Positions 1-64,000 of a DNA stretch of 64,000 nucleotides are shown here, piece by piece; position 1 is the stretch's first letter, and the number at the start of each line of letters is the position of its first letter. The notes beneath the pieces were generated by a model that was given only the letters and a program-made list of their open reading frames with translations, did not search any database and was not told where the DNA came from. Where the stretch lies: NCBI GenBank assembly GCA_044226015.1, contig JBGAHS010000010.1, positions 348,793-412,792 on the forward strand, in the 5' to 3' direction. The DNA comes from Candidatus Obscuribacteraceae bacterium (GTDB taxonomy: Bacteria > Cyanobacteriota > Vampirovibrionia > Obscuribacterales > Obscuribacteraceae). The translations under genes were made by a program, and so were the position numbers.

Positions 1-269
1 CCTTGACGGCTCCATCGTCATCGACTCAAGTGTCATGTCCTCGATGTGAAACATGGCTGGAGCTTGAGGCAAGATGCAATGGTGTATGCTTAAGCTGTCA
101 TGCCGTCAAAAAGGCTGAAAACACAGGCAGCTGCGCTGATCTCGGCGAACAGCCGCTGACTCGATTCGATAAATCCAATGAAGCCAATAGTTCCGGCGCA
201 ACAAATACTAAAAATAAAGGGGCTGGTTCGGGACTAAAGGCTCTATTCAAGAAGGTTTTTCATGTATGA
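1..269 (+). CDS. 3' end of a hypothetical protein with a Zn-ribbon-like CxxC...CxxC motif (probably starts before the window)
   Basis: ORF at window edge; CPRC-x12-CLSC plus an extra Cys; amphipathic C-terminus GLKALFKKVF. Confidence 0.5.
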   Translation, partial: LTAPSSSTQVSCPRCETWLELEARCNGVCLSCHAVKKAENTGSCADLGEQPLTRFDKSNEANSSGATNTKNKGAGSGLKALFKKVFHV

Positions 270-366
270 TGATTTTGGTACTTTGTATTACTACGTTTGA
301 GAAACGTAGTGAATGAGGTACTAAATATAGGGTTATGGGGTTCGTGTTGGGTTTTCAACAAGTCCG

Positions 367-1650
367 ATGAATCGATGGAAGGGACCCGGATACAAAGCCG
401 GGCAAACTATCGCATGTAAAGTGTTGGCCGCTGAGCCAGGTGGTTATTCGGTAATTATTCCGAAGGACGGCGCTCGCGGATTTCTGCCAACAGAGGCAAA
501 GCTCAAGATCGGCGAGGAAGTTCTCGCTCAGTACGTTTGTGTCCATAACAATCGAATTCTTTTATCAGCCAGAATGAACGCGCAGCAAGCCTCTGGAAAT
601 TCCGCGTCAAGGTCTCAGAGCCCTGACTGGACACAGATGGCATCCAGCGGTGTTCATGCACCACCTAATCAGACCGGACAGTTCCCCGCGCAGCAATCGG
701 GAGCTTATCCAGCACAAACGGGTTCGTATCCAACACAGACAGATCCAGCGCAGACTGGAGGATACCCAGCCCAAACAGGGCAGTATCCCGCTCAAAACGA
801 TCCCTACGCAACTGGGCAGTACCCGCAGCAACAACCGCCGATGCAAGGTGCTCAAAGTGGTGCATACCATTCACCAACGCAGCCCTATCAAGGTCAAACC
901 CCCACCGGAATTCCAGAGCAAGAGCGAGCTTTTCTTGTTTATGCCGAAGGCAAACCTATGAACATTCGATTGCGCCGAGCAATCGACTTGATTTTGCCAC
1001 CACTAGACAGAAATCAGCAACCCAACAAGATGCGTATAAACCAGGGTGATGATCTGCTCTGGTTAATCACGGACCTCGAAGGTGGCATGAGAACTGGCTG
1101 CGTCAAAGCGTTCTGTGAGCCAAAGAAGTCTCGCTCAGCTGTTCTGTTATACAAAGGTCGTGCTGTAGGATGCATCTACGGAAATAAGCAATTGCGTGAG
1201 CCGCTGCCTACAGAAAGTTCCTTGCAAATGATGTTGAAAGATTGCACGACGCCAGACACGCACCTGGTGATGTACGGCCTTCCTGAGGAAGTTACGCTTG
1301 CTATGTCTGCACTCTTCCTTGGCTATCCTGTTGAGCGTTCTGATGATCTCGATGCAAAATCCTATATGGATTACATCATGAGCTGGTTTACTCAGAAAGA
1401 ACAGACTGCATGTCTGGCATTCTCTCTGCCTTCCTCTGGGGCGACTCTTCTTGCATTCATTTACAAGGGAAGTTTTGTTGGCTCCTTCTATGTGGAAACG
1501 CAAGAGTATTCGCGAGAAATCAACTTTGTGTATAACCTCATTCAATCTGACCCACAGTCTCGCTGTGAGGCTTCTATTTTGCCTCCTGAACTTACTTCAG
1601 CCTCGGTTCGTCTGGGCTTTAGTCTGAGCATGAACATGCCAAAAATGTAG
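367..1650 (+). CDS. Hypothetical protein: N-terminal S1/OB-fold-like domain, Pro/Gln/Gly/Tyr-rich linker, two tandem DUF2226/DUF4388-like modules
   Basis: 427 aa; GQTIACKV..EPGGYSV..GFLP..KIGEEV resembles S1; QTGxYPA repeats; RTGCVK...VLLYKGRAVG and QTACLA...AFIYKGSFVG duplicated module. Confidence 0.6.
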   Translation: MNRWKGPGYKAGQTIACKVLAAEPGGYSVIIPKDGARGFLPTEAKLKIGEEVLAQYVCVHNNRILLSARMNAQQASGNSASRSQSPDWTQMASSGVHAPPNQTGQFPAQQSGAYPAQTGSYPTQTDPAQTGGYPAQTGQYPAQNDPYATGQYPQQQPPMQGAQSGAYHSPTQPYQGQTPTGIPEQERAFLVYAEGKPMNIRLRRAIDLILPPLDRNQQPNKMRINQGDDLLWLITDLEGGMRTGCVKAFCEPKKSRSAVLLYKGRAVGCIYGNKQLREPLPTESSLQMMLKDCTTPDTHLVMYGLPEEVTLAMSALFLGYPVERSDDLDAKSYMDYIMSWFTQKEQTACLAFSLPSSGATLLAFIYKGSFVGSFYVETQEYSREINFVYNLIQSDPQSRCEASILPPELTSASVRLGFSLSMNMPKM

Positions 1651-1695
1651 TTAGCTGAATCTGTGCTTGTTGCTCAACGGTTGATTCACTATCGG

Positions 1696-1747
1696 TGCAT
1701 CACTCGCTTGCATCACTCGCTTGCATCACTCGGTGCAGCACCTCGCT
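1696..1747. repeat. Short tandem repeat, 13-bp unit TGCATCACTCGCT x3-4
   Basis: Read directly in the intergenic sequence. Confidence 0.8.
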
Positions 1748-1815
1748 TTGTTCAGCATTCATGGATCACCTGAGTTGTTTTACTATCGACAGTTCGTTCT
1801 AACTTTGAGCTTCTG

Positions 1816-1851
1816 AAAAGAAAAGGACTGGTGTTGCCACCAATCCCTTTT
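1816..1851. terminator. Probable bidirectional intrinsic terminator between convergent genes
   Basis: AAAAGGA-C-TGGTG ttgc CACCA-A-TCCCTTTT, with an A tract on the left and a T tract on the right. Confidence 0.65.
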
Positions 1852-1872
1852 AGAATTTAGTTGACTGAGAGT

Positions 1873-3993
1873 TTAGTCGTTATAGTTCTGACCCCAACCC
1901 ACTTCTTGTCTGTTTTCCTGCTCTTCATCTTGATTAGATGCACCAGAGAAAGGCAACTCTAATTGAATTGTTTCTTGTGATGACTCTGAGTTTTCTTGTT
2001 GCTCTTCGCCATTGTGCTCATCATGACCGTTCTCGTGTTCATGCGAATGGCGTGTTTCATCCGTTGCACCTTCGCCTGGCTCAGAGTGCTCTTGATGATA
2101 TGGTTCACGCGATTGCGCTTCGTCTTCAGACAAAACTTCTGCAGCAGAATACTCGTCTGCTTTATCTTTAGGTTTTAGTCTGTAAATTCCAGTGACAGGA
2201 TCGATCTCGGTCTCAAAGTCGCTTTCTGGTAGAGGCGCTGGCTCGCTAATCTGATGGACCTCGCTTGCGGTGACAACTTCTTCTTCGACTTCTGGCTCTA
2301 CTTCGGTTGCTGCCAACGAGACTTCTTCTTCATCAGGCATAACTACGGTAGCCTTTTCGAAAACCGGCTCATCGTCATCATCATCATCGTTATCATCATC
2401 GAGATCATCACTGACAGAGGTTTCCTGAACAGGTTCAGCTTGAATTAACAGCTCTTCCTCAGCTTCCTTGTCGCCATCTTCCTCATCATTGTTGTTGAAT
2501 TTGCGTGAGGGACCGAATTCATGTCCGCCAAGCAATTCTTCCGGCATTTGATCAAGAATTTCAACAGGAACATCGATTTCTTCAGTTACTTCTTCGTCTG
2601 CTTCCATTTCTGGTTCGAAGTCTTGAACTGATTGTTGCAATCTTCCATTTGTCGCTGATACAGCGCGAAACTGTGAAGGCTGGTTGCTGCGTGTTGCTGC
2701 ACCCCGCAATTGCTGCTGTTTGCCGCCTTTGCCTTTGCTAGACTCTTCATCTTTGTTGGGCAGCGAGATCACTTTGCGGAACTCACCAGTGCCCAATGTG
2801 AGAGTGGGTACTGCACCTGTGCCGGAACAGTGAGGACATTGCTCTGCAAACAGTTCGCGCAGGCTCTGTCCCTGACGGCGTCTTGTTAATTCAACAAGTC
2901 CGAGGTCAGACATCTGACCCATTTGCGGTTTTGCACGATCTTCTTCCAGCGAACGGTTGAACATTTCGAGAACTTGTTGCTGATCTCTTCTGCTTTCCAT
3001 GTCGATGAAATCTACAATCACCATACCACCGATGTTGCGCAAACGCAGTTGACGTGGAATTTCTTGTGCGGCTTCCATGTTCGTTTTGCGAACTGTTTCA
3101 GCTTGCGTACGTGAACTAGTGAAGCGTCCAGAGTTTACGTCGATAACAGTCAACGCTTCGGTAGGTTGAATGTTCAAATGTCCACCCGATGGAAGGTCTG
3201 CTCTATCGGAAAGAACAGATTCGATGTCCTTATCGATTCCTTTTGAAATCAGAAGCGGATCATCACCCTGGTGATGCAGAACCTTGGTTGTTCTTCCTGC
3301 CCAACCCGACATGAATTCTGAAGCGCGCTTTTGTCCGTCTGCAGTGTCTACAAGAATTTCACTAACATCTGTTGAGTATGCATCGCGAATTACACGGTAC
3401 AGAAGATCTTGATCGCGATAAACAAGTTTTGGTCCAATAGAGGCTTCGCCTTCGGATACTATTGTTTGCCAACGATCCCACAATTGTTCGAAATCTTCGA
3501 ACAAGGACGCTTCGTTTTGTCCTTTGGCTTCTGTTCTGATAATTACGCCTACACCTGGCGGTTTCATCAGAGTAACAACTGATTTCAATCTAGCTCTTTC
3601 TTTCGATTCGCTGATGCGACGTGAAATTGAAATTCCGCGCTCTTCTGGTACCAGTACCAGGAAGCGTCCAGGCAAGCTTATTGCGGTCGACACTCTCGGT
3701 CCTTTGTGACCAGTTGGCTCTTTGGTGATTTGCACTAGTAGCTTCTGCTTGGGAACAAGTCTGTCTCTCAGTGCTCCTTCCCCCGGAATGTCATTGGCGT
3801 GCAGGAAGCCCATTTTGTCTTTGCCGAGATTCACGAATGCTGCATCAATGCCAGGCAATATGTTCTCGACGATAGCGACATAGATGTCGCCTAACAATAA
3901 CTCTCCTCTGTTGACGAAGAATTCGACAACACGATCATTCTCCATGAGTGCTGCGATGTTATCCGCTTCTGAAATTATGATTGACTTTTTCAT
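1873..3993 (-). CDS. rne: Ribonuclease E/G family (Rne/Rng) with long acidic C-terminal tail
   Basis: ILPGIDAAFVNLG, KEPTGHKGPR, TEALTVIDVNSG, RQLRLRNIGGMVIVDFIDM and Zn-link CPHCSGTG motifs. Confidence 0.95.
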   Translation of the reverse strand: MKKSIIISEADNIAALMENDRVVEFFVNRGELLLGDIYVAIVENILPGIDAAFVNLGKDKMGFLHANDIPGEGALRDRLVPKQKLLVQITKEPTGHKGPRVSTAISLPGRFLVLVPEERGISISRRISESKERARLKSVVTLMKPPGVGVIIRTEAKGQNEASLFEDFEQLWDRWQTIVSEGEASIGPKLVYRDQDLLYRVIRDAYSTDVSEILVDTADGQKRASEFMSGWAGRTTKVLHHQGDDPLLISKGIDKDIESVLSDRADLPSGGHLNIQPTEALTVIDVNSGRFTSSRTQAETVRKTNMEAAQEIPRQLRLRNIGGMVIVDFIDMESRRDQQQVLEMFNRSLEEDRAKPQMGQMSDLGLVELTRRRQGQSLRELFAEQCPHCSGTGAVPTLTLGTGEFRKVISLPNKDEESSKGKGGKQQQLRGAATRSNQPSQFRAVSATNGRLQQSVQDFEPEMEADEEVTEEIDVPVEILDQMPEELLGGHEFGPSRKFNNNDEEDGDKEAEEELLIQAEPVQETSVSDDLDDDNDDDDDDEPVFEKATVVMPDEEEVSLAATEVEPEVEEEVVTASEVHQISEPAPLPESDFETEIDPVTGIYRLKPKDKADEYSAAEVLSEDEAQSREPYHQEHSEPGEGATDETRHSHEHENGHDEHNGEEQQENSESSQETIQLELPFSGASNQDEEQENRQEVGWGQNYND

Positions 3994-4102
3994 GGCAATA
4001 TTGTTCTTGCTCCTTAGGTCTTAAGCCACAGCTGCAGCCGGTCTTGCCGTTGCATCCATGTCGTATTTTGTTTGTAGGGAATTTTGTTTTGTCATCATTG
4101 AA

Positions 4103-7030
4103 CTAAACACTTGCATCGAAAATCACGCGACCGTCATCAGTTCTGAGGTCGGCGCGTGTGAGGTGCCAGGACGCATCTGGCAAAACCAACTTTAGAATTT
4201 CGGTTGGTTTTAGGTGCGCCCTTGAGCCGTGTGATAAGCAAAATTCGATGCTGAGCGGGTCAACATTCGAAAGCCTTATCGAAAAAATGTTCGGTCTAAT
4301 ATTCTTGAACTTTGGTGCTTCTTCTTTTGGAGTGGAAGAATGCTTACCTTTGCCCTTGCGATCTGCCTTTTTAGATTTGGCAGAAGAGCTTTGTTCAATC
4401 ATTATTTCTGATTGGTCCAGAATATTATGAATTTTGGCTTCCAACTCATCTCTTGTAAGCGTGCTCTTGCTTGATGAGTCTTGAGCGCAGTCATCCGCGG
4501 TGTACTTCTTTATCACCGCTTTGTAGGAAGCTCTTCCAACAAGAGTGGCAAGAGAAGGTGCATTCTTCTCTACCTTGCGAGCTCTTCCTAATTGGATCTC
4601 CGCTGGCAATTGAGCATTTAAGCGAATACGAAGATCTTCAGGATCTATGTCTTCGCTTAGCTCGAAATCAGCCAGTTCAGCGTCACCTTCTGCGAATAAA
4701 GGCAGTGAAAGTGCGATTGAAACTTTCGGACTGGGATTGAATCCCTCAGTGTATGCAAATGGCAGCTCAGCTCTGCGTCCTGCTCTGATGAGCAAGTGTT
4801 GCAAATCGAGATGCGATATAAACTTCAAATCTGCGTGTTTTGAAAATTCAAAACGAATACGCGACTTAACTTGATTGCTGGGCGTCTCTGCAGCTTTTTC
4901 AAAGAACAGTGATGGGTGAACATCTCCATCGCTTTCTACGTGCACTGCTAGCTCCTTCACAAAAGGATTTTTCTTCATCACTTCTGGTTTTGGTGCCGCA
5001 AGATGATGTTCAGTATCAAGCTCAGTACAAACTCCACAAGCATGGCATGTGTTTTCGGTACATGGTGCGGTTTCTTGAACAGCAACCGCCTTTTCCCATT
5101 CCTTTTTCAACCACCAGTCAGCTAGACCCACATGTACAATGTCCCATGCCTGTCGTTTTCCAACTTCGCGATCGCGACCTGCTTCATCTTCAAGCGAGAT
5201 GTTTAGCTTCTGAGCTTCCTCAGCCCAAATTTGGGGTTTGAAGTGTTCGTCCCAGGCATCGAAAGTGCAGCCTCGCTTGAACACGTTATGAATCAAATCG
5301 CCAATTTTTCTGTCACCGCGCGAGATAACGGCTTCCATCATGCTAATGGGTCCATTCGTGAAATTGAAATAGACGTTTCTCAGACCGGAAGCTCTCAGTG
5401 CATCACGCAAGTATTGTTGTTTGCGGGCGAATTCTTCAACACTGTTCTGTCCGAACCATTGAAATGGTGTGAACGGTTTCGGAACAAAATTTGAAATCGT
5501 GCAAGTAAATTCGATGCCTTTCTTGAACTCATCGGGGTCGCCTTCTCTGCGGATGCGACGGCATAATTCAGTCGCTTCTTTCAAGGTAGCGATGATGCCA
5601 TCAAGGTCTTCATCGCGTTCGGTCGGCAAACCAATCATGTAATAGAGTTTGACGGAACTCCAGCCTGATCTGTAAGCTGCATCGATAGCGTTGATGATTT
5701 GCTCGTGGCGCAGTCCTTTGTTTATTACTGCTCGCAATCTCTCGGTGCCTGCTTCAGGCGCGAGAGTGATACCAGATTTCCTGACTACTTTCAGTTCTTC
5801 TGCTATTTCCAAATTCATGCGATCTGCACGCTGTGATGGAAATGACATTGATGTTCGCTGTGCAGCGTGAATTTGATTTAGAGATCTGACAGATTCATGC
5901 AAACTGGTGTAATCACTTACACAAAGCGAAAGCATGGAGTATTCTTCATATCCAGATTTTTTGATTGCTTCCTGGCTCAGCCTGACGAGATCATCAGCTG
6001 AACGTTCGCGAACCGGAAGGAATGTATAACCAGGCTGACAAAATCTGCAGCCCCGATCGCATCCCCTGCGGACTTCTAATACCTGTCTGTCATGCACGAG
6101 AGATAGATAAGGAACAATGCCAGTTGTTGGCTGATTCTCATCATTCAACTGCGAGACCTGGCGCAAAATGCGATTTGGCGCCTCTTCAATAGTTGCTTTT
6201 ACAAAAGGGCTATCAGGTCTTTCTTCGTAAAAACATGGAACATACACGCCAGAAACTCTTGCCAGCTTTTTAAGCAATGCGATTCGCAAAGCTGCTGGGT
6301 CACCAGTTTCCAGGTCTTCTTTTGCCTTGAATTCTTTTACCACGTTCATTGTTTCAACGATTGCTTGCTCGCCGTCACCAATGATGAAAAAGTCCATGAA
6401 ATGAGCCATGGGCTCTGGGTTCACTGTCGAGGGACCACCACCGAATACTAGAGGGAAAATGCTCTTGCGGTCTTTTGCGTTAAGCGGAATTTGTGCAAGT
6501 TCCAACATATTCAAAACGTTCGTATAGCAAAGCTCGTAAGCTAGGGAAAATCCGAGCAGCTCGAAATTATGCAAGGCTTCTTTGCTTTCCCAGCCCCAGA
6601 GTGGCAACTGAGTTTCCCTCATCAGTGCTTCCATGTCTCTTCCTGGAGCATAGGTTCGGTCACACATCAGATCGGGAGTGCTGTTTACTATCTGATAAAG
6701 AATGCGTTGACCGAAATTGGACATTCCAAGTTCGTACAAATCGGGAAAGGCGAGACTCAGATGTACTTTCGTCTCGTTGAATGGCTTGCGGATGGCTCCC
6801 CACTCGTTGCCGAGATACTGACCGGGGCGCTCAACCTTGTAAAGCAAGTCATCCATGAGGGTCTTGCTTATAAAATCGGACTTTAATGCTAGCTTTCTAT
6901 CGGCTGTCGCGGCACTGCCGGACAGACTTGCAACTGAGTGGTTGATTTTACCGTACTCCCACAAACTTACCTGTGACGCCCCTGACCCTGCTAGTCTCAC
7001 CGCTGGTCGGAGGAAAGAATCAAACTTCAA
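4103..7030 (-). CDS. B12-binding-type radical SAM protein (TIGR03960-like) fused to a radical SAM-linked domain (TIGR03936/DUF2344-like); true start may be near 6856
   Basis: VERPGQYLGNE, FPDLYELGMSN, RRGCDRGCRFCQ, TLAPEAGTERLR; C-terminal KFISHLDL..RAGRRAELP..YTEGFNPSPK. Confidence 0.9.
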   Translation of the reverse strand: MKFDSFLRPAVRLAGSGASQVSLWEYGKINHSVASLSGSAATADRKLALKSDFISKTLMDDLLYKVERPGQYLGNEWGAIRKPFNETKVHLSLAFPDLYELGMSNFGQRILYQIVNSTPDLMCDRTYAPGRDMEALMRETQLPLWGWESKEALHNFELLGFSLAYELCYTNVLNMLELAQIPLNAKDRKSIFPLVFGGGPSTVNPEPMAHFMDFFIIGDGEQAIVETMNVVKEFKAKEDLETGDPAALRIALLKKLARVSGVYVPCFYEERPDSPFVKATIEEAPNRILRQVSQLNDENQPTTGIVPYLSLVHDRQVLEVRRGCDRGCRFCQPGYTFLPVRERSADDLVRLSQEAIKKSGYEEYSMLSLCVSDYTSLHESVRSLNQIHAAQRTSMSFPSQRADRMNLEIAEELKVVRKSGITLAPEAGTERLRAVINKGLRHEQIINAIDAAYRSGWSSVKLYYMIGLPTERDEDLDGIIATLKEATELCRRIRREGDPDEFKKGIEFTCTISNFVPKPFTPFQWFGQNSVEEFARKQQYLRDALRASGLRNVYFNFTNGPISMMEAVISRGDRKIGDLIHNVFKRGCTFDAWDEHFKPQIWAEEAQKLNISLEDEAGRDREVGKRQAWDIVHVGLADWWLKKEWEKAVAVQETAPCTENTCHACGVCTELDTEHHLAAPKPEVMKKNPFVKELAVHVESDGDVHPSLFFEKAAETPSNQVKSRIRFEFSKHADLKFISHLDLQHLLIRAGRRAELPFAYTEGFNPSPKVSIALSLPLFAEGDAELADFELSEDIDPEDLRIRLNAQLPAEIQLGRARKVEKNAPSLATLVGRASYKAVIKKYTADDCAQDSSSKSTLTRDELEAKIHNILDQSEIMIEQSSSAKSKKADRKGKGKHSSTPKEEAPKFKNIRPNIFSIRLSNVDPLSIEFCLSHGSRAHLKPTEILKLVLPDASWHLTRADLRTDDGRVIFDASV

Positions 7031-7385
7031 ATTTTTTCCGAGCTTGCTGAACTCAGCGTTTGCTCGATGCTTTACCAGTCAAGGGAAGTCGCTGATGCAC
7101 TCCCTCCGGAGGAAGCCGGTGTTCTGAGATTCAGAGACCGTGGCTCACATTCTACTATATGCCCGGTCCTATGCCTCATGCACTTACGAAGCATGAAGAA
7201 GTTAAAATATCTATTAGGAAGTGTTTCTTGCTAATCAAGCGGACGGGGATTGTTGCATATTGCGGCAAAGCGGATCTTGCCTTAAGCTTGAGGTAGGCAT
7301 AGCTAAGCTGATTTTAATCATTCTGGCGGCGTGAGCTGTCAGTTTATAAGTCGTTCTATTTCAACTGTCTTGCAAAGGGCAAATC

Positions 7386-7745
7386 GTGATCCTAGAGGCG
7401 TTTTCTAAATATCTCCAGTCCAGTGACCCCGAGCGTTCGGCTGTCAATGTGTTGGTGCAATGGCTCTGGGAACGACTAAGTTTGCCGGCACAAAATAATG
7501 TAGACAGAGTCATTAAACATGAGATTGGCATTGAGCGTGGTGAAACCCCTGGAAAGTCTGAAGAGCTTGCTCCATTTGCTGAAAGCGGAGAAACTGCAAA
7601 ATATACTTTCGTTGCTTTATCGAGCAGCGGTAATCGATTATTGAATTCTCTCTATGAGTATGCGATGAGTTATGAGCAACAAAAGTGGTCCAGATGGGTG
7701 CACTGTGTTAAAGCCAGCGATTTTAAAATGACACGCCATGACTGA
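7386..7745 (+). CDS. Hypothetical protein
   Basis: 119-aa ORF with natural composition; stops 10 bp before the next co-directional gene. Confidence 0.7.
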   Translation: MILEAFSKYLQSSDPERSAVNVLVQWLWERLSLPAQNNVDRVIKHEIGIERGETPGKSEELAPFAESGETAKYTFVALSSSGNRLLNSLYEYAMSYEQQKWSRWVHCVKASDFKMTRHD

Positions 7746-7755
7746 GTTGAGCTAA

Positions 7756-8238
7756 ATGAAATGTCCTAATCGGTTAATTCTTCCAATATTTGCAATCGCC
7801 TTAATCATGGCTCTGCTTATCTGGTTCGCTCCCCGTTTATTGGCTGCAGAGAATTTAAGATTGCGAGAAGGTCTATCTTATGTGCACGATCTGGATAAAG
7901 GCTTTCCGATAATTGCAGACAAGATGGATGATGTGAAACTCGACGGCGGGCGTCCTGTGCTCATCTTTTTTGGTGCTGCAGGTGATCTAAACACAAACCG
8001 GCAAGCCAAGCGCGTTGTTGATATGTACAGGAAATACAAAGACCAGCTCAAATTTCTTGTTGTTGATGTTGACCACGGTACGAGCCCCGAACTTAAGCAG
8101 CTTTTGAAAAACTACTATCAAGGCTATATTCCGCAGGAAGTTCTTATTGATAAGGACGGAAAGACTTTCTGGACGCACATAGGCGAAGTCGATTCCGGTT
8201 CGTTATCTAATCAAATTGACAAAATGCTGGCACATTAA
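7756..8238 (+). CDS. Membrane-anchored thioredoxin-fold protein lacking CxxC
   Basis: N-terminal hydrophobic segment; RPVLIFF..., KFLVVDVD, GYIPQEVLIDKDGK (cis-Pro loop). Confidence 0.75.
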   Translation: MKCPNRLILPIFAIALIMALLIWFAPRLLAAENLRLREGLSYVHDLDKGFPIIADKMDDVKLDGGRPVLIFFGAAGDLNTNRQAKRVVDMYRKYKDQLKFLVVDVDHGTSPELKQLLKNYYQGYIPQEVLIDKDGKTFWTHIGEVDSGSLSNQIDKMLAH

Positions 8239-9074
8239 TTGCGGTGTTTCAGATTAGCGTCGAGAGTTGCCACCAATTCTAGTGGCAATCGAACAGTTCC
8301 AATTGTGGGTGGATAATCCTCAAATGGACCGTGACAGTCCGACCCACCTGTTACAAGCAAGCCGTTCTCTCTAGCCATTTTCAAATATTTCTTGACCATC
8401 GAATTTGTATGACCGCGGTGATAAGCTTCGATTGCGTCGAGCCTCGACTTCTTTAGTTCAATCACTAATTCTGGGATGAAGTCATCTTTACCGGGATGTG
8501 CAAGTGATGCTATGCCACCTGATGACTGAATAGCTTCGATTGCTTGCTCAGGCGTGATCGATCGTCTTTCAATCTTGTATTCAGAGTCGCGGTTCAATAG
8601 CATGCGGTAAGCATTGCTCACATCTTTGCAAACGCCTTTCTTCACCATCGCCTTGCAGATATGCGGACGACCCAGGCTGCCTTTGCCGGCTTCATCAATA
8701 ACGTCTTGCAGGCTGAGATTGAACCCTTTTGCATTGATTGCCTCTAGCGTCTCATTGATATGCTCAACGCGTGCACTCTGTTGAAGCTTGATTGCGTCCT
8801 GAAGCGCCTTTGCGTTTGGGTCTATGTAATACCCTAAAATATGGACATCTTGTTTGATGCCTTTGGTATTTCTCCAGATGGTATTGAATTCAATACCATC
8901 GATTGTTCTGATCTTAGCTTCGGCGGCGAGCCTAAATTCATTGAGCCCTTCCACTGTGTCGTGGTCTGTCAGAGCAATAACCTTGAAATTTCGTTCGCAA
9001 GCTGCATTTACAAGCTCTGCAGGACTCCAGTTCCCATCAGAATAATATGTGTGCAAGTGGAGGTCCGCTGTCAT
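8235..9074 (-). CDS. PHP-domain phosphoesterase (TrpH/YciV-like)
   Basis: DLHLHTYYSDG, IALTDHDT, VHILGY, GRPHI, LAHPG, TGGSDCHG. Confidence 0.92.
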   Translation of the reverse strand: MTADLHLHTYYSDGNWSPAELVNAACERNFKVIALTDHDTVEGLNEFRLAAEAKIRTIDGIEFNTIWRNTKGIKQDVHILGYYIDPNAKALQDAIKLQQSARVEHINETLEAINAKGFNLSLQDVIDEAGKGSLGRPHICKAMVKKGVCKDVSNAYRMLLNRDSEYKIERRSITPEQAIEAIQSSGGIASLAHPGKDDFIPELVIELKKSRLDAIEAYHRGHTNSMVKKYLKMARENGLLVTGGSDCHGPFEDYPPTIGTVRLPLELVATLDANLKHRN

Positions 9075-9865
9075 TTGACTGCTTCTTCCTCAAATCTAAT
9101 TCTATTAATTTCAGTTGCTCTGCCTGTCTCTTTGTCAATGGTTACGGATAATCCGCAGGCAGCAGCCTGTCCTTCGGCAACTTCGAAACGAGAAGGAAGT
9201 TGTTGCACCATTCTTCTGAAAACGCCTTCAATCTGCATTCCAATGACTCCATTCATGGGACCGCAGGCTCCAGCGTCGGTCAGATATGCTGTTCCTTTAG
9301 GTAATATGCGCTCATCTGCTGTTTGCACGTGAGTGTGGGTTCCAACAACAACTGAGACTCTTCCATCGAGATACCAACCCATCGCAATTTTCTCTGCTGT
9401 AGCCTCAGCGTGAAAGTCGACAAAAATGATGTTAGTCTCTTTTTGTATCTCTTTTAGCAATTCATCGGCAATCAAGAATGGAGAGCGAAGTGGCTCCATG
9501 AATACTCTGCCATGAAGATTCAACACTGCAATTTTGCAGCCCGCGACCTCGACTATGCAATAACCTTTTCCTGGGGTGCCGTCGGGGTAGTTAGCAGGTC
9601 TTAGAAGCGTGGGGTGCTTATCTATGAAGTCAAAGATCTCGCGACGATCAAAAGTATGATTTCCCCCAGAAAATACCTTTACACCAGCCTCGGTAAGTTC
9701 ATTCAGGTGTGTTTCCTGCACGCCAAAACCGTGGGCAGCGTTTTCGACATTGGCTATGATCAGATCTGCTTCAGGTTTCTTAGTCTTCAAATAAGTGCAA
9801 AGTGCTCTGCGCCCTGGCTTTCCAATGACGTCCCCAAAAAACACAATCTTTAATGTCTGACTCAT
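9071..9865 (-). CDS. ymdB: YmdB/TIGR00282 family metallophosphoesterase
   Basis: GDVIGKPGR, NVENAAHGFG, GNHTFD, LRPANYP, DFHAEATAEK, GTHTHVQTADERIL. Confidence 0.93.
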   Translation of the reverse strand: MSQTLKIVFFGDVIGKPGRRALCTYLKTKKPEADLIIANVENAAHGFGVQETHLNELTEAGVKVFSGGNHTFDRREIFDFIDKHPTLLRPANYPDGTPGKGYCIVEVAGCKIAVLNLHGRVFMEPLRSPFLIADELLKEIQKETNIIFVDFHAEATAEKIAMGWYLDGRVSVVVGTHTHVQTADERILPKGTAYLTDAGACGPMNGVIGMQIEGVFRRMVQQLPSRFEVAEGQAAACGLSVTIDKETGRATEINRIRFEEEAVK

Positions 9866-9938
9866 TCCTCAAGCATACCGTAAAATAAAGCATGAGGTCG
9901 ATTCCTAAATTGAATCTTTCGGAAACTTCAATAACGCT

Positions 9939-10760
9939 TTGGGTGGTGACAACTTGAGATCGCAAATTAGCTCAGCTTTATTGATTGCAACCTTGTGTTC
10001 GCACGCCTGTGTGCTCTCAATATCTGTGCAGCCATTGCTGGCTCAATCAAGCAACTCGGCGAAAACAACTGCGTCGCTAGCTGTCAAAAAGAGTACAAAC
10101 GAAAGCACTGTTCAGGCAGAGAAAAAAACAGCGGCGATAAAGACAATCACTGCGCGTTCACAAACAGCTAACGACGGCACAGCGGGAAAAGCTCTGCCTT
10201 CAAAGAAAGAATTACAGGCTGGCAATCAAAGCAAGTCGGACAATAGTGCTGGATCGAAAAAGCCGGAAGGAAAACATTCACAAACCATGCCTGTTTCGCA
10301 TACAGCTCGTGCTGGCCTGGTGCCACCGCCACCGCCTGTAGTGCCTACTATCGGCCCCGAAGGCATGATGGGAATGGGTCCCATGATTTTTGTTGGCGAA
10401 AATGTTGAGTATATGCCACTTGCTGACGTACTTGAACTCAAGGACAAGACTTCAAAGGATATAGAGAAGACAAAGAGATCTCTTGATGATTTGACCTCTC
10501 TGGCAAGCGAAAAATCTCAAAGAGCCGTCAATTTCGATGCATTGTATGCTCAGGGCGTAGTGAGCAAGCGCGAGCTAGAAGCTAGCAAGCGTGAAGATGA
10601 GAGCACAGCTCGTGAATTGACTGATCAAAAACAGAATCTTTCAGTTTTAGAGCAGAAGATGGCGCGCATCGAAAAGCGTATTGCTGATTTGAACAAGAAA
10701 AAGGCTTTCAGTAAATCAACTACGAAAACCAATAAAGGCATGTCAAAAAAACGTAGCTAA
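9939..10760 (+). CDS. Putative exported protein with C-terminal coiled-coil hairpin
   Basis: Signal-peptide-like N-terminus; Ser/Lys/Pro-rich linker; LYAQGVVSKRELE resembles the hairpin tip of membrane-fusion proteins. Confidence 0.65.
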   Translation: MGGDNLRSQISSALLIATLCSHACVLSISVQPLLAQSSNSAKTTASLAVKKSTNESTVQAEKKTAAIKTITARSQTANDGTAGKALPSKKELQAGNQSKSDNSAGSKKPEGKHSQTMPVSHTARAGLVPPPPPVVPTIGPEGMMGMGPMIFVGENVEYMPLADVLELKDKTSKDIEKTKRSLDDLTSLASEKSQRAVNFDALYAQGVVSKRELEASKREDESTARELTDQKQNLSVLEQKMARIEKRIADLNKKKAFSKSTTKTNKGMSKKRS

Positions 10761-10761
10761 C

Positions 10762-11361
10762 TCAAAACAATGCGTAGATCATTGGAGCTAATGGCGTGGT
10801 TTGCACAAAAAACACCATCAGCCCCCAAGCTAATCCGACAAATAAACAAGGCAGAATTAAGATATCGCCATTTTTGCCAAAGTAATTGAGCATTTGGAAA
10901 ATATAGTTTTGAGTCTTTTTCTTGCCACTGGATATAATGGCGCCTTCGTCCGTCGAACTTTTTCTTGTCCAGCCCTCAAAGTCTCCACAGGAGTCATTCC
11001 AGGTATAGAAAGGATCCTTCCCTTTTACCTTTTGCATAATCATGCCGAGTGGTGATACGACAACAATATAGAGGAGAAGAAGTACTAGTTTGAAGACCAT
11101 TCCTGAAACGAAGCTTCCTGTGCGCTCTATAACTCTTCGAGGCAACTCGAGAATTTCAGGCGTGCCAAATCCGAGCAAAAGTAGAAAATTACCAGCGATG
11201 AGCCAGCTCAGCGCATATTTGTTCAATTGAATAAAGTAATGGTATGCACCCAAAAGTGTGAACACCCAACCTAGCGTTTGTCCAAATATCACATTCGAAC
11301 GAATCATCTCGTCTTTGATTCGAGCTTTTCGTCTTTTGAAATAACCTGACTCTGTTCTCAT
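10762..11361 (-). CDS. SxtJ-like membrane protein fused to a C-terminal SxtK/DUF5989-like peptide
   Basis: TM helices with LLLLLYIVVVSPLGMI..KGKDP; C-terminus VQTTPLAPMIYALF matches the APFIYTLF pattern. Confidence 0.7.
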   Translation of the reverse strand: MRTESGYFKRRKARIKDEMIRSNVIFGQTLGWVFTLLGAYHYFIQLNKYALSWLIAGNFLLLLGFGTPEILELPRRVIERTGSFVSGMVFKLVLLLLYIVVVSPLGMIMQKVKGKDPFYTWNDSCGDFEGWTRKSSTDEGAIISSGKKKTQNYIFQMLNYFGKNGDILILPCLFVGLAWGLMVFFVQTTPLAPMIYALF

Positions 11362-11373
11362 CTCACAAGTTAC

Positions 11374-12948
11374 CTAATTCAATTCGAAGATCATCTTGCG
11401 ATCTTCTGACGAGAAATCGGCCATGATTTTGATTTCGCTGATATCAAAATCGGCGTTCGAAACCACAAACTCCATTTCTTTTCCTTGTTTTTCGCCAAGG
11501 TCAAGATAATGTCCAACCATGTACTCGTGCCGAGCTGGGTCGTCGCCAGCTAGTATAAGTTTGCAAGATTTAAGTCCATTGCCCCTAACTTTGATTGATT
11601 TGAACTGAACTGGATGCTCAAAGTTGCATTGCGCATACCATCTATGAAAGGGCATCAGAAATAGTTTGTCGGTCTCTTTAGGGTAATCAATTGTGAAGGA
11701 ATTGGAGCTTAGCATTCTCAGATTCATCGAAATTGGTGCCCAGTCGTTGAAGACATATTGATGTTTGTCTTTTTCCATTTCTGAGCTGCCGTTTTTGCGA
11801 CCGAGGACATCGGGGTGCTCTTTTTCAAGATAGGCGAGTGCTTGTTCGGCATAGTAGTGGTTAACTATAGGACCAGGATGCGCATCGGTTGGGGTAGCGC
11901 CCAATACAAATTCGGGAACTCCTGGTACGTTTGCGAAGCGACTTTGATACCACTTAGTCATTTGAGGAAGTACGTCGAGGTACTCAATTTTGTCCTGATA
12001 AAATACTTGCTCGACGGGCCACATTCTTTCTTGAAACTTCTTTGGTGTTGGAAAAACCATCATCATGAAGAATTGAGGAACTCCAGACTCATGAATGAAT
12101 TCACTGGTTTCTTTCAGAGTCTCTTTGTACTGCTCGAAGTTTCGCCCTTCCAACAATTTCATTTCCCACATTGACCATTCCCAGCCGGTTTCTTCGTTGC
12201 TTGTGGCTCTGCTGTAATTGAATGTGCGGCGACTGTCTAGATAGCGCACCAATCGCGGCCAGAAAGTGTAGAAAAAACCTGCTACACCTTCGTAGTTTGG
12301 TGGTCCATAATAAAAAAGGCCCTTGTGCGATTTTGTTTCGCGATAGCGATTTTTGACAATGGGCAAGCCCGTTTTCTTATCATCTTCCGTGGGGTCGTTG
12401 ATTACATAACTCCAGATAATCATATCTGGTTTGTATTCCTTGATCAGGCTACGAGCCCAGCTTAGCTCTCTTCTCGTATTTGCGCCGCAAAGACCTGCTG
12501 CTATAACTTCAACATCATAACCCTTTCGGTCTATTTCTGCTTGCAGCTGACGCCACCACGTGTGGTTCATGTTCAGCAAGCCGTGTCCCCAAACAAAGGA
12601 GTCACCCATCACCAGAATTCGCCGAGAATGCGTTTTGGCTGGGCTTATTTTATAGGCATCTGAGCGCCATATAGGTGACTCGAAAGTGGCATAGTTGCGT
12701 TCTAAAAGCATGTTGGCTGCGTTTGTCGTTTGCTTTTCCCAATCAGTGGAAATAAGTAAGCCGCGTGTTTCTAGCCAATCTAAAACAACTCGGTCAATCA
12801 CGGTCATGGTCAAAAGCAAAAAGCACAATGAAATGGCAAAGTATTTCATTGCATATGGTGGAAAAAATACAAGGTCCTTCAGCGGTAAATCCGCGAAAAT
12901 ACTTCTGAACTCATCTTTGAACTTGTGAGATTCAGCCCTGACTTTCAT
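11374..12948 (-). CDS. SGNH/GDSL hydrolase family protein, membrane-anchored
   Basis: RILVMGDSFVWG block I; YVIND block III; DAHP block V. Confidence 0.85.
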   Translation of the reverse strand: MKVRAESHKFKDEFRSIFADLPLKDLVFFPPYAMKYFAISLCFLLLTMTVIDRVVLDWLETRGLLISTDWEKQTTNAANMLLERNYATFESPIWRSDAYKISPAKTHSRRILVMGDSFVWGHGLLNMNHTWWRQLQAEIDRKGYDVEVIAAGLCGANTRRELSWARSLIKEYKPDMIIWSYVINDPTEDDKKTGLPIVKNRYRETKSHKGLFYYGPPNYEGVAGFFYTFWPRLVRYLDSRRTFNYSRATSNEETGWEWSMWEMKLLEGRNFEQYKETLKETSEFIHESGVPQFFMMMVFPTPKKFQERMWPVEQVFYQDKIEYLDVLPQMTKWYQSRFANVPGVPEFVLGATPTDAHPGPIVNHYYAEQALAYLEKEHPDVLGRKNGSSEMEKDKHQYVFNDWAPISMNLRMLSSNSFTIDYPKETDKLFLMPFHRWYAQCNFEHPVQFKSIKVRGNGLKSCKLILAGDDPARHEYMVGHYLDLGEKQGKEMEFVVSNADFDISEIKIMADFSSEDRKMIFELN

Positions 12949-14611
12949 TGTTTTGTACAGATTGCGCCGACTGATCTGAATCAGAGGGTTGACTTGCGGA
13001 GCTCGTATTTAGAGCCTCAGCCAGTTTGGCCGCTGCAAGCTCTTTCTCTCTCTTATTGTTGTTTCGGTAGCCATAACCGAAATAAATAAGCATGCCTATA
13101 GCCATCCATATGAAAAATCTAAACCAGGTAAGCAGAGGCAAGCTAAGCATCAGCCCCAGGCAACTCAGTATTCCCAATATTGGTACATAAGGAGACCCTG
13201 GACACTTAAATGGGCGAGGAATGTCAGGGTGCGCCTTACGCAGGACCATGACGCCACCACAGACAAGAATGAATGCTGCCAGAGTTCCGATATTTGTAAG
13301 TTCGGCTGCCTGTCCGATGTCCATCAACATGGCTGAGACGCCTACGAAAGCTCCTGTAAGAATAGTTGGCCACAATGGTGTGCGGAATTTGGGATGAAGG
13401 TCGCCGAAAAATTTAGGCAGCAAGCGGTCGCGAGCCATAGCCATGAAGATGCGAGGTTGTCCTAGCTGAAATACCAATATCACAGATGTCATTCCCGCAA
13501 GGGCACCAATGGTGACCAGAGCATGCGCCCAATTCGCTCCTACTGATTTCAGGGCTGTCGCAACGCAAGCAGCGTCTCCTGCGTAAGTTTTGTAGGGCAG
13601 AATTCCTGTCAGTACGAGTGAAACTAAGATGTACAGAATCGAGCAAATTAAAAGGCTTCCGAGCATACCAATGGGCATATCTCGTTGCGGATTCTTAGTC
13701 TCTTCCGCTGCAGAACTGAGCGCATCGAATCCGATAAAGCTGAAAAACACAAGAGCGGATGCGCCCATGATTGCTGACCAACCATGTGGAGCAAATGGTA
13801 CCCAGTTTTCCGGCTTGATGAAGAACGCACCATACGCGATGAAGAAGATTACTGTGGTTGTCTTGATTATTACTGCCCACATATTCATGCGGGCACTTTC
13901 CTGAACGCCAATCACGAGAAACCAGGTAATAATCACCATGATTGCAAGTGCTGGAATGTCCAGTGCAATTTGCTGACCAAATATCGTCGGCAAATCAATG
14001 CTCGAATAAATGTTCATCTCTGGATTTTTGGCAATTTCGCCTATTCGCGCTAAGGCTGTGCCTTTGTCAGTTGCCAGCCATAATGGTATTTTGAGATGGC
14101 ACGCATAAAGTAAATGTGTGAAGTAGTCAGACCAGCTCACAACGATGGCGATGTTGCCGACCGCATATTCGAGAATCAAATCCCACCCGATTATCCACGC
14201 AATCATCTCTCCAAGAGCTGCGTATGCGAAGGTATAGGCTGAGCCGGACACGGGAATCATCGCTGCTAGCTCTGCATAGCAGAGTGCGGTGAGTCCCGTC
14301 GCAGCAGCAGCAATCATGAATGAGATAACAATTGCCGGACCCGCACCATCTCTTCCCAGGTCGCTGTGTAGCAGGAAATTGATGATGGGAGTTTCGAGAA
14401 TGCTTCTCTGTACTACAGTCTGCCCCGCCGCTGCGGTGCCTGTCAGTGCAAAAATACCTGAGCCAATCGTCGCGCCGATACCCATCAAAACAAGGTCGAA
14501 CGCGCTGAGTGTCTTCTTCATCAGCCGCGTTTCGTGATATGCCTCGTCGATTAGCTCCTGAGGAGATCTCGTGCGAAGTAGGCTACGGAAGAAATTTGAT
14601 TTAGTGTTCAA
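12932..14611 (-). CDS. Amino acid permease, APC superfamily (cationic amino acid transporter-like)
   Basis: GIGATIGSGIF, ALCYAELAAMIPVSGSAY, FFSFIGFD..AEETKNPQRD; many TM helices. Confidence 0.95.
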   Translation of the reverse strand: MNTKSNFFRSLLRTRSPQELIDEAYHETRLMKKTLSAFDLVLMGIGATIGSGIFALTGTAAAGQTVVQRSILETPIINFLLHSDLGRDGAGPAIVISFMIAAAATGLTALCYAELAAMIPVSGSAYTFAYAALGEMIAWIIGWDLILEYAVGNIAIVVSWSDYFTHLLYACHLKIPLWLATDKGTALARIGEIAKNPEMNIYSSIDLPTIFGQQIALDIPALAIMVIITWFLVIGVQESARMNMWAVIIKTTTVIFFIAYGAFFIKPENWVPFAPHGWSAIMGASALVFFSFIGFDALSSAAEETKNPQRDMPIGMLGSLLICSILYILVSLVLTGILPYKTYAGDAACVATALKSVGANWAHALVTIGALAGMTSVILVFQLGQPRIFMAMARDRLLPKFFGDLHPKFRTPLWPTILTGAFVGVSAMLMDIGQAAELTNIGTLAAFILVCGGVMVLRKAHPDIPRPFKCPGSPYVPILGILSCLGLMLSLPLLTWFRFFIWMAIGMLIYFGYGYRNNNKREKELAAAKLAEALNTSSASQPSDSDQSAQSVQNNESQG

Positions 14612-14625
14612 TTGAGTAGTTGTGG

Positions 14626-17600
14626 TTATTTTATGCTCGCTGACTTCACAGTCACGTTGCCAGCTCTGTCGCTAACCTTAACTTCAATCTTCTTGGCTCC
14701 TGCGGGGCAGGAAACATCAGAGGCAATTAAAGTATTGCTTAGCCCGTCGCTGCTGTTGGCAGTGGCTGCAAATCCGAAAAACTCGCCATCATCAAACCTG
14801 AACATTGCGTTCACTATAGGACTCTGGCCGTCTTTCGCAACAACCTTGCATTCTACTTTGTTATTGCTCTTGCGTTTGCATTCAATGAGTTCAATTTCAG
14901 GTGCGGTGTTGTCTACCGTCACTGCCCTTACATTGATTGTGTGGTGGTGGTCTTCGGGATTTGACAGTCTGTCATCCAGAATAAATTTTAGAATGTAATT
15001 GCCGTCTTTTTGTTTTGCCGTGTCCCAGTTGTAAGTGAAAGACTCGGTTGAAGCACCTTCGCTTGCCTTCCCAGTAGTGCTGGAACTGCTGCTGCTTCCA
15101 CTTGCGCCTCTGGCACTCTTGGGCTTGCTTGACTTCTTCTTCTCCTCAGCTTTGTCATCTGACTTGTCATCGTCTTTCTTGTCGTCGCGATCTGGAGCTT
15201 TGTCCTTATCTTTTTCGCTGTCTTTGTCTTTTTTATCGCTGCTATCAGCGTCCTTATTTTCCTTGTCTTTATTGTCAGCGCTATTGCCATCTTGTTTGTC
15301 AGATTCCTCCTCGAGGAATATTGGAGCATCATTCATGGCACTAGATGCGATGGCGTTGGGATGGAAGCTCAGAAGCTTTAATTTCTTACCGTTAGAACTC
15401 TTTGAGCCTTTCTTTTGCTCGGTTCCTTTATTGGAATCGTTATCAGGATCCTTCTTGTCTGGATCTTTTCGTCCTGGGTCCTTCTTATCGGGCTCTTTTC
15501 TCTCAGGGTCGTCCTTCTTCTCATCAGAGGCTTTGTCGCCGACTGCTTCAATTACTTTGATGTCTTTTTTAGCATCAGCCTTATCTGGTTCTTTCTTTTC
15601 AGACTTGTCTGAACCACTTTCTTTGCTGGCGCTGCTGCTTTCCTTCTTGGCAGTTTTAGGGCGCAAATCGGAAGCGAGCTTTTCCCAGGTTTTGCCTCCG
15701 TCTTTTGAAATATCAATTGAGCAGAGCATGTTATCGCCGTCGGAATCAGTTCCGGTGAAGCTAATGTCCTGTTTGCCATTGACGCAGCTAGCAGCCTTTA
15801 GTGAGATTGATGAAAATTGAGGCGCAACATCTTTAGGCATGTAGACCACATCAATTCTACCTATTTGTGGACCTTGAGCTTTAAGATTTGCACTGTCTGT
15901 GGTGCTCACCCATGTGAGTCTATATTGTAGGAATCGCCCTGCTGGTGAACTCAATAGATAAGATTCACCATCATATTTAGCAGTTGACCACTCGCTCCAC
16001 GTTTGATCTTCAATAGATGTATTGCCAGTTCTGGTTTCGACTTTTACGTGGGTGGCAACAACAGGGTCTGCTTCTGTGAAAGGACCGTTGGTTCGCAGTC
16101 TTATCCAATTAGCTATTCGTCCGCCATCTTTTACTTTTGATTCGTAATAAGGCGCTTTGGCAGAGCTGAGATTGAAGCACTTCAACAGTGATAGGTTCGA
16201 GCTTCCAGCAAATAGTTGCTTACCATTTGAAGCTAGAGCAAGGACTGCTTCCTGGTCAGTGTGGCATACAGGAATGAAGAATGGTTGCTCAGTTACCGGG
16301 TCTATCGCAGCCATAGTGATGTCACCTTCTGCGTCTCCCGAGAAGACTGCATCACGATCGGCATCGTAGTGCAAAGTATAGAAGGCTTCACTGCTTGCCA
16401 GGGACTGTGCATCACCAGAACTCAAAATGCGCACAAGTTTGCCCTGGTTAGCAGTTGATACATAAACGTCACCGCCACGCGTTTTAGCTATGCCAGTCAC
16501 GATGTGGTCTGGCGTCTGGTAGACAGAATGGGCTTGTCCATTTTCGTCAATTCTGTATACTGAGCCCTTTTCAGCAGTTCCGACATAGAGCTGCTTGTGT
16601 GTTTTGGAATAGAACAATGCACTTACGTGTGCTTGGCCAGTGTCAAACAACATGCTTGAGTTATGGTTTTTGTCTAGTTTATAGACCTTGCCGTTTCCAG
16701 CGACACCAACATAGACGTTATCTGCATCGTCGCAACACAGTGCTGATATGACGGGCTCAGAAGGTTTGAAAATTTGCTTCTTTGCGCCAGACTGGCTAAT
16801 TGAATACACTCCACCGTTTGGAACTGCGGAAGCATAGATGGTTCCGCTCGAATCAGCAGTGATAGCAGAGATCATGCTTGTGTCGAGAGTCGCAAATTTT
16901 TCTGGCTTGCTCTCGTCACCTTTCCAGCGCCACACAGCGTTATCTGCTGCATAATAGAAGTAGCCTTGAGAAAATATGCCGGACCAGATTGTTGAGTCGG
17001 GCGCGACACCTTTGCTGGCTAGAGCATCAAGCCCTGGTCCTACGCGACCCCAGCTATCTATTGTAGAGCCTTCAGTCTTACCATTGTGGAAATCATCTTC
17101 TGTCTCTTGACGCCAGATTTGGTGCAGCCTCATGTGGGGGTAGAGTTTACCCGCTGAAGAAAATGTTGATCCATTAGCGGTTGTAGTCTTCGCGCTGCTT
17201 GTCGAACCCGACTGCGTTGAGCCTGATTGAACAACGATTGCACTTGCTGCAATTCCGTTTGAAATTACTGTCACTCCAGGCGATGAGCGTCCTCCGCGAG
17301 CTACCGGTGGCGACGAAGATGATGCTGAACCAATTGTCTTTCTCGCCAGTTCGGTCATTGATGGGTCATCACCACCAACATAGGTCGGCATCGGTGATGG
17401 TGCCGACTTCGCGGCTGCTTTATCAGGATTTCTTACTTCTACAGTAAGGATATGGCTTCCGTAAAGCATCCAATCCGTTTGCTTACTTGTTTTCAGTTCG
17501 CCTTTGATAATTTGTGGACCGCGTGTGTGCCGGTTGGAGAACAATACTTTGCTCCAATGGCTGGGCGGGTCTGGAATTTTAACGCCATCAAGCAGTAAAG

Positions 17601-19368
17601 TCTGCGCTGGCAGCCCGACTACGAGGTTTATAGCATCACCACGACCTTCTTTTCTCAATTCTTCTGCTATTTGTTTGAGCGATTCCGGTTCAGGGTCTTG
17701 CAAGCCCATACGGTGCCTGACATAGTCGATCTGGTCACCGCCTGCGACACCAATCACCAGGTTGCCGTCTGGAGCATCTCGAGGAATTTGAAAACTCAAA
17801 GTTTCAACCTTTTGCTCCTGATTATATGGCTTGACGATGCACATAACTTTGACTTGTTCGCCAGGTGCAGCAAAAGCCTTCTCTACATAAACTCGGTCGA
17901 GCGTTGCCGTTTGATGTCCATCTTCAAGTGTCACTCTGATTTTGAATGACTTTATTGATGCTTTCTGGAATTCGTTGTTTGAAATGCTTGATGCCGCGCG
18001 GTAGACAGAGCCGGCAATGGAATTGCCTCCCATCAAGCCCATAAGCATTTCCAAAATGGAATGTGCTGCAATATTTGATGCGTAACGATCTGTGCGCACT
18101 ATTGGCTCAATACCGTCAGCCTCCAGTGTGCTCTCTACCTTCGCAACGTAGGGACCTGCATACTGGTGTGTTGCATCCACTGCTGACATTGTTGTTGCCG
18201 CAAGAAGTTGTGGTGTCAGATCAGGATGGTCAATTATTTTAGAATTATAGGTTCTCTGAATTTTTCTTGTTTCATCAACGATATCGAAAGAGCAAGGAAT
18301 CATCTTCGAAGCTTTGCCGATAGAACCACCGCATGACCATGGTCTGTCTGCTGTGAATGTGCCGACCTCAGCTATCGGAGAGGCAAGCTTGAATGAAACC
18401 GAGAGACTGGGCAAAACTTTGTGTACAACAGAAGTCGCCATTGGGCACTCAATTGAGCCAGCAGACATGAAAGGATGTCCGAATGCGACGACTTTATTTC
18501 CGAACCTTGCAGTGGTTGTTCCTGTGGCAACAGCTGTGAAATCGCCTGATGTTAGCAAGACGCTAATGGACGAACCTGGCTTAATTTGTGTTGCTGCTTG
18601 TGGGTTTAGACCCGATGTCGTCAAACCTCCAGAAGCGCCAGAGCTAACCATCATGCCCATGTCTTTGAAAAGACCGGAGAGGTATTTTTCAGCATTCGGC
18701 GAAAATCCGGCTAGTGCCACGGGCGATACCAATGGTGTCATGCGAACGTCGCCGGTGCTCACTTCTTTCAGCCCACTCTGCGCCCACGGAACCTTGAAAC
18801 CCCGGCTATCTGGCGTTTTTGCAATCGGTGTCTTGCCTTCATTACTGTCTGCGAGGGCATCCAACATGTCTACGATGGGAGTGACCCCTGCTATAGGCTC
18901 TTTGGAGAAGTCATATCCGAACGAAATGGCGCCAATTAGCTTTCCATTTATGTAGCAGGGGCTTCCCGACATACCTCGAATAACATTGTTTTTCTCGATG
19001 GCTTGTCCACCCATGCGCACCAGAATTGCATCTCTTCCCGACATTACTTTCTTCAGTATGCCGATGACAGAAATATCAAATTTCTGAATAGCATTGCCTT
19101 GAAACACCGATAAACCATAGCCGGTCATGCCAGGCTTGATCTCTTCAGTCGTCATATACGACCCTGGAGTCAGGTATTTATGAACATACGCGGCATTGTA
19201 TGTGTCAATGAATTGCTCATTTTTTTGACTTGGCTTTTGAGCAAGGGTATCCATTTCGTCGCTTGTTCGAGCGACTGTCGGCAGGCTCGTTTGAATTAAT
19301 AAGCCGAACGCAAGAAGGATACTGAGAATGGAATGGAACAGGCTGGTTGTTAGTTTTTTATTTTGCAC
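14626..19368 (-). CDS. Large exported SpoIVB-type (S55) peptidase-domain protein fused to beta-propeller and Ig/FN3-like domains
   Basis: Signal peptide; IKPGMTGYGLSVFQG, RGMSGSPCYINGKLIGAIS, AFGHPF; repeated VYVG..GKVY blades; TVDNTAP. Confidence 0.85.
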   Translation of the reverse strand: MQNKKLTTSLFHSILSILLAFGLLIQTSLPTVARTSDEMDTLAQKPSQKNEQFIDTYNAAYVHKYLTPGSYMTTEEIKPGMTGYGLSVFQGNAIQKFDISVIGILKKVMSGRDAILVRMGGQAIEKNNVIRGMSGSPCYINGKLIGAISFGYDFSKEPIAGVTPIVDMLDALADSNEGKTPIAKTPDSRGFKVPWAQSGLKEVSTGDVRMTPLVSPVALAGFSPNAEKYLSGLFKDMGMMVSSGASGGLTTSGLNPQAATQIKPGSSISVLLTSGDFTAVATGTTTARFGNKVVAFGHPFMSAGSIECPMATSVVHKVLPSLSVSFKLASPIAEVGTFTADRPWSCGGSIGKASKMIPCSFDIVDETRKIQRTYNSKIIDHPDLTPQLLAATTMSAVDATHQYAGPYVAKVESTLEADGIEPIVRTDRYASNIAAHSILEMLMGLMGGNSIAGSVYRAASSISNNEFQKASIKSFKIRVTLEDGHQTATLDRVYVEKAFAAPGEQVKVMCIVKPYNQEQKVETLSFQIPRDAPDGNLVIGVAGGDQIDYVRHRMGLQDPEPESLKQIAEELRKEGRGDAINLVVGLPAQTLLLDGVKIPDPPSHWSKVLFSNRHTRGPQIIKGELKTSKQTDWMLYGSHILTVEVRNPDKAAAKSAPSPMPTYVGGDDPSMTELARKTIGSASSSSPPVARGGRSSPGVTVISNGIAASAIVVQSGSTQSGSTSSAKTTTANGSTFSSAGKLYPHMRLHQIWRQETEDDFHNGKTEGSTIDSWGRVGPGLDALASKGVAPDSTIWSGIFSQGYFYYAADNAVWRWKGDESKPEKFATLDTSMISAITADSSGTIYASAVPNGGVYSISQSGAKKQIFKPSEPVISALCCDDADNVYVGVAGNGKVYKLDKNHNSSMLFDTGQAHVSALFYSKTHKQLYVGTAEKGSVYRIDENGQAHSVYQTPDHIVTGIAKTRGGDVYVSTANQGKLVRILSSGDAQSLASSEAFYTLHYDADRDAVFSGDAEGDITMAAIDPVTEQPFFIPVCHTDQEAVLALASNGKQLFAGSSNLSLLKCFNLSSAKAPYYESKVKDGGRIANWIRLRTNGPFTEADPVVATHVKVETRTGNTSIEDQTWSEWSTAKYDGESYLLSSPAGRFLQYRLTWVSTTDSANLKAQGPQIGRIDVVYMPKDVAPQFSSISLKAASCVNGKQDISFTGTDSDGDNMLCSIDISKDGGKTWEKLASDLRPKTAKKESSSASKESGSDKSEKKEPDKADAKKDIKVIEAVGDKASDEKKDDPERKEPDKKDPGRKDPDKKDPDNDSNKGTEQKKGSKSSNGKKLKLLSFHPNAIASSAMNDAPIFLEEESDKQDGNSADNKDKENKDADSSDKKDKDSEKDKDKAPDRDDKKDDDKSDDKAEEKKKSSKPKSARGASGSSSSSSTTGKASEGASTESFTYNWDTAKQKDGNYILKFILDDRLSNPEDHHHTINVRAVTVDNTAPEIELIECKRKSNNKVECKVVAKDGQSPIVNAMFRFDDGEFFGFAATANSSDGLSNTLIASDVSCPAGAKKIEVKVSDRAGNVTVKSASIK

Positions 19369-19552
19369 GGTGTCAAGAGGGTTGAACTTCGGCTCAGAAA
19401 GCTGAGCTTAGAAAAATGTGATGGTCAACATGTGGGATCTTTATTCAGATCCTTATACAGAGTACCAAAACTCGTTTTATCATGGACGGGTTTGAAGATG
19501 CCATATATAAGATTGTGGCAAGTCAAGAGTTTGTGTCGTTGGAGTCGTTCGA

Positions 19553-20401
19553 ATGAGCAAGATAGTTCGCGAAATTCTAGTCCCGTGTCTTTTAACAGTC
19601 TGCGGGGTTTTAAGCTCTGCCGCATTGGCTCAGGTGCCGACTCCAGGCGGAAACGCTGCGGCTCCGGTTCCAGGTGGCGCCGCTCCATTGCCCGGCCCAT
19701 CAGCGTCTCAGGTTTTGACCGGAGGCGGAAATGCAACTTATCGTCGTCTGCCGATTAATCATCAAACCGCAGCCATAAGGCTCGAAGAACTTCGCAACAT
19801 TATGGTTACAGCAAAGCCAAAGGAATTTCAGGATGCCATCGCCGATTATCTTGATTGGCTTTCAGATATGGCTGACGGGCACTGGAAGATATACCAGGCG
19901 TTTTCCAAAGTTGATGGAATGAAGGCTCAGGCTGATGTAGAGAAAACAACTACTTTGAAATTGGGAAGCCTGAAGCGTCAGGCACTTTTGCTCAAAGCTG
20001 AGTTCTTAATTAGAAACAATCGCCAGCCAGAAGCCTTGCAACCACTTATCGATATCGTTGTGGCTGAACCCAAAACCGCAACAGGCGATGCTGCATACGC
20101 TCTGCTTAAGCAAATCGGCTTTTCCGAAGAGGTTTCGTCGCATCCTGCTGCAACCGGTCCTAGTGGCGCGGCAGGCTCTTCAAATAAGGACATTGCTACT
20201 GCTCCAGCGGCTCCGGCTTCTGCTACTGCCGCAGCAACACCAGCTGCCGCCGCAACACCAGCTGCCGCCGCTTCTCCAGCTCTTGTTCCACCAAGCAGCA
20301 CGGCTGTGATGCCAGCGACTGCCCCTCGGACAATCAGCCCGGCAACGGTAAAGCCTGCGCCTGAGCGACGTGTCGCAGGCTCCAGCTTCATCATCAACTA
20401 G
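19553..20401 (+). CDS. Putative exported alpha-helical protein with Ala/Pro-rich tail
   Basis: Signal peptide ending ALA-Q; helical core; low-complexity C-terminus. Confidence 0.7.
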   Translation: MSKIVREILVPCLLTVCGVLSSAALAQVPTPGGNAAAPVPGGAAPLPGPSASQVLTGGGNATYRRLPINHQTAAIRLEELRNIMVTAKPKEFQDAIADYLDWLSDMADGHWKIYQAFSKVDGMKAQADVEKTTTLKLGSLKRQALLLKAEFLIRNNRQPEALQPLIDIVVAEPKTATGDAAYALLKQIGFSEEVSSHPAATGPSGAAGSSNKDIATAPAAPASATAAATPAAAATPAAAASPALVPPSSTAVMPATAPRTISPATVKPAPERRVAGSSFIIN

Positions 20402-20479
20402 GGTCCGAAGCTGCCCAGGATGGGCTCCCAGACCGAAGTCGCCAGGATTGCACTGTCCGTCAGGCTTTGCGCTTGCAGG

Positions 20480-21562
20480 CTAGCCATTTACGAGGCGAGT
20501 CTGTAAATCCTTGATTGCCAGTTCGCCTCGTTTGAAGCTGACAACAGATTCAAACTCAATCCATCCACGCTCGGGCAGCCCTTTCTTTACGAGCTGATCA
20601 ACCATCGTCGTAATGTGTTCGCTCGCCGTAGCGAATGCTTCATTTTCCGCTGAGTGCGCTCGTACCAGTACACCTACAGCTTTTCCCTCTGCATTCAACA
20701 TCGGTCCGCCAGAGCAGCCCGACCACGAGGGCATCGCGGTTCTAATCCAGCCAATAGGCTTATTGCTCAGACCGTTTGGATTCAGTCCCAAATCAATCGA
20801 ACCGAACTTTCCCGCAGACAAAGCAGCCTCATTCCCTTGTGGAAAGCCCAGTGCATAAATAGGATCGCGCCTTTGCATCGTTGTGGCTGATGCTAGTTCA
20901 AAGCGCGAAACCTGGTTTCCTACTTCACTTACGCGCAATAGTGCCAGGTCTTCATTAGCGGCTCGAGCAATTAGTCGAGCAGGGTGTAGAGTTCCGTCTG
21001 GCAGCATGGTCATTATGTTTGAGGACACCTTCATGTCGTTGGCAATGCCGTGGTTTGCACTGACCATCAAGCCATCATCTATGAAAAAGCCCGTGCTAAC
21101 TTTGTTTTCAATGTGAACCTGCATAATGCCATCTGACTTTTGCCAGAGTTTTGCTTCAATATTTCCTGGAACTCTGGATATTTCCATAACGTAAGGAAAG
21201 GCATAGTCAGCCGAATGAGCATCAATCATCAGATGTGGAACTTGAACCTTGGAAGCCGTCGCGCCAGCTTGCGCGCTTATTTCCCGACCATCTATAAACT
21301 CGATGCTGGAAGACAGTGACTTAGCTCTCGCGCTAGTCTCAACACCAGCAATAGTTTCCAGCTGCTGGGGGAGAGGAGGTCTATGAATGTTTCCAAGCAA
21401 TTTTCCCGGCATCCCCGTCAACTGCGCTGCTTCCAGCTGCATGCCGAGGGCAGATTTGGGCTGCAATTCCAGTAAAGCTGTTTCCAGCGCACGCCCGCGC
21501 CCTTGCGTCAACATAAATTTGCCTGCAAGGTTTTCTGCAATTGCCAAAGCGGGTCGTAGCAT
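20480..21562 (-). CDS. Trypsin-like (S1) serine protease
   Basis: STGFFI, SANHG (His), EDLALL (Asp), GCSGGP (Ser). Confidence 0.88.
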   Translation of the reverse strand: MLRPALAIAENLAGKFMLTQGRGRALETALLELQPKSALGMQLEAAQLTGMPGKLLGNIHRPPLPQQLETIAGVETSARAKSLSSSIEFIDGREISAQAGATASKVQVPHLMIDAHSADYAFPYVMEISRVPGNIEAKLWQKSDGIMQVHIENKVSTGFFIDDGLMVSANHGIANDMKVSSNIMTMLPDGTLHPARLIARAANEDLALLRVSEVGNQVSRFELASATTMQRRDPIYALGFPQGNEAALSAGKFGSIDLGLNPNGLSNKPIGWIRTAMPSWSGCSGGPMLNAEGKAVGVLVRAHSAENEAFATASEHITTMVDQLVKKGLPERGWIEFESVVSFKRGELAIKDLQTRLVNG

Positions 21563-21594
21563 TGATTCACCAGAGCTATCAAAAGCACTATAAG

Positions 21595-21796
21595 TGTCCC
21601 GCCTCTCTGCTTATAGGGATTTAGCACCACTGCTACGTGCGCAAAACCACAGGTCAGCTAATTTCACTTCGGCGTCGCGATAGGCGGCTTTCGCGCTGGC
21701 TAGATGGCGAAACTTAAGAGCCGCAGGATGGCGCCGGTCCCAGTCCGACTTTTGTCGCAGTGAATAACTCGAAGACTGAAGTGGAAGGTGGGGACG
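21595..21796 (+). ncRNA. ssrS: Probable 6S RNA (SsrS/SsaA-like)
   Basis: ~200-nt intergenic rod: closing stem GTCCCGCCT(21596-604)/AGGTGGGGAC(21786-95); CACTGC(21628-33)/GCAGTG(21757-62); unpaired central bubble; TCGGCGTC(21669-76)/GGCGCCGG(21730-37); GCGGCTT(21684-90)/GAGCCGC(21718-24). G-U pairs favour the + strand. Confidence 0.62.
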
Positions 21797-21957
21797 GTAG
21801 CCTCATTTCCTCAGTTGCGAACTTAGTGACATGAGGACGGAAAATCCCAAAATTAATTGAGCTAGATTTCAACAGCTCGGTTAGAATGGCAAATATTAAT
21901 TTCGTTTGATCTATTCTGGCTTAGGGCACTAAGGGTCTAGATAAGCCTTGGAGGCGA

Positions 21958-22665
21958 GTGATGTTGTTGAAGAAAAGTGCGGTTCTGCTCCTTCTAGCCC
22001 TGGGAATTGGTGCTCCTGCATCGTTCTCTCAAGACCAGAAGCCGTTCGAGCTCGGAGTAGAGCAGAGAAACTTTCTTCCCGGCGAGCAACCTGCTGTTCC
22101 TCAGTATGGCAAGCCGATGATGATCGGACCGCCGCCAGTGACTGATACACATAAGACTCCGCCGCCCAAGAAAGAAAAGAAAATTAAAGCTTCTATTGAA
22201 CAGACTGCTCCTCCTCCTCCGCTGCAACGAATGCAGCCACAGCCTCAGCAACAGATGATGCAACCGGTGCAGGGAGTCTTGCCGCCACAATTTCTTGGAC
22301 GCTGGCAGGTGCTGGGTAATCGCAGCTCAGTAGAGGCGCAACCGCAATATCAATCTGGAATGGATAGCATCTTTTCGATGACCACATCTAATATGTGGAA
22401 CATTCAAGGCACTCCAGAGCAAGGTTACATGCTGAGCACCGACACAGGTGTGTCGACACCACTGATGGTGCAGACGCAAGGTAATACAGCAATTCTTCGC
22501 TATCAGCATCCCATACGAAACACCGTTGCACAAGAAGCGCTGGTTATGCAGCTTGGCCCGAATGGCGCCCAATTTGAGGGGCTGGAACGCATCAGCATTG
22601 TAAAACAGGGTGAGCCTGGACCTCGAGCCAAGGTGACTTACAAACTTATTGGTCGCAGGCAATAA
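21958..22665 (+). CDS. Exported protein, Pro-rich linker plus beta-rich C-terminal domain (paralog 1 of tandem pair)
   Basis: Signal peptide; GGAGG RBS; C-terminal ~130 aa closely similar to the next gene. Confidence 0.8.
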   Translation: MMLLKKSAVLLLLALGIGAPASFSQDQKPFELGVEQRNFLPGEQPAVPQYGKPMMIGPPPVTDTHKTPPPKKEKKIKASIEQTAPPPPLQRMQPQPQQQMMQPVQGVLPPQFLGRWQVLGNRSSVEAQPQYQSGMDSIFSMTTSNMWNIQGTPEQGYMLSTDTGVSTPLMVQTQGNTAILRYQHPIRNTVAQEALVMQLGPNGAQFEGLERISIVKQGEPGPRAKVTYKLIGRRQ

Positions 22666-22700
22666 AATCCGTCTATAACTTTTTAAGGCTAACTAAAAGC

Positions 22701-23432
22701 ATGCCGCTCTGCAAAGGTGAATCCATGAATCATGCTCGTCTTCCCCTGGTGTTGGCGATGCTTTCAAGTACGTTGGTTCATTCTCAGGTCTCTTTCGCCG
22801 AAGATGGAACCTTGCTCAAAGGTGGTGTTAAGGATGGTGCTTACATTTCGGCACCAGCGGTTCAGCCCTATGGTACACCGCAGTATGCCAAGCCACAGTT
22901 TGTAGGTCCGCCGAAAATTCAAAAGGCAGCAATACAGACCTCTGTAACTAAACCAAAACCGCCTTTGCCGAAGCCAACACCTAAGCCGATTGTGAAACCT
23001 GTCGTGAGACCGGCACCGGTCAGAATGGCTCCGAAAGAGGACGTTCTTCCGCCTCAGTTCTTGGGCAGATGGAGCGTTAGCGGACAACGTTCGAGCATGG
23101 AAGGTCAGCCTCAATATCAAAGCGCGCTGGGTGGAATTTTTGCAGCCACCACCAGCAATACCTGGAACGTAACTGGTGATCCAGACCAGGGTTACCTGCT
23201 GACGACAGATTCTGGTGTGTCAACACCGCTAAGCGTTCACATGGAAAACGCCCAGACTGCAGTTCTTCAGTACAAGCATCCAATAAATAAAACGCTGGCG
23301 CTTGAAGCAGTAGTTTTGCAATTAAACCCGGGCGGAACTAGTTTCAGCGGCTTAGAGCGCATCTCTATTGTGAAACCTGGCGAGCCTGCACCGCGTGCGA
23401 AGGTTACTTACAAATTGTTCGGACGAAAATAA
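22701..23432 (+). CDS. Exported protein, paralog 2 of tandem pair (start may be ATG 22726)
   Basis: Shares VLPPQFLGRW, QPQYQS, GVSTPL, GLERISIVK.GEP.PRAKVTYKL.GR with the previous gene. Confidence 0.8.
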   Translation: MPLCKGESMNHARLPLVLAMLSSTLVHSQVSFAEDGTLLKGGVKDGAYISAPAVQPYGTPQYAKPQFVGPPKIQKAAIQTSVTKPKPPLPKPTPKPIVKPVVRPAPVRMAPKEDVLPPQFLGRWSVSGQRSSMEGQPQYQSALGGIFAATTSNTWNVTGDPDQGYLLTTDSGVSTPLSVHMENAQTAVLQYKHPINKTLALEAVVLQLNPGGTSFSGLERISIVKPGEPAPRAKVTYKLFGRK

Positions 23433-23455
23433 GCGCGACAGATAACTATAACTAA

Positions 23456-23875
23456 CTACTGACCCATGATGAGTGCATTGTGTATGTTGTCTTTGAGTTC
23501 TTCCCTGCAGCCTTCTAAATCTTGAATAAGTTGTTGTGCGGTTTTGAGCGCCTGTTCTATGCGATCAGCACTGGCATTGAGAAATCTGTCATCAGGTTTA
23601 CCCTTTGACTTCGCAAATTCGCGGTCGACCTGTTGTACTTGCCGCAAGCTTTTGTCCAGATCTCTGGCTATCTGTTTTACTTCTTTCAACGAGTCATTTA
23701 TGTGTGAGCCGGAGGAATCTGCACCACGATTCAAATTCAAAACCATAAACTCTTCACGTGTGAACTGTCTATCTGCGGGGGGTGGTTTTACGTTTCCAGC
23801 AAGGGCTTCTGTGCCAAGGCTTCCAATAGCCAGGCTGATCATTGCAACTGCGACAGAACCTTTTCGTATATTCAT
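23456..23875 (-). CDS. Putative exported coiled-coil/helical protein
   Basis: Signal peptide ending ALA; two long heptad helices. Confidence 0.7.
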   Translation of the reverse strand: MNIRKGSVAVAMISLAIGSLGTEALAGNVKPPPADRQFTREEFMVLNLNRGADSSGSHINDSLKEVKQIARDLDKSLRQVQQVDREFAKSKGKPDDRFLNASADRIEQALKTAQQLIQDLEGCREELKDNIHNALIMGQ

Positions 23876-23926
23876 TAAATCCCCCGGGAGATTTGCATAG
23901 ACATTTCACTTGCAAGGTAAGATTAC

Positions 23927-25252
23927 ATGATTGAAAACAAAAAGGGAAACTTGCTGGTGTCTACAGTTTTAAAAATCGGCACAATTCACCTTGCCATCGT
24001 TTTTGCAAGCTCCATAGGGTTGTTGGAGTTCTTTTCCACGCCGTCATCTGCTGCGGCAACAGCATCTGCAGACACCGCATCTGGTGGCGAGTTTGTAGAT
24101 CTGCAGACCCGACCTAGCACCGGACTTGAACCGCAACTTCAAGTGGCAAGTTCGGGTGAACTGCTCAGGCGCGGAATGGACGAAATGAATCGACAGTTTT
24201 ATGAGGCTGCGACTAAAGACTTTCGCGAGGTCTTGCGAAGAGAACCTGAAAATCTTGTTGCGCGAAATAACTTAGCTGTTGCACTGAAGAAGCAAGGGCA
24301 GCTAGAAGAAGCATTGGCTGAATACAAGAAAATTATTGAACAAAACCCAAATCGTGCAGAGTTGCATAACAATTTGGCATGCGCATATATGGCACAGGGC
24401 GATTTTCCCAAGGCGATGGAATCACTCTATCAGGCGATACATCTGAAGCCCGGCTATTTCGATGCGCGGTATAACCTCGCACACTTGCTCTTTCTCAATG
24501 GCGACAATGATGCTGCTATTGAGCAATATCAGGAAGCGGCGAAAGCGAACCCTAATTCTTCGATCACTCACCGAGACTTTGGCGATGCTCTGCGGGCTGG
24601 GGGGCAGATCAAACAGTCGATAATTGAGTACAAAACAGCGCAGAGGCTTGGTGATAATTCCACGCTGATTCTCGTGAAGCTCGGTCGAGCTGAGAAGGAT
24701 GCAAAAGAACTCGCGGAGGCGCAAAAAACCTTAGAACAGGCATTGCAGCGCGAGCCGAAGAATACTGAGGTTTTGAATTTGCTGGGCTTGGTGTCGTGGA
24801 GAGCGAAGCGCTTGCATGACGCGCAGTCGTATTTTGAGAAGGCGCTTGATATTGACCCCAAATATCCGCAGGCGAGAAACAATTTAGGTATGGTCTTGTA
24901 CGCGCTGCATCGGTATGATGACGCCGTCACTGTATGGCGACAGGCACTGAATCTGAAACCTGATTATGCCGAAGTTCACTTCAATATGGGTGCTGCGCTC
25001 TATCGTGCTGGTTTGTATAAGCCAGCAGCGGAAGCCTACGGCGAAAGCTTGAAGTATCACCCTGACGATGCTCTTGCTCATAACAATCGCGGATTGGCAC
25101 TTGCGAAGGTCGGTGAGAAGCAAGCCGCAATTGAAGAGTGGCGGAAGGCTTTGCAAATAAATCCAAACATGGGTCAGGCTCATGTGAACCTTGGGCGGCA
25201 ATTGATTCTGGATGCGCCAGCTCCAAAAGATGACATACATGAAAGCGGTTAA
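23927..25252 (+). CDS. Tetratricopeptide repeat protein, N-terminally anchored or exported
   Basis: About 10 TPR units (ARNNLAVAL, LHNNLACAY, ARYNLAHLL, AHNNRGLAL). Confidence 0.92.
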   Translation: MIENKKGNLLVSTVLKIGTIHLAIVFASSIGLLEFFSTPSSAAATASADTASGGEFVDLQTRPSTGLEPQLQVASSGELLRRGMDEMNRQFYEAATKDFREVLRREPENLVARNNLAVALKKQGQLEEALAEYKKIIEQNPNRAELHNNLACAYMAQGDFPKAMESLYQAIHLKPGYFDARYNLAHLLFLNGDNDAAIEQYQEAAKANPNSSITHRDFGDALRAGGQIKQSIIEYKTAQRLGDNSTLILVKLGRAEKDAKELAEAQKTLEQALQREPKNTEVLNLLGLVSWRAKRLHDAQSYFEKALDIDPKYPQARNNLGMVLYALHRYDDAVTVWRQALNLKPDYAEVHFNMGAALYRAGLYKPAAEAYGESLKYHPDDALAHNNRGLALAKVGEKQAAIEEWRKALQINPNMGQAHVNLGRQLILDAPAPKDDIHESG

Positions 25253-25308
25253 GTAATTAAAAAAACGTCCTGCGGTATCATTTAGTCCGTACAGGTCTGA
25301 CTTGGAGT

Positions 25309-25710
25309 TTGGTACAGATGGACGGGACAGAACATTTCGACTTAGCAGCTACTATGGACGCCATCACACAGGGGATTGTCTCGATTGTCTGCCGTATAGG
25401 GTTCGAAGCTGCGGTTCATGGGCTCGTACTTGCTGGGGTGGTCCTGGCTGCATCGCTTTTCTATGCAACCAGGAAGCATCGCTTCGCCAAACCGCTGGTC
25501 ACAGTGGCTAAGAAGCTCTCTATCTTCTGCGCTATCATTGCTATTCCGGGAGTAATAAGCCTGGTCAGCACCGGAAAGTTGCCGCCGATCAATTCCTTAC
25601 AGCTTTCTTCTGTAGGCTTGATCGGATTCTGGACTCTCGTGACTCTGCACCTTTGCATGGAAGAAATCAATTTCCAGTTGATTCAATCTCGTGGAAGTCA
25701 GAAAGGCTAG
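25309..25710 (+). CDS. Small hypothetical membrane protein (3 TM)
   Basis: 133-aa ORF with three hydrophobic segments. Confidence 0.7.
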   Translation: MVQMDGTEHFDLAATMDAITQGIVSIVCRIGFEAAVHGLVLAGVVLAASLFYATRKHRFAKPLVTVAKKLSIFCAIIAIPGVISLVSTGKLPPINSLQLSSVGLIGFWTLVTLHLCMEEINFQLIQSRGSQKG

Positions 25711-25931
25711 AAGTTCCTCCGGGAAGTACTGTCCTGCTGTTCTGTGGGGATCTTGTCGACTAAATTCTGTTAGCTTTCTTCCAAGATTTTTTTTCGCTGT
25801 TGGAAAACGCTGGATTCCACTTTTGTTGCTAGATGCTCCTGTCTGGCTTGGCTCTTTGCTGTTTTCTTGGTCTATTTGTGGGGTACTTTTTCCAATCGCG
25901 TTGTTGGAATGCATAGCGATATCTTGAAATC

Positions 25932-26166
25932 ATTGCAGCCCCCCCAGCAGCAAGTAAACAAATTGACCGAGCCCCAACCCCCCCCTCAAAGGCTCGTCAA
26001 TGGAAGGAAGGAGACAACATCCCCCCCACGTTGTCGCCTCAAAAAAAGAAAGCAGCTACCGCTGTCCGGACTAGTAAGCCACCCCGAAAGTTGAGCCCCC
26101 CCTCTCCAACTCGGATTTACTAATTGTTCGGCTACCTGAGTCCAGGCGGTAGCTGTTTTTTTTTTT
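25932..26166 (+). ncRNA. Candidate small RNA with four C-rich-loop hairpins (6C-like) and U-tail
   Basis: C7 (25939-45), C8 (25978-85), C7 (26021-27) and C7 (26096-102) tracts each lie in a hairpin loop; final 10-bp stem 26053-62/26146-55 followed by T11. Confidence 0.7.
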
Positions 26167-26287
26167 GCCTATATTGAGCAAATTAAATGACTAAAAGCCC
26201 CGCACGTGCGAGACTTCCATTGGCGTTTGGGGATTCAGCAGCAATAGCCGCTGAGCAGGTTGGCTAGCCTTCGGGCTAGGTTGGAAT

Positions 26288-27703
26288 ATGGATATGGGCA
26301 TGATCAAAAATTTGAAACTGGCAAAAATTCCATTTGTAGGAATGTCGTTTTTTGCAACTACTATTCTTTCGATGCCGTTCGCTCATGGTGAGTCCACCGA
26401 CAGCATTCACTGCTATGTCACAAGCAATGACAAAAAGTGCACAGAACAGGCTGCGTTGAACTTCAAATCTGCTGACGCAAATGGTGATGTTATCAGCATA
26501 GGAAACGAAAAGAAGCAAGAAATACTCGGCTTCGGTGGTGCGTTTACTGATGCTGCTTGTTACAACTTCAAAGATTTGTCTTCCGAATCGCGAAGCAAAC
26601 TTTTCAACAATCTCTTTTCTCCATCGGAATTGGGGCTCAACTTTTGTCGTATCTGTGTAGGCGCGAGCGACTATGCGACCAAAGCCTATAGTTATGATGA
26701 AGGTGAACCAGATCCTGAGATGAAGCGCTTTTCCATAGCACATGATACTCAGTGGATTTTGCCGGCGCTAAAGGAAGCGCGCAAGGTGAACCCAGATATC
26801 TTTTTGCTTGCGTCACCCTGGAGCCCGCCAGGATGGATGAAACCTAACAACTCGATGTTGGGTGGCAACATACAAAGAAAGAGCTTTGAACCTTATTCCA
26901 AGTACTTCATTCGTTTTCTGAAGGCTTACGAAGAGGCAGGCGTGCCAGTTAATGCTGTCACTGTGCAAAATGAAGTTGATACGGATCAAGATAGTCGCAT
27001 GCCAGCATGTTTGTGGCCGCAAGAGTACGAAATGGATTTTGTCAGACAGTTTCTTGGACCTTCCATTCAAAAAGAAAATCTCAAAACTAAGGTCTGGATT
27101 ATCGACCACAACTATAATCTCTGGGGCAGAGCAATTGACGAGCTTGAAGGCGACGACATGCTCAAGTACGTCGGTGGAATTGCATGGCATGGATACGTGG
27201 GTTCGCCTACTCTGATGACCAGAGTTCACAATGCGTTTCCTCAGGTTGATATGTACTGGACTGAAGGCGGACCTGACGTCACTCAGCCAGACTACAAAAC
27301 AGATTGGGTTAAGTGGTCAACTTCGTTCTCTGGAATTTTGAATAACTGGTGCCGCGGCATTATCGCGTGGAATCTGGCTCTGGATGAAGAGGGTAAGCCA
27401 AACATAGGACCATTCCCTTGTGGTGGCATGGTTACAATCAACTCCAAAACAAAGGATATTTCCTACAGCGGACAGTATTGGGCGATGTCTCAATATTCTA
27501 GATTTATCAAGCGTGGTGCACATGTGCTCAACAGTGAAACCAATGCGAAGGATTTGTCGGTTATGGCTGCAGAAAATCCTGATGGAAAGACTGTACTTGT
27601 TGCCACCAATGGCGGTGGCTCACGAAAAGTGTCTCTGAAGGTGAAAGGCAAAGTAGCTGAATTGCAGCTAGATCCTAATTCCGTTTCTACCTTCGTTTGG
27701 TAA
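26288..27703 (+). CDS. Glycoside hydrolase family 30 (glucosylceramidase/SrfJ-like), exported
   Basis: QEILGFGGAFTDAA, LASPWSPPGWMK, TVQNE (acid/base), IIDHN, YWTEG (nucleophile), WNLALD. Confidence 0.92.
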   Translation: MDMGMIKNLKLAKIPFVGMSFFATTILSMPFAHGESTDSIHCYVTSNDKKCTEQAALNFKSADANGDVISIGNEKKQEILGFGGAFTDAACYNFKDLSSESRSKLFNNLFSPSELGLNFCRICVGASDYATKAYSYDEGEPDPEMKRFSIAHDTQWILPALKEARKVNPDIFLLASPWSPPGWMKPNNSMLGGNIQRKSFEPYSKYFIRFLKAYEEAGVPVNAVTVQNEVDTDQDSRMPACLWPQEYEMDFVRQFLGPSIQKENLKTKVWIIDHNYNLWGRAIDELEGDDMLKYVGGIAWHGYVGSPTLMTRVHNAFPQVDMYWTEGGPDVTQPDYKTDWVKWSTSFSGILNNWCRGIIAWNLALDEEGKPNIGPFPCGGMVTINSKTKDISYSGQYWAMSQYSRFIKRGAHVLNSETNAKDLSVMAAENPDGKTVLVATNGGGSRKVSLKVKGKVAELQLDPNSVSTFVW

Positions 27704-27740
27704 CTCGTGTACAATTGAAGTGAGATGCCGAGGATGCCTT

Positions 27741-28448
27741 ATGAATCTTAAATTGCTCAGCTTTTCAGTTCTGATGGCTGGCTTGCTTGCGCAAACATCA
27801 GTCTATGCGCAATATGGACAGTCTGGCTATTACGGCAATTCCACCAACCGATACCCTAACGTGTTGCCGACCAGCGGTGTGATGGGACCAAACATGCAGA
27901 CCTACTCTCAGTATGGTCGAAACCCAGCCACTGGCGGCTATGGCGGATATGGTGGCTATTATGGTCAATATCCTTATGCAAATCAGCCTGGCTACGGCTA
28001 CTACACTGCCAGCCCGTACCTGAATTCTTATCCTGCACTTGGTTCTCCCGTTCCTGTTAACGGTGGAATGTTCAGGTTCAACATCGGTGGCTTCTCTGGT
28101 TCTTACTGGAGAGCGCCTTCCGGTTACTACTATCCATGGGGTGCCGGCGCTGTATTTGCTACTCCGGCACCAGTGATTATCGTTAATAATGGAAGCTCTC
28201 AGGTGGCGCAGCCTCCTGTTGGTGATTTATTCAAGGACATGAGTTCCTATATAGAGGATCAAAACACCAAGAAGAAGCTTAAGCCCGACGATTACCAGCA
28301 TCTGGCGCGTCGACTCCGTGACCTGCAGGGAATGGAAGCTTCGATGCGGACAAGGAACAATGGTTCTCTTGACCCTGATGATGAGGAAACTCTTCGTAAG
28401 GATGCGGCTATGTTGTCTGGGGATATAAGTAGAAGAATCCTACCCTAG
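27741..28448 (+). CDS. Exported hypothetical protein with Tyr/Gly-rich N-terminal half and helical C-terminus
   Basis: GAGGA RBS before ATG 27741; signal peptide ending VYA-Q. Confidence 0.75.
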   Translation: MNLKLLSFSVLMAGLLAQTSVYAQYGQSGYYGNSTNRYPNVLPTSGVMGPNMQTYSQYGRNPATGGYGGYGGYYGQYPYANQPGYGYYTASPYLNSYPALGSPVPVNGGMFRFNIGGFSGSYWRAPSGYYYPWGAGAVFATPAPVIIVNNGSSQVAQPPVGDLFKDMSSYIEDQNTKKKLKPDDYQHLARRLRDLQGMEASMRTRNNGSLDPDDEETLRKDAAMLSGDISRRILP

Positions 28449-28513
28449 CGGGCAGCTTTTAGCTCTGAGAGCGCAGCCAACCTGGCTGCTTCGGTCTTCC
28501 AGTTGGCGCTAGC

Positions 28514-29158
28514 TCAGGCGTTTACGCCCTCTGGTTTCACTATCTCCATAACGTACTTGCGTAGTTCTTCTTGCACCATGTGCATCGCTGCGGCTGCATC
28601 CAGAATGCGCCATCTATCTGGATCTTGCTTAGACAATTCCAGATAGCCGCTGCGTACTTTGTGGTGGAAGTCGATAGCTTCGCGTTCCAATCGATCATGA
28701 CCGCTCGGGTGCAAGCGTGCCAGTCCGGCGCTGCTCTCTATGTCGAACAGAATTGTGCGGACAGGTTTTAATCCCTGGGTAGCAACTTCGTTGATTTGCT
28801 CAATTAGATTGAGATCAATGCCTCTTCCATAGCCCTGGTATGCAAGAGTAGAGTCCGTGTATCTGTCACAGAAAACAACTTTGCCTTCTTCGAGATTTGG
28901 CAAAATGATTTCGGAAACGTTTTGGGCTCGATCCGCCTCGTAGAGCAGCAGCTCTGCCACTGGACCGATAGTAGATTTTGCGTCAAGCAGAATTCGTCGA
29001 ATTGGTTTTCCTAAGGACGTGCCGCCTGGGTCTCTTGTGATTACGTGCGGAATGCCCTCATCGCTGAGGTACTTCGTGAGCAGCTTTAGCTGGGTTGTTT
29101 TACCAGCACCTTCTGGTCCTTCCAGTGTGATGAAAATACCTTTTTTCTTTGTCGCCAT
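28514..29158 (-). CDS. tmk: Thymidylate (dTMP) kinase
   Basis: FITLEGPEGAGKTT, TRDPGGT, ELLLYEADRAQ, CDRYTDSTLAYQGYGRG. Confidence 0.97.
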   Translation of the reverse strand: MATKKKGIFITLEGPEGAGKTTQLKLLTKYLSDEGIPHVITRDPGGTSLGKPIRRILLDAKSTIGPVAELLLYEADRAQNVSEIILPNLEEGKVVFCDRYTDSTLAYQGYGRGIDLNLIEQINEVATQGLKPVRTILFDIESSAGLARLHPSGHDRLEREAIDFHHKVRSGYLELSKQDPDRWRILDAAAAMHMVQEELRKYVMEIVKPEGVNA

Positions 29159-29188
29159 GTCTTCTATATCAATCGAGTAGTTGTATTT

Positions 29189-29797
29189 TTACTTGAGTAA
29201 GGCTTCTGTGTGCTTGACCAGATCTGCCTCTGAAGGAACACCCTCATTTTTCCAGGCGACTTTGCCTTTGGCATCTAGCATCATTATTGTTGGCATGACA
29301 TTGATGTTGTACTTCGTGGCCAGTGGTTTGCCTGTAGCTGACTCAACGTCGTAGTGTACGAATTTGACCTTTCCTTTGTAGGTTTCACCAACTTTGTCGA
29401 AGGTCGGTGCAAACTTCTTACAAGGAACGCACCATGATGCGCCAAAATCTATTACCTGCGGTGCCGCAGAGCTCACTTTGTCTGTGGCTTTTGCTGCCGG
29501 TTTGCTGTCGGTCTTGCTGCTTGCAGTTTTGCTCGTTGATTTTGAGTCGGCTGCTTTTACGTCAGTCTTTGTCTCTGTTTTAGTTGTCGTCTTCTTATCG
29601 GTTTTTGCGTCAACATTTGCAGATGCTTTCGTGCTTGAGCTGCTTGTTTTTGTTTCAGCCTTTACTTCGGATGGTGCTGCGATGCTGGGTTGGGAAGCAA
29701 GAGCAAGAAGGCTAACTGCAGTAAAAATTCCTGCCAAAGTCTGCTGCTGCAAATTGATTGATTTGATTAGCTTCATATGTCTAGCTCTGAGCCCCAT
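29189..29797 (-). CDS. Exported thioredoxin-family protein
   Basis: Signal peptide; Lys/Thr/Ser linker; DFGASWCVPCK; MPT cis-Pro. Confidence 0.9.
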   Translation of the reverse strand: MGLRARHMKLIKSINLQQQTLAGIFTAVSLLALASQPSIAAPSEVKAETKTSSSSTKASANVDAKTDKKTTTKTETKTDVKAADSKSTSKTASSKTDSKPAAKATDKVSSAAPQVIDFGASWCVPCKKFAPTFDKVGETYKGKVKFVHYDVESATGKPLATKYNINVMPTIMMLDAKGKVAWKNEGVPSEADLVKHTEALLK

Positions 29798-29995
29798 GAA
29801 AACAACGGATAACTTTGGGCTATTTTTTCATCTTTGCTAGTTCCCTACAAGCTTTCTGATTTCATTGAGGAAATTGCCTTGTTTGCAACGCTGCAGCCTG
29901 CTCTGTGCTATCATTTCAGGCTATCCAAACGAATTTCAGCTGGCGTCCCGTGTCCCCCGCGTCCCAGAGTGGTCGCGCTTCTGGAGGTTTCCGTT

Positions 29996-31501
29996 ATGAA
30001 CCAAACTATAGCCGCTCCGAAGGTCAAAATAGATCGCAAGTGGCAGCTCTATATCGATGGCAAGTTCGAAGATGGTGACTCCGAGCGTACACTCATCAAC
30101 CCCGCCAATGGTGCAGTCCTTTGCAAAGTGGCTGAAGCTTCTAAAGCACAGGTGGAAAAGGCAATTCAAGCTGCAAGAAAGGCTTTTGACGAAGGTCCAT
30201 GGCCGAGACTATCGGCGCAGGAAAGAGCAGCTTACTTGATGAAGTTGGCTGAGCAGGTTGATGAACACGCTGATGAGTTGGCTGAAATTGAGGTTCTTAA
30301 TGGTGGAAAGCCTCTTCGTGAGGCTAAATATGATGTGGCCGATGCTGCGGGCTGCTTCCGCTATTACGCCGGTTTAATCACTAAGCCCACAGGTCAGACA
30401 GTCGATGTTCCGGCTCCTTCTGTCACTCAAATCGTTCGTGAGCCGATAGGTGTATGTGGACAGATCATTCCATGGAACTATCCTCTTTTGATGGCTGCAT
30501 GGAAGCTGGCTCCGGCGCTGGCTGCAGGCAACACGCTAGTATTGAAGCCTAGCGAATTTACTCCTTTGTCCGCTGTTCGTCTTGCTGAATTCGTCAATGA
30601 AGTTGGAATTCCAGACGGCGTTGTGAACATCGTGCTAGGCGCAGGTCCGACAGCCGGTCAACCTCTTGCAGAAAGTCATCTCGTTGACAAAATTGCATTC
30701 ACTGGAAGCGTTAGGACTGGAAAAGTAATCGCGCAGGCTGCCCTCGGTAACTTGAAAAAAATCACTCTCGAACTTGGTGGTAAATCACCGATGATCGTAT
30801 TCGGAGACTACGATGTCGACACTGCTGTCGACTATGCTTTGTTCGCAATCTTCGCTAACAGCGGACAGGTTTGCTCGGCCGGTTCAAGATTCCTCGTTCA
30901 AGACAAGGTCTACGATGAGTTCCTCAAGAAGTTTGTTGAGCGCAGCAAAAAAATTACCGTTGGACCTGGACTAGATGAAAGCACCGAAATGGGACCACTA
31001 GTAAATGAAGTTCAATGGAACCGAGTTAAAGAGTACATTGAAATTGGTAAGAAAGAGGGCGCTAAGCTCGAAGTTGGTGGCGATTGCCCGCAAGGAAGCA
31101 AGTACGAAAAGGGCTTCTACATCAATCCGACAGTATTCAGCAACGTCAAGCAAGACATGCGCATTGTCCAAGAAGAAATCTTTGGACCAGTAGCTGTGGT
31201 GCAAAAATTCAGCAAAGAAGAAGAAGCTCTTTCTATGGCGAATGACTCTCCGTACGGTCTTGCTGGCGCTGTTTTCACAAACGACGTGACCCGCGCTTAT
31301 CGTGTAATCAAAGGTCTGCGCGCTGGCATTACCTGGATTAATGGATATCACTCAACCTACAACGAGTGCCCATGGGGTGGATATAAGCAAAGCGGATGGG
31401 GACGTGAGCTCGGAACCTTTGGCTTGGATGCTTACACTGAAGTGAAGCAAATCAACCTGAACCTTGCTCCTGAAGCCGTAGGCTGGTTCGAAAAGAAGTA
31501 G
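29996..31501 (+). CDS. NAD(P)-dependent aldehyde dehydrogenase (betaine/amino-aldehyde DH-like)
   Basis: GGAGG RBS before ATG 29996; IIPWNYP, FTGS, LELGGKSP, GQVCSAGSR, EEIFGPV. Confidence 0.95.
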   Translation: MNQTIAAPKVKIDRKWQLYIDGKFEDGDSERTLINPANGAVLCKVAEASKAQVEKAIQAARKAFDEGPWPRLSAQERAAYLMKLAEQVDEHADELAEIEVLNGGKPLREAKYDVADAAGCFRYYAGLITKPTGQTVDVPAPSVTQIVREPIGVCGQIIPWNYPLLMAAWKLAPALAAGNTLVLKPSEFTPLSAVRLAEFVNEVGIPDGVVNIVLGAGPTAGQPLAESHLVDKIAFTGSVRTGKVIAQAALGNLKKITLELGGKSPMIVFGDYDVDTAVDYALFAIFANSGQVCSAGSRFLVQDKVYDEFLKKFVERSKKITVGPGLDESTEMGPLVNEVQWNRVKEYIEIGKKEGAKLEVGGDCPQGSKYEKGFYINPTVFSNVKQDMRIVQEEIFGPVAVVQKFSKEEEALSMANDSPYGLAGAVFTNDVTRAYRVIKGLRAGITWINGYHSTYNECPWGGYKQSGWGRELGTFGLDAYTEVKQINLNLAPEAVGWFEKK

Positions 31502-31536
31502 GAGCAGAGCAATGATAAATTGCTCTTGATGGTAGT

Positions 31537-31566
31537 AGCCAGGGCTATTTAAAGCCCTGGCTTTTT
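31537..31566 (+). terminator. Intrinsic terminator after the aldehyde dehydrogenase gene
   Basis: AGCCAGGGCT-attta a-AGCCCTGGCT followed by TTTT. Confidence 0.8.
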
Positions 31567-31580
31567 GTGAGAGAAATGCT

Positions 31581-32987
31581 ATGTCGCGAAGATCAAATGT
31601 ATCGATACTACTGATAGTGCTATTCCTATTCCAGTTGGCAGCAGCGTCATTCGCTGCTGCGCCCAAGGCCCAAGGTACTGATGATTTCCTTGACACCATT
31701 GAGAAGGCTCACTTCAAGTATTTTATTGAGAACAGCGAAGAAAACGGGCTTACGATGGACAGCTCAAGGAAGGACACCGCATCTAGTATCGCTGCTGTAG
31801 GCTTTTCTCTGACTTCATATGTGGTGGCATCTGAGCGCGGTTACATTCTCCAACAAGATGCGCGCAACTACTGTCTGAAAACTTTAAAGACGCTCTGGAA
31901 TCTGCCTCAGGGACCTGGCACCTCCGGAGTTTCTGGGTACAAAGGTTTCTTCTACCACTTTCTTGACCGCAAAACCGGATTGCGCACTTGGAACTGTGAG
32001 CTTTCGACGATTGATACAGCATTATTGATGGCGGGTGTTTTGACTGCGGGACAATATTTCACTGGCAAAGATGCAGAAGAAACGCAAATTCGTGACTATG
32101 CAAAAAAGCTTTTTGATCGCGTGGAGTGGGATTGGATGTATCGCCCAAGCGGTTACATCAGCATGGGGTGGAACCCTGAGCCAGGCAAAGGGTTTCTTTC
32201 TGCGGAATGGTCTATGTTTTGCGAGGGACCTATTCTAATTTTGCTTGCGGCAGGCTCCACTACACATCCGGTTCCCGCAGAGGCCTGGTCTAATTATTGC
32301 AAGAACTACAAAACTGATACCGCCTATGGAAGAGATCTTGGAGAAGGCAAAAAGCAAGAGAGAATCTCATTTGCTCCTACCTATGGATTTCAGTATCCAG
32401 CCTGTTGGATAGATTTTCGTGGACTAGAGGACCCCGCTAGCAAAAAGTTTGGTTTCGATTATTTTGAGAACGCAAAGCGCATTCTACTTGCTCAATATGA
32501 ATATGCTCTGGCAAATCCGATGGGCTGGCGCCAGTATGGCAAAGATTGCTGGGGGCTCACAGCCTGTGATGGACCTGGAGACAGTAAGAAGGAATACAAC
32601 GGCAAGAAGGCAGAGTTTCGCGGCTATTCTGCTCGTGGTTGTCCGAATGACTTCGATGATGGCACGATTGCACCAACTGCAATCGGCGCGTCAATTCCAT
32701 ATGCACCAGATTTGGTGATTGATACTTTGAAAACATGGAAAGAGAAAAGACCGGAAATATGGGGTGACTGCGGGTTTCATGATGCCTTCAATCCATCATT
32801 TGATGAGACGCAACCATCTGGATGGGTCGACCCTGCTTATCTGGGAATCGACCAGGGTCCAATCGTAGTCATGACTGAAAATTTCCGGACTCAATTTATT
32901 TGGGACCTCATGAAGCACAATAGTGTGATTCGTCGAGGATTGGTTCGCAGCGGTTTTTCCGGTGGCTGGTTGGCGGCAAAAGAATAA
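31581..32987 (+). CDS. Exported glucoamylase-like/GH144 family protein (putative endo-beta-1,2-glucanase)
   Basis: SIAAVGF, GFFYHF, ELSTIDTALLMAG, MGWNPE, WGLTACDGP, DGTIAP, GIDQGP. Confidence 0.85.
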   Translation: MSRRSNVSILLIVLFLFQLAAASFAAAPKAQGTDDFLDTIEKAHFKYFIENSEENGLTMDSSRKDTASSIAAVGFSLTSYVVASERGYILQQDARNYCLKTLKTLWNLPQGPGTSGVSGYKGFFYHFLDRKTGLRTWNCELSTIDTALLMAGVLTAGQYFTGKDAEETQIRDYAKKLFDRVEWDWMYRPSGYISMGWNPEPGKGFLSAEWSMFCEGPILILLAAGSTTHPVPAEAWSNYCKNYKTDTAYGRDLGEGKKQERISFAPTYGFQYPACWIDFRGLEDPASKKFGFDYFENAKRILLAQYEYALANPMGWRQYGKDCWGLTACDGPGDSKKEYNGKKAEFRGYSARGCPNDFDDGTIAPTAIGASIPYAPDLVIDTLKTWKEKRPEIWGDCGFHDAFNPSFDETQPSGWVDPAYLGIDQGPIVVMTENFRTQFIWDLMKHNSVIRRGLVRSGFSGGWLAAKE

Positions 32988-33282
32988 TCCGATACATATA
33001 CATTTCGAAATTCCTAAGGCTTTCTAATCGAGATTGCGCTTAATCTTCAATAACTATAGATCTACCGAAGGCATCATGTCCTGCCTCTAAACACTCTGCC
33101 TGCTTGGCTTCTTGTCGGTGTGCTGCTTTTTTCACATGCAGATGTACTTGTGCTGTACATTGTATTAGTTGTGGAGAAGACATTGTAGAATCTTTCGCTG
33201 TCTTGATTGTGTGATGACATTTTTCGCATTCGAGATATTGGTGTGAGGGAAACCCACACAGATCCCGCAGGAGATTCTAAGA

Positions 33283-33792
33283 ATGGAAATACGCAGAGCC
33301 GAACCGCAAGACATTGAAGCCGTGCTTCCATTGTTTGTCGCCTACAGAGAATTTTACAAGCGAGAAACCGACCTTTCAAAAGCAAAAAGCTTTCTCAGCG
33401 ATAACCTTGAACTTGGCAAATCAGTTATTTTTATCGCCTACGATGAATTTGCCAGAGCCGTAGGCTTTGCCCAGCTGTATTTGCAGGTTTCGTCGCTCTC
33501 AATGTCGACCTACATTTATCTGTCTGATCTCTTTGTTGACTCACAATTGAGATCGAAAGGGTTTGGCAATGAGTTGCTTAACGCAGTTAACGCGTATGGT
33601 ACCGCAATTGGTGCCAAGACCATTCAGCTTGAAACTGCAGAATCAAATGTGCAGGCTCAAAAATTGTACGAATCTTGTGGATATAAGTGGGACAAAGAGT
33701 TCAGAACATACGTTCTCGACAAGGCTGTTGCGCCTGCGACTGTGGTCAAAACAAGCCAGACCATGGTTGTTGAAAGCGGCTTTAAATCCTGA
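33283..33792 (+). CDS. GNAT family N-acetyltransferase
   Basis: LSDLFV...RSKGFG..LL; LETAESNVQAQKLYESCG. Confidence 0.92.
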   Translation: MEIRRAEPQDIEAVLPLFVAYREFYKRETDLSKAKSFLSDNLELGKSVIFIAYDEFARAVGFAQLYLQVSSLSMSTYIYLSDLFVDSQLRSKGFGNELLNAVNAYGTAIGAKTIQLETAESNVQAQKLYESCGYKWDKEFRTYVLDKAVAPATVVKTSQTMVVESGFKS

Positions 33793-34060
33793 GTCGCCAA
33801 GATCCTGCTAATTTTCTTCGTTAACACGTCGTCTGTTTAGAGTTCAAGCTTGAGCATTATGCAGATGAAGTTCTCTTTACAACGACGCTGAGCTGTCACC
33901 TTAAGTGCTATTGCTAAAACAAATATCAGGTGCATAATGACTAAAATAATGAACAAGTTTTCCTGTGTTTCACTTAAGAAAGGTCAGAAAGCGGGAGCGA
34001 ACGGCAGATAATTTGTCTTACAGAAGATTGGCAAAAATTCACACATGAACTGGAAACACC

Positions 34061-34088
34061 TTGGCATGCTTGAAAGTCGTGTTAGAAT
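34061..34088 (+). promoter_or_regulatory. Candidate sigma70-type promoter for the bamA operon
   Basis: TTGGCA-16 nt-TAGAAT with TG extension, 30 bp before the ATG. Confidence 0.4.
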
Positions 34089-34118
34089 ATAGCCTCAAAA
34101 TCCCGAGAAAGATTCACT

Positions 34119-36191
34119 ATGGGAATATTTCCGAAGTCCGCCAACAAAATAAGAAAAGCGAGTTCACTGCTTCTTGTATCACTTTTGGCGCAGGGGATCG
34201 CTCAATGGCATTGTGCAGCATTCGCTGACGAGCCTGTATTCAAAGTTCCGAGTCTATCAGGTGAGGCTTCGGCTACATCAGTAACCAGCGAGAGTGCCAC
34301 CGCATCTGGTGATGGTGCTGGCGCTGGCGATTCTGCAGCTGTTCCTGATGTCGGCGGCAAAGATTTAACCGTTGAAGATGTGACCATTGAAGGAAATCGT
34401 CTCGTTCCTACAGAGCACATTTTGAATGTAGTCAAAACTCGCAAGGGTGATAAGTTTGATCGCAACCAAATCGTGCAAGATTTGAAAGCGGTTAATGGAA
34501 TGGGTTACTTCGATGATAGAAGCTTGCAGGCTGTGCCTGAGCTGTCTGGTAGCCGTGTACTTCTGAAAATTCGTGTGCAAGAAAATGCACCCGTAACTGA
34601 ATTCGCATTTCAGGGCAATTCTGTCATGTCCAATGAAGAATTGGCAAAGCTGTTTACTGATCAAATTGGTAAACCGCAAAACCTGACCCAGTTATCTTCG
34701 GCTATCGACAAGGTCGAGCAGTCTTATCACGAAAAGGGATTTACTCTCGCTCGAGTTACTGACGTAAAGGATGACCCAGATGGGAGCATACATCTTCAAA
34801 TCGATGAAGGTGTAATCAACAGTATTCAGATATCTGGAAACAAGAAGACCAAAGATTTTATCGTTCGAAACAACATAAAGCTCAAGCCTGGCTCCGTTTA
34901 CAACGAAAAGCAGTTAACTGCTGACCTGCGCAAGCTTTATGACGATGGATATTTCCAGGACATTCGGCGAAGTTTGAGTCCTTCAAACAGCGACCCTGAT
35001 AAGTATGATTTGAAGGTAGAGCTAGACGAAAAGCGCACCGCATCTATCGGACTTGGTGGCGGTGTGGATGCGATTGCAGGTCCTTTCGGAAACTTTAGCG
35101 CATCTGATTCCAACTTTAGAGGAAGAGGACAGCTTCTATCTTTCAACAGCCAGGTGGGTTCTGGTTTGATGAATAGTTTCACTAACAATTTCAATAATGG
35201 TGGCAGCAACTTCATACCGAATGCTCGCACTTATCAGGTTGAAGCAAACTTTGTTGACCCTCATTTCAAAGGAACTAACACAGCTCTTACCGTCAACCCA
35301 TTTGCACGCAGTCTTGGCAGCATGGTTTTAGACAATGCTATGCAACGTTCACTCGGAACCAGTGTAAGTTTCTCTCGTAAGTTGAGTGAAAAATGGACGG
35401 GTAGTCTCGGATTCCTTGGTGAAAATGTTTCGCTGCGAAGCGTAGAGAATCTAACTAACTCAAGTGACATTGTTCAGCGTGCAATTCAAACTGGCAGAGC
35501 GAATTCGCTCAACGCTTTGAACTACGCAAACGGTATCAGAAGCAATGCACTCAAAGGCGGAGCCTATATTGGCATCAATCCATCATTGGTGCGCGACACT
35601 CGTGAAGGCACGAGCTTTGACCCTCACAAAGGCTCTTATACAAGATTGTCGGGTGGACCTAATGTGGGTCTGACCGGTAATTCATTCGTCAAATTGTTTG
35701 CAAGCCATTCCAAGTATATTCCTGTTGGAAAGGACAAAACCTTTGCGTTCAACGTGACTGGTGGCTCTGGCTTTGGTTCTATGCCTCAATTCTCAAGCTA
35801 TATGCTTGGCGGTTTGAACGGAGTTAGAGGCTATCGAATGTTTTCAGATTTGGGAACTGGCACCAGTATGTTGATGGCGAGTGCTGAATTTAGAATGCCT
35901 TTGCCAATTCCTAAAGGTAGCCCAAGTTCGAAAGCCGGAGCCGTTGTTAATGGTATTCATAACAATGTGCGCCTGGTTGCTTTTGCTGATGGTGGTGCCG
36001 TTGGTGGTAGTTCGTTGTATAACTCGCTCTACTCGCGAGGCAACTTTGGCGCTTCCGTTGGTTTAGGTTTGCGTATGAAGGTACCTTATCTTGGTCTTAT
36101 TAGCTTGAACTATGGTTTGCCACTGGTAGCGCCTTTGTATGGTGGAAAGATTGTGCCACGATTCACCTTGGGATTTGGCGACAAGTTTTAA
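34119..36191 (+). CDS. bamA: Omp85/BamA outer-membrane assembly protein (about 3 POTRA domains)
   Basis: POTRA repeats (IEGN, FQGN, ISGNKKTK); NFRGRGQ; LGGLNGVRGY; C-terminal Phe. Confidence 0.92.
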   Translation: MGIFPKSANKIRKASSLLLVSLLAQGIAQWHCAAFADEPVFKVPSLSGEASATSVTSESATASGDGAGAGDSAAVPDVGGKDLTVEDVTIEGNRLVPTEHILNVVKTRKGDKFDRNQIVQDLKAVNGMGYFDDRSLQAVPELSGSRVLLKIRVQENAPVTEFAFQGNSVMSNEELAKLFTDQIGKPQNLTQLSSAIDKVEQSYHEKGFTLARVTDVKDDPDGSIHLQIDEGVINSIQISGNKKTKDFIVRNNIKLKPGSVYNEKQLTADLRKLYDDGYFQDIRRSLSPSNSDPDKYDLKVELDEKRTASIGLGGGVDAIAGPFGNFSASDSNFRGRGQLLSFNSQVGSGLMNSFTNNFNNGGSNFIPNARTYQVEANFVDPHFKGTNTALTVNPFARSLGSMVLDNAMQRSLGTSVSFSRKLSEKWTGSLGFLGENVSLRSVENLTNSSDIVQRAIQTGRANSLNALNYANGIRSNALKGGAYIGINPSLVRDTREGTSFDPHKGSYTRLSGGPNVGLTGNSFVKLFASHSKYIPVGKDKTFAFNVTGGSGFGSMPQFSSYMLGGLNGVRGYRMFSDLGTGTSMLMASAEFRMPLPIPKGSPSSKAGAVVNGIHNNVRLVAFADGGAVGGSSLYNSLYSRGNFGASVGLGLRMKVPYLGLISLNYGLPLVAPLYGGKIVPRFTLGFGDKF

Positions 36192-36426
36192 GTAGAAATA
36201 ACGAAGGCGCTTTGGCAATCTTTGCTTGATTGAGTAGAGCGGGTAGAGTCGAAAGTGCTTATAGCGCATACGATCGCGGCACATTTGTTTGGCGTAATGA
36301 TCGCTCTGCAATCTACTAGATATACGGGATCCAAGCTATTACAAAGCGAGACAGCGCAGTCTCGTTTGTTGTAAACTGACCCCGGTGAAAAATCCTGCTC
36401 ATAGATTTGTATTTGTGGAGAAGAGA

Positions 36427-36933
36427 ATGCGTAACTCTCAAAAGGCTTTGTTGCTCTCAGTCAGCGCACTATTGTCAGTGTCAGCCGTGACACCTGCCCT
36501 CGCTCAAGCGCCGGCTACACCTAAAGTGATCGGCGTTATCGATCGCGATAAAGTTGTTAGCGGTTATAACAAAGCGCAAACCGCCTTCGATGATTTGAAG
36601 AAAGGCGAAGAAAAGGTTCAAAAGCTAGTTGAAGGCGCCAACAAGCAATACGAAGATGCTAAGAAGGCGAACAAATCAGCTGTAGAGTTGGAAGGGCTTC
36701 AGAAGCGCCTCCAAACTGAAATTGATAACGAAGTGAAGAAGTTGCAAGCCAACATTCAAGGCATTGAAACTCAGCTCGAAAACGAAATTGACAAGGCGAT
36801 TCAAGCTGAAGCTACAGCTCACAAAGTTGATGTTGTGTTGATGAAGCAAGCGGTCCTCATGGGTGGTGTCGACATCACTGATGGAGTCGTGAAGAGACTT
36901 GCCGCATCCCCAGCAGCAGCAACAAAGAAATAA
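36427..36933 (+). CDS. skp: OmpH/Skp periplasmic chaperone
   Basis: GGAG RBS; signal peptide; IGVID, coiled coil, GGVDITDGV; follows bamA. Confidence 0.88.
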   Translation: MRNSQKALLLSVSALLSVSAVTPALAQAPATPKVIGVIDRDKVVSGYNKAQTAFDDLKKGEEKVQKLVEGANKQYEDAKKANKSAVELEGLQKRLQTEIDNEVKKLQANIQGIETQLENEIDKAIQAEATAHKVDVVLMKQAVLMGGVDITDGVVKRLAASPAAATKK

Positions 36934-36958
36934 GCTGAACTGGTTACAAGCATGTTGA

Positions 36959-36999
36959 AAGCTGGTAGTGCCGCCTAGCATTGCCAGCTTCTCGTTTTT
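36959..36999 (+). terminator. Hairpin/terminator between skp and lpxD
   Basis: AAGCTGGTAGTGC/GCATTGCCAGCTT followed by CTCGTTTTT. Confidence 0.5.
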
Positions 37000-37018
37000 A
37001 TATTTTGGAGAAAGAGAG

Positions 37019-38170
37019 ATGAAACTTCCAAGAGAAGTCAGTATTCATGAAAGTGCCGCCCTGATTTCGGGTAAGGTTCAAGCAGAAAGCGACGTTAAAG
37101 TTCACAGCGTGTGCTTCACGCCCATGGATGCAACAGAGGGAGAAGTCGTTTTTCTCTTCGATCCTAAACTTGTGGATAGGCTCGACAAATGCAATGCGTC
37201 AATCAAAATTATTCCGACCGGAACTAAGTGTGACACCCCCTGCATTTTTGTTGATAGACCACTACTCGCGGTGCAACGGGTTCTGAGTTTCTTTCAAGGA
37301 AAACGGTATTATCCAGAAAAGGGTGTGCATCCATCGGCATTCGTTGACCCCAGCTGCGAACTAGGAAAAGATGTTGCAATTGGTCCGCTTGTCGTAATTG
37401 GTCCTAATACCAAAATTGGTGACAACAGCATTATTATGGCGTCGTGTGTTATCGGCGGGCAGGTGGAAATCGGTGAAGGTTGTTTGCTCTACCCCGGATG
37501 CTTGGTTGCTGACCACGTGAAAATTCGTAACCGAGTCATTCTGCAACAGGGAGCAGTGCTAGGTAGTGATGGATTTGCTTACGTTACTGAAAAGGAATCG
37601 AATCTAGAGCGTCGTATGAGGGGAGATACCAATCTCGCTCAAGAGTCCAATCCGCATTTGAAAATTCCACAGATTGGAACTGTCATCGTAGAAGATGATG
37701 TGGAGATTGGTTCTTGCTCAACAATCGATAGAGCCACCATGGGTGCCACCGTCATAGGTCGTGGTTCTAAGATAGATAATCAAGTCATGATTGCCCATAA
37801 CTGTAAGTTGGGCGAAGAGGTCCTGGTTGTCGCTCAAGTGGCGATAGCAGGTTCATGCAATATAGGTGACCGTGTAATTGTCGCTGGCCAGGCAGGTATT
37901 GCAGACCACCTGAAAGTAGGTAACGATGTAATCGTCCAAGCCCTTGCAGGTGTCATGCGTGACATCGAACCTGGTGCAGTTATGTGTGGTGTTCCAGCTG
38001 TTCCAGCCAGAAACTTCATGGACACGTTTGCACATTTGCGTCGCCTGCCAAAAATGGCGGACGAAGTCAGAAAAATGAAAAAAGAAATCGCTGAGTTGAA
38101 GGCAATGCTCGCTGACAAGCAGCTTGCTGCCGCAAGTTCGGAGTCTGGGCATGGTCACGACAAAAACTGA
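37019..38170 (+). CDS. lpxD: UDP-3-O-(3-hydroxyacyl)glucosamine N-acyltransferase
   Basis: Hexapeptide repeats; [36 protein letters not shown]. Confidence 0.95.
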
Positions 38171-38960
38171 GTCTGAAATCGTTTATTCCGGAAAAGGAAT
38201 TACTTCAAAGCAAGACGTAAGTGTGAAAATTTCGCATGCGGAAGCTGGGCACGGAATAGTTTTTCGTATTCCAGACAAGAAAAACGATGGTCAATTTATC
38301 GACGTTCCGGCGAAAGTTTCAAGCGTAGTAAACACGCTACGCAATGTCACGCTCGGTGTAGGACCCAGCCGACTGATTTTGGTTGAACACATTCTGTGCG
38401 CTGTGGCCTTGTGGGGGCTCGAAGATTTGCTTATCGAAGTAGTTGGTCCTGAGATTCCACTTGCTGATGGCAGTGCAATGTTCTGGATTGATTTGCTCGA
38501 ATCAGCTGCGTGGGAACGCCGTCAAATCGTGGCTGACATAGAATTGAAGGAACCGCTTGTCGTCAAAAAGGGCGATCGCTTGCTTATGGCGATTCCAGAT
38601 GATCAGTTCTCGGTCAATTACATGATGGATTACAACCACCCAATGATTGGCAAAATCTGGCAGTCATGGTCGGCTAATCAAAACCCTCGTGAAATCGGCG
38701 ATGCGCGCACGTTCGGTTCAGAAAAAGAGCATATGATGCTCGGCATTGGCGATGAAGTGGTAAGTATGACCACTGATGGATTCAGCAAAGATTTGCGCTG
38801 GTCGGATGAGCCTGTGCGCCATAAGCTTTTGGATCTGGTGGGTGATCTGGTGCTCGCCGGGGTTAATCCTCTGCGATGGAAAGCTCGTTTCATCAGCATT
38901 AAAGGTGGACATGAGATGGATGTTGATTTAGCCAAGAAGCTGGCGCCATTGCTCGGCTAA
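38151..38960 (+). CDS. lpxC: UDP-3-O-acyl-N-acetylglucosamine deacetylase
   Basis: [36 protein letters not shown]. Confidence 0.92.
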
Positions 38961-38974
38961 GTCATCTAATTGTT

Positions 38975-39388
38975 TTGTCTGAGGCAATCATGATGAAATT
39001 AGAGAGAGAAACTTACTCGTCTGGTACGAAGTGGGAGCCGTTTGTTGGATACTCTCGTGCTGTGAAAAAGGGTCCGTTCATTTGGGTATCTGGTACCACA
39101 GCAACAGATGAGAGCGGCAATATTGTTGGCGGCGATGATTCATATGCTCAGACAGTGCAAATTTTGAAAAACGTCAAACGTGCGCTTCAGGCTTTTGGTG
39201 CTGATTTCACAGATGTTGTGCGAACTAGAATCTTTGTGCGGAACATATCGGAATGGGACAAGATTGGAAAAGCTCATGGTGAAGTGTTCTCCGATATAAG
39301 ACCTGCTACTTCCATGATCGAAGTGAGTCGATTTATCGATGAGAGAATGCTTGTCGAAATAGAAGTTGATGCTGTCCTGAATTCCTGA
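38975..39388 (+). CDS. RidA/YjgF family protein
   Basis: [38 protein letters not shown]. Confidence 0.92.
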
Positions 39389-39543
39389 AGTTTCGTTATT
39401 ATGGGCAAGCCAATTCGGGTGTCTGATTTCTGTGTATCCTGTGCTCAAATTGGAGATCAAGAAATCGTAAAGGTCATAATGGACACATCCTTTTCACAGT
39501 TGTCGGATACACTACTAAATAGATAGTGCTGTTGGGTTGGCAT

Positions 39544-40218
39544 ATGGCAAAAATTCTCCTGGTAGAAGATGAGCGCGACCTTGCTCTTTTAATTAGCGAT
39601 TGGCTTAAGAAACGAGAACATCACCTGGTTGAGCATCTGGACAATGGAACTAATGCTTACGACACAATTCAAGTCAACAAGTACGATGTCATAATTCTCG
39701 ACATCATGCTTCCCGGAATGAGTGGGCTCGACATCTGCAGTCAGTTTCGAAAAGCTCGCGGAACTACGCCCATTCTCATGCTCACTGCGAAAAACACAGT
39801 TGAGGACAAAGAACTCGGCTTGGATGTAGGTGCTGACGACTACATTACTAAACCATTTGCCTTGAAAGAACTGGCGGCTCGTGTGCGTGCTCTTTTGCGT
39901 CGCGGAACCAGTCTGCCGAGCAATCAACTAAACATAAGGGACATTGTCATTGACCCTGTCGACTATTCAGTGAGCAAATCTGGGAAGTCAGTCCATTTGC
40001 TTCCTCAAGAGTTTCGTTTGCTAGAGTTTTTCGCCAGGCATCCGAATCAAGTATTTAGCGCAGAGGAATTACTGGCTAGCGTCTGGGAGTCTGATACCCC
40101 TGCTATGCTCGACACAGTGCGAGGTCACATTAAGCGAATCAGGCAGAAACTTGATACTCCCTCTGAAAGTTCAATCATCACTAACGTTTACGGTGTAGGA
40201 TATAAGCTCGAATCTTAA
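39544..40218 (+). CDS. OmpR-family response regulator
   Basis: KILLVEDE, LDIMLPG, GADDYITKPF, winged helix ending VYGVGYK. Confidence 0.95.
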   Translation: MAKILLVEDERDLALLISDWLKKREHHLVEHLDNGTNAYDTIQVNKYDVIILDIMLPGMSGLDICSQFRKARGTTPILMLTAKNTVEDKELGLDVGADDYITKPFALKELAARVRALLRRGTSLPSNQLNIRDIVIDPVDYSVSKSGKSVHLLPQEFRLLEFFARHPNQVFSAEELLASVWESDTPAMLDTVRGHIKRIRQKLDTPSESSIITNVYGVGYKLES

Positions 40219-40239
40219 CTGAGCGAAAGCATCAAGCTG

Positions 40240-41469
40240 ATGATCCAGGCACTTAGGCGTAAGCTAACAATTCTCTTTCTTACGTTATTCCTGACCATCT
40301 ATGGTGTGGGCGGCGGTGCAGCCTTGCTGGTTTTCTTTTCTGGATTGAGCACTGCGCTTTATGAGGAAATAGATGACCTGTCGTCAGAAATTATGCCTGC
40401 GATAACTCTGACTCCAACTACGCCTTCGTTGAAAACTTGGGCGGCGGCCGCAACAAAAGAGAAATTGAAATACCCTGCTGGTATTCAAATTTTTGATAAA
40501 GACAAGAACTTACTGGAGTCATACGGTCTTTCCGGTAAAGACCTTAGAACCGGCGAGTTCACGCTTCAAGTCAATGGAAAGCCTATTGGATTGATTTCCA
40601 AGTTTGAGAAACTGAAATTTGAAAACAAGCTCATCGGCTATTTGCAAATTCAAATGGCTACTGAAACTCGCGACGAAGCTGTTTGGCATTTTGGATTTGC
40701 GATGCTTTTGATTTTGCCATTCCTGGCAGTACTAGTCACGTTTGCAGGATATTTCTTTTCTGGACTTGCAATTAAACCTGTAGAGAAAAGCTTACAGGTC
40801 TTAAAAACATTTGTTGCTGATGCAGGACACGAATTCAACACTCCTATCAGCATCGTAGAGGCGAGCCTTGACACGCTTGAGGAAATTCTCACGGAAAATG
40901 GCATCGGGCTGGAGATTCTGCATATCATCGGTCGAGCAAGTAACACAATGAAAGAGCTGTCCAATGACCTCATTTATCTTGCGAAAATCGATAACCCCGG
41001 AGCCGATTTGTCTAAGGAGCTCATTTCTATTCAAGACATTGTTATTCCGCCAATCGAAGGAGTGATGGAACTGGCTCGCACGAAACAAATTGAGCTGACG
41101 CACAGTTCAATTCCCGACGTCAAAATCCGTGGAAATTTATACTCATTGAGAATGATGATTTCAAATCTTTTGACGAATGCGCTCAAATACACTGACGCTG
41201 GTGGAACTGTAAATGTCAAAGTCAATCAAGATGGAAATCGCGTCCTCATAAGTGTCGAAGATTCGGGAATTGGTATTCCTCAATCGAGTCTTGATCATAT
41301 TTTTGATCGCTTTTATCGTGTCGATGAGTCACGCAATAGAGCAGCGGGGGGATCTGGTCTTGGGCTGGCCATAGTCAAGGCAGTTTTGGAACGGCATCAG
41401 GCTGACATTGATGTTCGGAGTACTCCGGGTAAAGGAAGTACATTCACTGTCCGAATGCATAGAGCCTGA
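40240..41469 (+). CDS. Sensor histidine kinase (2 TM)
   Basis: ADAGHEFNTP, NLLTNALKY, DSGIGI, FDRFYR, GSGLGL. Confidence 0.95.
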   Translation: MIQALRRKLTILFLTLFLTIYGVGGGAALLVFFSGLSTALYEEIDDLSSEIMPAITLTPTTPSLKTWAAAATKEKLKYPAGIQIFDKDKNLLESYGLSGKDLRTGEFTLQVNGKPIGLISKFEKLKFENKLIGYLQIQMATETRDEAVWHFGFAMLLILPFLAVLVTFAGYFFSGLAIKPVEKSLQVLKTFVADAGHEFNTPISIVEASLDTLEEILTENGIGLEILHIIGRASNTMKELSNDLIYLAKIDNPGADLSKELISIQDIVIPPIEGVMELARTKQIELTHSSIPDVKIRGNLYSLRMMISNLLTNALKYTDAGGTVNVKVNQDGNRVLISVEDSGIGIPQSSLDHIFDRFYRVDESRNRAAGGSGLGLAIVKAVLERHQADIDVRSTPGKGSTFTVRMHRA

Positions 41470-41502
41470 AAAACTTGCCTGCGATTGCTGGACAGGCAAG
41501 TT
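41469..41502 (-). terminator. Hairpin between convergent kinase and aspS genes (likely aspS terminator)
   Basis: AACTTGCCTG/CAGGCAAGTT stem; T run on the minus strand. Confidence 0.55.
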
Positions 41503-41515
41503 CATCCTGGCTTGA

Positions 41516-42814
41516 TTACGGACTGATTCTAGTTCTGTCTCTCGGAAATAGGGAGGCTTCACGAACGTTTTTTAGATTGAGTAGTTGTTTCGCGAGACGT
41601 TCTAATCCTATGGCTAAACCGCCATGAGCAGGCATTCCGTACTTGAAACATTGCAGATAGTCGGTGAAACTTTCCACCTGCATTCCTCTCGATTCGATAG
41701 AGCCACATAGCTGCTCATAGTTGTGAATTCGTTGTCCTCCGGTCGTGATTTCCAAGCCACGGAAAAGTAAGTCGAAGCTGTGGCTAGCTGCAGTTCCTTG
41801 TTCAGGCATTGCATAGAATGGACGAACACCCCATGGATAATGCGTGAGGTAAACGAATTCGCAGGCTTCTGTTTTTTCCATGTACTCGCAGAGCAGTCTC
41901 TCAGCTTCTGGGTCGAGGTCTTCGCCCTCGCCTTTCCATCCCATTTTGCTGTGCAGAATTTCCGCTGCTTCAGAGAGCTTTAGCTGCGGAATAAACTCAA
42001 ATCTTGGAACTTTCGCTCCAAATAGTTCAAGTTCGGCTTTGCAGTTTTCCGAGAGCGATTGAAGCATGTGTTTCAGCAATTTCATTTGCATATTGATGAC
42101 GGTTTGTTCGCTTTCGATAAAGCCCATCTCAAAGTCCATGCTTACATATTCATTCAAATGCCTCGAAGTGCTGTGCTCTTCAGCGCGATAGACAGGTCCG
42201 ATCTCAAAAACTCTTTCGAATACACCCACCATTATTTGTTTATAGAACTGAGGGCTCTGCGCCAGGTAAGCCGTGCGTCCGAAATAATCGATGCTGAACA
42301 GCGAAGCACCGCCTTCGGTGCCAGTTGCGACGATTTTGGGCGAGTGAATTTCAGTAAATCCTTCGCTATTCAGGAATTCTCGAAATGACCGGCAAAGCTC
42401 TGCTTCTATCTTGAAAATAGAGCGAATCTTGTTATTTCGAAGCGTTAATGGTCGATATTCTAAAAGTGCATTTAGAGAAAGTGATTCCATTTTTTTCTCA
42501 CGAGAGATTTCGACAGGTAGATTACCTTCGCTTGTTGCAGAGAGTATTTCGAGCCCGGTTGCATGCAACTCAAGTTCTTCGGGCTTTCGTTCAATCGGAC
42601 GCAAAACGCCATTTACTTTAACCACAGACTCGGGATTCAAAACTGCGGCTTGCTCGACAAGGTCTGGACGCTCGACAACAACTTGAGTGAGCCCATTTCT
42701 GTTTCTAACAAGCAGAAAAACGAGCGCACCAAAACGTCGTACTGCATAGATTTGCCCAGTAATCGTTTCTGTCTTGGCGTTAAAGCAGCCGCCACCCTGA
42801 ATACCTGGTTCCAT
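41516..42814 (-). CDS. aspS: Aspartate--tRNA(Asp/Asn) ligase, short archaeal/eukaryotic type, probably non-discriminating
   Basis: 432 aa with no GAD insert; YLAQSPQFYKQ, VYRAEEHSTSRHLNE, EITTGGQR, PAHGGLAIGLERL; Pro in the short L1 loop (ERKPEE) as in ND enzymes. Confidence 0.9.
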   Translation of the reverse strand: MEPGIQGGGCFNAKTETITGQIYAVRRFGALVFLLVRNRNGLTQVVVERPDLVEQAAVLNPESVVKVNGVLRPIERKPEELELHATGLEILSATSEGNLPVEISREKKMESLSLNALLEYRPLTLRNNKIRSIFKIEAELCRSFREFLNSEGFTEIHSPKIVATGTEGGASLFSIDYFGRTAYLAQSPQFYKQIMVGVFERVFEIGPVYRAEEHSTSRHLNEYVSMDFEMGFIESEQTVINMQMKLLKHMLQSLSENCKAELELFGAKVPRFEFIPQLKLSEAAEILHSKMGWKGEGEDLDPEAERLLCEYMEKTEACEFVYLTHYPWGVRPFYAMPEQGTAASHSFDLLFRGLEITTGGQRIHNYEQLCGSIESRGMQVESFTDYLQCFKYGMPAHGGLAIGLERLAKQLLNLKNVREASLFPRDRTRISP

Positions 42815-42826
42815 AAAAAATACTCC

Positions 42827-42866
42827 AAACGAAGAGAGGTCCGCCCTTTCTGCTGGCGGACCTCTC
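42827..42866 (-). terminator. Attenuator terminator hairpin upstream of aspS
   Basis: 12-bp stem GAGAGGTCCGCC/GGCGGACCTCTC followed by TTCGTTT, just before the aspS RBS (GGAG). Confidence 0.75.
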
Positions 42867-42889
42867 GGAACTTTTCTCTTTTTATCTAC

Positions 42890-43027
42890 TTAACGATAAT
42901 CGAGAGACCACCAGCGAATTCTTCTAGCGTCGTCATTATTATCGTCATTATTATTGTTGGCAGAAAATGGCTCAGCGCTGCGTGCGTTGAGGCGATTATT
43001 GATTGATAGTGTCTCCACCAATTTCAC
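42890..43027 (-). CDS. Asn/Asp-rich leader peptide of aspS (45 aa; not in ORF track)
   Basis: GGAG-7nt-GTG; MKLVETLSINNRLNARSAEPFSANNNNDDNNDDARRIRWWSLDYR*; ten consecutive Asn/Asp codons at 42929-42958. Confidence 0.82.
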   Translation of the reverse strand: MKLVETLSINNRLNARSAEPFSANNNNDDNNDDARRIRWWSLDYR

Positions 43028-43052
43028 TTATCTGCTCCATGAACTTGAGAAC

Positions 43053-43081
43053 ATGCTAGAACCGGGACTGAAAACAGTCAA
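43053..43081 (-). promoter_or_regulatory. Sigma70-type promoter for leader peptide-aspS
   Basis: TTGACT-17 nt-TAGCAT on the minus strand. Confidence 0.65.
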
Positions 43082-43163
43082 GGCTTTGTAATTCAACTTA
43101 TATTCACAATTCTACTCGATTTGTTCTATATAGATGGAATTAGATAGATGGAATTAGAACCAA

Positions 43164-45239
43164 TCACGGTGACGTATCAAGTTTATCGGCGTCTTTGTCT
43201 AGAGTTGCTTCTAGTTTCTTCACTTCTATCTTGAGCTTATTCGCCTTTTCCGTATATTCGGGGCGTTCGTAGAGATCGTAGGTGAGAATCATGCCATTCA
43301 ATGCATCTCTAAGAGTCTCTTTGTCGTCAGGGAGGTGCTCTCTCGTCCAAGAAAGTGCTTGCTCAATTTCATCTCTTGCGTGGTTAAACTGAGGCAACTG
43401 TGAGTTTTCATTTCTGTCCAATTGCCCTAGTGCGAGCACTGCTTGAATTTTCATCTTCCAGGCTTCTTTGCTATCTGGGTTCTTTGGGCAGGCCGCGATT
43501 GCTTCTTTGAGCACTCGTCGTTGATCACTTCCTCTTCCTTGCCCACGAAAGCATTCTGCAAGTGAAAGCCTGAATCTTACGGTCGATCGCCAGTCTCTTA
43601 TTTCCATTTTGTCGAAAACTGCGATTGCTTTTTTGAGCAACAATTCTTGCCGTTCGACTGATCTAATGGATAGCTTATCCGCGCATCGGGCTATTATGTC
43701 TGAAAATGCTGCTGCTTGTTGCGCCCTCTCTTCGCTGTCGGTGCGGCTTGCGGGAACTGTTTGCCAGGATTTCAAAAGTTCCATAAGATTGTCATATTCA
43801 CTGTATACCTTTTCTGTAGAAAGGTGTGACAGTGCCTTGTTCGCCTCTTCTTGATCTGAATAGCGACGGGCCTTTCCATACGCATTGCTTAGCTTCTTCA
43901 AAGTTGTTTCTAGCCGACTTTTATTATCGCCAAATTTTTCAGCAAGTTTTTTTGCCTCTTCTAATTCCTTTATGGCATCGTTGTACTGTTTGTCGCGTAT
44001 GAGGTCATCAGAAACAGTGAGGTGCCGTTGCCAGAGCATCTTGCTAAATAATGTTCCAGAGTCTCCTTCGGGTCCGTTAAATAGAAATAGCCACCACGCT
44101 GAAACTGCAATGAGAAGCATCGTTGTTGTTGCTACAGAAACAGTCAATATAATTTTGAGCTGTCGCTGCTGCTTAGTTTCGCCGCTCTCCTTTACTCCGG
44201 CAAATTCATGAGATCCTGTGTTGCTTCCGGTAGCGTTGGGCAGAGGCTGTGCAAGTTTCACATTGTCAGCTATCGCTGCGTCAACTAACGCAAGTTTCAA
44301 TTCTTTGACTGATTGATATCGGTCTTCAGGATTTTTTTCCAGGCACTTCAAAATGACCGCCTCTATATGCGGTGGCACGTTGAGGTTGTTTGTCTTCTCT
44401 GCAAATGGTTTAGGTTTTTCGCTAATATGTTTGACGACCGTATTAATAAACGTGTCGCCAACCAGCGGTGGCTCTCCTGCAAGTGCTTCGTACATCAGGC
44501 AACCGAAGGAGTAAATGTCTGAGCGCTCGTCAACTTTGCCGCCATTGCATTGCTCAGGACTCATGTAAGCAGGTGTACCGAAAATTTCACCCGCTTGTGT
44601 CAGTTGCTGCGGTTTTTCACCCTCTGTAATTTTCATAACCTTAGCGATGCCGAAGTCCACAAGTTTGACCAGGTCGCTTCCGTCTTTTTGCTGGCTGATC
44701 ACTAAATTAGAAGGCTTGATGTCGCGATGAACAATTCCCTCACCATGTGCATCTTCCAGTCCTTCGCAAGCCTGAAGAAAATAATCGATTCCTTGTGCAA
44801 CCGGCAAACGTACCTTGTCTTCAAGAAGTTCTGCCAGGCTTTTGCCCTCCAGGCAATCCATAACAAAATAGGCTTGCCCATTGTGAGTGAAGCCAAAATC
44901 GTAGACTCCGACTACATTTCTGTGAGAGAGTGCGCTGGATGCTTCTGCTTCTTGTTGGAACCTTGCTTTCGCTGCGGGATCTCTTGTTGCCGATTCGTGC
45001 AATATTTTTATTGCGACTATACGTTTCATAAATTTGTGGCGAGCTTTATACACCCGGCTCATGCCACCCTCACCCAAAAGAGAGAGGATTTCGTATTTAT
45101 CTGCAAAGACTGTGCCGATTAATTTATCTGGTTTTGCATGTACGAGAACGGAACCATCATCGGGACATTCGATGGTTTCTGGAGGAAATTCTTTATCGCA
45201 CTGTGGGCACAATCCATTCCCACTGTTGTTATCCGACAC
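43164..45239 (-). CDS. Hanks-type Ser/Thr protein kinase with N-terminal Zn-ribbon-like motif, TM helix and helical/TPR-like C-terminal domain
   Basis: LGEGGMSRVY, VAIK, HRDIKPSN, DFG, GTPAYMSPEQ; CPQC..CPDD; TM near residue 365-385. Confidence 0.95.
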   Translation of the reverse strand: MSDNNSGNGLCPQCDKEFPPETIECPDDGSVLVHAKPDKLIGTVFADKYEILSLLGEGGMSRVYKARHKFMKRIVAIKILHESATRDPAAKARFQQEAEASSALSHRNVVGVYDFGFTHNGQAYFVMDCLEGKSLAELLEDKVRLPVAQGIDYFLQACEGLEDAHGEGIVHRDIKPSNLVISQQKDGSDLVKLVDFGIAKVMKITEGEKPQQLTQAGEIFGTPAYMSPEQCNGGKVDERSDIYSFGCLMYEALAGEPPLVGDTFINTVVKHISEKPKPFAEKTNNLNVPPHIEAVILKCLEKNPEDRYQSVKELKLALVDAAIADNVKLAQPLPNATGSNTGSHEFAGVKESGETKQQRQLKIILTVSVATTTMLLIAVSAWWLFLFNGPEGDSGTLFSKMLWQRHLTVSDDLIRDKQYNDAIKELEEAKKLAEKFGDNKSRLETTLKKLSNAYGKARRYSDQEEANKALSHLSTEKVYSEYDNLMELLKSWQTVPASRTDSEERAQQAAAFSDIIARCADKLSIRSVERQELLLKKAIAVFDKMEIRDWRSTVRFRLSLAECFRGQGRGSDQRRVLKEAIAACPKNPDSKEAWKMKIQAVLALGQLDRNENSQLPQFNHARDEIEQALSWTREHLPDDKETLRDALNGMILTYDLYERPEYTEKANKLKIEVKKLEATLDKDADKLDTSP

Positions 45240-45436
45240 TCAACCTTACCGCCCGCCTTGCTGATTGCATTGTACCCGAACTAATTCATTAGGCTACTTT
45301 TGCATGGTCTTCGGCTCTTTTGAAATTGAAGAATGGGCTGCTCTTTTCTCCTAAATCAACGCCAGTACTTTGTTTTTGGATGTGAAATCTAGTTTCTTCG
45401 GGTTGCCAAATATTGATAAAAACAGCATTTGACTTA

Positions 45437-46582
45437 CTAACCGGCAAGATCGGCAAATCTTGTGTACCAGTCTCCAGCTTCGCGACAAACTAACCCGGCT
45501 AGCTCTAACATAGTGAGCGTTGCCGATAGTTCACCTGCTTCCATTTCTGTTTGTTCGCACAGGGTGTCGAAATGAACGCGCTCTTGAGAGATTAGATCAT
45601 ATACCTCTCGCTCACGACCATAAAGTTGCACCACAGCAGCTTTTTCACGCTCAGGGCCACCTCTGGTCTTCGCCCAATTCATTGCAGTAAGTATGTCTTC
45701 AAAGCTGGTGCAGAGTTGAGCTTTTCCTTCTAATATCAGACGATTTGGTCCCTTTGACATTTCACTATCGACCCGTCCGGGAAATGCAAACAGCTCACGA
45801 TTTTGCTCGAACGCCAAGCGCCCGGTTATCAGGGATCCCGAAGTCAATTTTCCTTCAACGACAACTAGAGCCTGGCTGAGTCCGGCAATGATTCTATTTC
45901 TTGCTGGAAATCTGAATGGTTCTGGCTGTGTACCGGGAAAGTACTCTGAAATGATTGCTCCTTTTTCTTCGGACAATATTTGCTCATATAGATTTTGGTT
46001 GGCGGGAGGATAACAAATATCTGCACCGCATCCTAAAACAGCAATTGTGGGTGAGCCGCCACTGATTGCTCCCCTGTGCGCCAGTGCATCGCACCCGAGT
46101 GCAAGACCGCTCACAATTGTCACCCCATGGGCCGAAAGACCTTCAGCCACGTCAAATGCCAGCTTCTTTCCATAGGGTGTTGGGTAGCGAGTTCCTACAA
46201 TACCAACAACATGGTTCATTGCCTCTGGTTCTAGCTTTCCCGCCACAAATAGGATAATCGGAGCATCATGAATATGACGCAGCCTGAGGGGATAGTGTGG
46301 GTCTTTCCATGTCCAGGCTTGGAATCCTGAGTTCCTTAAGCGCTCCAAAAGTTTGTAGGGATCAATTTCTCGCTGCGCCTTTAGCAAAGTGGCTACGCGC
46401 TCGGTACCAAGTCCCTTGATTCTTTCAAGAACCCGTTCTGGCGCATTCCAGGCTGTTTTCAGGCTCTGCAGCTGCTCATCGAGCCTTGCGATTCTGGCTG
46501 GTCCAAATCCATTCAGCTCATTAAACGCCAACCAGTGAGCCAGCTCGTCCTCGCTAAGTCCATCTTGGTTCTCTTCTGGCAC
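45437..46582 (-). CDS. dprA: DNA-processing protein DprA (Smf)
   Basis: IVGTR, IVSGLALGCD, FPARNRIIAGLS, SGSLIT, C-terminal LTMLELAG. Confidence 0.96.
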   Translation of the reverse strand: MPEENQDGLSEDELAHWLAFNELNGFGPARIARLDEQLQSLKTAWNAPERVLERIKGLGTERVATLLKAQREIDPYKLLERLRNSGFQAWTWKDPHYPLRLRHIHDAPIILFVAGKLEPEAMNHVVGIVGTRYPTPYGKKLAFDVAEGLSAHGVTIVSGLALGCDALAHRGAISGGSPTIAVLGCGADICYPPANQNLYEQILSEEKGAIISEYFPGTQPEPFRFPARNRIIAGLSQALVVVEGKLTSGSLITGRLAFEQNRELFAFPGRVDSEMSKGPNRLILEGKAQLCTSFEDILTAMNWAKTRGGPEREKAAVVQLYGREREVYDLISQERVHFDTLCEQTEMEAGELSATLTMLELAGLVCREAGDWYTRFADLAG

Positions 46583-46765
46583 GATTTAATTTCCTCTCGA
46601 CAGCTAATTCGTGATTCCACCAGTGGCAGCTTATCTAGTTCTCAATATACTGAAATCTAAAGCACGGCTTGATGCTGTGCTCTGTTAATAATGCCGGTTT
46701 TTCTGCAAAGAAAAATTTCTTACGGCGTGGTTTGAGCCCCACTTCTAAAACATTAGCAGGATAAA

Positions 46766-47512
46766 TTGAAAATACGTACTTTTCTAATGTCAGCAGGAAA
46801 GCCGCTTACTATCAGCTTTTTCGCATATTTTTTCGGGTTTTTCTTACCGATGTCTACACCTGCGTTCGCGCAAGAAGGTGCTTTGGCACAAGGACATCCA
46901 ATTCCTAGATTTGCGCTGTCGGCAAGTCACCAGGACAACATAAGTCCTCCGGCAAGCAGTATGCCAAAAAGCAATTCAATGCCATGGGTTAGTTCCAGCA
47001 TTGGTGGCGCTCCAGCTATGATGCCGATGCAGGGTCGCACCGCTCAAAGCAGACCAATTGCGGCATTGCCGATGATTCCGCCTCCGGCAGCGAGTGAAGA
47101 CCGACCGAATTCCTACATGGAGGAATACCAGGTGAGTTGGTCTCCCTGGATACAGAATTTAGCCAATCGGTGGCACCGAGTACTTAAGGATAGCGAAGAG
47201 TTACTTGGTGTTGAATTTCAGACTGCAAGGCCAGCACTAATTCAGTTCACCTGCTATGCTGATGGACGTATAGGTAATGTGGTGTTGAGGCAAAGCTCTG
47301 GTGTACCTGTTTACGACAAAATGCAAGTTCTGTCGTTAATGGAAGTGGCTCCACTGGAACCGTTTCCGCAAGGAACTCAGAAACGCAGTATTACTCTGAT
47401 TCAGGGCTGGGAATCGCATCTCAAGCAACCTGGAGAACAGGAATTCAACACACGTGCTTTTGCCAATCGCTATCCGCTGGAGAAAGTAAACCGATGGATT
47501 TCCAAGCAATAA
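46766..47512 (+). CDS. Exported protein with TonB/TolA C-terminal-like domain
   Basis: Signal peptide; FTCYADGRIGNVVLRQSSG..YD....APLEPFP. Confidence 0.75.
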   Translation: MKIRTFLMSAGKPLTISFFAYFFGFFLPMSTPAFAQEGALAQGHPIPRFALSASHQDNISPPASSMPKSNSMPWVSSSIGGAPAMMPMQGRTAQSRPIAALPMIPPPAASEDRPNSYMEEYQVSWSPWIQNLANRWHRVLKDSEELLGVEFQTARPALIQFTCYADGRIGNVVLRQSSGVPVYDKMQVLSLMEVAPLEPFPQGTQKRSITLIQGWESHLKQPGEQEFNTRAFANRYPLEKVNRWISKQ

Positions 47513-49647
47513 GAGTCTCGCTAAAGAGAAAACTTATTGTTGCTTTTTCGATTTCTTTGCTCGCTGGAACCTTTGCATACGCAGGCTATATCCCCGACGC
47601 ATCCTGCGCAACCAGTAATGCGCAGACTCTGGAAAAACTTGAGAACTGGCTGTTTTTTGCCACCTTTCCAACTGAAAGCGATGAAGACAGAATAAAGCGG
47701 TTGGAAGAGCGCACTTTTGGGGAAGCCTCTTCCGGCGATATTTCTGAGCGCTTGAAAAAATTGGATGAGCTTCTTTCTGAAAGGCAAAAAGAGAAGGAAG
47801 CTGCAAATCCACCACCGTCATCATCTCCATCTTCTTCTAGTGCGGAGAAGACTCCGGCTGCTCAACCTGACACTGCTCCTGACCCAGCTAGAGAAGCTGA
47901 GTTAGCAAAAGAACGCGAGCGAATTCGAGTGCAGGCTGCGCGTGAAAGAGAAATGGAAGATCTGCTACGAGAGGCTTCTAAGCTATTTCGCGCACACCGA
48001 CAACAAGAAGCGCTTGAGCAGTTCGAACAGGTTTTGCGTTTAGACCCGCAAAATGCAGAAGCGAATTTCAGTATAGGTATTATAAAAGAATCGCAAGGCA
48101 AGCTGAAAGAAGCAAAACAACACTATTCAATTGCATCACAGAAGGATCCTGGTAATAAAGATTATACCGATGCAATCGCTGCAGTGACTAAACGAATAAA
48201 TACAGTTGACCCTTCGAAAGCGTTAGAAGACAAAGCGACACAGGCGTTTAAGAACGCCGATTATATAACAGCGGTGAATCTGTTCAAACAGATTGATGAT
48301 AAGAATCCGAAGCAAGCAAACATCAAATATGGGTTGGGAACAACTTATTTGATGATGAAGAACTATTTCAACGCGCTTGAGAATTTTAAAATCGCTTATC
48401 AGCTCGAGCCAAACAATGAGAAGTACGCTAAAGCATTCAACGAGTTGTCTGCTGAGATGTCCAAGCATCAGGCTGAACAGCAGGCGATCGAAACTCAATA
48501 CAATGGCGGCGGAACTAATGCCACCGGTGCTGGTGGTGGTGTTATGGGGGGGGCTATGACCCAACCCGGCATGAGAATGCCGGCGCAAGGAAGTAGGCCG
48601 CCGCTGGGATATCAGAACCAGGGCATGCAACAGCGACCGATGCAGTCAAATATGCAGCAGCCTATGCTGCAACAAAATATGCAGCAGCGACCGATGCAAG
48701 GCATGGGAAATTATAACCCCCAAATGCAACAAGGCTATGGGAACTATCCTCAGCAGCAAGCCATGCGTCCGAACCCGCAGATGTCGCAACAAGGAAACTA
48801 CTCGGGAGGCTCTAGTTCTGGAACCTACATACCTCCTGACCCGCAGCTCTACAGCACCAAGCAGAATAAGGAGTCTCCAAAAGCATCAAAGGCTGCTAAA
48901 GGAAAGAAGCCTGAAACCCAAGCTGCTGGCGGAACACAAGGCGGCGCTGGTGGACAGCAAGGCGGATATGGTGGCGGCCAGCAAGGCGGATATGGTGGCG
49001 GCCAGCAAGGCGGATATGGTGGCGGCCAGCAAGGCGGATATGGCGGCGGGCAGCAAGGCGGCTATGGTGGCGGTCAGCAAGGCGGATATGGTGTCGGCCA
49101 GCAAGGCGGATATGGTGGCAGTCAGCAAACCGGATATGGTGGCGGACAGCAAGGCGGATATGGTGGCGGACAGCAAACCGGATATGGTGGCGGACAGCAA
49201 ACCGGATATGGTGGCGGACAGCAAACCGGATATGGTGGCAGTCAGCAAACCGGATATGGTGGCGGTCAACAGGGTGGAAACGGTGGCGGTCAGATGGGAA
49301 TGAACCCCAACTATGCACCTCCTCCACAATCTGCACCGCAAGGTGCCTTCGACCCGAAGCTCGCTCAACGGTTGAACAGCGCTTCCTCAGGTGGACAGGT
49401 TGACCCCATGAGCAACTATGGACTCTCTGGCAAAGCCAGTGAAGAAGGTGTTATGGTCACCGGAATACGCTCGGGAACGCGTGCGGCCAGAAGCGGACTT
49501 AAGAAAGGCGATGTGATTAGAACTGTTGATGGTAATGAAGTGATGCAGCCGGATCAACTTAACCAGGTGCTATCACAATATGGTGAGGGGCAGACCTTGC
49601 CTATCCTTATTTTCAGAGAAGGAAATCTTACTCCGATTCAGTTTTAA
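47494..49647 (+). CDS. Exported TPR protein with Gln/Gly/Tyr low-complexity region and C-terminal PDZ domain
   Basis: Signal peptide; TPR units; GVMVTGIRSGTRAARSGLKKGDVI..VDG PDZ motif. Confidence 0.85.
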   Translation: MDFQAIRVSLKRKLIVAFSISLLAGTFAYAGYIPDASCATSNAQTLEKLENWLFFATFPTESDEDRIKRLEERTFGEASSGDISERLKKLDELLSERQKEKEAANPPPSSSPSSSSAEKTPAAQPDTAPDPAREAELAKERERIRVQAAREREMEDLLREASKLFRAHRQQEALEQFEQVLRLDPQNAEANFSIGIIKESQGKLKEAKQHYSIASQKDPGNKDYTDAIAAVTKRINTVDPSKALEDKATQAFKNADYITAVNLFKQIDDKNPKQANIKYGLGTTYLMMKNYFNALENFKIAYQLEPNNEKYAKAFNELSAEMSKHQAEQQAIETQYNGGGTNATGAGGGVMGGAMTQPGMRMPAQGSRPPLGYQNQGMQQRPMQSNMQQPMLQQNMQQRPMQGMGNYNPQMQQGYGNYPQQQAMRPNPQMSQQGNYSGGSSSGTYIPPDPQLYSTKQNKESPKASKAAKGKKPETQAAGGTQGGAGGQQGGYGGGQQGGYGGGQQGGYGGGQQGGYGGGQQGGYGGGQQGGYGVGQQGGYGGSQQTGYGGGQQGGYGGGQQTGYGGGQQTGYGGGQQTGYGGSQQTGYGGGQQGGNGGGQMGMNPNYAPPPQSAPQGAFDPKLAQRLNSASSGGQVDPMSNYGLSGKASEEGVMVTGIRSGTRAARSGLKKGDVIRTVDGNEVMQPDQLNQVLSQYGEGQTLPILIFREGNLTPIQF
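48949..49284 (+). repeat. 24-bp coding tandem repeat x14 encoding GGQQGGYG/GGQQTGYG
   Basis: Counted directly in DNA and translation. Confidence 0.92.
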
Positions 49648-49761
49648 GAGGTTCACTGTTCATTTAATGATCTAATGAGTCTAGATTAACAACTATAAAT
49701 AGTATTTTGGATCTGCCCGGGTATACAGCTAGGGAGAGCAGGCTTTACTTGGAGAATATCG

Positions 49762-52700
49762 ATGAGTATTCAGGAAAGAGCCAGAATTACGGATTTTAAA
49801 ATTGCACAAGAGGTAGGTAACAGCATTGTAATTGGCAATTGCTTTGCCTTTGTAAAACAGGACCTTTTCCAAAATGCAAAAATGAGCTGGCTAAAAAAGC
49901 TGCTCGGTCCTAAACCTGTTGCTGAAACAAGTATTTTGTCATTGATGGATTGTCCTCACACCGAGATGTTTGGTGCTGCGATAAGTCCTGTCTCGTTGGG
50001 AAATCTCGAACTTTGGAGTATAACATCCGACAAATCTGTCTATAAAGCCGATGAAGATACAGTAGAGCTACTATTGGTTAATCCCATTCGTGCTTCGCTT
50101 GAGCTCAAGGTTCAGATCATACGTAACAATCTTCCTTATTCCACTCGAACTGTACGAATTGGAAAACACGGTGAAGCCAAAATTACGCTTCAAGATTTAC
50201 CGGCTGGAGATTATGCGGTATTTTTCGAGGGGTGTTCTGATGCAAGCAGGTATTGTAGGTTCACTGTAGCGCAGTACAAGCTCGTTCCGCTGGTGGCACA
50301 GCTCAAAGGCAAAATGATGGATAAGGAAGGCTCTTTGCAGATGCAAGTTGAGCTGACCAGCTTCGGAGTGCCAGTCAACGGCGACGTAAAGATAAGAGTT
50401 TCTGAAGAAGATATCTTGCGAGCAACTCTGACGGCAACGGTGTATGACGGGGCTTGCTCATTCGGCGTCAAGATGGAAGGGCAGGGTGCTCTCACTCTGT
50501 TTTTCCAAATGGTTGATGAGCCTGGCAAAACCGCGAATCTACCAATTATTGGCAGTCGTGCTGTCGAACGGTCGCTGACGCTGTTTAACGCGCTGGGCTG
50601 TGAAATTTTCGGTTCATTGCTGCCTTCTGAAGATGCTACTGAGGTCCGGGGCATCTACCTCACTGAGGGTGGTATCACAAGTACTCCTGTTCGGCTTGAC
50701 TATGATGAAGAGAAGCATGCTGTACTCAAAGCTTCTTCTGAAATCAAGTCTTTGAAAGTTTGCAGGGTTGACCCCACCTTTCCTCATCCGCGAGCTGGTG
50801 CCGTTAATCCTAAAGAACATCATCCTTCATTGAACGACGTTGAATACAATTCTGCTTTGAAGTTGTTTCAAGTAGGTGATTATAAGGAATCTCTCGATCA
50901 GTTTCGATACGCCAGGTCCAAGCAAGCAAATCCCCATCCGTATTATGCATACTTTGCTGCGTGTTGTTTAGCCAAACTAGGCGATATTGATGCTGCGATT
51001 GATGAGCTGCGCCTTTCAATATTTGATGGATGGAATGAATTCGAACACATGGCCAATGATGAGGACCTGTCATCTTTGCGTGCTGATGCTCGTTTCATTC
51101 ATTTGACCAGCGGAGGCCTAACCGAATTCGAGTTTAAGAATCTAAGTGCAGATCAGGAAATTCAAATTCCTTTCCTCCATGGATTGACAATTTTATTGAT
51201 CGGAGCTGTCTTGGGTTCAGATCAAATTTGGGAGGGATGGACTAGCCACGTTTCTACACCGCTTATTTCTGTTGGTATTGAATGTAGTGCACGACAGAAG
51301 GCGGGAGAGTCGACCGAACTCAAACTACAGTTGAAGAATAATAGTAGTTCTGCCGCGGTGTATGTTCTTGTGAAAGATGCCAGATTGGTCAGCGCAGAGC
51401 GTCCAGATGCCAGGCTGGCTATGAGCATTAAAGGATATGTTGAAGAGCACTCAAAATTGCTTAGTAATGGTTATTGTAGTGAAACACTCGAATCTGTTGC
51501 GAGATTCAGATTTCCTCATAGAACTATAGCCGCGGATGAGGGCGGCTGGGGTTCGCCCATTCCCAACGCTGAACAAGAACAAATTTCTACGGGCGGTTGG
51601 GGCGTTCCTAGGGCTGGACTGCCCCAAAATCTATTGAATGGCTCTGCCCGTCCCGCTCCTCTTCCAGGAGGTTCGGTAAACCAGCAGGTGCGAAGCAGAA
51701 TGTTTGCTGCAGAGCCAGCTGAAAGATCATACGAAGCGCGAGCAGCGGCTTCTATGGAAACGATAGCTACGGAGGCTCCATCAATTCCTATAAGAAAAGG
51801 AGCGGAGCCAGAAGTTCTCTTTGCGGACTTTGTGCGCTTTGAGAGTAATGAGGCTACTGTAGAGCTTTTTCTCCCATTGCAAGAGTCGGATTATGTAGTT
51901 GAGTGCTTTGCTATCGCCGACTTTGACTGGTGCTTTAGTGAAACCAGGTTTAGAGCCGTGAGTGATCCGCTTGCTGAATTTACATTGCCGAGATTTGTTA
52001 GCGCCGGCGAGTTTGCCCAGTCGTGGCTGCACCTTGGATCTCGCTCAAATGAGTTCACGTGCGAATTGAGGCGTGATGGAGAGATTGTGCCTCTTAAGTT
52101 AAAAAATGCAAACTTTCCTGCGGAACAAATGATAAGTGAAGAACTGCTAAATCTGGAGTTTCCTGCTGGTCCAGGACATTACAGCGCTGTTCTGCGTGCA
52201 AGTAACAACAATATATTGGCTCGGATCGAACAAATTGTTGACGAGCCAGGGAAACTAAAAAGGCGCACACGTGGTGTTCGCTTTCTGAAGCCCGGAGAGT
52301 CTGTAAGTTTGAAGGACGAAGATTCTGTAGTTTCCATGCGCATTTTACCCGGACTGGAAAAGAAGTTCAAAAAGATGCTTGAGGCGACCTGCGACTATTC
52401 TCATTGTTGTTGCGAGCAGACCGCTGCGAAAATCTTGTCTGCATGCAATGCTTATGTTTTTGCTGGCGATGATGAGCTGGCTAAGTCCAGAGCAGAAGCC
52501 TCGATAATTGTTGGTATTAAGCGCGAAGAACAAATGTGGCTTCCTGGTCGCGGTTTCAAAATGTATCCAGAAGCCACTAACTATCCCGACCCCTATCTTG
52601 GAAAAATGGCAGCACAGCACCTGATTAACCTGGAACTACTGGGACCCTTTTCCAACTCGTTATCAGCCGATCTTAAGCAATCAATTGAGCTAGGTCTCAA

Positions 52701-53616
52701 GATGGCCAAGGACGTGCTTAGAGCTCAAAACGAAGTGTACCCGCCTGCACGAATTGCATCAATTCGCGATGCGTACTTGGTTATGAGAAGCTCATCGAAC
52801 GTTCACGACAACTCCGCTGTAAGGGCCTTGGATTATGTCAAATCGGCGGTGCCAACGGCAGATGCGTTCCTGAGTTCTGTAGGACCCTGCGGCGTAATGG
52901 GATTCGCTGTAAATCTTCGCATGCAAGCAGCCTATGCTGCTGCTACCTTGATAAGAGAGCGAGGACCGATGGTGAATGAAGCAATTAAGCTCGCCAATTT
53001 CGTTGTAAAAGCAATCAACGATGAAGGTCGTTTGTATTCAACCACCGATTCTGCCGCAGCAATTGCATTGTTCTCTGAACTTGCTGTTGCTGGAATGATT
53101 TCGAATTCAGGGACAGGCACCAAGGTTGAAGTTAACGGAACTACGATTGACCTCTCAGAAGCAATTTTGAAATTTGAAGAGGTTTCATCAGTGAAGTGTT
53201 TGGAAGGCTTAATTGCAGTTGAGGTGGAAAAGGAAATTATAGAGGATTGGTCGGTCTTCGATAGCAAGCTTGCTCTGCGTGTGGCTCTGGAAAAAGCTGG
53301 TGCTCCTGCGCGCAATTTCAAGCTGGGTGAGCAAGTTGATCTAAAGGTTACATTGGCTGATGGCTATCAAAATGGAGACTTGCTCTGGGTTTGCTTGCCA
53401 GATTCGCTATCAAGAATATATGGTGGTGCCCAGATCAAAATGTTCTCTGTTGATTTCTGTGGAAAATCTGAATTGACTATTCCTCTTGCTGTAACGGGAA
53501 AAACAATGAATTCGAAAGGTGAGAAATCGCAGCAGAAGATGGCTTTATGTGTGCGAAATATGTTCAATGAAGAACGTGGTGGCAACCCTGGATTAATCGG
53601 TATCACCGCAACATAG
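49762..53616 (+). CDS. Alpha-2-macroglobulin-like thioester-domain protein with TPR-like insert; no signal peptide
   Basis: YSHCCCEQT (cf. YPYGCxEQ) at 52396-52422; GRLYSTTDS (cf. GGFSSTQDT); MG-like beta domains; PEVLF..; LPRFV. Confidence 0.75.
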   Translation: MSIQERARITDFKIAQEVGNSIVIGNCFAFVKQDLFQNAKMSWLKKLLGPKPVAETSILSLMDCPHTEMFGAAISPVSLGNLELWSITSDKSVYKADEDTVELLLVNPIRASLELKVQIIRNNLPYSTRTVRIGKHGEAKITLQDLPAGDYAVFFEGCSDASRYCRFTVAQYKLVPLVAQLKGKMMDKEGSLQMQVELTSFGVPVNGDVKIRVSEEDILRATLTATVYDGACSFGVKMEGQGALTLFFQMVDEPGKTANLPIIGSRAVERSLTLFNALGCEIFGSLLPSEDATEVRGIYLTEGGITSTPVRLDYDEEKHAVLKASSEIKSLKVCRVDPTFPHPRAGAVNPKEHHPSLNDVEYNSALKLFQVGDYKESLDQFRYARSKQANPHPYYAYFAACCLAKLGDIDAAIDELRLSIFDGWNEFEHMANDEDLSSLRADARFIHLTSGGLTEFEFKNLSADQEIQIPFLHGLTILLIGAVLGSDQIWEGWTSHVSTPLISVGIECSARQKAGESTELKLQLKNNSSSAAVYVLVKDARLVSAERPDARLAMSIKGYVEEHSKLLSNGYCSETLESVARFRFPHRTIAADEGGWGSPIPNAEQEQISTGGWGVPRAGLPQNLLNGSARPAPLPGGSVNQQVRSRMFAAEPAERSYEARAAASMETIATEAPSIPIRKGAEPEVLFADFVRFESNEATVELFLPLQESDYVVECFAIADFDWCFSETRFRAVSDPLAEFTLPRFVSAGEFAQSWLHLGSRSNEFTCELRRDGEIVPLKLKNANFPAEQMISEELLNLEFPAGPGHYSAVLRASNNNILARIEQIVDEPGKLKRRTRGVRFLKPGESVSLKDEDSVVSMRILPGLEKKFKKMLEATCDYSHCCCEQTAAKILSACNAYVFAGDDELAKSRAEASIIVGIKREEQMWLPGRGFKMYPEATNYPDPYLGKMAAQHLINLELLGPFSNSLSADLKQSIELGLKMAKDVLRAQNEVYPPARIASIRDAYLVMRSSSNVHDNSAVRALDYVKSAVPTADAFLSSVGPCGVMGFAVNLRMQAAYAAATLIRERGPMVNEAIKLANFVVKAINDEGRLYSTTDSAAAIALFSELAVAGMISNSGTGTKVEVNGTTIDLSEAILKFEEVSSVKCLEGLIAVEVEKEIIEDWSVFDSKLALRVALEKAGAPARNFKLGEQVDLKVTLADGYQNGDLLWVCLPDSLSRIYGGAQIKMFSVDFCGKSELTIPLAVTGKTMNSKGEKSQQKMALCVRNMFNEERGGNPGLIGITAT

Positions 53617-53627
53617 TCAAGTCCCTC

Positions 53628-53666
53628 GAAAAGGAAGAGGGAACGTTGCGCTCCCTCTTCCTTTTC
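53628..53666. terminator. Bidirectional intrinsic terminator
   Basis: 15-bp inverted repeat GAAAAGGAAGAGGGA/TCCCTCTTCCTTTTC between convergent genes. Confidence 0.85.
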
Positions 53667-53686
53667 TAATATCTGGGTTTTCGTCT

Positions 53687-55681
53687 CTATCTCTTTTTGG
53701 GTTGATAGGTTGTTGTGTCAGTTCCCTTTAGAAGCTGACGCATTTCAAGTCTTTTCTTGCTGCTTGTTTCGTCAACAATCTCTTCGTCCAAAGTGTGTCC
53801 ATATTTTTCTTTGTAGCGGCGATTTATTTCTTCTATTTCCCAGCGCGGACGATTTTTCAACGAGTCTCGCATTTCGTCATAGTTAGTACCATAGTCAAAG
53901 AAGAATGCGTCTTTGTGAGTAGAATCACGGAAATCGGCGACTGCTTTATTGAGTTCGTCGTCTTTTGCCTTTTCGATCTTGCCATGTCGATTGTCATCAC
54001 CATCGGTGCGAACGGTAGCAGTCATTGGTTCAGACCAAACATCAGTGTTGCCATCTTTGTAGGTGAAATGACGCTCGCCCTGCATGCTTTTCACAAAGTC
54101 ATCGATCGGCACTGGTTTCCCATTCGGATAGCTGTGGTCTGTTCCATCTGCTGTGTTCTCATAGTAAACCTGCGTTGGTTTTCCGTCAGGTCCGAAATCC
54201 ATATGTGTAATGGAAACGGCGTGGGTACCGGCTGAGCCATCCTTAGATTCGCCCATTCCGGTGTGGTCTGCGTTAATTCTGACTGTAACATTTAACGGAG
54301 CTTTCTCGCCATTGTCTTTCCATGCTTGACCCAAGTCGTCCGGTGATTGAATTTTTCTTGCCTTATAGCCATCTTCTGGACACAGTTTGCCGAGAATGTC
54401 TTCTTTAGCTGAGCGAGGAAGTCCTTCAAACTGAGTTTCTTTTCCATCTGCGTGCTTTACTTTTTCACCACTGTCTTTATCGTCTTTTGGTTTGTAAGAG
54501 CGATATTCGCCCTCATCTGCGGGCATGCCAACATTGGTGATTGCAGTCTGTAAGACCTCGCTTGCAGCGCTTCTCTTTCCGGAGGGGTCGCTCTTCTCTG
54601 ATAGCGAACCATCTGCTTCGCGCTGAGCTTTCATAGTCGTTTTTCCATCTGGCGTTGTATATTCGCCTTTGGTTGCCAACTCAGCTGCCATCTGAGCGTA
54701 TCGATCAGGGTGGTTCATTGCAAGGGTCTTCTCGACGTTCGCTGCAACGCAGGTGTCTCGTTGCCCTTGCTTTATGTCTTCGGGATGAGCAATTTGATGT
54801 GCAACTGATGCCACTAGTTCAGCCCTTTGTTCGGGTGTTAATTTGGTACTATCTTTGGTGTCGGCTGTGGCAATTTTATCCAGGCTTTCATAGACTTTTT
54901 TCCGTTGTTCTTCCGGAAGCTTATCAATTTCTGCCAAGTCCTTTTTCATCTGAGCCTCTTTCTCTGGGCTCATCGGCAGTTTCGCATCCTTGATTTTTTG
55001 AAACTCAGTGCTTTCGGAACTCTCTTTCGCCTGATTGTCTACGCTGTCCTTTTGCTTTGCGTCAGCAGCGTCAGGGAGTTTCCCTGCTTTCATCGTTGCC
55101 ATTTCTGGGTCGAGGTTTCTGAGCTCATCAACTATGCTGCGCTTGTCAGAATCACCATCTTTAGCTTTTGCAGGATCCTGGTCTTTCTTTACTTCTATGT
55201 CTTTCGCTTTTGAGCCCGAGCTCATTCCAGGCTCATCCTTTTGAACCGGAACATCCTTAAATCCACTGGCTCCGTTATCTTTTGCTTTTTCGTAGGCTTT
55301 ACCCAGGTCTTTCAGTCCGCCTTGAATTTGTTCGAAGGCCTTGCCTGCTTCCTTGAAAGCGCCGCCGGTTCCTAGCATTTCGGGGTCGATATTCTTAACG
55401 AGCTTTCCGATGCTGTCTCCGATTCCCTCGTTGGCCAGAATGTTTTTGCTGCCCTCTTGAGCTTTTCCCAGCGCCTGCAACCCGCTGTCAGTCAGGTCTG
55501 GCTTACCAAAAACGTCGGAGATACCACTCTTAGAAATTCCGTCCTTCAAGTCTTTGTACAACTGCTTTGCCGTGGCGATTAACTCGCTTTTGCCTGCCTC
55601 AGCTTCGCGGCTAGCAGACTCAGCCTTAGTTGAAGTCTGAATATTTGACTCGACGACCTTATCTCCGTCTTCCGCGCTCAT
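53687..55681 (-). CDS. Putative papain-like cysteine peptidase with C-terminal annexin-like repeat
   Basis: IKQGQRDTCVAA, GTHAVSIT, VYYEN (Q/C-H-N); C-terminal YGTNYDEM..L..R...EI..I...Y...YGHTLDEEI.DETS. Confidence 0.65.
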   Translation of the reverse strand: MSAEDGDKVVESNIQTSTKAESASREAEAGKSELIATAKQLYKDLKDGISKSGISDVFGKPDLTDSGLQALGKAQEGSKNILANEGIGDSIGKLVKNIDPEMLGTGGAFKEAGKAFEQIQGGLKDLGKAYEKAKDNGASGFKDVPVQKDEPGMSSGSKAKDIEVKKDQDPAKAKDGDSDKRSIVDELRNLDPEMATMKAGKLPDAADAKQKDSVDNQAKESSESTEFQKIKDAKLPMSPEKEAQMKKDLAEIDKLPEEQRKKVYESLDKIATADTKDSTKLTPEQRAELVASVAHQIAHPEDIKQGQRDTCVAANVEKTLAMNHPDRYAQMAAELATKGEYTTPDGKTTMKAQREADGSLSEKSDPSGKRSAASEVLQTAITNVGMPADEGEYRSYKPKDDKDSGEKVKHADGKETQFEGLPRSAKEDILGKLCPEDGYKARKIQSPDDLGQAWKDNGEKAPLNVTVRINADHTGMGESKDGSAGTHAVSITHMDFGPDGKPTQVYYENTADGTDHSYPNGKPVPIDDFVKSMQGERHFTYKDGNTDVWSEPMTATVRTDGDDNRHGKIEKAKDDELNKAVADFRDSTHKDAFFFDYGTNYDEMRDSLKNRPRWEIEEINRRYKEKYGHTLDEEIVDETSSKKRLEMRQLLKGTDTTTYQPKKR

Positions 55682-56277
55682 TTTGGCTCCCCTTTGCTCT
55701 CTGCGATAACAATAACCCGAGCGTCGACGATTTTAGGCTGAATTTCGATAAATCTCCTGGTGATTCATTTATTTAGTGTCACATATTGGGTGTATATTCG
55801 ATAGGTGTCTTTTGCCATTGCGAGGGCGTGTTATGGCAAACTGAACGCTCCGAATTCACCAAGCGCGAAACCCGAGATCTGCCGATTCTGAAGATCTCGG
55901 GTTTCAGGCTGAGCTACTTTGCCACCGAGCGCGCAGGGAAGATTTGGCTTTGACACCTGCTTCAAGCAGCGCTGCCGAGAAGGCTATTGTTGATAGAAAT
56001 TCGGCTTTTAGTGCCGGCTCCATTATTGAAGGAAGCCTTGGTAAGTTTGAGCATTGCCTCAACAGATTTGCTGAGGCAGCACCACCTGTAGTGCCTGAAG
56101 AATTGCCGGCAAAAAAGGTTGATCCAAAGAAATACAAACGGTTTAGATGACCTGGCCAATCAAACAAGTCGAAACTTGTAGACTCAGCCATATTACTGTC
56201 GTAAATAGGCAAAAAGTACGATTCGGAAATTAGGAATTGATGGAATACTTGAAGAGTATAGCCGTAGGGAATTTTTA

Positions 56278-57279
56278 ATGGCGCCAAAGGTAACCAGAGT
56301 TTTTATAGCTGAGGACAGCCCGACTACAAGACTTATGCTAAAGACTGTGCTTCAAAGGGCTTCCGATATGGAAATTATCGGTGAGGCAGAAGACGGCGGT
56401 GACGTAATTGACCGTGTAGGGGCGCTGAAGCCTGACGTGGTCTTAATGGACGTAGGGCTTCGTGGAATGGATGGACTGGAAGCGACCAAAAAGCTGAAAG
56501 CGCGTTATCCCGAGCTGCGAGTAATTATGGTGACATCTAATGAAAGCGATGGAGTCATATTCAATGCATTCTCGAGTGGAGCGGACGGATATTATCTGAA
56601 AACCAATAATGGCGACCAACTATTGCCAGCTATTCGAAGTGTCGTCACCGGAGCTGCCTGGCTGCATCCGGCTATTGCTGGTCGAGTGCTGCGGTCTTGT
56701 GTTCGTGGCGCTGACATGCTGCTCGGAAACAAAGTAAAGTCTAGTGCTCAATCAAGCCATGCAGCAAGCCATCAAGCAAGTGCAGCACATGTTAGCAAGC
56801 ATGAATCAGTTTCCCGATTAGTCGCAATGGCACAAGAGTCTGAAGACAACGAGGCTTTTGATGACGCTGACATTCTAATGGATGCGGCTACAGCTCTCTG
56901 CGAGAAACTAAATGGCGCTGATGATCTTGAGTCCGCCGCTCTCATAACGCTTCATGCGGATATGCTCTACGAGCAGGAAAAGTTTGTAAAAGCTGAAAAG
57001 TTGTACGCAAAAGCTCTTGATTTGCGACATCAAACTCTTGGTTATGAACACCCTGATGTTGCAGCGGCTCTTGAAAATTTGGCCAACCTTTTCGACACTC
57101 GCAGCAACTATGCAGAAGCTGAGCACTATTATTTCTGGTCATTGAAGATTCGGGAAAAAATTCGACCTGACGATCCACTTACAAGTGACACTTGTGCCAA
57201 ACTTGCCTGGGTTTATCGAGCACAGGGCAAAATTGATCTCGCAGAAGAGATGGAAATGCGAGCTAACAAGAAGAAATAA
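56278..57279 (+). CDS. Response regulator: NarL-type receiver domain fused to TPR repeats (no DNA-binding HTH)
   Basis: VFIAEDS, PDVVLMD, GADGYYLK; LGYEHPDVAAALENLA TPR. Confidence 0.88.
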   Translation: MAPKVTRVFIAEDSPTTRLMLKTVLQRASDMEIIGEAEDGGDVIDRVGALKPDVVLMDVGLRGMDGLEATKKLKARYPELRVIMVTSNESDGVIFNAFSSGADGYYLKTNNGDQLLPAIRSVVTGAAWLHPAIAGRVLRSCVRGADMLLGNKVKSSAQSSHAASHQASAAHVSKHESVSRLVAMAQESEDNEAFDDADILMDAATALCEKLNGADDLESAALITLHADMLYEQEKFVKAEKLYAKALDLRHQTLGYEHPDVAAALENLANLFDTRSNYAEAEHYYFWSLKIREKIRPDDPLTSDTCAKLAWVYRAQGKIDLAEEMEMRANKKK

Positions 57280-57398
57280 AGCAGTGTTGCCGTGTCCGAT
57301 ATCGTGGCGATTCTGCTAAGCTTAGCAAGATTTTTCCAAAATGCTGCAAGCATTCATTTTTCAGTGGCATAAAATTGGCATAGAGTAAGGAATACTGG

Positions 57399-58898
57399 AT
57401 GACTGCCACGCCTCCCGACATCAGCAAATATGCCAGGTCCGTCGGAGTTCTAATTGATCGCTGCATGCAAAGAGAAGTTCCTTTTGGAATCGTCTGGCTT
57501 GTGGGCGAAAACAAGGCTGTCACATGTGCTCACCATGTTGTTCTTTATGCTGACTTCTTTCAGGCATTAAAAGTCCGATTTCCAGCGACAAACCAGGACT
57601 GGGAAGTTGAAGATGCTTTCTTTCATCCACGTTATGATCAGGCAATAGGCTATGAACTAGCTACCCGAAGTTTGCTTGAACCTGTTCCAGCACTCGCTTT
57701 GCAGGATCACAATGTAGTAATTTTGCATCTCAGACGAAGTTTGTCAGATATGGATGCGGAGACCAAGACCACTTTCAACAGAAAGCTTGCTGGTACTCCA
57801 CCTCCGCGCATGAAAGGGCTCGCAGGTCCAGTTGACGAATTGGGCTTGGCTCTTGTGGTTCAAACCATCACAAACGCCAGAAAAGATGGCGTTCTAGTGA
57901 TATCGGACGAACGAAATCGACCTCTGGCGAAAATGTTCTGTCGCGACGGCAGAATGATTTTTGCGAAATACGGTAATCTCGTTAACGAAGCTGCGGTCTA
58001 CCAGATGTTTGCTCAGCAGATTTCGGGACAGTTTTACTTTCAACCGCAAGCAAAGCCTGATTGGCAAGTTTACAATCAAATTCAGCGGAACACTGATAGC
58101 TTGTTGCTTGAAGCTTATCGAAGAGTTGATGAAATTCCTAACCTTTTGCGCGACCTCGGTGGCGAAGGTGTGTGTTACGTCAGAGCGACAGAAATTCTAG
58201 ACGTTCAGCAACTCAGCCCTGAAGTGCAGGCTGATGCTGAGTCAATCTGGCCGTTTTTAGATGGCGGTGTTTCCATCGACCAACTCTCGGAAACAACCGG
58301 CTCTGACGATTATGCGATTTACAAAGCACTCGACGAGTTGTACAGAACCAGGCAAGTAGTGGAACTGCCCTTTATGGGAGATGATGGGCTTAGCCCAATG
58401 CAGCCATTAGGATTGGCTCCCCATCTGCTTCTATCGCCGTGGGATGAAATTACTGCATTAACACCACATCCCTCAGTTGGGCGTGCACAAATGCGACCTG
58501 GTTATCTAATTGGACTTATTCGCCCGAATGATCCCTGGCACTTGCTTCATAGCTTGACCATGCCATACAGAGCTGCCGGCTGTCCTATTTTCAAATCGGG
58601 TGAAGTTATAGGAATGCATTGCGGAATGCTTCCGCTAGATCCGAAGTTACATGCATTGCCACAAATGTTCTCGCAAATGATTTGGGTAGAGTCGATTTAT
58701 CAGATGGTTTCGGGAAGTGCGAAGGCTGTTGCTTCGCTGCGACCGAGCAAGAAATCGGTGGGCTTAAAGCTTCCTGAGATGGTAAACTCGCAGAGCAAGC
58801 CTGCTGCTGAGCCTTCGAGAATTCAATGCCCGAAGTGCAATTCGCTTATGATTGCAAAGGCGAAATTTTGCGGAACCTGCGGCACCAAGTTTACTTAA
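57399..58898 (+). CDS. Trypsin-like (probably inactive) domain interrupted by a DUF4388-like domain, with C-terminal Zn ribbon
   Basis: VTCAHHV, FHPRY, HNVVILHL; LALVVQTI...KDGVL...DGRM...LLLEAYRRVDE; RAAGCPIF..GEVIGMH; CPKC..KFCGTCG. Confidence 0.75.
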   Translation: MTATPPDISKYARSVGVLIDRCMQREVPFGIVWLVGENKAVTCAHHVVLYADFFQALKVRFPATNQDWEVEDAFFHPRYDQAIGYELATRSLLEPVPALALQDHNVVILHLRRSLSDMDAETKTTFNRKLAGTPPPRMKGLAGPVDELGLALVVQTITNARKDGVLVISDERNRPLAKMFCRDGRMIFAKYGNLVNEAAVYQMFAQQISGQFYFQPQAKPDWQVYNQIQRNTDSLLLEAYRRVDEIPNLLRDLGGEGVCYVRATEILDVQQLSPEVQADAESIWPFLDGGVSIDQLSETTGSDDYAIYKALDELYRTRQVVELPFMGDDGLSPMQPLGLAPHLLLSPWDEITALTPHPSVGRAQMRPGYLIGLIRPNDPWHLLHSLTMPYRAAGCPIFKSGEVIGMHCGMLPLDPKLHALPQMFSQMIWVESIYQMVSGSAKAVASLRPSKKSVGLKLPEMVNSQSKPAAEPSRIQCPKCNSLMIAKAKFCGTCGTKFT

Positions 58899-58909
58899 GA
58901 TGTGTGTCC

Positions 58910-58939
58910 AAAAGAAAGAAGCAGGCTCTCACCTGCTTC
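58910..58939 (-). terminator. Intrinsic terminator for the giant repeat gene
   Basis: GAAGCAGG/CCTGCTTC stem followed by TTTCTTTT on the minus strand. Confidence 0.65.
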
Positions 58940-59999
58940 CTGTAGTTATTCTGTGTCTAACGATGACTTAGAACGTTCTACCTGGTAGCGTGGCAACCGG
59001 TTGATACGCCCCGCGTCCAGCTGTTACCTGCTGAATACAGACGCTCATTTTTAGTATCTTCTCTGCGGTCGCTTTTTCTTCTTTTGTCTTGCTCGACAAA
59101 ACGTGCTTCAAGCACTTGCTGCCATGGAAGAGTGATACCATCGAGTACTCGCTGATTGCAGCCTGCGAGCCATCATTTGATTCATTCAATTGCACTCTTC
59201 TGCGTGCGATTCCATCGTTTCTCATTTCGCTTGCGATGGCTGTGCCACTAGCGGAGATGATGATTTCCTGTCCAGCACAGATGTTTACTGAGCGGTTTCC
59301 GTTTGTCAACGCAAGACCGTTCAATTGAGATTCGTACAAGTTATGCACCTTCACTACTCCTCTTTCGAGAGAGAACAGTGAGCATGTGCCTTTCTCTAGC
59401 TTGAAAGCGAATTTTCCGATGTGCAAAGTGGTGTCATTATCTGCTTCGAAGATGATTTCGCCATGATGAAGTACCATGCTGCCATTTGCTTCGCTGACAG
59501 ATGCTCCAGGCATGCAAACCACTCTGTTTCCGCAGAATTTTTTCGCTGTGGGTACGCTTTCAGCTATTGCGGCCGCTGCTGGCTCAACGTAAGCGATAGG
59601 CATGATCAAGACATCCGTACCTGAGCTGCCACCGAACCATCTCTGGTCGCAAGCATGTGGAAGGTGTTGACCTTCGTCTCTCAAGTGATTTACCAATCCG
59701 GAAAGTCTGGACTTCATGCTAGCGCTCAAATCCGCGCGGTCAGAACAAACCAGCGAACCGCCGTAGGGTGAATCGTTGAGATTCAACTTCTTGTTAGCCA
59801 TTGCGAGGTTCGCGCTTTCTGTTGCGCCCAGAACTGGAATGAAGTCTGAGACGCCGATCGATGCAACTCTGTTATTTATGAATGAGACTTCGCGGTTCGC
59901 TGCGATTTCGATTGCGTAAGGTTTCTTTGTCCCGGTGCTAGCGATTTCGTCATTGTCATCGGTTTCCTCACCGTCGTTTTCAATTCTGGAATCGACTGC

Positions 60000-60186
60000 G
60001 TTGTTTGCGATTGCATTGTTTCCAGTGTTGTTTGCGATTGCATTGCTGCCAATGTTGCTTGCGATTGCATTGTTGCCAATGTTGCTTGCGATTGCATTGT
60101 TTCCAGTGTTGTTTGCGATTGCATTGCTGCCAATGTTGCTTGCGATTGCATTGTTGCCAATGTTGCTTGCGATTGCATTGCTGCCA
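60000..60186 (-). repeat. 27-bp coding repeat x6-7 (NAIASNIGN)
   Basis: Seen in DNA and translation. Confidence 0.9.
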
Positions 60187-60329
60187 GTAACCACTGCAGC
60201 AACGGCAAGTGCTCCAATCTCCTTGTTGATGGATGCTAGAGTTTTTGCATCTATTGTATTGGATTCGGAACTATGAAGTTCGTTGCTCAATGTAGCTGCT
60301 TGTGTTGTGTAGGCAAGCTCGCTAGTTCC

Positions 60330-61097
60330 GGAATTGAATCCGTTGTTGATGAAGCGGTTCGAAGCATTTACATTAGCAATGTTGTTGCCGCTGTTGATGA
60401 AGCGGTTCGAAGCATTTACATTAGCAATGTTGTTGCCGTTGTTGATGAAGCGGTTCGAATTATTTGCACTCGCAATGTTGTTGCCGTTGTTGATGAAGCG
60501 GTTCGAAGTAGTTGCATTAGCGATGTTGTTGCCGTTGTTGAAGTTGCGGTTCGAAGCATTTTCACTAGCAATGTTGTTGCCGTTGTTGAAGTTGCGGTTC
60601 GAAGTAGTTGCATTAGCGATGTTGTTGCCGTTGTTGAAGTTGCGGTTCGAAGCATTTGCATTAGCGTTGTTGTTGCCGCTGTTCAGGTCACGGTTCGAAG
60701 CATTTGCATTAGCAATGTTGTTGCCGCTGTTCAGGTCGCGGTTCGAAGCATTTACATTAGCAATGTTGTTGCCGTTGTTCAGGTCACGGTTCGAAGCATT
60801 TGCATTAGCAACGTTGTTGCCGTTGTTGAAGTTGCGGTTCGAATTATTTGCGTTAGCGATGTTGTTGCCGTTGATGAAGTTGCGGTTCGAAGCATTTGCA
60901 CTAGCAATGTTGTTGCCGCTGTTCAGGTCGCGGTTTGAAGCATTTACATTAGCAATGTTGTTGCCGTTGTTCAGGTCGCGGTTCGAATTATTTGCGTTAG
61001 CGATGTTGTTGCCGCTGTTCAGGTCACGGTTCGAAGCATTTGCATTAGCAACGTTGTTGCCGTTGTTGAAGTTGCGGTTCGAAGCATTTGCATTAGC
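60330..61097 (-). repeat. 48-bp coding repeat x16 (ANANASNRNFNNGNNI)
   Basis: Counted in translation. Confidence 0.92.
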
Positions 61098-61499
61098 CAT
61101 GCTAGTGCCGTTCTTAGCGCCTGCATTTGCGGAGCCAACTACTCGGTCGTAGATGCTCTTTGATTGGTTATTGGATAGCTCAGTGTTTTCATTTTCTGAT
61201 GAGACTGCGTTGCCTGAGGCTCCTGGCAAATTCCATGTGAAGACGATGTCGCTGTTCTTCGCTTGTTTGTTTGCAACGGAACCCTTCGCAATATCCGATT
61301 TGATGAGTGAAGGTGAGCTTGCTGTTGAGTTGGCAAGCGTACCGTTCTTGTAATTTGCTTTATCAAAATTCTGAGGAACAAGAGCTACTGTGCCTGCTTT
61401 GCTGATTCCTGTTGAACGATTATTGGACCATGTTTGGAGGTTCTGACCCAGATTATTCTGAGCGATGTTTTGTTCGTTCAAGTTGGTGGAGTTGAACCC

Positions 61500-62860
61500 G
61501 TTGGCGAACTGGTTGTTGCCATTGGTTCCATTGGATCCATTGTTATTGTTGGCGAACTGGTTGTTGCCGTTACCACCGTTGGTTCCATTGTAATTGTTGG
61601 CGAACTGATTGTTGCCGTTGGCACCATTGGTTCCATTGTTATTGTTGGCGAACTGGTTGTTGCCGTTGGCACCATTGGTTCCATTGTTATTGTTGGCGAA
61701 CTGATTGTTGCCGTTAGCACCGTTGGTTCCATTGTCATTGTTGGCGAACTGGTTGTTGCCGTTGGTTCCATTGGATCCATTGTTATTGTTGGCGAACTGG
61801 TTGTTGCCGTTGGTTCCATTGGATCCATTGTTATTGTTGGCGAACTGGTTGTTGCCGTTAGCACCGTTGGTTCCATTGTTATTGTTGGCAAACTGGTTGT
61901 TGCCGTTGGTTCCCCCATTGGCGCCATTGTTATTGTTGGCGAACTGGTTGTTGCCGTTGGTTCCATTGGCGCCATTGTTATTGTTGGCGAACTGGTTGTT
62001 GCCGTTGGCACCGATGGTTCCATTGTTATTGTTTGCGAACTGGTTGTTGCCGTTGGCACCATTGGTTCCATTGTTATTGTTGGCGAACTGGTTGTTGCCG
62101 TTGATGAACTGGTTGGCACCATTGGTTCCATTGTTATTGTTGGCGAACTGGTTGTTGCCGTTGGTTCCATTGGCGCCATTGTTATTGTTGGCGAACTGGT
62201 TGTTGCCGTTGGCACCGATGGTTCCATTGTTATTGTTTGCGAACTGGTTGTTGCCGTTGGCACCATTGGTTTGTTATTGTTGGCGAACTGGTTGTTGCCG
62301 TTGGTTCCATTGGATCCATTGTTGTTGGCGAACTGGTTGTTGCCGTTGGCACCATTGGTTCCATTGTTATTGTTGGCGAAGTGGTTGTTGCCGTTGGTTC
62401 CATTGGTTCCATTAATATTGTTGGCGAACTGGTTGTTGCCGTTGGCACCGTTGGTTCCATTGTTGTTTGCGAACTGGTTGTTGCCGTTGGCACCGTTGGT
62501 TCCATTGTTGTTTGCGAACTGGTTGTTGCCGTTGGCACCGTTGGTTCCATTTATGTTGTTGGCGAACTGGTTGGTGCCGTTGGCACCGTTGGTTCCATTG
62601 TTGTTTGCGAACTGGTTGTTGCCGTTGGTTCCATTGGATCCATTGTTATTGTTGGCGAACTGGTTGTTGCCGTTGGTTCTATTGGATCCATTGTTATTGT
62701 TGGCGAACTGGTTGTTGCCGTTGGTTCCATTGTTGTTTGCGAACTGGTTGTTGCCGTTGGCACCGTTGGTTCCATTTATGTTGTTGGCGAACTGGTTGTT
62801 GCCGTTGGCACCATTGGTTCCATTGTTATTGTTGGCGAACTGGTTGTTGCCGTTGGTTCC
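61500..62860 (-). repeat. ~45-48-bp coding repeat, roughly 28 copies (NGTNGANGNNQFANNN)
   Basis: Recurrent GGCGAACTGGTTGTTGCCGTTGG core on the + strand. Confidence 0.92.
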
Positions 62861-63894
62861 GCCATCGCTACCGGAGAGTCCTGTGTTATTAGCATTTCCG
62901 TGGCTGACGGTTGGAACAAACACATCAAATGAATGCGAGTGTCCTGATTCGCTAATAAACGAAGCGAGATTTGGTGTGCTTGAGGCACCACCAGTGGTTG
63001 CGGAGATGTCGTTTGGATTTCCTGAGGTCTGTCCTGGGTTTGTTACTCCATGAGCCACAGAAGAAGGCGCATCCGAATTCCGGTTCGTTGCCGTGTGGCT
63101 GTTTCCTAAATTGTTGTTCCCCAGGTTGGTATTTTTCGAGTTCTCATTTGAAAAATTCTTTGAAGAACCTGTCTTGCCAGAGTGATGATTACCAGAATTG
63201 TTGGTGCTAACTGAAGCTATAGTGCCAGTGTTGTTTTTACCGACGTTCTTGCTGGAACTGTTGGAATTCTTGTTGTGTTTGTTTCCGCTATAAAGTTGAA
63301 TGGTGTTTCCAGTTGTCGGCGAACTCGAAAGCAAAGAGCTATTTTGGAATGTAGTTCCGATTAAAGATTGGCCTGGGTTGCCATCTTTTGAATGAGGTGT
63401 GAATGATGATGCTTTTCCTTCAAGGGTAGCAACGTGGACGCCACCAAATCTGTCCTGATGGATTCCAGCCGTGCTGTTTGGTGCGATCGTTACCGTTCCC
63501 AAAGTAGTTCGGATGAACACTGGTACGTCTGTGGCTGCAACTGTGACATTACCTTCTTTGACAGTAATTGTGTGGTCGTCAGTTACTGCGAAAATTGAAC
63601 CTGGTGTCGTCATGATGACAGTTTTTGAATCGCCATCGAATGCATAAGTTTGCAGTTTATAAGTTGATACCACCCATGGTGTCCCAACGGATGCGAGCTT
63701 CGAATCCAGCTTGATGAGTTTGAGGATGTGATCATGTGGAAACATTATTGCTCGCCGTCTGGTTACGTCAGTCGGAGCAATAGTTGTGTTCGGAAGTAAT
63801 GTGATTGGAACTGTGAGTGTCGGTGCAATTGCTGGTGAGCCCACAACTCCAGGAGTTTGGTTCGAAACTGTGTGGTTCGGGTTGCCCGTCGGTC

Positions 63895-64000
63895 CGCCGG
63901 GATTGCCGCCGCCAGGATTGCCGCCGCCACCGCCGCCACCGCCGCCGCCGCCGCCATCGCCGCCGCCACCGCCGCCACCGCCGCCACCGCCGCCATCGCC
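63895..64000 (-). repeat. GGC/GGT repeat encoding a poly-Gly linker
   Basis: (GCC/ACC)n on the + strand, in frame with the 63844 ORF. Confidence 0.85.

Follow-up and report, generated by a model that had tools for sequence, protein, structure and literature searches.

Unpaired seeds of the UCCC type, aimed at ribosome-binding sites, are a feature of the small RNAs RsaE/RoxS, LhrC, and RNAIII. In cyanobacteria, the RNA Yfr1 is described as blocking ribosome-binding sites with a single-stranded C-rich ACUCCUCACAC motif (PMC2796815), and the actinobacterial 6C RNA is described as pairing its C-rich loops with an AGGGGGG site of panD without the help of a chaperone (PMC6486639). Here, we describe a locus from the Melainabacteria, which are non-photosynthetic and uncultured relatives of the cyanobacteria, in which several poly-C loops are predicted to be displayed on adjacent hairpins, and we compare it with these and other known systems.

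The window (i.e., the whole 64-kb stretch of DNA that was analysed) contains a cluster of C runs starting at positions 25939 (C7), 25978 (C8), 26021 (C7), and 26096 (C7). These are the only runs of at least six C on the + strand of the window, in which four isolated G6–G8 runs are found elsewhere. Both strands of the 8.19-Mb genome contain 78 C runs of at least seven, and only at this locus are four of them clustered; the Poisson chance of a four-run cluster within 170 nt is approximately 7e-9 per genome. The one other four-run cluster in the genome (runs of at least six) is a G6 series on contig C11 with an even 21-nt spacing. The element is single-copy in the genome and lies in a 577 bp gap between an ORF for a 133-aa hydrophobic protein without a Pfam family (25309..25710, + strand), which serves as a synteny anchor outside the RNA, and a gene assigned by Pfam as a GH30 glycosidase (26288..27703, + strand). 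The original prediction had placed four C7–C8 tracts in hairpin loops within an intergenic gap of ~580 bp and had noticed no comparable C runs elsewhere in the window. All of this holds: the coordinates match, the C runs at all four sites are predicted to be unpaired with a probability of 0.86–1.0, and the region folds with an MFE of −76.6 kcal/mol (z-score −5.57; 0/200 shuffles equally stable). We predict a small RNA of ~235 nt (25932..26166, + strand), the start of which is placed from the spacing to the −10 element and the end from the U-tract. Two other features of the window were observed. A CTAGCC-TTCG-GGCTAG hairpin with a UUCG tetraloop (26264–26279) is located 8 nt upstream of the first ATG of the GH30 ORF, and two adjacent, clearly similar ORFs of secreted type (21958–22665 and 22701–23432), which have Pro-rich linkers and match no Pfam family, are likely a tandem duplication.

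Seven homologous RNAs of the type found in the genus g1 have folding z-scores between −3.8 and −7.2. In all seven, the loops of hairpins H2 (25962..26001, + strand; C8 loop) and H3 (26009..26039, + strand; C7 loop) and of the apical hairpin H4 (26084..26114, + strand; C7 loop at 26096–26102) have runs of at least five C, which are predicted to be unpaired with a probability of 0.82–1.0. Hairpin H1 (25933..25953, + strand; C7 loop) is dispensable, having a C-loop in 4/7 homologues and a tetraloop in the other three, so that of the four C-loops originally proposed those of H2 to H4 are retained throughout while that of H1 is not essential. Because MAFFT misaligned H2 and H3, co-variation of the stems was assessed with an alignment-free arm-swap test, in which the 20 nt on either side of the C-run were paired as native and as cross-species duplexes (5,040 permutations). 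The native arms of H2 pair better than swapped arms (−14.9 versus −11.3 kcal/mol, p = 0.010), as do those of H3 (−13.3 versus −8.4 kcal/mol, p = 0.0002), across the seven homologues. The difference was not significant for H4 (−9.5 versus −8.4 kcal/mol, p = 0.09), and no co-variation signal was detected for the arms of H1 in a fold-based variant of this test. The background arm duplex energy for 2,924 genomic runs of at least five C is −6.6. Loop length and flanks drift freely among the homologues (C4–C11), and the number of C-loops varies between genera from one or two up to four or five. The suggestion that stems which differ in sequence beneath a recurring loop reflect selection on structure is thus supported, with concerted stem changes found in H2 and H3 of homologues that keep their C-loops.

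H4 is the tip of a long 3′ rod (26053..26155, + strand) which is closed by the basal helix CAGCTACCGC/GCGGTAGCTG (26053–62/26146–55) and has two predicted inner folds of nearly equal energy. The basal helix is always formed in the predictions (pairing probability 0.99–1.0); among eight sequences, 98.9% of cells are paired and 8/11 pairs are invariant. Its core, YACCGC/GCGGTR, is conserved in sequence across genera despite being double-stranded. The inner folds A and B differ by 0.7–3.5 kcal/mol in 7/7 close homologues. Fold A has one pair changed on both sides (379/500 shuffles scored as high), and fold B, a plain rod, has seven two-sided pair changes (2/500 shuffles), most of which come from the divergent row G084, which itself folds otherwise. 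The pair counts favour fold B, resting largely on this one divergent row, and are proof of neither fold. The rod is followed by a T11 tract (26156..26166, + strand), likely a terminator tail; at least six T are found within 8 nt past the helix in 7/7 homologues. The T11 tract after the closing helix is therefore present as originally noted; its role as a tail is ambiguous, as it pairs with an A-tract (~26042–52) in the MFE structure. Of the two ends of the RNA, the 3′ end is the less secure, since in other genera the corresponding strand is base-paired as an extension of the rod and a separate hairpin comes after it. Immediately 3′ of the rod, G003 (L046) has an extra hairpin with a C5 loop and a T-rich tail, and G084 (L050) has a long, near-perfect palindrome of ~50 bp.

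A DNA search identified the element in 5/7 other genomes of the same genus. Model R1, a covariance model of the rod built from six sequences and run over 104 genomes of the family, matched just its six source genomes and missed divergent syntenic copies; absence at the site is therefore not equivalent to absence from the genome. The upstream 133-aa protein is present in 95/107 genomes of the order, mostly without the RNA behind it, and we inspected the DNA behind its gene in 70 of these 95 genomes. The cassette was found at the syntenic site in 11/70, representing five genera of Ca. Obscuribacterales: six genomes of g1, G084 (g43), G077 and G078 (g38), G082 (g41), and G081 (g40). It is absent at this site in the other 59, which include G001 of the same genus and G018, where the sequence ends 239 nt past the upstream gene. 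A metagenome scan returned two loci, one of which (L073) is a true homologue and the twelfth copy, the other (L074) a chance match. A 20-base motif of the rod had no match in viral contigs, and a three-C-run pattern matched 69/104 genomes, mostly in repeats and with equal counts in controls.

The order of the cassette is conserved: a promoter box, a −10 element, hairpins with C-loops, and the rod. Outside g1, the copies are reduced in length and have one or two C-rich hairpins ahead of the rod, yet they fold better than shuffled sequences (z-scores of −6.1 for G084, −5.6 for G082, −3.2 for G077, −2.7 for G078, and −3.5 for G081, which has a C4 loop only). The downstream gene is co-oriented in 12/12 loci and is of six different kinds, encoding a GH30 glycosidase in four, a Tyr/Gly-rich protein of secreted type in four, and four unrelated products in the remaining four. 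As judged from this distribution, the element is a conserved putative RNA gene of Ca. Obscuribacterales that is independent of the downstream gene.

All 12 loci have a putative regulator box, TTCCAAT-N5-TGTTGGAA (25890..25909, + strand), an imperfect palindrome straddling a −35-like hexamer (25896–25901). In each of them the box starts 42 nt upstream of the RNA start and is followed, exactly 10 bp past its end, by a −10-like hexamer, which is TATCTT at this locus (25920..25925, + strand) and conforms to TAnnnT in 6/6 genus homologues. A simple promoter scan did not find a sigma-70 site, the promoter being visible by comparison only. The 5′ end proposed at 25932 fits this conserved promoter. 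Box-like half-sites (TTCCAA ... TGTTGGAA) recur ~110 bp before the main box (25779–25805), this time separated by 15 nt. Genome-wide, TTCCAA-N-TTGGAA occurs 15 times with an 8-nt spacer and 0–8 times with other spacers. There are 12 exact boxes in the genome, ten of which are followed by a −10 hexamer with A2 and T6, and among 87 distinct boxes A2/T6 is found in 71, compared with 2–13 when the position is shifted by one or two bases. The central hexamer begins with TTG in 48 of the 87. A TTG-starting hexamer and a fixed spacing to the −10 element suggest that a −35 element is located between the half-sites, 18 bp from the −10 element, an arrangement that we read as a probable activator-type promoter. 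In promoters controlled by CtrA and lambda CII, regulator half-sites also flank the −35 hexamer. The box resembles these in the placement of half-sites around a TTG-starting hexamer, and in having Tad/Flp genes among the controlled set, but differs in sequence and in its 18-bp spacer.

The box is found in 40/104 genomes of the family and in 1/153 other sampled genomes of the class. A Pfam scan of 53 of the 62 box-linked ORFs (nine were omitted) identified TadE/G-like (four, one weak), FecR (three), LRV (five), TPR (six, one weak), Ser/Thr kinase (two), and response-regulator (three) domains, and the same gene types are located behind boxes in the window's genome. TTCCAAT-N5-TGTTGGAA-N10-TAnnnT thus appears to define a regulon, apparently undescribed; a literature search on the half-sites returned nothing evidently concerning this motif. 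The response regulator P0001, encoded next to one of the boxes, was considered as the protein that binds the box but is not supported in this role, as it has a weak GerE match (E = 0.048), is found in 96/104 genomes compared with 40/104 for the box, and was not found in the box-bearing genomes G019, G117, G118, and G119. Roughly 60 box sites elsewhere in relatives, a subset of all boxes, were read downstream by eye and none had a comparable multi-C-loop RNA. Several other features were observed beside boxes. At L078 (5–2230), genes for a sensor kinase and a NarL-like response regulator precede a box, behind which is a short Flp-pilin-like ORF; a similar ORF is located behind a box in L114 (both by eye, and neither with a Pfam match). 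In G003, a box is located beside the NarL-like regulator. C/U-rich stretches are present in leaders behind boxes in L090, L092, L097, L110, and L120, and those of L092 and L097 are predicted to pair with G-rich, Shine-Dalgarno-like sequence downstream in the same leader. A box-driven ORF for a 67-aa acidic protein of no known family is located between convergent genes in L079 (1346–1546, − strand).

Rfam searches did not assign the element to a family. Positions 24000–28000 of the window returned three matches (E = 0.37–8.6), none of them meaningful, and no match to 6C at E ≤ 10; the 11 homologous loci likewise gave no meaningful match, and none to 6C at E ≤ 1. Neither 6C nor cuckoo RNAs, the two families against which a scan had been proposed, were matched. 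No conserved ORF was found in the element among the homologues, which argues against the protein-coding alternative. We conclude that the element represents a predicted non-coding, structured RNA family outside Rfam, as had been raised as a possibility: a new family with a known design that has evolved repeatedly. Housekeeping RNAs were also considered and set aside. The ~180–200-nt rod expected of 6S RNA (RF00013) is represented by a separate 6S-like locus (L029; G000:C6:800550–800755, − strand), which is conserved in 5/5 relatives searched, and an SRP RNA match (RF00169) above the cut-off is located on contig C1. L029 and its counterparts L279–L283 score 23–44 bits, below the Rfam gathering score, and are 70–79% conserved; L029 is probably the 6S RNA of the family. 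A CsrB/RsmY-type sponge was rejected because the loops are poly-C and not GGA and CsrA was not found in the genome, which is 92% complete, and a Y-like RNA because the same genome has no Ro60/TROVE match.

The element resembles 6C/B11 in having pure C-runs in hairpin loops, for which a G-run ribosome-binding site is the natural partner (PMC6486639), but has three or four C-loops and a rod of ~105 nt where 6C is described as a small RNA with two C-rich loops. It also belongs to a different phylum, has its own promoter box, and lacks the Rfam match. With the alphaproteobacterial cuckoo/CcsR/ar14 RNAs it shares a design of two to four adjacent hairpins in which the loop is conserved and the stems and number of modules vary (PMC4615179), but the CCUCCUCCC loop by which those RNAs are defined is present in 0/12 homologues, and here there is a single copy per genome with a long rod as the last module. 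Yfr1 is from the nearest lineage and also has a C-rich single-stranded motif, but in published accounts it has one fixed ACUCCUCACAC, compared with several poly-C loops of patchy occurrence within one family here; ACUCCUCACAC is absent from the homologue sequences and there is no Rfam match to Yfr1. Myxobacterial Pxr is likewise regulator-driven and multi-hairpin, with a sequence-conserved segment in its last stem, but its promoter is described as sigma-54 dependent (PMC5684412), and again no Rfam match was found here. RsaE/RoxS, LhrC, and RNAIII also lack an Rfam match here, and they differ in loop length and architecture. A library search of article texts found no regulatory or structured RNA or promoter motif for Melainabacteria, and a term search of PMC12873609 gave no mention of this group. 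The original description of the locus as lying outside the lineages known for such RNAs is consistent with this search in that no small-RNA study of Melainabacteria was found, but needs qualifying in that cyanobacterial relatives have the C-rich Yfr1 (PMC2796815).

The 3′ end of the 16S rRNA is GATCACCTCCTTT. The loops read (U)CCCCC(C), often UCCCCC or CCCCUC, and CCUCCU is present in 0/12 homologues, so their best partners are expected to be G-run sites, as for 6C RNA, rather than the core AGGAGG. The proposed anti-Shine-Dalgarno role is thus plausible for ribosome-binding sites with G-runs but less well matched to the core motif. GGGGG occurs 123 times at positions −20 to −1 of predicted starts, compared with 6–21 times per 10-nt bin elsewhere, and 96/5,575 predicted genes have a run of at least five G in this interval. 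Loop pairing of −12 kcal/mol or stronger is predicted for 350/5,575 start regions; two control regions gave 202 and 173. This enrichment demonstrates feasibility only, since it is expected in any genome that uses Shine-Dalgarno sequences. The genome as a whole shows no depletion of G5 or G6 runs (observed/expected 0.95 and 1.05, respectively). The most promising candidate, a type IV pilin gene with a G6 site, was rejected as a conserved target, as a run of at least five G was found in 3/24 pilin-like genes of RNA-bearing genomes and 0/21 of others (one row, G089, lacked a start codon and was dropped). No conserved mRNA target emerged from this one conservation test. Tandem arrays of two to four type IV pilin-like genes are present in g1 and close genera (L213:630–2302, L220–L229), and single pilin paralogues in G000, G002, and G006 have G5–G6 runs before the start.

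Searches of the genome, which is 92% complete, did not recover CsrA, Rho, or Ro60. The only Hfq match was to the Pfam family “Hfq related”, under the cut-off for canonical Hfq, and looks like the cyanobacterial form; this 79-aa protein is encoded directly upstream of an mreB-like gene (L169:1459–1698). Cyanobacterial Hfq is described as not being an RNA chaperone (PMC10989914).

The element has the traits of a trans-acting small RNA, with its own promoter and terminator and no conserved ORF, as read from sequence only. We consider it somewhat more probable than its competitors combined (roughly 55%) that the RNA is a trans-acting, chaperone-independent repressor which pairs its poly-C loops with G-rich ribosome-binding sites. 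A regulator binding the box around the −35 element would induce both the RNA and a set of genes for surface and signalling functions. Once made, the RNA would pair its exposed loops with the G-rich ribosome-binding regions of many mRNAs and repress their translation in trans. Its three or four loops would be mutually redundant seeds, each able to start a G-C-rich duplex unaided by an RNA chaperone, and the long rod at the 3′ end would add to the stability of the RNA and bring about termination at the U-tract. Sequence comparison establishes the promoter layout, the conservation of the loops, and the concerted change of the H2 and H3 stems. Loop pairing does not account for the strong conservation of the rod sequence, and the drifting loops suit protein binding equally well.

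The main rival to repression by base pairing is that the RNA acts as a multivalent sponge, binding a protein that recognises poly-C or pyrimidines (e.g., an RRM protein), much as CsrB acts on CsrA. Identical loops recurring on unrelated stems, in numbers that vary by genus, are the layout of a sponge, the genome encodes five RRM-domain proteins, and the lack of an emerging conserved mRNA target also fits. Set against this, neither CsrA nor Rho was found, no gene for an RNA-binding protein is located beside the RNA in the window, and the C-loop RNAs with a tested mechanism in the literature consulted, 6C and Yfr1, are described as base-pairing (PMC6486639, PMC2796815), leaving the sponge a possible but distinctly less probable reading. 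It is quite unlikely that the element serves the downstream gene as a 5′ leader or attenuator, with the rod and U-tract forming a regulated terminator. The co-orientation of the downstream gene in every locus would suit such a leader, as would the two near-equal inner folds of the rod and the predicted pairing of the H1 loop (and also H2 in the window's genome) with downstream sequence in some homologues when 150 nt of read-through are allowed. However, the basal helix is kept in both folds and the best fold without it costs 4–17 kcal/mol, so an antiterminator is not evident; the downstream genes are too varied, being of six kinds, and G077 and G078 have a −10-like hexamer right before the downstream start codon (by eye).

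Conservation of the rod core across genera, although it is double-stranded, raises the slightly less probable alternative that the RNA titrates a G-rich regulatory RNA, or that the rod itself is the main functional unit as a scaffold for protein binding or processing; accumulation of Pxr is described as requiring a conserved 8-bp stem segment (PMC5684412). No long complement was found elsewhere in the genome (best E = 0.6), 6S and SRP RNAs have their own loci, and Ro60, the partner of Y-like RNA, was not found; these observations count against this alternative. Finally, the cassette is missing at the site in 59/70 genomes, including one from the same genus, as might be expected if the region were non-functional (a product of chance or homopolymer error, or the 3′ end of the upstream gene). 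This is very improbable given that independent assemblies retain the C-loops, the co-varying stems, and the exactly spaced promoter.

In a more far-reaching reading, the RNA could be the post-transcriptional arm of an as yet undescribed lifestyle switch in Melainabacteria, in which one regulator induces Tad-pilus and surface genes via the box while the RNA silences G-rich mRNAs or absorbs RRM proteins. In this speculative and rather doubtful scenario, the loops would have been gained module by module within one family, from one or two to four, and the rod would flip between its two folds as a control. The design of the RNA is already known, and the surprise is accordingly moderate. The locus nevertheless provides the Melainabacteria with both a family of RNAs whose ends are predicted exactly and a promoter box from which the timing of their synthesis can be predicted. 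It would be another independent case of a poly-C-loop RNA, in a lineage seemingly without RNA-binding Hfq, CsrA, and Rho, and as such would support the pairing of C-loops with G-runs as a strategy adopted by default for regulation without a chaperone. Among these genera, the natural series of loop numbers makes the value of multivalency testable.

Follow-up and report, generated by a model that had tools for sequence, protein, structure and literature searches.

The aspS2 gene and its leader region

The window analysed here, a stretch of 64,000 nt, covers positions 348,793 to 412,792 of contig JBGAHS010000010.1 (assembly GCA_044226015.1), and the locus under study lies on its minus strand. The gene at 41516..42814 (ATG at 42814) was identified by profiles as aspS2, encoding an archaeal-type aspartate--tRNA(Asn) ligase (AspRS2) of 432 aa. 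Its product passes both of the profile models for aspartate--tRNA(Asn) ligases, NF003483 (537 bits, cut-off 353) and TIGR00458 (415 bits, cut-off 368), which agrees with the first-pass annotation of a non-discriminating AspRS. The best PDB match is 1n9w/3kfu, named AspRS2 or non-discriminating archaeal-type (E 5e-118).

Upstream of aspS2, a motif match to a sigma70-type promoter (TTGACT-17-TAGCAT, 43053..43081) is followed by a Shine-Dalgarno sequence (GGAG, 43035..43038) and a leader ORF of 45 aa without a Pfam match, running from GTG at 43027 to TAA at 42890 (42890..43027). The promoter is the only minus-strand match upstream of the leader; the region has 3 matches vs 1.1 in shuffles. Leader codons 24–33 (42929..42958) are translated as NNNNDDNNDD and constitute the control codons, or N/D run. 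Three helices follow. The 1:2 hairpin (protector or pause) is a predicted fold at 42891..42947, with an outer protector helix of 10 bp, including one G-U, between 42947-38 and 42900-891, and an inner part in which 42934-24 is predicted to pair straight with the antiterminator strand 42914-04. The antiterminator, or 2:3 helix (42852..42915), identified by covariation and a duplex test, pairs 42915-42901 with 42867-42852 in 15 bp with two G-U and one bulge. The intrinsic terminator, or 3:4 helix, identified from its fold and the alignment, occupies 42827..42866 together with the U-tract TTCGTTT, and has a 12-bp stem (42866-55/42845-34), a 9-nt loop and an energy of -24.3 kcal/mol. A consensus scan missed this terminator because it permits loops of 3-8 nt only. 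The Shine-Dalgarno sequence of aspS2 (GGAG) is located at 42823..42826. The promoter, ribosome-binding site, 45-aa ORF, N/D run and three helices had all been proposed in the first-pass annotation, and each was recovered base by base where it had been placed.

Asn and Asp together account for 10.0% of codons in the 2,285 long ORFs of the genome, which gives p^10 of about 1e-10 and sets the ten-codon run far outside chance expectation. A genome-wide scan for a leader ORF with a run, a hairpin and a following gene returned 92 rows, among which the source leader is the sole N/D case. The remaining 10 of the 11 N/D runs of at least 7 codons in the genome are located inside open frames of at least 80 codons, mostly in long proteins. 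An assembly artefact is excluded, since the whole 801-nt stretch is covered by a contig from a separate study that differs by one substitution and one inserted nucleotide; a 253-nt contig from a third study matches the stretch exactly.

The gene neighbourhood varies among close relatives. A Ser/Thr kinase gene (window 43164-45239) sits between the leader and a gene at 45437-46582 that we take to be dprA-like. In five relatives of the same genus the end of the dprA-like gene directly precedes the leader promoter, and the kinase gene therefore looks inserted at the source locus. Further along, the plus strand encodes a 717-aa protein with many GGGQQGGY-type repeats (window 47494-49647).

AspRS2 among the tRNA-charging enzymes of the genome

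The source genome (92% complete) also encodes AsnRS, GlnRS, GatA, GatB and a bacterial-type AspRS; the presence of asnS and gatCAB had been left as a point to check in the first-pass annotation, and AsnRS, GatA and GatB were found. As GlnRS is present, GatCAB is free for Asn. With this set of enzymes available, AspRS2 is taken as auxiliary, not as the main supplier of either tRNA pool. AsnRS was found in 53 of 61 family genomes, and an AsnB-type gene scores above cut-off in the source genome and in 57 of the 61, so the AspRS2-GatCAB pathway need not be the sole source of Asn; the idea that it is the only one is unsupported. The neighbours of the AsnB-type gene are signalling genes and uninformative on its substrate. 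AsnA was not found in the source genome. Both tRNA-Asn genes of the genome have U1-A72; the second, divergent one belongs to a tRNA array at positions 357175-357827 of contig C10.

AspRS2 is probably non-discriminating, judging from its sequence. At two positions regarded as determinants of this property in archaeal-type AspRS, a His of the anticodon domain and a Pro of the L1 loop, the source enzyme has the L1-loop Pro and a Tyr in place of His. Among 40 rows of its clade the presumed His column is Q17/Y11/H8 and the loop is variable; a literature search found no paper against which to check the two positions.

Conservation of the leader

An aspS2 orthologue is present in 30 of the 61 genomes searched (source included, all of one family). 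The N/D run occurs at all 29 of the family loci with upstream DNA, 27 of them having at least 6 of 10 N/D codons and two having 5, and the hairpin is likewise present in 29/29. To these we added the best 80 named loci from a scan of part of the collection, 18 of them within the clade and 17 of those with upstream DNA. All 17 carry the run, and a script found a good terminator in 15; after removal of four duplicates they contribute 13 additional distinct loci, for a total of 42/42 distinct in-clade loci with upstream DNA. By contrast, none of the 60 out-of-clade orthologues with upstream DNA among the best 80 reaches 6/10 N/D codons within 450 nt. Eighteen out-of-clade orthologues were given to Rfam, and 7 of them, including several Clostridia, have a T-box upstream. 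Besides the four duplicates, L026, L069, L096 and L111 were left out as having no upstream DNA, and L028 was left out of the tree for its internal stop.

A quick tree of 105 proteins places the source AspRS2 in a 43-row clade with a support of 99, together with records named Obscuribacterales or Melainabacteria, the closest named relatives. Two records titled Flavobacterium and Proteobacteria (L067, L068) fall within the Obscuribacterales aspS2 clade and have typical leaders; they are probably mislabelled bins. At L028 (contig C5 of genome G016) the leader is intact and aspS2 has an internal TGA, either an error or a recent pseudogene.

Other parts of the leader recur as well. A promoter-like motif TTGAC-16..18-TAnnnT lies upstream of 27 of 29 leaders vs 11.6% of shuffled controls. 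An in-frame start with a Shine-Dalgarno-like word was found by script in 16/29 leaders and in none of the other 13. The distance from the end of the run to the terminator loop is 56-91 nt in the 29 family loci (median 70).

Covariation and pairing of the alternative helices

Covariation was scored on a MAFFT alignment fitted to no structure; kin are not independent, and the figures that follow are not probabilities. In the antiterminator 83.5% of cells are paired, compared with 21-51% in slid registers. Its 26 cells changed on both sides, for example from U-A to G-C in eight sequences, were matched by none of 500 shuffles. The number of antiterminator pairs with a two-sided change (5/9) does not rise above the shuffles (144/500). 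The terminator has 87.9% of its cells paired and 8 of its 11 pairs changed on both sides, with a covariation score lowered by the misalignment of the source row in the 3' arm in alignment A1.

The duplex of segments 2 and 3 was also compared with permuted partners: its mean energy is -17.7 kcal/mol with a locus's own partner vs -13.7 with permuted ones (0/20,000), and -16.9 vs -13.9 kcal/mol when one locus per genus is kept (n=22). The duplex beats an upstream control segment in 29/29 loci, and in 27/29 it beats all but at most 10 of 200 shuffles, the exceptions being L020 and L027. As the 2:3 and 3:4 hairpins both use segment 3, they are mutually exclusive, and both covary. The 1:2 fold is predicted in most family loci. 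The WW codons of the genus leaders were considered as a Trp-sensing element and rejected: they lie inside segment 2, read CGG in most other genera, and are best seen as a by-product of segment 2 pairing.

Ribosome position and the proposed switch

Nascent RNA reaching as far as the terminator loop was folded after removal of the stretch covered by a ribosome. In these in silico folds segment 3 is sequestered with a mean P of 0.75 when the ribosome stands mid-run vs 0.15 when it stands at the stop codon, and the value is higher mid-run in 29/29 loci. With a footprint of 9-15 nt, every one of the ten control codons in the source leader is permissive; in the family, 207 of the 224 N/D codons are so at 12 nt. 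The attenuator architecture proposed in the first-pass annotation holds up across the relatives: the N/D run is conserved upstream of their aspS2 genes, the stems covary in the alignments, and the ribosome geometry fits in the masking folds.

The role ascribed to the protector fares differently. The 10-bp helix is there, as part of a hairpin longer than had been described, but at equilibrium it fails to keep the antiterminator from forming. Even with no ribosome on the RNA the antiterminator prevails, with P 0.91 at the source locus and a mean of 0.69, and falls under 0.3 in only 1 of 29 loci. The folds therefore suggest that the 1:2 hairpin is no thermodynamic lock, and that any protector role would have to be kinetic, as a pause or a trap. 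The antiterminator must act kinetically too, since the full-length RNA is more stable when folded as the terminator (-39.3 vs -28.2 kcal/mol at the source locus). In six loci the refolding barriers were estimated at 6.6 to 16.3 kcal/mol; for the passage from antiterminator to terminator, three of the six have low estimates (2.4-5.8). At the source locus the estimates are 15 and 17 kcal/mol, some relatives having lower values.

The observed features are a promoter motif, a leader ORF with its N/D run, two helices that covary and exclude each other, a U-tract and a conserved spacing. From them we consider it likely that the aspS2 leader is a ribosome-mediated transcription attenuator, which would turn on an auxiliary, probably non-discriminating AspRS when charged tRNA-Asn, and likely tRNA-Asp too, is scarce. 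With ample charged tRNA the ribosome would get to the leader stop codon and cover segment 2 (42915-01), allowing the 3:4 terminator to form and transcription to end near 42827. If Asn-tRNA-Asn were scarce, the ribosome would stall within the run and mask segment 1; segments 2 and 3 would then pair ahead of the synthesis of segment 4, and the polymerase would read into aspS2. The AspRS2 so produced would supply GatCAB with Asp-tRNA-Asn, opening a second route to Asn-tRNA in addition to that through AsnRS, and would also give extra Asp-tRNA-Asp. Such a second route, held in reserve, suggests a reason for keeping both.

Asparagine and aspartate as proposed signals

The first-pass annotation held that the gene senses both of its product pools. 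For asparagine the codon counts agree: the control codons of the 29 runs comprise 152 N vs 72 D, and the first halves of the runs 95 N vs 11 D. Because N codons prevail and come first, Asn-tRNA is probably the main signal. Sensing of Asp as well would be permitted by the geometry of the modelled stall. These same counts bear on an attenuator that responds to Asn alone, with the Asp codons as structural passengers and the level of Asp-tRNA irrelevant. Asp codons are one base from Asn codons and could have been kept because GAC/GAU pair in the 1:2 hairpin; the D codons do lie inside the predicted 1:2 stem, and a housekeeping AspRS is already in the genome. We nevertheless regard an Asn-only sensor as unlikely. 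In 29/29 leaders at least one D codon is permissive whichever of the footprint lengths is used, and two leaders are mostly D (L010, DRDDDN; L030, NDDDD). By eye, three Clostridial T-box alignments (L074, L080, L081) also seem to carry a GAC (Asp) specifier.

Whichever tRNA is read, the hairpin switch might hide or free the ribosome-binding site of aspS2 instead of ending transcription. With 5 U in 8, the U-tract of the source locus is a weak one, in a strain contig it bears a further change that adds no U, and the Shine-Dalgarno sequence is predicted to be 71% paired in the 3:4 state. Across the loci, however, this sequence lies outside the stem in every case, 7-30 nt downstream, and is predicted to be more than half paired in only 7/29. 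There are at least 5 U in 8 nt in 29/29 loci and at least 6 in 26/29, partly by selection, as a U-rich filter was used to pick the hairpins. Such translational attenuation is in our judgement very improbable.

Still less probable is a leader that senses something other than charging, whether through an arrest peptide, a general slowdown of translation, or queuosine, a modification common to tRNA-Asn and tRNA-Asp. AAT does make up 72% of Asn control codons vs 53% in the genome ORFs, a comparison over loci that are not independent, but GAT is not enriched, and the control codons match the tRNAs of the downstream enzyme. Arrest-peptide leaders of the SecM/ErmCL/TnaC type have a conserved C-terminal peptide motif. 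Here, the peptide outside the run is unconserved, its tails vary from leader to leader, three different frames are used across the antiterminator core, and the strain contig has a natural frameshift just after the run, its leader still stopping before the terminator; an arrest peptide was rejected on these grounds. As for a constitutive leaky terminator behind an incidental or relic low-complexity ORF, for which the internal stop of aspS2 at L028 might be cited, it is barely credible given that the run is conserved in 42/42 loci, the spacing is fixed and compensatory changes span many genera.

Relation to known systems

The mechanism is a textbook one; what is new, within the literature searched, is the Asn/Asp specificity, the target gene and the lineage. 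Classical ribosome-mediated attenuators include trp, his, leu, thr, ilvGMEDA, ilvBN as well as pheA, and the aspS2 leader shares with the scheme in the accessible text of PMC1183508 a leader ORF whose regulatory codons are clustered, segments 1-4, 2:3 and 3:4 hairpins as alternatives, and a U-tract. It differs in its Asn/Asp codons, its length of 45 aa and its GTG start, and also in the target, an aminoacyl-tRNA synthetase, and the host, a member of Obscuribacterales. The leader appears to fit every classical feature tested except the role of the 1:2 hairpin, the stall geometry being an in silico one. Asn and Asp would thereby be added to the amino acids read by classical attenuation.

In the E. 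coli pheM-pheST attenuator, the gene under leader-peptide control encodes a tRNA synthetase. The available part of PMC2965389 describes His leaders that precede hisS paralogues in bacilli, and an exchange of T-box and leader peptide for hisS. The aspS2 leader resembles both in that a leader peptide governs a synthetase, in bacilli a duplicate copy. It differs in the amino acids read and in that its run mixes two of them, matching both tRNAs of a non-discriminating enzyme.

For Clostridium acetobutylicum, Saad reportedly described in 2012 and 2013 the control of aspS2/gatCAB by a T-box. The kind of gene and the logic, a shortage of charged tRNA-Asn/Asp, are the same, whereas the sensor here would be the translating ribosome and not direct tRNA binding; gatA and gatB, moreover, are situated away from aspS2 in the source genome. 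No N/D leader was seen there upstream of asnS, aspS1, gatA, gatB or the AsnB-type gene. The aspS2 leader is not a T-box: Rfam gave no RF00230 match in the source genome or upstream in L013 or L025, and no match of any kind in the whole 64-kb window. The use, for the same gene, of a T-box by Clostridia and of a leader peptide by Obscuribacterales would amount to a clean exchange of sensor.

According to the accessible portion of PMC4206432, Deinococcus/Thermus have the same synthetase set, with the extra AspRS serving tRNA-dependent Asn formation, and in the presence of an Asn synthetase GatCAB may be a vestige. The source family resembles Thermus/Deinococcus (1n9w/3kfu) in having, besides AsnRS, GlnRS, GatCAB and a bacterial AspRS, a second AspRS of the archaeal type, and differs from them in keeping the AsnB-type gene. 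We saw no description of leader-peptide control of the Thermus/Deinococcus AspRS2 genes in the literature searched.

An unexplained Shewanella aspS leader is listed in PMC2659441, where the accessible text does not mention asparagine. We found no Asn/Asp leader-peptide attenuator in the literature, although surveys in subscription journals (Vitreschak 2004, Lopatovskaya 2010) or supplements could hold one. The accessible text of PMC4833913 states that there are no reliable data on attenuation in cyanobacteria; the aspS2 leader would place attenuation in the non-photosynthetic sister lineage of cyanobacteria, where it is undocumented in the literature searched. The element is small and could serve as a reporter of Asn-tRNA.

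Other candidate attenuators of the genome

Cognate leaders with terminators also precede trpE, two DAHP synthase genes and the gene of cystathionine gamma-synthase, all on the minus strand. The Trp leader (FNWWSWSN) and terminator before trpE are located at position 767231 of contig C7. The two DAHP synthase genes (contig C9, 286996; contig C10, 286049) each have apparent tandem attenuators, with YYYYW then WYYSYVY in one and FFFFF then FFSFEFFF in the other; aromatic leaders were seen by eye in 16 of 24 DAHP loci (relatives L169-L191). A Met-rich leader, MTCMTNSMMMMNMPM, and a terminator precede the cystathionine gamma-synthase gene (contig C7, 258320). It is found in 7 of the 8 closest orthologues (relatives L138-L144) and, weaker, in the eighth, and was not seen in the other 22 of 30 cystathionine gamma-synthase loci. 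No Met-codon attenuator was found in the literature searched. Attenuation thus appears routine in the lineage, and the prior probability of the Asn/Asp element rises accordingly.

The terminator core GACCGC...GCGGTC is common to the Asn/Asp, Trp, Tyr and Phe attenuators (L009-L029, L045, L047, L048), which suggests one reused cassette. A pattern search for this core recovered, among 16 rows, the trpE leader only. Among other candidates, a TTTT leader taken for a thrS leader was found to precede an acetate-CoA ligase gene, and leader candidates before metG and two unnamed genes were dropped.

A wider reading, which we put forward tentatively and would not ourselves expect to hold in full, is that Obscuribacterales have a whole undescribed set of ribosome-sensed attenuators, including a true dual Asn/Asp sensor, a Met sensor and tandem Tyr/Phe sensors, and that the Asn/Asp leader may self-limit aspS2. 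Any surplus of Asp-tRNA-Asn escaping GatCAB would decode the Asn codons, so that the stall is lifted and aspS2 turned off, and this self-limitation, if true, would cap mistranslation. The dual sensor, if true, would play for an archaeal-type AspRS2 the part that the T-box has in Clostridia, and the set of attenuators would imply tight coupling of transcription and translation within the phylum Cyanobacteriota.

One further candidate precedes ileS (contig C5, 201402, minus strand): a possible Ile/Val leader, VRLVVSIAIISN, with a terminator and a competing helix. This Ile-rich leader is weaker than those of trpE, the DAHP synthases and cystathionine gamma-synthase.
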